Positions 1 through 15,284 of a DNA stretch of 15,284 bases are shown here, one piece after another. A model generated the notes under the pieces. The model saw only the letters and a list, made by a program, of their open reading frames with translations. It ran no database searches and was not told where the DNA came from. This DNA is from Naegleria gruberi (Eukaryota). How positions within the stretch are numbered: the stretch's first letter is position 1; the number at the start of each line of letters is the position of its first letter. A program made the translations under genes and the position numbers. Location of the stretch: NCBI GenBank assembly GCA_000004985.1, contig GG738980.1; one strand, written 5' to 3'.

Positions 1-256
1 TAATACTCAATAGCATAAGGGTCATCCATTGAAATATTGAATGCAGTAATAAACCATAAGAAACCATTATAGTTTCTAGTGTAATTACTTGAAGGTTTCT
101 TCCTTAATCGAAACCAACATCCCTAAATCTCTGGTTTGAAGTATAAGTTTCCATCCAGATGAGCAATTATGAACGTCGTTCCTTCGAATTTGTTCCATAA
201 TTCGGATAATGGTTTGATTAAAAGCATCCTTGAGAAACAGATAGGTACATTATGTC

Positions 257-744
257 GTCCAAAATACAAATTGTTGGTCCAGAAACATTTTGGACGAACA
301 TGTCCATTCAAGATAAATAATACGGCCCAAACGTATTTTGCTTACTGATTATTGGACGCCCAGAAAATCTCTGGACCAACACGTCCATTTTGAACGTTCA
401 ACATCAATTTGCTAGCCCACCCTTAAACAAACAGGCCAGCAACATTTTGTTTGTGCTTTTAATGATGCTCGAAAGATTCAATTCAAGAGATGTTGAGGAC
501 AAATTCAAGAAAAAAAATTCTCCAGCAACAAATCCAACAAAGAAATGACAATAAAAACAGGAGAAGTGGAGTTTCATTGATCATTTCCACTTATTAGGTA
601 TTTAATTGTGATTTTTCAATGATTTACTCATTAAAAACTCATAAACAAACTTTTTGGACAAATCTTAATTTTACCTTAACAAGTTTTTGGACATCCAAAA
701 TCAATTTGTACGTCCTTGCTTATTTTGCTTGTTCAGTCCAAAAT
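257..744. repeat. Cluster of the 8-mer GTCCAAAA and its reverse complement TTTTGGAC.
   Basis: Perfect copies: GTCCAAAA at 257..264 and 736..743; TTTTGGAC at 288..295, 652..659 and 685..692. A 7/8 copy TCCAAAAT is at 694..701. Pairs 257..265/287..295 (9-bp arms, 21-nt spacer) and 685..691/694..700 (7-bp arms, 2-nt spacer) form inverted repeats. Five perfect copies in under 500 bp, against an expectation of about 0.02. Confidence 0.9.
292..391. repeat. Imperfect 19-bp direct repeat (ggacGaacaTgtccattCa at 292..310; ggacCaacaCgtccattTt at 373..391). Each copy contains a GGAC-N6-GTCC mini-palindrome.
   Basis: Hand alignment gives 16 of 19 identical positions. Both copies are embedded in 'ttgg.cc.gaaa' contexts (274..296 and 352..378). 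Confidence 0.7.
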
Positions 745-2392
745 GTACCTATTTGTTAAAATCATCCTTCTTGTGATACTTTTTCTCTTCTTTAATAGCT
801 TTAAGAGTAGAGGCCACCAAATCGAGGAGCTCCATTCTGGAATTACAAATGTCGCTATTGATCTGGATTTGATAAGATGAATGAGAGCTTGACTGATCAA
901 TCCTATTGGAGGAACACAATAACTCACTAGTTCTTTTTCCCAAAGACTTTTGAACGCGTCGTTCTCTTTCCATGAATTGAATACAAGGGTAGTTGCCGAA
1001 CTCGTTGTTGCAAATCTGTCCACATGGTGTATTCCAAATTCTTGGTTGACTAATTCGATTAGTTCCTTGGTGGATCCCCAATCCATCAATCGACTCAACC
1101 TGTCTGCTAGGAAATTCTGTTTGGATGGGATGTAAATCACTTTGCAAATCCACCAATTTCTTCTCATTAGAATCTTTGAGATGTCTCTTGCTATCTTTGC
1201 GAGATCGTCTTTTGATCCATAACCCTTCTTTAGATATGCCACGGCTACCATGTTGTCTACTCTCAATTCGAAATTTGTGAAATCTGGATAAAGATTTAAT
1301 TCGTCTGCTTGTTTGAAATAAAGCAGTAAGGCTCTTAGTTCCTTGACATTGATGTGCTCTTCTCCATTGAACTTTCCAACAGTAACGATTGAACCTGAGT
1401 GAATGCCGAAACCTTGAGGTGTTGCATCTGAATTCACAATCACTGGGAGAATCCAATCCAATTCGAACGGATGACCATCGTTCTTTTGAATTAACTCCCT
1501 TAGAATCAATAAATCCTTGAATGCGCCTTTGTGAATTTGCATTGATGCGTGCCAACCTCTTCCTGATACTACTGAAACCATGTTCTTTCGAAGACGACAC
1601 ATGAATGGTGAAAGGTACTTGTTGGCAATTGTTAGAAATTCCAACTTTCCTAGGAACTTGGCAACTCTCTTGCATGGAACATAAAGCCGTTTCTGGGAAG
1701 CATTGAGTAGCTCCTCTATGAATTCTAAAGCTGTAATCCTTTTGTCTTCTGGAATTTTTACCAAACCTTGATGAAAGTCTAACAAAACTCCTAGGTATTC
1801 TATTAATTGAGTTGGATTTAAACAACATTTGTCTTTTTGAATGAGGAATCCAAACTCTTCTAAATCCTTTAGAACTATATCTCTGTCTAAGATCAACTGA
1901 TCTTTTGAATGATTTACCACTAAGATATCGTCTAAATAAATGAATACCGAGATTCCTCTTACTCTCCATCTTTGAACTAAGACCTTCATTATCTTGGAGA
2001 ATAATCTTGGAGCAATGTTCAGACCGAATGGTAGGCACTTGTAATGGTAAATCTGGCCGTTGTACCTGAATCCCAATAACTTTCGATCTGTTTCCTTCAC
2101 TGGAACGTGATGATAACCTTTCATCAAATCTATTTTGATTCCTAACATGTCTTTTGATAGAAACTTTAGAGTTTTGTGAATATGATCCATTTTGAATGAG
2201 TCGTTGTTTATACCAGCATTTATGGATCTCAAATCTAGGATTAGACGAAACTGGTCTTTGCCTTTCTTCGGAACCACGTGAATCGGATTTATGACAGTGT
2301 CCTTGTTTCCAATTTCTATAATATTGGTTTTGAGTAAATCTGAGATTTCGCTCTTTAACCATGAATCTTCCTTTTCTGAAAAATGAGATCTT
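733..2392 (-). CDS. pol: Partial pol polyprotein (reverse transcriptase, RNase H and conserved post-RNase H domain) of a DIRS/Ngaro-class retrotransposon. The 5' end is truncated by the N-gap. The stop codon TGA is at 735..733.
   Basis: The ORF-track 'M' at 2277 is actually GTG. I translated upstream codon by codon (2278..2391) and found no stop, so the frame is open into the gap. RT motifs read RPILDLRxLN-like 'FRLILDLRSIN', 'KIDLMKGYHHVPV', 'LPFGLNIAPRLFSKIM', the catalytic 'YLDD' (nt 1938..1927), 'GFLIQKDKC' and 'YLGVLLD'. RNase H motifs read 'DATPQGFG', 'VKELRALL', 'VDNMVAVAYL' and 'NFLADRLSR'. The C-terminal 'VDRFATT..NSWKENDAF..W...YCVPPIGLISQAL.HL......ATFVIPEWSSSIWWPLL' matches the domain that follows RNase H in DIRS-like pols (DLFASR..DAF..W..YAFPPF.LI..VL.K....A.L.AP.WP...WF). 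Confidence 0.85.
749..2392 (-). CDS. Overlapping ORF in the -1 frame relative to pol. It is at least 548 codons long, open into the N-gap, with stop TAG at 751..749. The product is a basic Ser/Arg/Lys/Gln-rich protein of unknown function.
   Basis: The ORF track lists 749..2362 (537 aa). I checked codons 2363..2392 and found no stop, so the frame continues into the gap. It ends 16 nt before the pol stop. There is no recognisable tyrosine-recombinase R..HxxR..Y signature. Long open alternative frames are very unlikely by chance in AT-rich DNA. Confidence 0.3.
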   Translation of the reverse strand, partial: KISFFRKGRFMVKERNLRFTQNQYYRNWKQGHCHKSDSRGSEERQRPVSSNPRFEIHKCWYKQRLIQNGSYSQNSKVSIKRHVRNQNRFDERLSSRSSEGNRSKVIGIQVQRPDLPLQVPTIRSEHCSKIILQDNEGLSSKMESKRNLGIHLFRRYLSGKSFKRSVDLRQRYSSKGFRRVWIPHSKRQMLFKSNSINRIPRSFVRLSSRFGKNSRRQKDYSFRIHRGATQCFPETALCSMQESCQVPRKVGISNNCQQVPFTIHVSSSKEHGFSSIRKRLARINANSQRRIQGFIDSKGVNSKERWSSVRIGLDSPSDCEFRCNTSRFRHSLRFNRYCWKVQWRRAHQCQGTKSLTALFQTSRRIKSLSRFHKFRIESRQHGSRGISKEGLWIKRRSRKDSKRHLKDSNEKKLVDLQSDLHPIQTEFPSRQVESIDGLGIHQGTNRISQPRIWNTPCGQICNNEFGNYPCIQFMERERRVQKSLGKRTSELLCSSNRIDQSSSHSSYQIQINSDICNSRMELLDLVASTLKAIKEEKKYHKKDDFNK

Positions 2393-5300
2393 NNNNNNNN
2401 NNNNNNNNNNNNNNNNNNNNNNNNNNNNNNNNNNNNNNNNNNNNNNNNNNNNNNNNNNNNNNNNNNNNNNNNNNNNNNNNNNNNNNNNNNNNNNNNNNNN
2501 NNNNNNNNNNNNNNNNNNNNNNNNNNNNNNNNNNNNNNNNNNNNNNNNNNNNNNNNNNNNNNNNNNNNNNNNNNNNNNNNNNNNNNNNNNNNNNNNNNNN
2601 NNNNNNNNNNNNNNNNNNNNNNNNNNNNNNNNNNNNNNNNNNNNNNNNNNNNNNNNNNNNNNNNNNNNNNNNNNNNNNNNNNNNNNNNNNNNNNNNNNNN
2701 NNNNNNNNNNNNNNNNNNNNNNNNNNNNNNNNNNNNNNNNNNNNNNNNNNNNNNNNNNNNNNNNNNNNNNNNNNNNNNNNNNNNNNNNNNNNNNNNNNNN
2801 NNNNNNNNNNNNNNNNNNNNNNNNNNNNNNNNNNNNNNNNNNNNNNNNNNNNNNNNNNNNNNNNNNNNNNNNNNNNNNNNNNNNNNNNNNNNNNNNNNNN
2901 NNNNNNNNNNNNNNNNNNNNNNNNNNNNNNNNNNNNNNNNNNNNNNNNNNNNNNNNNNNNNNNNNNNNNNNNNNNNNNNNNNNNNNNNNNNNNNNNNNNN
3001 NNNNNNNNNNNNNNNNNNNNNNNNNNNNNNNNNNNNNNNNNNNNNNNNNNNNNNNNNNNNNNNNNNNNNNNNNNNNNNNNNNNNNNNNNNNNNNNNNNNN
3101 NNNNNNNNNNNNNNNNNNNNNNNNNNNNNNNNNNNNNNNNNNNNNNNNNNNNNNNNNNNNNNNNNNNNNNNNNNNNNNNNNNNNNNNNNNNNNNNNNNNN
3201 NNNNNNNNNNNNNNNNNNNNNNNNNNNNNNNNNNNNNNNNNNNNNNNNNNNNNNNNNNNNNNNNNNNNNNNNNNNNNNNNNNNNNNNNNNNNNNNNNNNN
3301 NNNNNNNNNNNNNNNNNNNNNNNNNNNNNNNNNNNNNNNNNNNNNNNNNNNNNNNNNNNNNNNNNNNNNNNNNNNNNNNNNNNNNNNNNNNNNNNNNNNN
3401 NNNNNNNNNNNNNNNNNNNNNNNNNNNNNNNNNNNNNNNNNNNNNNNNNNNNNNNNNNNNNNNNNNNNNNNNNNNNNNNNNNNNNNNNNNNNNNNNNNNN
3501 NNNNNNNNNNNNNNNNNNNNNNNNNNNNNNNNNNNNNNNNNNNNNNNNNNNNNNNNNNNNNNNNNNNNNNNNNNNNNNNNNNNNNNNNNNNNNNNNNNNN
3601 NNNNNNNNNNNNNNNNNNNNNNNNNNNNNNNNNNNNNNNNNNNNNNNNNNNNNNNNNNNNNNNNNNNNNNNNNNNNNNNNNNNNNNNNNNNNNNNNNNNN
3701 NNNNNNNNNNNNNNNNNNNNNNNNNNNNNNNNNNNNNNNNNNNNNNNNNNNNNNNNNNNNNNNNNNNNNNNNNNNNNNNNNNNNNNNNNNNNNNNNNNNN
3801 NNNNNNNNNNNNNNNNNNNNNNNNNNNNNNNNNNNNNNNNNNNNNNNNNNNNNNNNNNNNNNNNNNNNNNNNNNNNNNNNNNNNNNNNNNNNNNNNNNNN
3901 NNNNNNNNNNNNNNNNNNNNNNNNNNNNNNNNNNNNNNNNNNNNNNNNNNNNNNNNNNNNNNNNNNNNNNNNNNNNNNNNNNNNNNNNNNNNNNNNNNNN
4001 NNNNNNNNNNNNNNNNNNNNNNNNNNNNNNNNNNNNNNNNNNNNNNNNNNNNNNNNNNNNNNNNNNNNNNNNNNNNNNNNNNNNNNNNNNNNNNNNNNNN
4101 NNNNNNNNNNNNNNNNNNNNNNNNNNNNNNNNNNNNNNNNNNNNNNNNNNNNNNNNNNNNNNNNNNNNNNNNNNNNNNNNNNNNNNNNNNNNNNNNNNNN
4201 NNNNNNNNNNNNNNNNNNNNNNNNNNNNNNNNNNNNNNNNNNNNNNNNNNNNNNNNNNNNNNNNNNNNNNNNNNNNNNNNNNNNNNNNNNNNNNNNNNNN
4301 NNNNNNNNNNNNNNNNNNNNNNNNNNNNNNNNNNNNNNNNNNNNNNNNNNNNNNNNNNNNNNNNNNNNNNNNNNNNNNNNNNNNNNNNNNNNNNNNNNNN
4401 NNNNNNNNNNNNNNNNNNNNNNNNNNNNNNNNNNNNNNNNNNNNNNNNNNNNNNNNNNNNNNNNNNNNNNNNNNNNNNNNNNNNNNNNNNNNNNNNNNNN
4501 NNNNNNNNNNNNNNNNNNNNNNNNNNNNNNNNNNNNNNNNNNNNNNNNNNNNNNNNNNNNNNNNNNNNNNNNNNNNNNNNNNNNNNNNNNNNNNNNNNNN
4601 NNNNNNNNNNNNNNNNNNNNNNNNNNNNNNNNNNNNNNNNNNNNNNNNNNNNNNNNNNNNNNNNNNNNNNNNNNNNNNNNNNNNNNNNNNNNNNNNNNNN
4701 NNNNNNNNNNNNNNNNNNNNNNNNNNNNNNNNNNNNNNNNNNNNNNNNNNNNNNNNNNNNNNNNNNNNNNNNNNNNNNNNNNNNNNNNNNNNNNNNNNNN
4801 NNNNNNNNNNNNNNNNNNNNNNNNNNNNNNNNNNNNNNNNNNNNNNNNNNNNNNNNNNNNNNNNNNNNNNNNNNNNNNNNNNNNNNNNNNNNNNNNNNNN
4901 NNNNNNNNNNNNNNNNNNNNNNNNNNNNNNNNNNNNNNNNNNNNNNNNNNNNNNNNNNNNNNNNNNNNNNNNNNNNNNNNNNNNNNNNNNNNNNNNNNNN
5001 NNNNNNNNNNNNNNNNNNNNNNNNNNNNNNNNNNNNNNNNNNNNNNNNNNNNNNNNNNNNNNNNNNNNNNNNNNNNNNNNNNNNNNNNNNNNNNNNNNNN
5101 NNNNNNNNNNNNNNNNNNNNNNNNNNNNNNNNNNNNNNNNNNNNNNNNNNNNNNNNNNNNNNNNNNNNNNNNNNNNNNNNNNNNNNNNNNNNNNNNNNNN
5201 NNNNNNNNNNNNNNNNNNNNNNNNNNNNNNNNNNNNNNNNNNNNNNNNNNNNNNNNNNNNNNNNNNNNNNNNNNNNNNNNNNNNNNNNNNNNNNNNNNNN

Positions 5301-6803
5301 NNNNNNNNNNNNNNNNNNNNNNNNNNNNNNNNNNNNNNNNNNNNNNNNNNNNNNNNNNNNNNNNNNNNNNNNNNNNNNNNNNNNNNNNNNNNNNNNNNNN
5401 NNNNNNNNNNNNNNNNNNNNNNNNNNNNNNNNNNNNNNNNNNNNNNNNNNNNNNNNNNNNNNNNNNNNNNNNNNNNNNNNNNNNNNNNNNNNNNNNNNNN
5501 NNNNNNNNNNNNNNNNNNNNNNNNNNNNNNNNNNNNNNNNNNNNNNNNNNNNNNNNNNNNNNNNNNNNNNNNNNNNNNNNNNNNNNNNNNNNNNNNNNNN
5601 NNNNNNNNNNNNNNNNNNNNNNNNNNNNNNNNNNNNNNNNNNNNNNNNNNNNNNNNNNNNNNNNNNNNNNNNNNNNNNNNNNNNNNNNNNNNNNNNNNNN
5701 NNNNNNNNNNNNNNNNNNNNNNNNNNNNNNNNNNNNNNNNNNNNNNNNNNNNNNNNNNNNNNNNNNNNNNNNNNNNNNNNNNNNNNNNNNNNNNNNNNNN
5801 NNNNNNNNNNNNNNNNNNNNNNNNNNNNNNNNNNNNNNNNNNNNNNNNNNNNNNNNNNNNNNNNNNNNNNNNNNNNNNNNNNNNNNNNNNNNNNNNNNNN
5901 NNNNNNNNNNNNNNNNNNNNNNNNNNNNNNNNNNNNNNNNNNNNNNNNNNNNNNNNNNNNNNNNNNNNNNNNNNNNNNNNNNNNNNNNNNNNNNNNNNNN
6001 NNNNNNNNNNNNNNNNNNNNNNNNNNNNNNNNNNNNNNNNNNNNNNNNNNNNNNNNNNNNNNNNNNNNNNNNNNNNNNNNNNNNNNNNNNNNNNNNNNNN
6101 NNNNNNNNNNNNNNNNNNNNNNNNNNNNNNNNNNNNNNNNNNNNNNNNNNNNNNNNNNNNNNNNNNNNNNNNNNNNNNNNNNNNNNNNNNNNNNNNNNNN
6201 NNNNNNNNNNNNNNNNNNNNNNNNNNNNNNNNNNNNNNNNNNNNNNNNNNNNNNNNNNNNNNNNNNNNNNNNNNNNNNNNNNNNNNNNNNNNNNNNNNNN
6301 NNNNNNNNNNNNNNNNNNNNNNNNNNNNNNNNNNNNNNNNNNNNNNNNNNNNNNNNNNNNNNNNNNNNNNNNNNNNNNNNNNNNNNNNNNNNNNNNNNNN
6401 NNNNNNNNNNNNNNNNNNNNNNNNNNNNNNNNNNNNNNNNNNNNNNNNNNNNNNNNNNNNNNNNNNNNNNNNNNNNNNNNNNNNNNNNNNNNNNNNNNNN
6501 NNNNNNNNNNNNNNNNNNNNNNNNNNNNNNNNNNNNNNNNNNNNNNNNNNNNNNNNNNNNNNNNNNNNNNNNNNNNNNNNNNNNNNNNNNNNNNNNNNNN
6601 NNNNNNNNNNNNNNNNNNNNNNNNNNNNNNNNNNNNNNNNNNNNNNNNNNNNNNNNNNNNNNNNNNNNNNNNNNNNNNNNNNNNNNNNNNNNNNNNNNNN
6701 NNNNNNNNNNNNNNNNNNNNNNNNNNNNNNNNNNNNNNNNNNNNNNNNNNNNNNNNNNNNNNNNNNNNNNNNNNNNNNNNNNNNNNNNNNNNNNNNNNNN
6801 NNN
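2393..6803. other. Run of 4,411 N (assembly gap or masked region).
   Basis: Literal n characters. The six-frame ORFs 2361..6872 and 2383..6876 are artefacts of translating N as X. Confidence 1.
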
Positions 6804-6878
6804 GTTTTACCTAGTTGTAATAAACATCGGAAATTTATTTATGAATTTACACAAAAAACTCGAGGAAGTTAAATGATC

Positions 6879-6882
<4 letters not shown>

Positions 6883-6910
<28 letters not shown>
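6883..6910. repeat. (AT)14 dinucleotide microsatellite.
   Basis: atatatatatatatatatatatatatat, read directly. Confidence 0.95.
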
Positions 6911-6913
<3 letters not shown>

Positions 6914-6924
6914 TATTTTCAACA

Positions 6925-7161
6925 TCAATTTGTTCCAGTTAATTTTAAATCCATAGCTCTAAGAACCTCGTTAAAACCATTTGTCTTTTTCTTGTTGTTA
7001 AAGTTTTTCCTTGCTTTGATGAAGGATCTGTTAAACTCCAAAACAGTATCATCTAAAAACAATTTTTCCTCTTTGTTCACATCTAATTCAACTAAAGTAT
7101 CCTTCAGCTTGTATTGTTTTCTAGCAATTGTTACATCTTGTACCTTGAAAATATCATGTTT
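6925..7161 (-). CDS. Possible 3'-terminal coding exon of 78 codons with no ATG and stop TGA at 6927..6925. The product is unknown.
   Basis: Open frame from just after a TAA (7164..7162) to the TGA. It translates to KHDIFKVQDVTIARKQYKLKDTLVELDVNKEEKLFLDDTVLEFNRSFIKARKNFNNKKKTNGFNEVLRAMDLKLTGTN, which is charged and not low-complexity. The upstream side on the minus strand (7162..7200) is pyrimidine-rich and ends in ...ttttcaag, resembling a 3' splice acceptor. This ORF is not in the supplied track because it has no start codon. Confidence 0.3.
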   Translation of the reverse strand, partial: KHDIFKVQDVTIARKQYKLKDTLVELDVNKEEKLFLDDTVLEFNRSFIKARKNFNNKKKTNGFNEVLRAMDLKLTGTN

Positions 7162-7776
7162 TTAAAACCACAAAATAATAAAATAATAAATTAAGACAAA
7201 TGGATTAAAAGCTCAAGGATTGAGACACCAATTAGTGAATCAACCTTGGAACCTGCTTTAAAGGATATAAATCTTTATTTAGCAGGTCCCTAGAAATTAA
7301 AGTCTCAAAATTATGAAAAACTTATCGATAGTTTTGAAGCTAAAGATAAGAAAAAACATAGAGTATGTGAATAAATTGTAAAACCTGTGTCTTCCATGAA
7401 GAAACAGAAAGCTAATTGAAGGAGAAGAACTTTCCAATTTGGGATATTCGAAACTTCGAGACTAAAGTAGTCAATTTGAGTAAGAAAGTGAAAAGCAACT
7501 GCATACATTGGAAGAATCACCAAAAAGTAAATGAATAACAAATAGAAAGTCCTAAAATCACCATTAATATATAAAAATCTATATGAATTTTCTGAAACAA
7601 ATGGAATGAAAAATAAAATGATTCGAATCTATTAGAAACTGTCATCCAAAAAATAAGTTAGTGAATAAATGTAAAAATTGCACATCTTGAATGTACACAG
7701 CCGCACTCTGAAATTAGCCCACTTACTGGGTGCTAATGAGCGAAATAAAGGCTGAAAAATTGTAAATACTAATTAA

Positions 7777-7793
7777 GGGTGGGTATGGGTGGG
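7777..7793 (+). promoter_or_regulatory. Canonical G-quadruplex motif GGGTGGGTATGGGTGGG.
   Basis: Four G3 tracts separated by loops of 1, 3 and 1 nt. It starts 8 nt beyond the stop (7804..7802) of the minus-strand ORF 7802..8326. It is the only such G-rich block in the readable sequence. Confidence 0.5.
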
Positions 7794-7801
7794 ACTTTGC
7801 C

Positions 7802-8326
7802 TTAATGATGACATGATGTTGAGACTATTTTTTGAGCATAATTTTTAAAATAATATTTTAATAATTTTGTATAAAAACACACTAGTTCTTCACCATATTC
7901 AGAACTCCCATTGTTCAATTCGTCAATAATCAATTTCAATTCATTTCTACAGGCAATAACTTCTGATGAATTGACAGATAATCCATCATAACCATGAATG
8001 CATTTTCCCTTGTAAACTTCATTCAATTCTAACGTCTTGTTTAGCATTACAAATTTCTTATTTTTGTAATCTAAAATCTTATCTTCAGTATAATTTTTGG
8101 AATTCGCAGCCATAACCCCAAATGCAATTTCTCCAATTTCTTCGGAGAACATAGTAAAATTTTCCGTAAAAAAGTCATGAAACGTTTTGGACTTCTTCTT
8201 CCAAAATTCAAATAACAAAGATTGGAATATTTCTGCATTCCTATATAAGTTATGTTTTCCCAAAATAAATAGGTATGTTAATACATCTCTAGATAATGAA
8301 AATTCATTCCAATTTCCAACTCTCAA
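7802..8326 (-). CDS. Hypothetical protein-coding segment with stop TAA at 7804..7802. The track 'start' at 8326 is TTG. The frame stays open up to 8446 with no ATG, and the first ATG is at 8152..8150 (117 codons to the stop). It is either an exon of a spliced gene or a gene fragment.
   Basis: I translated upstream of 8326 codon by codon. There is no stop until TGA at 8449..8447, and the frame reads through both copies of the 42-bp tandem repeat (..TTTIAAKNFTIQVRTTTIAAKNFTILFE..). The downstream protein is ..MFSEEIGEIAFGVMAANSKNYTEDKILDYKNKKFVMLNKTLELNEVYKGKCIHGYDGLSVNSSEVIACRNELKLIIDELNNGSSEYGEELVCFYTKLLKYYFKNYAQKIVSTSCHH, with no match to any family I recognise. Confidence 0.4.
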   Translation of the reverse strand: MRVGNWNEFSLSRDVLTYLFILGKHNLYRNAEIFQSLLFEFWKKKSKTFHDFFTENFTMFSEEIGEIAFGVMAANSKNYTEDKILDYKNKKFVMLNKTLELNEVYKGKCIHGYDGLSVNSSEVIACRNELKLIIDELNNGSSEYGEELVCFYTKLLKYYFKNYAQKIVSTSCHH

Positions 8327-8370
8327 TGCATAATAATAACTTCTAAGGGCTGGTAAAATTGTCTCAAAAA

Positions 8371-8454
8371 GAATTGTAAAGTTTTTGGCAGCTATTGTAG
8401 TAGTTCTAACCTGAATTGTAAAGTTTTTGGCAGCTATTGTAGTAGTTCAAACAC
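8371..8454. repeat. Two-copy tandem duplication of a 42-bp unit (39/42 identical). Its 36-bp core gaattgtaaagtttttggcagctattgtagtagttc is perfect in both copies (8371..8406 and 8413..8448).
   Basis: Read directly. The unit length is a multiple of 3, and the minus-strand open frame reads through both copies. Confidence 0.95.
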
Positions 8455-8879
8455 CAAGCAAAGCGAATATCTCCAACATTCGTCAAAGAGTTTCAGCAAG
8501 CAAATCTTCAACTTCTACCTACAAGTCAGGTTACATCCCAGTAACTGACAATGGTAGCTCAGCTTCACTCCCCTCTGTGGTTGACCCAACAAGCAAAACC
8601 TTGGATAACAATCAAGCTGGTTCTGAAAAGAACCTTGATGCTATTTTCAACGCCATCACTTCTTTGGGTGAGAGAATAAAGCATCTCGAAGCTGTTCCTC
8701 CTGTTCTGCAACAAGCTAATCAACTTGATGAAGACCCTGATGAGGAATCCGCTGATGAGGATTTCACTGGTAAACATTGGGGTCTAACTACTATCAAGGA
8801 GATTAGACGTAACTACGAAGTTGGTGATAGACTATCTGTTATAGGCGATAAAAACTCGCACGAAGACCCAGGCAGTTAA
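8415..8879 (+). CDS. Hypothetical ATG-less ORF (exon or gene fragment) of 154 codons with stop TAA at 8877..8879.
   Basis: The frame is open from the TGA at 8412..8414. The track start at 8427 is TTG, and there is no in-frame ATG anywhere in the ORF. It translates to ..AAIVVVQTPSKANISNIRQRVSASKSS..LDAIFNAITSLGERIKHLEAVPPVLQQANQLDEDPDEESADEDFTGKHWGLTTIKEIRRNYEVGDRLSVIGDKNSHEDPGS, which is acidic and Ser-rich and unrecognised. A candidate 3' splice acceptor tttttggcag sits at 8424..8433 inside the repeat. Confidence 0.35.
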   Translation: MVKFLAAIVVVQTPSKANISNIRQRVSASKSSTSTYKSGYIPVTDNGSSASLPSVVDPTSKTLDNNQAGSEKNLDAIFNAITSLGERIKHLEAVPPVLQQANQLDEDPDEESADEDFTGKHWGLTTIKEIRRNYEVGDRLSVIGDKNSHEDPGS

Positions 8880-8939
8880 ATTCGTTGGTATGAACCTTCC
8901 AGGCGAAAAATACTTCTAGGATAGATTCCATTAAAATTA

Positions 8940-8973
8940 TCCATCCCTAAAAGTCTGCTATATCAGGGATGGA
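8940..8973. other. Hairpin-capable inverted repeat with a 9-bp perfect stem (tccatccct at 8940..8948 pairing with agggatgga at 8965..8973) and a 16-nt loop.
   Basis: Read directly. It lies about 60 nt downstream of the stop of the plus ORF ending at 8879. Confidence 0.6.
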
Positions 8974-9476
8974 ATTAGGCCTTGCACAAATAGAATCCAA
9001 TTAGACAACACTTATCTGTTAAGGTAGGAATTATCATTAATATGATAAGTCTCATTAAACAAGCTCTATTAGCATGAATTTAGAGCCATTATGTGTAATA
9101 TCTTGTTTTATGAACCTATTCAATATCTACTAGGATTTTATGAATTATCAAGTATTAAAGAAGTATATTTAATTGGTAAATAATCACAGATTAGTTTTTA
9201 AAAATTTAAAATCTCCAATTCAATGAATTTAACACAATAAATTAATGTGTGATACAAAAGTACAATGAAATTTATTATTTTGATGTTTTGACATGGTGAA
9301 CATCTGGTTAGGCTGAGAACTTGCATGTTTAGAGAGAAATTTAAGATCTTTATGATCTCATCGAAATAAAACGAAATATTTGATATGGTACATCTACAAT
9401 AATACTAATAACAGTTTATTAATGTTTCAAGAAGTTTGGCTATGTACTTTTGGCATGAATCATGATATGTTATCAG

Positions 9477-12400
9477 NNNNNNNNNNNNNNNNNNNNNNNN
9501 NNNNNNNNNNNNNNNNNNNNNNNNNNNNNNNNNNNNNNNNNNNNNNNNNNNNNNNNNNNNNNNNNNNNNNNNNNNNNNNNNNNNNNNNNNNNNNNNNNNN
9601 NNNNNNNNNNNNNNNNNNNNNNNNNNNNNNNNNNNNNNNNNNNNNNNNNNNNNNNNNNNNNNNNNNNNNNNNNNNNNNNNNNNNNNNNNNNNNNNNNNNN
9701 NNNNNNNNNNNNNNNNNNNNNNNNNNNNNNNNNNNNNNNNNNNNNNNNNNNNNNNNNNNNNNNNNNNNNNNNNNNNNNNNNNNNNNNNNNNNNNNNNNNN
9801 NNNNNNNNNNNNNNNNNNNNNNNNNNNNNNNNNNNNNNNNNNNNNNNNNNNNNNNNNNNNNNNNNNNNNNNNNNNNNNNNNNNNNNNNNNNNNNNNNNNN
9901 NNNNNNNNNNNNNNNNNNNNNNNNNNNNNNNNNNNNNNNNNNNNNNNNNNNNNNNNNNNNNNNNNNNNNNNNNNNNNNNNNNNNNNNNNNNNNNNNNNNN
10001 NNNNNNNNNNNNNNNNNNNNNNNNNNNNNNNNNNNNNNNNNNNNNNNNNNNNNNNNNNNNNNNNNNNNNNNNNNNNNNNNNNNNNNNNNNNNNNNNNNNN
10101 NNNNNNNNNNNNNNNNNNNNNNNNNNNNNNNNNNNNNNNNNNNNNNNNNNNNNNNNNNNNNNNNNNNNNNNNNNNNNNNNNNNNNNNNNNNNNNNNNNNN
10201 NNNNNNNNNNNNNNNNNNNNNNNNNNNNNNNNNNNNNNNNNNNNNNNNNNNNNNNNNNNNNNNNNNNNNNNNNNNNNNNNNNNNNNNNNNNNNNNNNNNN
10301 NNNNNNNNNNNNNNNNNNNNNNNNNNNNNNNNNNNNNNNNNNNNNNNNNNNNNNNNNNNNNNNNNNNNNNNNNNNNNNNNNNNNNNNNNNNNNNNNNNNN
10401 NNNNNNNNNNNNNNNNNNNNNNNNNNNNNNNNNNNNNNNNNNNNNNNNNNNNNNNNNNNNNNNNNNNNNNNNNNNNNNNNNNNNNNNNNNNNNNNNNNNN
10501 NNNNNNNNNNNNNNNNNNNNNNNNNNNNNNNNNNNNNNNNNNNNNNNNNNNNNNNNNNNNNNNNNNNNNNNNNNNNNNNNNNNNNNNNNNNNNNNNNNNN
10601 NNNNNNNNNNNNNNNNNNNNNNNNNNNNNNNNNNNNNNNNNNNNNNNNNNNNNNNNNNNNNNNNNNNNNNNNNNNNNNNNNNNNNNNNNNNNNNNNNNNN
10701 NNNNNNNNNNNNNNNNNNNNNNNNNNNNNNNNNNNNNNNNNNNNNNNNNNNNNNNNNNNNNNNNNNNNNNNNNNNNNNNNNNNNNNNNNNNNNNNNNNNN
10801 NNNNNNNNNNNNNNNNNNNNNNNNNNNNNNNNNNNNNNNNNNNNNNNNNNNNNNNNNNNNNNNNNNNNNNNNNNNNNNNNNNNNNNNNNNNNNNNNNNNN
10901 NNNNNNNNNNNNNNNNNNNNNNNNNNNNNNNNNNNNNNNNNNNNNNNNNNNNNNNNNNNNNNNNNNNNNNNNNNNNNNNNNNNNNNNNNNNNNNNNNNNN
11001 NNNNNNNNNNNNNNNNNNNNNNNNNNNNNNNNNNNNNNNNNNNNNNNNNNNNNNNNNNNNNNNNNNNNNNNNNNNNNNNNNNNNNNNNNNNNNNNNNNNN
11101 NNNNNNNNNNNNNNNNNNNNNNNNNNNNNNNNNNNNNNNNNNNNNNNNNNNNNNNNNNNNNNNNNNNNNNNNNNNNNNNNNNNNNNNNNNNNNNNNNNNN
11201 NNNNNNNNNNNNNNNNNNNNNNNNNNNNNNNNNNNNNNNNNNNNNNNNNNNNNNNNNNNNNNNNNNNNNNNNNNNNNNNNNNNNNNNNNNNNNNNNNNNN
11301 NNNNNNNNNNNNNNNNNNNNNNNNNNNNNNNNNNNNNNNNNNNNNNNNNNNNNNNNNNNNNNNNNNNNNNNNNNNNNNNNNNNNNNNNNNNNNNNNNNNN
11401 NNNNNNNNNNNNNNNNNNNNNNNNNNNNNNNNNNNNNNNNNNNNNNNNNNNNNNNNNNNNNNNNNNNNNNNNNNNNNNNNNNNNNNNNNNNNNNNNNNNN
11501 NNNNNNNNNNNNNNNNNNNNNNNNNNNNNNNNNNNNNNNNNNNNNNNNNNNNNNNNNNNNNNNNNNNNNNNNNNNNNNNNNNNNNNNNNNNNNNNNNNNN
11601 NNNNNNNNNNNNNNNNNNNNNNNNNNNNNNNNNNNNNNNNNNNNNNNNNNNNNNNNNNNNNNNNNNNNNNNNNNNNNNNNNNNNNNNNNNNNNNNNNNNN
11701 NNNNNNNNNNNNNNNNNNNNNNNNNNNNNNNNNNNNNNNNNNNNNNNNNNNNNNNNNNNNNNNNNNNNNNNNNNNNNNNNNNNNNNNNNNNNNNNNNNNN
11801 NNNNNNNNNNNNNNNNNNNNNNNNNNNNNNNNNNNNNNNNNNNNNNNNNNNNNNNNNNNNNNNNNNNNNNNNNNNNNNNNNNNNNNNNNNNNNNNNNNNN
11901 NNNNNNNNNNNNNNNNNNNNNNNNNNNNNNNNNNNNNNNNNNNNNNNNNNNNNNNNNNNNNNNNNNNNNNNNNNNNNNNNNNNNNNNNNNNNNNNNNNNN
12001 NNNNNNNNNNNNNNNNNNNNNNNNNNNNNNNNNNNNNNNNNNNNNNNNNNNNNNNNNNNNNNNNNNNNNNNNNNNNNNNNNNNNNNNNNNNNNNNNNNNN
12101 NNNNNNNNNNNNNNNNNNNNNNNNNNNNNNNNNNNNNNNNNNNNNNNNNNNNNNNNNNNNNNNNNNNNNNNNNNNNNNNNNNNNNNNNNNNNNNNNNNNN
12201 NNNNNNNNNNNNNNNNNNNNNNNNNNNNNNNNNNNNNNNNNNNNNNNNNNNNNNNNNNNNNNNNNNNNNNNNNNNNNNNNNNNNNNNNNNNNNNNNNNNN
12301 NNNNNNNNNNNNNNNNNNNNNNNNNNNNNNNNNNNNNNNNNNNNNNNNNNNNNNNNNNNNNNNNNNNNNNNNNNNNNNNNNNNNNNNNNNNNNNNNNNNN

Positions 12401-13805
12401 NNNNNNNNNNNNNNNNNNNNNNNNNNNNNNNNNNNNNNNNNNNNNNNNNNNNNNNNNNNNNNNNNNNNNNNNNNNNNNNNNNNNNNNNNNNNNNNNNNNN
12501 NNNNNNNNNNNNNNNNNNNNNNNNNNNNNNNNNNNNNNNNNNNNNNNNNNNNNNNNNNNNNNNNNNNNNNNNNNNNNNNNNNNNNNNNNNNNNNNNNNNN
12601 NNNNNNNNNNNNNNNNNNNNNNNNNNNNNNNNNNNNNNNNNNNNNNNNNNNNNNNNNNNNNNNNNNNNNNNNNNNNNNNNNNNNNNNNNNNNNNNNNNNN
12701 NNNNNNNNNNNNNNNNNNNNNNNNNNNNNNNNNNNNNNNNNNNNNNNNNNNNNNNNNNNNNNNNNNNNNNNNNNNNNNNNNNNNNNNNNNNNNNNNNNNN
12801 NNNNNNNNNNNNNNNNNNNNNNNNNNNNNNNNNNNNNNNNNNNNNNNNNNNNNNNNNNNNNNNNNNNNNNNNNNNNNNNNNNNNNNNNNNNNNNNNNNNN
12901 NNNNNNNNNNNNNNNNNNNNNNNNNNNNNNNNNNNNNNNNNNNNNNNNNNNNNNNNNNNNNNNNNNNNNNNNNNNNNNNNNNNNNNNNNNNNNNNNNNNN
13001 NNNNNNNNNNNNNNNNNNNNNNNNNNNNNNNNNNNNNNNNNNNNNNNNNNNNNNNNNNNNNNNNNNNNNNNNNNNNNNNNNNNNNNNNNNNNNNNNNNNN
13101 NNNNNNNNNNNNNNNNNNNNNNNNNNNNNNNNNNNNNNNNNNNNNNNNNNNNNNNNNNNNNNNNNNNNNNNNNNNNNNNNNNNNNNNNNNNNNNNNNNNN
13201 NNNNNNNNNNNNNNNNNNNNNNNNNNNNNNNNNNNNNNNNNNNNNNNNNNNNNNNNNNNNNNNNNNNNNNNNNNNNNNNNNNNNNNNNNNNNNNNNNNNN
13301 NNNNNNNNNNNNNNNNNNNNNNNNNNNNNNNNNNNNNNNNNNNNNNNNNNNNNNNNNNNNNNNNNNNNNNNNNNNNNNNNNNNNNNNNNNNNNNNNNNNN
13401 NNNNNNNNNNNNNNNNNNNNNNNNNNNNNNNNNNNNNNNNNNNNNNNNNNNNNNNNNNNNNNNNNNNNNNNNNNNNNNNNNNNNNNNNNNNNNNNNNNNN
13501 NNNNNNNNNNNNNNNNNNNNNNNNNNNNNNNNNNNNNNNNNNNNNNNNNNNNNNNNNNNNNNNNNNNNNNNNNNNNNNNNNNNNNNNNNNNNNNNNNNNN
13601 NNNNNNNNNNNNNNNNNNNNNNNNNNNNNNNNNNNNNNNNNNNNNNNNNNNNNNNNNNNNNNNNNNNNNNNNNNNNNNNNNNNNNNNNNNNNNNNNNNNN
13701 NNNNNNNNNNNNNNNNNNNNNNNNNNNNNNNNNNNNNNNNNNNNNNNNNNNNNNNNNNNNNNNNNNNNNNNNNNNNNNNNNNNNNNNNNNNNNNNNNNNN
13801 NNNNN
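9477..13805. other. Run of 4,329 N (assembly gap or masked region).
   Basis: Literal n characters. ORFs 9380..13849, 9462..13889 and 9473..13813 are artefacts of translating N as X. Confidence 1.
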
Positions 13806-14546
13806 TTTTTCAATGGTTTCTACTGCTTTTACTTTTTCAGCAGATTTAATGGCCTTCTCTTGTTGTTTGGAGGTGATTTGGTCAAGTGAACCTCCTGATT
13901 TGTAGCTGTTAGAGAAGTTTTCAGCTGCTTCAAAGCCATTTTTAATGCCCATTCGAATACAGACTAGATTTAACTCAGAAATATTCTGAATAAATTCAAA
14001 TCCTTGAAGAATAAGCGGTAAATCAAGGGTATCACTCTCTCTCAAACGCTTGCAGATTTGAGAGATGATAAAAGAGTTTGTTAAAAGTAAAGAATAACCT
14101 TTACTTTTAATATCTTTTATACCAGATGAATCTGGAATGGGAGTGTCTACTTCTTTTCTGAACAACAATTCAAGAGCAGCCATTCTATTCTTGAATTCCA
14201 AGTTGTCAGCGTATGGAGCATTGGCTGTTTCGAATAGAAGAGAAACAGCTTCTTCCAACGGCAAATCTTCTTTCAATGACTCACCAAACATTCTTTGGTA
14301 AGAGTTGATGACGTGGTTTTTAAACCAATCATCTGGTTCATCAGCAACTCTTGCTCTTTTACCAGAAACCTCTTCAGATGGGTTGGACTCAAACAATTCC
14401 ATCGAAGAAGCGAGAGCAGAAGCACCTTGTGAACCAACCTTGGCGGAAGGAGTTAGAACAATGACTCGTTGCTCGCTACCTGCAGAAGGTGAGCTAAGGT
14501 CTTTCGTTTTCTTGTTGTTCTTTGGTGTAGTTGGTGTTGGGGCCAT
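13806..14546 (-). CDS. N-terminal 247 codons of a larger protein-coding gene, with ATG at 14546..14544. It continues into the N-gap and the product is not recognised.
   Basis: A genuine ATG, verified as cat at 14544..14546 on the plus strand, sits in an A-rich context (aaaaaattatcacaATGG, A at -3). The uninterrupted 741-nt ORF has protein-like composition: MAPTPTTPKNNKKTKDLSSPSAGSEQRVIVLTPSAKVGSQGAS..DWFKNHVINSYQRMFGESLKEDLPLEEAVSLLFETANAPYADNLEFKNRMAALELLFRKEVDTPIPD..LILQGFEFIQNISELNLVCIRMGIKNGFEAAENF... A TATA-like aaatataag lies about 45 nt upstream on the minus strand (near 14590). Confidence 0.7.
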
Positions 14547-15284
14547 TGTGATAATTTTTTGAGCATGGAAAAATACTCAACTTATATTTTATTAAGTTTA
14601 CAATGAAAACAAGTCCATTCTTCACTTCGCTCAGAATTAGACATTAGAGGGTGTTTGTTCATAAGTGCTAGATAGATATCGTGCAGATGGTGCATTGGGG
14701 AATCCAATAACTAGAAAAGAAGGTGATAATTGCAAGCTAGAAGAAATAGATTTCTTATCCGTATCAATTCTACGAATTATATTAGCTTTTTCTCTTGTTT
14801 CAGTTATCCAATTTGGGCAAGGATCAAACTCTTCAGAAGCAAACAAATCAGTATCCTGTCCGGAAAGAACAAGGTCCCTGGTGGTAACAAATAATTACAG
14901 GTATCCACACACATTTCTTCTACTGTTCCTTCACATTCGTTTTCATTAGCCATTTTTCTTACTTGTTGTTCCATTTTTTAAAAGTGTTTTTTAACGAGTA
15001 ATAAGCGTTTCCAATCAAGATTTAAGGCTTGCTCGAGTTTCAGTATTTATTCGATTAATGTATTCTCTCCTGATAAGAAATAAAGCAATTATTATTCACA
15101 CAATAAACTCTGGACTTGCCGAAACTTGATAAATCTAAGAGGATCAACCATTTGCTTTCAAGTATTCTAATTCATTAAATCTATGCATCCTTAGTAACTG
15201 AAAAAGTGGCTGAGGAAAATTTTCATTAAAATAAAAATAGACCAGATCAAAAACATGGGTTGTTATGCTAAAGAGAATAGATAA

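Follow-up and report, generated by a model that had tools for sequence, protein, structure and literature searches.

A probable defective DIRS-order retrotransposon copy in Naegleria gruberi and the overlapping frames of its family

We analysed a stretch of 15,284 nucleotides from Naegleria gruberi (the window). We argue that its positions 1-2392 are, on the minus strand, the 3' two-thirds of a defective copy of a ~4.0 kb retrotransposon of the DIRS order, from the branch that bears a methyltransferase-like (MT) domain (DIRS1/PAT). We give this reading a probability of about 0.9. The order in an intact element would be gag, then pol (RT, RNase H, MT-like), then a tyrosine recombinase (YR). The family has no named relative; its kind is already known and it is otherwise ordinary. 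Since the window shows 12 recombinase codons, no gag and no termini, the picture of the whole element rests on L001, a metagenome contig that is 99.6% identical to the window copy and carries gag, pol and YR over ~4.0 kb (Table 1). L001 was assembled from short reads and could be chimeric among copies.

Table 1. Features of the window copy, followed by the layout of L001
Feature	Position	Strand	Details
Start of the YR gene, ATG 120-118	1..120	-	aligned with L001 3030-3271; YR profile E=5e-10
Native last 35 pol codons and TAG stop (125-123)	123..230	-	100% identical to L001 pol residues 684-718
520-bp insertion	232..751	.	missing from the 99.6%-identical L001
pol ORF fragment, RT - RNase H - MT	752..2391	-	codons ~86-632 of the 637-codon pol
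Second open frame, -1 relative to pol	752..2392	-	547 codons, no stop
Methyltransferase-like (Dam/PCIF1-like) domain	754..1080	-	
RNase H domain, D322, E351, D379, D430	1090..1440	-	family alignment and Pfam
Reverse transcriptase domain, YLDD active site	1786..2274	-	RVT_1; D88, D154, D155 invariant in family alignment
Expected only (all N): pol codons 1-85, gag, 5' leader/direct repeat	2393..3750	-	L001 61-1418 projected
gag of L001	159-1277		
pol of L001	1237-3150		
YR of L001	3153-4046		

The pol frame and its domains

One minus-strand frame runs from 2391 to 736 (552 codons) and stops at a TGA (735-733). All the motifs quoted in the preliminary description lie in this frame: VPKKGKDQFRLILDLRSIN, CLPFGLNIAPRLFSKIM, IYLDDIL, NSDATPQGFG and NFLADRLSR. 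So does the block that it placed after RNase H, VDRFA...NDAF..LW...YCVPPIGL...ATFVIPEW...WWPLL. That description was also right that the ORF is open up to the block of Ns, but it began the frame at 2392, and the pol frame begins at 2391. Reading from 2392 gives 'KISFF...', which we rejected as pol because it belongs to a second, overlapping open frame.

As a sequence match this pol is far beyond chance, given the Pfam RVT_1 match (E=3.1e-26, residues 40-202), the Ty3 RT as best match among solved structures (E=1.6e-20) and a 637-aa database protein that is 99% identical to it. Positions 752..2391 are 99.6% identical to L001 1419-3060 at the nucleotide level, and the protein is 99.45% identical to L001 pol over 545 aa. 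The fragment is cut at its 5' end by the N block and at its 3' end by an insertion.

The proposal that an RNase H follows the RT is borne out by D-E-D-D residues conserved among 22 aligned relatives; D322, D379 and D430 are invariant and E351 is nearly so. Pfam RVT_3 matches the window protein weakly, and the relatives match RT_RNaseH/RNase_H. The block after RNase H had been recognised as DIRS-type, and it corresponds to the DIRS methyltransferase-like domain. It models as an N6-adenine-methyltransferase-like fold. The Pfam Dam score of the window protein is 19.8 bits, under the curated cut-off of 28.1. Motif IV reads VPPI in the window (VPPI/APPL across the family) instead of the NPPF/W of DIRS1-like elements, a change that would predict a loss of catalysis.

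An insertion near the end of pol and a probably dead copy

The end of the frame at 733 is evidently an artefact, since the 520-bp insertion at 232-751 is absent from L001. This insertion supplies the stop at 733 and the 6 codons ahead of it, and it sits about 31-35 codons ahead of the native pol stop. Inverted repeats (TAGGTACATT/AATGTACCTA) form its ends, GTCCAAAA motifs are frequent in it, and we could assign its target-site duplication to no known superfamily. The TAG that opens the insertion (751-749) closes the second open frame.

The recombinase of the window has a premature TAA at 87-85 (codon 12) and a 1-nt indel relative to L001. Because of this stop at the start of the recombinase the copy is predicted to be dead and unable to move on its own. 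Together with the insertion ahead of the pol stop, it would leave no autonomous cycle. One can imagine instead that the host has domesticated a DIRS pol here, or that the copy is still autonomous. In favour of such a scenario, 546 codons of the pol frame are intact and differ from L001 by 3 amino acids. However, pol is broken by the insertion and the adjacent recombinase is damaged twice. A near-identical copy is also present in another sample, and the window holds a second DIRS-type gag. We consider domestication or autonomy very improbable.

The region looks transposon-rich, the second DIRS-type gag being 11 kb away from the copy described here. Positions 9477-13805 of the window are masked as well. 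An orphan ORF at 7802-8401(-) has one Logan match. Two ORFs, 8427-8879(+) and 7802-8326(-), were considered as gag fragments and dropped, as neither blastp nor a gag profile gave a convincing match. We also looked for a full recombinase ahead of the leader of the second element (14547-15284) and found only weak concordant matches to the LSGHKTD region (E 0.03-0.15). These are too weak for us to claim a B-A junction there.

Classification of the element

The RT was compared by blastp with a published reference set. The top 14 matches are all DIRS-group, with up to 42% identity and 119 bits. Among the other references Ty3/gypsy reaches at most 86 bits, caulimovirus at most 63, Ngaro at most 60 and hepadnavirus 37, and BEL gave no match. 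The preliminary description had itself raised a best match to gypsy, BEL, caulimovirus or hepadnavirus, or an integrase downstream, as grounds for doubt; DIRS-group RTs rank first, and what follows pol is a tyrosine recombinase.

It is worth considering whether this pol could still come from an LTR retrotransposon (Ty3/gypsy or BEL) or a pararetrovirus whose DDE integrase lies hidden at another place. The Ty3 RT is the best solved-structure match, and the RT and RNase H of DIRS elements are known relatives of those of Ty3/gypsy (PMC3266345). However, no reference from gypsy, caulimovirus, hepadnavirus or BEL ranks as high as any of the DIRS-group ones, and an NJ tree splits the query from gypsy plus caulimovirus in 178 of 200 bootstraps. 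No integrase (rve), protease or chromodomain was found in the window protein or the ORFs of L001 and L002, and repeat analysis of L001 found no LTRs. The RT and RNase H are homologous, but this family has an MT domain and a recombinase, not the LTRs, protease and DDE integrase of Ty3/gypsy. We consider this explanation very improbable.

The label 'DIRS/Ngaro-class' had been given to the pol. Its tyrosine-recombinase (DIRS-order) half stands, but its Ngaro half falls because the MT domain is present. An Ngaro-type element would likewise encode RT, RNase H and YR, and one NJ tree grouped the query with Ngaro (29/200). Ngaro elements also have split direct repeats. On the other hand, they have no MT domain and usually no ORF overlaps (PMC3266345, PMC4157794), and both features are present here, the overlaps being long. 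The RT is also far less similar to Ngaro references (at most 60 bits) than to the DIRS group (119). An Ngaro assignment is hardly credible. From the RT ranking, the MT domain and the gag-pol-recombinase order of L001, the sequence places the element in the DIRS order, on the MT-bearing (DIRS1/PAT) branch and not in Ngaro.

Within this branch, the similarity of the RT and the arrangement of the ORFs favour DIRS1-like elements, and the termini of the relatives favour PAT-like ones. DIRS1-like elements (DIRS-1 of Dictyostelium discoideum, Repbase families such as DIRS2_DPu and DIRS8_NV, and the control L007) have the same gag, RT-RNase H-MT pol and YR, and their RTs are the closest by sequence (37-42% identity). 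The Acanthamoeba element AcasDIRS1 is 3974 bp long (PMC3266345), a compact size similar to that of this family. PAT-like elements (Pat1 of Panagrellus, SkowPat, Toc, kangaroo and the control L008) are MT-bearing members of the DIRS order that share the gag-pol-YR order, but their RTs are more distant, and L008 has no pol/YR overlap. The best RT distance is 1.85 to PAT references vs 1.15 to DIRS-like ones, and PAT, SkowPat and Kangaroo are all farther from the query than the DIRS-like references. L008 groups with the PAT references and the query does not, with low bootstrap either way. Placement inside the YR-retrotransposon clade has 84 of 200 bootstraps, and 26 of 200 with DIRS1-like references added.

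The recombinase, the gag and the masked block

In five related contigs the ORF that follows pol encodes a tyrosine recombinase. PF00589 matches it in L001 (5.8e-4) and L002 (2.5e-10), and also in L003 and L006. The recombinase motifs ARPGE, GHKTD, GHSLRIG, R(H/W) and Y were all found, and the YR ORFs of these four contigs carry the R-K-H-R-H/W-Y residues.

Both gag and recombinase had been suggested to lie in the N block (2393-6803, 4411 nt). The recombinase is not there. It lies 3' of pol, begins at window position 120 and exits at the left edge, so that only its first 12 codons (120-85) are visible and the remainder, an expected ~850 nt, is beyond the edge. The suggestion does hold for gag, which is expected in the block with ~85 N-terminal pol codons. 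A gag ORF lies upstream of pol in L001 and the relatives, and its counterpart position in the window falls within the Ns. The projection in Table 1 (about 1358 nt) assumes that the window copy is collinear with L001. Neither an exact search of metagenome contigs with a 33-mer taken next to the Ns nor a scan of genome contigs and metagenome contigs gave a match. The family has 1300 cluster representatives at E<=1e-30; only about ten clusters have at least 40% identity, and all of these are metagenomic.

By analogy with DIRS-1, an intact element would be transcribed, its own RT and RNase H would make cDNA, and the cDNA would be closed into a circle. The tyrosine recombinase would then integrate it by site-specific recombination, without a DDE integrase. 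These steps are taken from the literature on DIRS-1.

Termini

In the relatives the 5' leader and the beginning of gag recur after the recombinase gene, as a direct repeat like that of L008. In L001, A1 (61-306) and A2 (4079-4324) are 97% identical and B1 abuts A2. The 4097-bp unitig L003 is circular, and L004 and L005 are circular permutations of it. A direct repeat leads to circularly permuted assemblies, and these three contigs fit split direct repeats of the form A1 ... B1-A2-B2. PAT-like elements have split direct repeats that include B2, whereas L001 shows A1, B1 and A2 and ends ahead of any B2. Since B2 was never seen in the family, head-to-tail tandem copies could give the same picture.

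L001-L006 were searched for inverted terminal repeats (ITR) and an internal complementary region (ICR), the ends of classical DIRS1-like elements, and none were found. Run on the controls, the same search recovered an ITR of 115 nt and ICRs of 36+74 nt in L007, whereas L008 gave split direct repeats. One inverted match within L001 resembles an ICR (46-77 / 3424-3455, 72%), but we attribute it to chance since it takes in flank sequence.

One could argue that the family is classical DIRS1-like, with ITR and ICR, and that faulty assembly, or copies in tandem or nested in one another, produced the direct repeats and circular contigs of the relatives. Among the references, the DIRS1-like RTs are the nearest, and in the base NJ tree the family joins them and L007, itself an ITR/ICR element. 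The nesting of pol inside ORF2 is the arrangement of DIRS1, and L007 shares it. In L001 and L002 the junction has a short, imperfect inverted repeat on either side (25-37 nt, about 75-80%), and insertion of DIRS-1 into other DIRS-1 copies has been described (PMC7192593). However, the DIRS1-like placement has 13% bootstrap. ITRs or ICRs of at least 18 nt are missing from L003-L006, and L001 and L002 have only 11-nt perfect cores, in a search that is positive for L007. The whole non-coding junction is about 130-140 nt and could not hold two ITRs together with an ICR. We consider a classical DIRS1-like element unlikely.

An overlapping frame and the gag-TGA-C junction

The frame at -1 relative to pol has 0 stops in the window vs 36.0 expected, with a minimum of 23 in 2000 synonymous shuffles. 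Across four lineages whose pols are 46-59% identical, the overlapped frame has 0 stops vs 24-41 expected. In L002, L003 and L006 this open frame runs into YR. The window frame would then be the overlapped N-terminal part of ORF2, with the recombinase as the 3' end of ORF2 in intact relatives. The overlapped part is Arg/Ser/Lys-rich with a net charge of +69. Its amino-acid constraint is slightly above the synonymous-shuffle expectation, and missing stops explain part of the excess, so our claim is that the frame is kept open and not that it encodes a conserved protein. In L007, a textbook DIRS1-like control, pol is likewise nested in a longer ORF2 with the recombinase at its 3' end. The DIRS1-type pol/ORF2 overlap has already been described (PMC3266345).

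Gag and the ~920-codon ORF2 form one frame broken by a single TGA then C in 4 of 4 sampled lineages, whereas they are in different frames in L007. The conserved part of pol starts in the +1 frame exactly at the TGA-C (A-TGA-C read AAT/GAT-GAC). This site is seen in the relatives only, as its position in the window is masked. We tentatively suggest that this may be a separate lineage of the DIRS order which combines a DIRS1-type layout with PAT-type ends and makes three proteins from one recoding site, though the odds are against it. If it were true, termination would yield Gag, readthrough would yield Gag-ORF2-recombinase, and a +1 shift like that of antizyme or Ty3 would yield Gag-Pol.

Implications

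For annotation, the locus is best treated as a probably dead DIRS-order copy in an apparent cluster, with the positions of recombinase and gag corrected. The DIRS order is sparsely sampled and gains a lineage here, since no reference RT is closer than 42% identity and about ten clusters reach at least 40%. The literature that we searched does not address how DIRS elements express both pol and recombinase. The gag-TGA-C junction would provide a testable hypothesis for this, and the nested pol/ORF2 pair would be a clean natural case of a maintained 1.6-1.9-kb overlapping frame.

The pol gene and its affinities

The minus strand of the window is open from 2391 to 736 in one frame of 552 codons, closed by a TGA at 735-733. 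All the motifs quoted in the preliminary description are present in this frame. The open frame claimed there is real, but the frame read from 2392 is another one, also open, and not pol. In a Pfam search the window pol matches RVT_1 at residues 40-202 (E=3.1e-26). A weak RNase H-type match (RVT_3) covers residues 332-434. Residues 438-531 match the phage Dam family PF05869, but below threshold (E=6.9e-4; 19.8 bits, cut-off 28.1). This search found no protease, integrase or chromodomain. The best relative with a solved structure is the Ty3 reverse transcriptase (RT), at E=1.6e-20. The pol is a real observation, far beyond chance.

The window pol and three relatives were compared with 49 reference RTs from the published alignment of Ribeiro et al. 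2019 (PMC6681497, supplement 16). The top 14 matches of the window pol are all DIRS-group, led by DIRS2_DPu (42% identity, 119 bits) and then DIRS8_NV and DIRS8_Lch. Ty3/gypsy RTs reach at most 86 bits, caulimovirus 63, Ngaro 60 and hepadnavirus 37, and BEL reference RTs give no match. The DIRS label first given to this pol therefore holds against Ty3/gypsy, BEL, caulimovirus and hepadnavirus. The Ngaro label offered with it is wrong. Neighbour-joining groups the four query RTs as one clade (199/200) and separates them from gypsy plus caulimovirus at 178/200. Their placement within the tyrosine recombinase (YR) retrotransposon clade is weak (84/200). With more taxa the base tree groups them with DIRS1-like references, at a support of only 26/200.

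DIRS-type pols are common. An exhaustive HMMER search of 1.84 billion representatives returned 1300 proteins at E<=1e-30. Only about ten proteins have at least 40% identity to the window pol, all of them unnamed metagenome or Logan sequences. Composition (30-40% GC, with Asn-rich gag tails in relatives) says only that the source is an AT-rich eukaryote with standard stop codons.

In the family alignment, motif IV of the methyltransferase-like (MT) domain (window 754-1080, minus) is VPPI/APPL in the lineage of the window pol; distant relatives keep NPPF/NPPW/FPPF. The MT domain of this lineage may be catalytically dead.

The whole element and the defects of the window copy

P0001, a 637-aa database protein 99% identical to the window pol, is encoded on L001, an ENA metagenome contig of 4324 bp that shows the whole element. 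Window 2392-752 aligns with L001 1419-3060 at 99.6% identity, and window 231-1 with L001 3042-3271 at 98.3%. It follows that window 232-751 is a 520-bp insertion missing from L001, and that this insertion supplies both the '...RRMILTNRYILD*' tail of pol and its stop at 733. The ORF end first reported at 733 is an artefact of this insertion; the native stop lies past it (see table). The alignment also means that the gene 3' of pol starts at 120-118 and leaves the window at its left edge, so the recombinase is not in the N block (2393-6803, 4411 nt) where it had been proposed to lie. The N block would take only the equivalent of L001 61-1418 (leader, gag and ~85 pol codons, ~1358 nt), to about position 3750.

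Coordinates of features in the window and in contigs of its family
Feature	Sequence	Position	Strand	Remark
gag	L001	159-1277
pol	L001	1237-3150
Third ORF	L001	3153-4046
gag stop TGA-C	L001	1275
gag stop TGA-C	L002	1198
gag stop TGA-C	L003	1037
gag stop TGA-C	L006	956
Native last 35 pol residues and TAG stop	window	230-123	minus	100% identical to L001
gag of second element	window	13806-14546	minus	56% aa identity to L006 gag, E=7e-83
Leader of second element	window	14547-~14640	minus

The ORF after pol matches Pfam Phage_integrase in L001 (5.8e-4) and in the related contig L002 (2.5e-10), and precomputed annotation records this domain in L002 and two further relatives, L003 and L006. ARPG(E/D), GHKTD, GHSLRIG, R(H/W) and the tyrosine are common to all four. 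On these signatures the gene is identified as a tyrosine recombinase. Only its first codons are visible in the window; the remainder is past the left edge. Relative to L001 they carry a 1-nt indel, and clustered changes (AAC-TT to AGTAAT) turn codon 12 into a TAA (87-85). With these lesions and the insertion, the window copy is defective. The 99.6% identity between the window copy and L001, which is from another sample, suggests recent activity of the family.

The insertion is MITE-like: it ends in inverted repeats (TAGGTACATT / AATGTACCTA), with many copies of the motifs GTCCAAAA/TTTTGGAC in subterminal positions. It is flanked by an imperfect target duplication of ~18 bp (AAGGATGaTTTTAA-CAAA ... 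AAGGATGCTTTTAATCAAA) plus 10 extra bases, and TA stands on either side of GGTACATT...AATGTACC.

Termini and classification

Both ends of the element are outside the visible part of the window. L001 repeats its 5' leader and gag start (61-306) after the recombinase gene, at 4079-4324 and with 97% identity; in this second copy the gag ATG is mutated to ATA. The first 60 nt of L001 are unrelated to the sequence preceding that copy. L003 assembles into a circular unitig whose ends overlap by 30 nt and whose unit is 4097 bp long; L004 and L005, which come from other samples, contain this element in circularly permuted form. Three independent sequencing runs thus gave assemblies of this kind, which would fit split direct repeats, tandem arrays or extrachromosomal circles. 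No inverted terminal repeat (ITR) or internal complementary region (ICR) of at least 18 nt was found in L003-L006, and inverted matches in L001 and L002 are 11-nt perfect cores only. The same tool was applied to two controls. In the DIRS1-like control locus L007 it recovers an ITR of 115 nt and a pair of ICR arms of 36 and 74 nt that are 100% complementary and overlap by 3 nt. In the PAT-like control locus L008 it recovers split direct repeats: A, of 164 nt, takes in the gag start, and B measures 80 nt. Since both controls give the expected termini, the search is valid. By RT, too, L007 falls among the DIRS1-like references and L008 among those of PAT.

The ends of the window's family are thus direct repeats, PAT-type or tandem, whereas its gene layout and nearest RTs are DIRS1-like. 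Such homoplasy was already reported by Szitenberg et al. (PMC4157794). It is therefore treated here as a new family within a known kind, with no choice made between DIRS1-like and PAT-like.

The family encodes an RT, an RNase H and an MT-like fold, with a tyrosine recombinase in intact relatives. By analogy with DIRS-1 (PMC7192593, PMC3266345), the element would be transcribed and reverse-transcribed to cDNA, circles would form using the terminal redundancy, and the recombinase would integrate them without target-site duplication.

Other elements in the window

A second, different DIRS-order element lies on the same strand as pol. Its pol and recombinase would be in the second N block, 9477-13805 (4329 nt). 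Each N block has roughly the length of one element and borders on part of a DIRS-type element; beyond the first there is a (TA)n run (~6885-6912). The second element's leader has a GTTCT...AGAAC hairpin and a ATGCTCAAAAAA box, common to the junction regions of L001, L002 and L004. Just upstream, at 14637-14880 (minus), an 80-codon open frame (...LVLSGQDTDLF...APSARYLSS...*) shows a weak likeness to the C-terminal part of recombinases of the family: three YR queries match it at one and the same place, with E 0.03-0.15. If this likeness is real, there is a recombinase-end/leader junction here too.

A third leader-like segment at 7960-7819 (minus; GAGTTCTGAATATGGTGAAGAAC ... ATGCTCAAAAAAT) is collinear with the same junction regions and has no gag after it. 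This segment and the end of an orphan ORF (7802-8326, minus) overlap; the ORF's sole database relative is an unnamed 160-aa Logan protein. A 40-nt tandem duplication at 8371-8452 (98% identical, 42-nt spacing) lies at the start of an ORF at 8427-8879 (plus), for which no relatives were detected among the gag proteins tested.

Overlapping frames

The -1 frame relative to pol is open from 2392 to 752 (547 codons, no stops), and ends only at the TAG with which the insertion starts. Synonymous-codon shuffles (n=2000) that leave the pol protein and its codon usage unchanged give 36.0 expected stops and a minimum of 23. The +1 frame of the window pol has 68. L002, L003 and L006, with pol identity of 46-59% between lineages, keep the -1 frame free of stops for 618-622 codons; in L001 it has two. 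In L002, L003 and L006 it continues into the recombinase, making ORFs (ORF2) of 920-936 codons. This is the 'long ORF overlap' known from DIRS-1 and half of the annotated DIRS1-like elements, where the catalytic domain of the recombinase lies at the 3' end, outside the overlap (PMC3266345). Pol is likewise nested in ORF2 in the DIRS1-like control.

In each of the four lineages gag is in the same frame as ORF2, and a single TGA followed by C divides them. Past it ORF2 runs ~920 codons in the gag frame into the recombinase, and conserved pol sequence begins at the same site in the +1 frame. This arrangement suggests that readthrough and +1 frameshifting may occur at one site, which would fall within the N block in the window. 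Nothing on either event at such a gag-ORF2 site was found in the literature searched.

The overlapped ORF2 product is Arg/Ser/Lys-rich with a net charge of +69. Its amino-acid sequence is conserved only slightly above what the pol constraint predicts, so it is openness, not sequence, that is demonstrably maintained. The window pol is of the DIRS order and ordinary in kind; the copy that carries it is defective and belongs to an unnamed family. The cleanly maintained nested reading frames are a point of modest interest.

Follow-up and report, generated by a model that had tools for sequence, protein, structure and literature searches.

Selection against stop codons in a frame overlapping the pol gene of a DIRS-type retrotransposon of Naegleria gruberi

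In this study, we analyzed a 15,284-nucleotide stretch of Naegleria gruberi DNA (the window), in which a second reading frame runs without a stop codon across an entire pol fragment on the same strand. This frame, which we call X, is real and is held open by selection rather than by chance, and our analyses showed that the selection acts on the absence of stop codons only; pol by itself accounts for both the amino acid sequence of X and its composition. X is almost certainly the upstream ~620 codons of the tyrosine recombinase ORF (ORF2), overlapping all of pol, and represents the overlap already known for DIRS1-like elements and no new gene. The retrotransposon in the window, a tyrosine-recombinase element of the DIRS type, was shown to be a dead copy; its host, N. 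gruberi, was identified by a 100% match to a protein of this species.

X occupies positions 752..2392 on the minus strand and sits one base 5' of the pol frame, that is, -1 to pol. Minus-strand translation from 2392 to 749 gave 547 sense codons followed by a TAG at 751..749, in agreement with the stop-free -1 frame described in an earlier note made from the sequence alone. Starting at 2391, the pol frame has its first stop, a TGA, at 735..733, and the third frame has ~90 stops. The pol fragment (752..2391, minus strand) had a strong Pfam match to the reverse transcriptase family RVT_1 (E=3e-26, ~1786–2274), a match to the RNase H-like family RVT_3 below the curated cut-off (E=0.015, ~1090–1398) and a match to the Dam-like methyltransferase family PF05869 (E=7e-4, ~799–1080) whose 19.8 bits are below the 28.1-bit cut-off; PF05869 is recorded in precomputed annotation for the relatives P0007 and P0008. 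A Dam-like methyltransferase domain behind RNase H sets DIRS1-like and PAT-like elements apart from Ngaro and VIPER. A further relative, P0002, is 77% identical. No protease or integrase family was found by Pfam in the pol or gag ORFs, and the element thus has the Gypsy-like RT/RNase H pol, lacking a protease or DDE integrase, of the DIRS order. Its tyrosine recombinase is evidenced by PF00589 matches in the same ORF of its relatives. DIRS1-like elements characteristically have inverted terminal repeats and an internal complementary region with a 3-bp circle junction; only short inverted repeats were present between the recombinase stop and gag in the relatives L001 and L002. The element is compact, with a repeat unit of ~4.0 kb in a near-identical relative (contig wrap-around unit 4018 bp). 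A search of viral contigs for more relatives found none, and Rfam and tRNA scans of the window gave no matches.

The limits of X in the window are secondary. Its 5' end at 2392 is the edge of an assembly gap (an N run at 2393–6803) and no biological boundary, and because of this gap and the window edge the copy is without both termini. At ~752–757 X is cut by an insertion of ~520 bp (232..757) with terminal inverted repeats (I3; arms at 236–254 and 739–757), flanked by an imperfect duplication, AAGGATG[A/C]TTTT. No second copy of the insertion was found in the window or the fetched loci. It is absent from L001, which is 99.6% identical to the window over L001 1419–3060 and whose position 3060 runs straight into the sequence of window position 231. 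The apparent stops of X (749–751) and pol (733–735) both lie in or at the edge of the insertion and are absent from L001, so the ORF end reported earlier is not an original one. The true 3' end of pol, comprising its last 35 codons and a TAG stop at 125..123, was located at 123..231 on the minus strand, which is 100% identical to L001 pol residues 687–721. X also continues past the insertion, at 85..231 on the minus strand (translation KDAFNQ...DLGMLVSIKEETFK, then a stop). This continuation includes an ATG (120..118) at the position where gene callers start the L001 recombinase gene, and ends at a TAA (87..85) that was made by a small indel specific to the window copy and past which L001 reads on. 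Only the first ~12 codons of the recombinase part are still in frame in the window. The frameshifted rest of its N-terminal coding sequence (1..84, minus strand), which matches L001 up to position 3271, runs off the window edge, leaving the catalytic part outside the window.

As the family is AT-rich, stops should be frequent in X. The earlier note had argued that an open X demands that pol never place a T-ending codon before a codon starting with AA, AG or GA, and had read this as a selection-like constraint. Both points proved sound. The window pol has 137 T-ending codons and 171 codons starting with AA, AG or GA, for which ~42 such junctions were expected and one was seen. Wherever a T-ending pol codon would make TAA, TAG or TGA in X, a synonymous codon not ending in T is used, and synonymous choice flips at these risky positions (GAT 17:0 versus GAC 8:9; ATT 25:0; TTT 9:0). 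X did not stay open when the pol codons of the part belonging to the element (2391..752) were shuffled synonymously, a control that the earlier note had proposed: 2000 shuffled sequences had a mean of 35.9 stops and a minimum of 23, compared with zero observed. When the T|A and T|G junction counts were fixed at their observed values, the probability of zero stops in the window was still ~1e-10. Six relatives whose pol proteins are 45–54% identical to that of the window family also have no stops in X, so that the seven elements show none where 23–37 were expected, and in 0/2000 shuffles was zero reached. Avoidance was absent from the controls, namely a host ORF from the window and gag and recombinase ORFs from the same element family, whose 23–62 stops were near expectation. 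Three DIRS-type elements without such an overlap (L090, L092 and L094) had 44–66 stops in the equivalent frame, again as expected. Stops in other copies, which the earlier note had named as possible counter-evidence, were found in the near-identical L001 and in none of the six diverged relatives; L001 has an intact pol and two X stops, both C-to-T changes at pol-synonymous sites. Among the other elements, L003 is partly degraded.

The identity of X became evident from the relatives. In three of them (L002, L005 and L007) a single uninterrupted frame of 920–936 codons extends from the gag stop through pol to a PF00589 recombinase domain. All six diverged relatives keep X free of stops from the gag stop to the end of pol, and the three that are intact downstream reach PF00589. 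The frame continues into the recombinase in L001 as well. The domain was detected downstream of pol in the same ORF at E=3e-10 in L002 and weakly in L001, and also in the gene calls of L005 and L007. R...HSLR...Y motifs are located downstream of pol in L001, which in window terms is beyond the insertion and position 1, consistent with the observation in the earlier note that no recombinase catalytic signature exists inside the stretch. The same note had cited DIRS1 as a precedent, and this was apt, since a long overlap of the recombinase ORF with pol, which leaves the catalytic domain in the 3' end outside the overlap, is a known feature of DIRS1-like elements (PMC3266345; PMC6681497), present in about half of those described (PMC3266345). 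Its alternative proposals of an undescribed additional gene or an extremely divergent recombinase did not hold, given that X is the 5' part of an ORF with a PF00589 domain further downstream.

No purifying selection on the amino acids of X beyond that imposed by pol was detected by identity, regional scan or composition. X-frame identity was 29.6% versus a null of 26.1% (+3.5 points), and the non-coding +1 frame had a similar excess (32.0% versus 29.2%, +2.8 points). No stretch stood out in the regional scan except the last ~60 pol codons. The product of X is basic (pI 10.8), but its charge, hydropathy and Ser/Arg/Lys/Gln content equal the null from resampled sequences (-1 frame of pol), and the nucleic-acid-binding or chaperone-like role suggested earlier from this composition found no support. 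A Pfam scan of the product gave no match, and a word-indexed search against 5.8 billion proteins returned nothing. An exhaustive HMMER search with X gave 10 matches, all of them X frames or pol-to-X chimeras of related elements. Single-sequence AlphaFold2 confidence had no discriminating power (pLDDT 32.4 for X and 33.9 for a genuine pol fragment). Since X has neither amino acid conservation nor composition beyond that of pol, only its uninterrupted translation appears to be selected.

The junction of gag and X suggests how that translation might begin. In the Naegleria-type family gag and X are in phase and are parted by exactly one stop in seven of seven elements. The prior chance of such a shared phase is one half, and family members have it by common descent. 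The gag stop is TGA followed by C in all seven elements and is preceded by AA in six, whereas the pol stops of the family are TGA followed by G or A, TAG or TAA. A variant genetic code or selenocysteine at UGA was ruled out because TGA terminates pol ORFs of the family and no frame calls for a reassigned codon. Between the gag stop and the first in-frame X ATG, 366 codons summed over the elements have no stop where 15.9 were expected (product of the per-element probabilities of zero, ~3e-8). That ATG lies 13–42 codons past the gag stop in six of the seven elements and only at codon 185 in L007. Relative to gag, pol lies in the +1 frame, with conserved sequence (GGRL...W) starting within 5–15 codons after the gag stop; upstream of that stop, the openness of pol was not significant, the composition of the Asn-rich gag tail being sufficient to explain it. 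In the other long-overlap lineages examined (L095, L011 and L012) X also extends back to the 3' end of gag, though in L095 and L011 it is not in the gag frame. We found no mention of an in-phase gag-UGA-C-X arrangement in the DIRS literature searched, although it may have been noted earlier.

Our preferred explanation is that ribosomes must pass X uninterrupted to reach the recombinase domain, and that they may enter it by readthrough of the single leaky gag stop, A-A-UGA-C, to yield a Gag-X-recombinase fusion. As only one leaky stop parts X from gag and the two share a phase, readthrough would be the most likely mode of entry, and we give it a chance just short of even. That X serves as a translated conduit is probable on balance. 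The explanation as a whole, uniting a DIRS recombinase ORF, an X kept open and entry from gag by readthrough, we consider evenly poised between right and wrong. X itself would serve as a bridge that is free of constraint and probably disordered. It is unusual, however, for a functional fusion protein to have an unconstrained linker of 620 residues, and the two X stops of L001 and the partial degradation of L003 also speak against this explanation. A parallel Gag-Pol product might arise if ribosomes shift +1 at this gag stop or beside it. Possibly, though we regard this as rather doubtful, A-A-UGA-C is a two-way hub, at which a +1 shift leads to pol and readthrough leads, through a conduit purged of stops but free in its amino acids, to a Gag-linker-recombinase fusion for packaging; the DIRS1-like long overlap would then have been left by translation of the recombinase coupled to gag. 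The conserved AATGAC also fits Asn-Asp in the pol frame or a +1 frameshift site, so that the C behind UGA does not count as separate evidence of readthrough. X being out of the gag frame in L095 and L011 means that readthrough is not a general solution for long-overlap DIRS elements.

Those two lineages must use another mode of entry, which favors an explanation in which X lengthens the recombinase at its N-terminus without fusion to Gag, and translation starts at an AUG or near-cognate codon inside X or by reinitiation after the gag stop. The early ATGs of six elements and the treatment of ORF2 as a separate ORF in the literature agree with this. It is harder to reconcile with the lack of any stop between the gag stop and the first ATG in all seven elements and with the late first ATG of L007, and the many upstream AUGs of gag would be expected to intercept scanning ribosomes; on this evidence we judge it unlikely. 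An ATG overlapping the pol stop (AATGA) in five of seven elements would fit production of the recombinase by termination-reinitiation without X. A distinctly less probable explanation is that X is kept open to let ribosomes leave pol by a -1 shift toward the recombinase, producing Gag-Pol(part)-X(part)-recombinase proteins. X is indeed -1 to pol, as is the recombinase ORF of the short-overlap elements L090 and L092 (66–72 nt overlap), and the database proteins P0119 and P0121 are pol-to-X chimeras, indicating that such products stay open. However, the last 200 nt of pol have no conserved slippery heptamer, and one shift site near the end of pol would not require X to be open for 620 codons, right back to the gag stop.

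That X codes for an independent functional protein or domain, whether basic and nucleic-acid-binding, chaperone-like or a very divergent recombinase, is very improbable. The ORF has been kept over deep divergence, its product is basic, and de novo overlapping genes often encode disordered proteins, but its amino acids are no more conserved than in the non-coding-frame control, its charge and composition resemble the resampled nulls with no Pfam match, and a real recombinase domain lies downstream in the same ORF. An origin of the open frame as a by-product of composition, codon-pair bias or chance has virtually no probability left. T|A junctions are generally depleted in the sequence, as such an origin would have it; T|GA is absent, however, while depletion does not extend to T|GC, T|GG or T|GT, and the junction-conditioned probabilities are 1e-8 to 1e-13. 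Together with the shuffles and the expected stop numbers in the gag, recombinase and host ORFs and in the pol of non-overlap DIRS elements, this refutes it.

Long-overlap members of the DIRS1-like group include Dictyostelium DIRS-1 (ORF II/ORF III), RoDIRS1, PblDIRS1 and MciDIRS1 of Mucoromycotina and several fish and frog elements (PMC3266345). The Naegleria-type family shares with them gag, a pol with RT, RNase H and putative Dam-like methyltransferase domains, a tyrosine recombinase whose ORF stretches a long way across pol in a different frame and whose catalytic domain lies in the 3' end clear of the overlap, and a compact size of ~4.0–4.4 kb (PMC3266345), but differs in that its host is a heterolobosean. 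The PAT-like elements, the sister group with split direct repeats, also have RT, RNase H and methyltransferase domains and a tyrosine recombinase. The contigs L001, L008 and L009 wrap from recombinase to gag as if split direct repeats had collapsed in assembly, a configuration that fits tandem or circular copies equally well.

Programmed readthrough at leaky stops is exemplified by alphavirus nsP3/nsP4, plant viruses of the UGA-CGG/CUA type and the gag-pol UAG of MuLV. As in those systems, one in-frame stop, here UGA-C with adenines at -1 and -2, parts a structural ORF from a downstream enzymatic ORF with a long stop-free extension. Unlike them, no conserved RNA structure that might act as a 3' stimulator was found at the gag stop (RNAalifold predicted 0 pairs for seven sequences from -15 to +125), and the extension would be 620 codons long, overlap another gene and have no sequence constraint. 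The +1 frameshifting at a slow UGA-C stop in antizyme, such as the GCG-UGA-C of yeast OAZ1, is reminiscent of pol being +1 to gag with conserved pol sequence right after the gag UGA-C. The codon before the stop varies in our family (GAA, CAA, AAA or AGA) and no stimulator was identified, and so a link to antizyme would be purely inferential. X also resembles overprinted viral genes in being a second frame open inside an older gene with a compositionally odd, probably disordered product, but selection on its amino acids was not detected, and it runs on into a genuine enzyme domain; its behavior is that of an extended ORF rather than a gene.

For annotation, this means that the recombinase gene should be extended upstream to include such frames, which should not be reported as novel genes. 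Although the long overlap of pol and recombinase has been catalogued for decades, no functional explanation for it was found in the DIRS literature searched. The Naegleria-type family represents an unusually clean case in this regard, with seven diverged members and non-overlap relatives as natural negative controls. N. gruberi elements had been listed as uncertain and too degraded to place (PMC3266345). Earlier surveys found only degraded copies, whereas intact DIRS-type elements evidently exist in relatives of Naegleria. Our analyses reveal a selection for openness only and point to a concrete route, readthrough of the gag UGA-C, by which the recombinase may be expressed.

The window carries, on its minus strand, a pol translation without a stop (2391→733) that matches in Pfam the RVT_1 reverse transcriptase domain (E=3e-26) and, weakly, RNase H-like and Dam-like methyltransferase domains, the domain set of pol in DIRS-type retrotransposons. 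The translation of the frame one base 5′ of pol, termed X here, is open for 547 codons (2392→749) before a TAG, as the earlier note had described; the third frame over the same pol contains ~90 stops. The openness of X is real and strongly non-random, as had been proposed: in 2000 synonymous shuffles of pol codons the -1 frame never stayed open (mean 35.9 stops, minimum 23), and the probability of an open frame was ~1e-10 even when conditioned on junction dinucleotides. The accompanying rule that pol avoids placing a T-ending codon before a codon starting with AA, AG or GA also holds, with one such junction among 137 T-ending codons versus ~42 expected. Synonymous switching occurs exactly at the risky positions (GAT 17:0 versus GAC 8:9; ATT 25:0; TTT 9:0), and T|GC, T|GG and T|GT junctions in the window pol are not avoided.

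A pol protein search identified one relative that is 99% identical and a series at 45–54% identity, whose contigs were fetched (L001–L009). X has no stop across pol in any of the six diverged relatives, versus 23–37 expected, and their +1 frame has 58–70. In the three contigs that are intact downstream (L002, L005 and L007), X extends beyond pol and reaches a tyrosine recombinase domain, forming ORFs of 920–936 codons with PF00589 at the C-terminus. The reading frame in the window is therefore the pol-overlapping upstream part of a recombinase ORF, and the suggestion of an undescribed overlapping gene is unsupported. Instead, the open frame represents, in a disrupted N. gruberi copy, the long overlap of recombinase and pol ORFs already known from DIRS-type elements, for which DIRS1 had rightly been cited as precedent. 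Stops in other copies, which would speak against a maintained frame, were absent from the diverged relatives but two were present in L001, the near-identical relative. Two of its four substitutions relative to the window are C-to-T changes at L001 1749 and 2106 (window 2062 and 1705); each is synonymous in pol (TAC>TAT and CTC>CTT) and puts a TAA into X.

Alignment to L001 also revealed the damage in the window copy. L001 is colinear with window 2392–752 (99.6%) and then directly with window 231–1, delimiting an insertion of ~520 bp (232–757) inside the 3′ end of pol, with 19-nt terminal inverted repeats (AACAnATAGGTACATT...; arms 236–254 and 739–757) and an imperfect short duplication, AAGGATG[A/C]TTTT, on both sides. 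Motifs resembling TTTTGGAC/GTCCAAAA abound in the insertion, which looks non-autonomous; no second copy was found in the window or the fetched loci. The TAG (749–751) and the TGA (733–735) that had been taken as the ends of X and pol both belong to it. Beyond it, on the minus strand, lie the last 35 pol codons with the true pol stop (125–123) and the continuation of X, including the ATG (120–118) at which the recombinase gene call starts in L001. A copy-specific indel at 85–90, in which GTAA replaces AC-T of L001, frameshifts the recombinase ORF 12 codons past this ATG and produces a TAA (87–85). The window copy has thus been inactivated twice and is dead. The recombinase motifs seen in L001 (R...HSLR...Y) fall beyond the window, which explains why no catalytic signature had been recognized in the stretch.

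Only the pol segment shows this avoidance of stops. In the -1 frame, the gag and recombinase ORFs of this family contain 23–62 stops, near the shuffle expectation, and a host ORF in the window has 27 versus 28.8 expected. Three DIRS-type elements that combine gag and recombinase with an RT-Dam pol (~30% pol identity) and have a short or absent overlap (L090, L092 and L094) contain 44–66 stops in the pol -1 frame, equal to expectation. A fourth distant element, L095, has an overlapping ORF of 1130 codons with no stops versus 12.8 expected, and a metagenome scan found long -1 frames in L011 and L012 as well. The overlap is therefore lineage-variable, in agreement with the survey of Piednoel et al., in which half of 28 DIRS1-like elements had long ORF overlaps.

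Constraint on X as a protein was assessed against a null in which synonymous pol codons were resampled per element with its own codon usage and X-frame stops forbidden. Mean pairwise identity of X was 29.6% versus 26.1% in the null, an excess similar to that of the non-coding +1 frame (32.0% versus 29.2%) and hence attributable to residual shared ancestry rather than constraint. In a scan of 60-column blocks X tracked the control frame everywhere, with extra nucleotide-level conservation solely in the last ~60 pol codons, in both frames. Net charge, hydropathy and S/R/K/Q content did not depart from the null, so the highly basic character that had prompted a nucleic-acid-binding or chaperone-like reading is a by-product of AT-rich pol read one base early. 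A Pfam search of X returned no match, its database matches were restricted to related elements (X frames or pol-to-X chimeras), and single-sequence AlphaFold2 scored the genuine pol fragment as poorly as X and so does not separate the two. Since stops are purged and amino acids are free, the selected trait is uninterrupted translation through X, and these results are evidence that only the openness of the frame is selected.

How ribosomes might enter X is indicated by its junction with gag. X is in the same phase as gag in the diverged relatives, and exactly one stop separates the two in all seven family members. This stop is TGA followed by C in 7/7, preceded by AA in 6/7; pol stops in the same family are TGA-G/A, TAG or TAA. 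UGA-C with upstream adenines is a classic leaky stop context. Translation of X could instead start at an internal AUG, but X lacks stops from the gag TGA to its first in-frame ATG in all seven elements (366 codons summed, 15.9 stops expected, combined P ~3e-8), and in L007 that ATG comes only at codon 185, which argues against such a start and for entry from gag. Conserved pol sequence (GGRL...W) begins 5–15 codons past the gag stop in the +1 phase, and the Asn-rich gag tail suffices to explain the pol-frame extension upstream of this stop; a +1 shift at or close to the stop is thus the probable route into pol. In L001–L007 the last 50 gag codons encode low-complexity tails that are rich in Asn and Gly and lack both a zinc knuckle and a Pfam match. 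In the likeliest model, termination at the gag stop would yield Gag, the +1 shift Gag-Pol, and readthrough Gag-X-recombinase. The AATGAC around the stop can be read equally as pol-frame Asn-Asp or as the shift site. RNAalifold found no conserved RNA structure after the gag stop (seven sequences, -15 to +125). Readthrough cannot be universal, as X in L095 and L011 is out of phase with gag, yet reaches back into its 3′ end. Reinitiation would also allow recombinase to be made: five of the seven elements (L002, 3061–3064; L003–L005; L007) have an ATG of the X frame that overlaps the stop of pol (AATGA), a layout typical of termination-reinitiation coupling.

Contigs that wrap from the recombinase stop into gag (L001 61–306 and 4079–4324; L008 3–1028) indicate tandem or circular copies or a collapse of split direct repeats, making the family compatible with DIRS1-like or PAT-like placement. 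The unit is 4018 bp in L001, and the spacer between recombinase stop and gag (~130–140 nt) has a short inverted repeat (L001 4042–4066/4119–4143; L002 3991–4020/4085–4114). The two N runs of the window (2393–6803, 4411 bases; 9477–13805, 4329 bases) are similar in length, and each adjoins an element-like ORF that is truncated; at roughly the length of one DIRS unit, they suggest unassembled repeats. The 247-codon ORF running into the 4.3-kb gap (13806–14546, minus strand) is unrelated to pol, has no Pfam match and may represent the first ORF of a different repeated element. Its product shows 100% identity to the N. gruberi ‘predicted protein’ P0110, which identifies the host, and has a paralogue at 86% (P0111) and metagenomic relatives. 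Elsewhere in the window, a Ser-rich ORF of 150 codons (8427–8879) without a Pfam match has at its start a 42-bp tandem duplication (8371–8452; two copies of 40 nt with 98% identity).

The openness of X also affects annotation. The database proteins P0119 and P0121 start in the pol frame, as RT, and then follow X for 280–400 residues, remaining long ORFs despite the frameshift because X is open, and copies of this kind are a source of chimeric annotations. To the known overlap of DIRS-type elements, our analyses add evidence for selection on openness only, natural controls, and the hypothesis that X is entered by readthrough of the gag stop.
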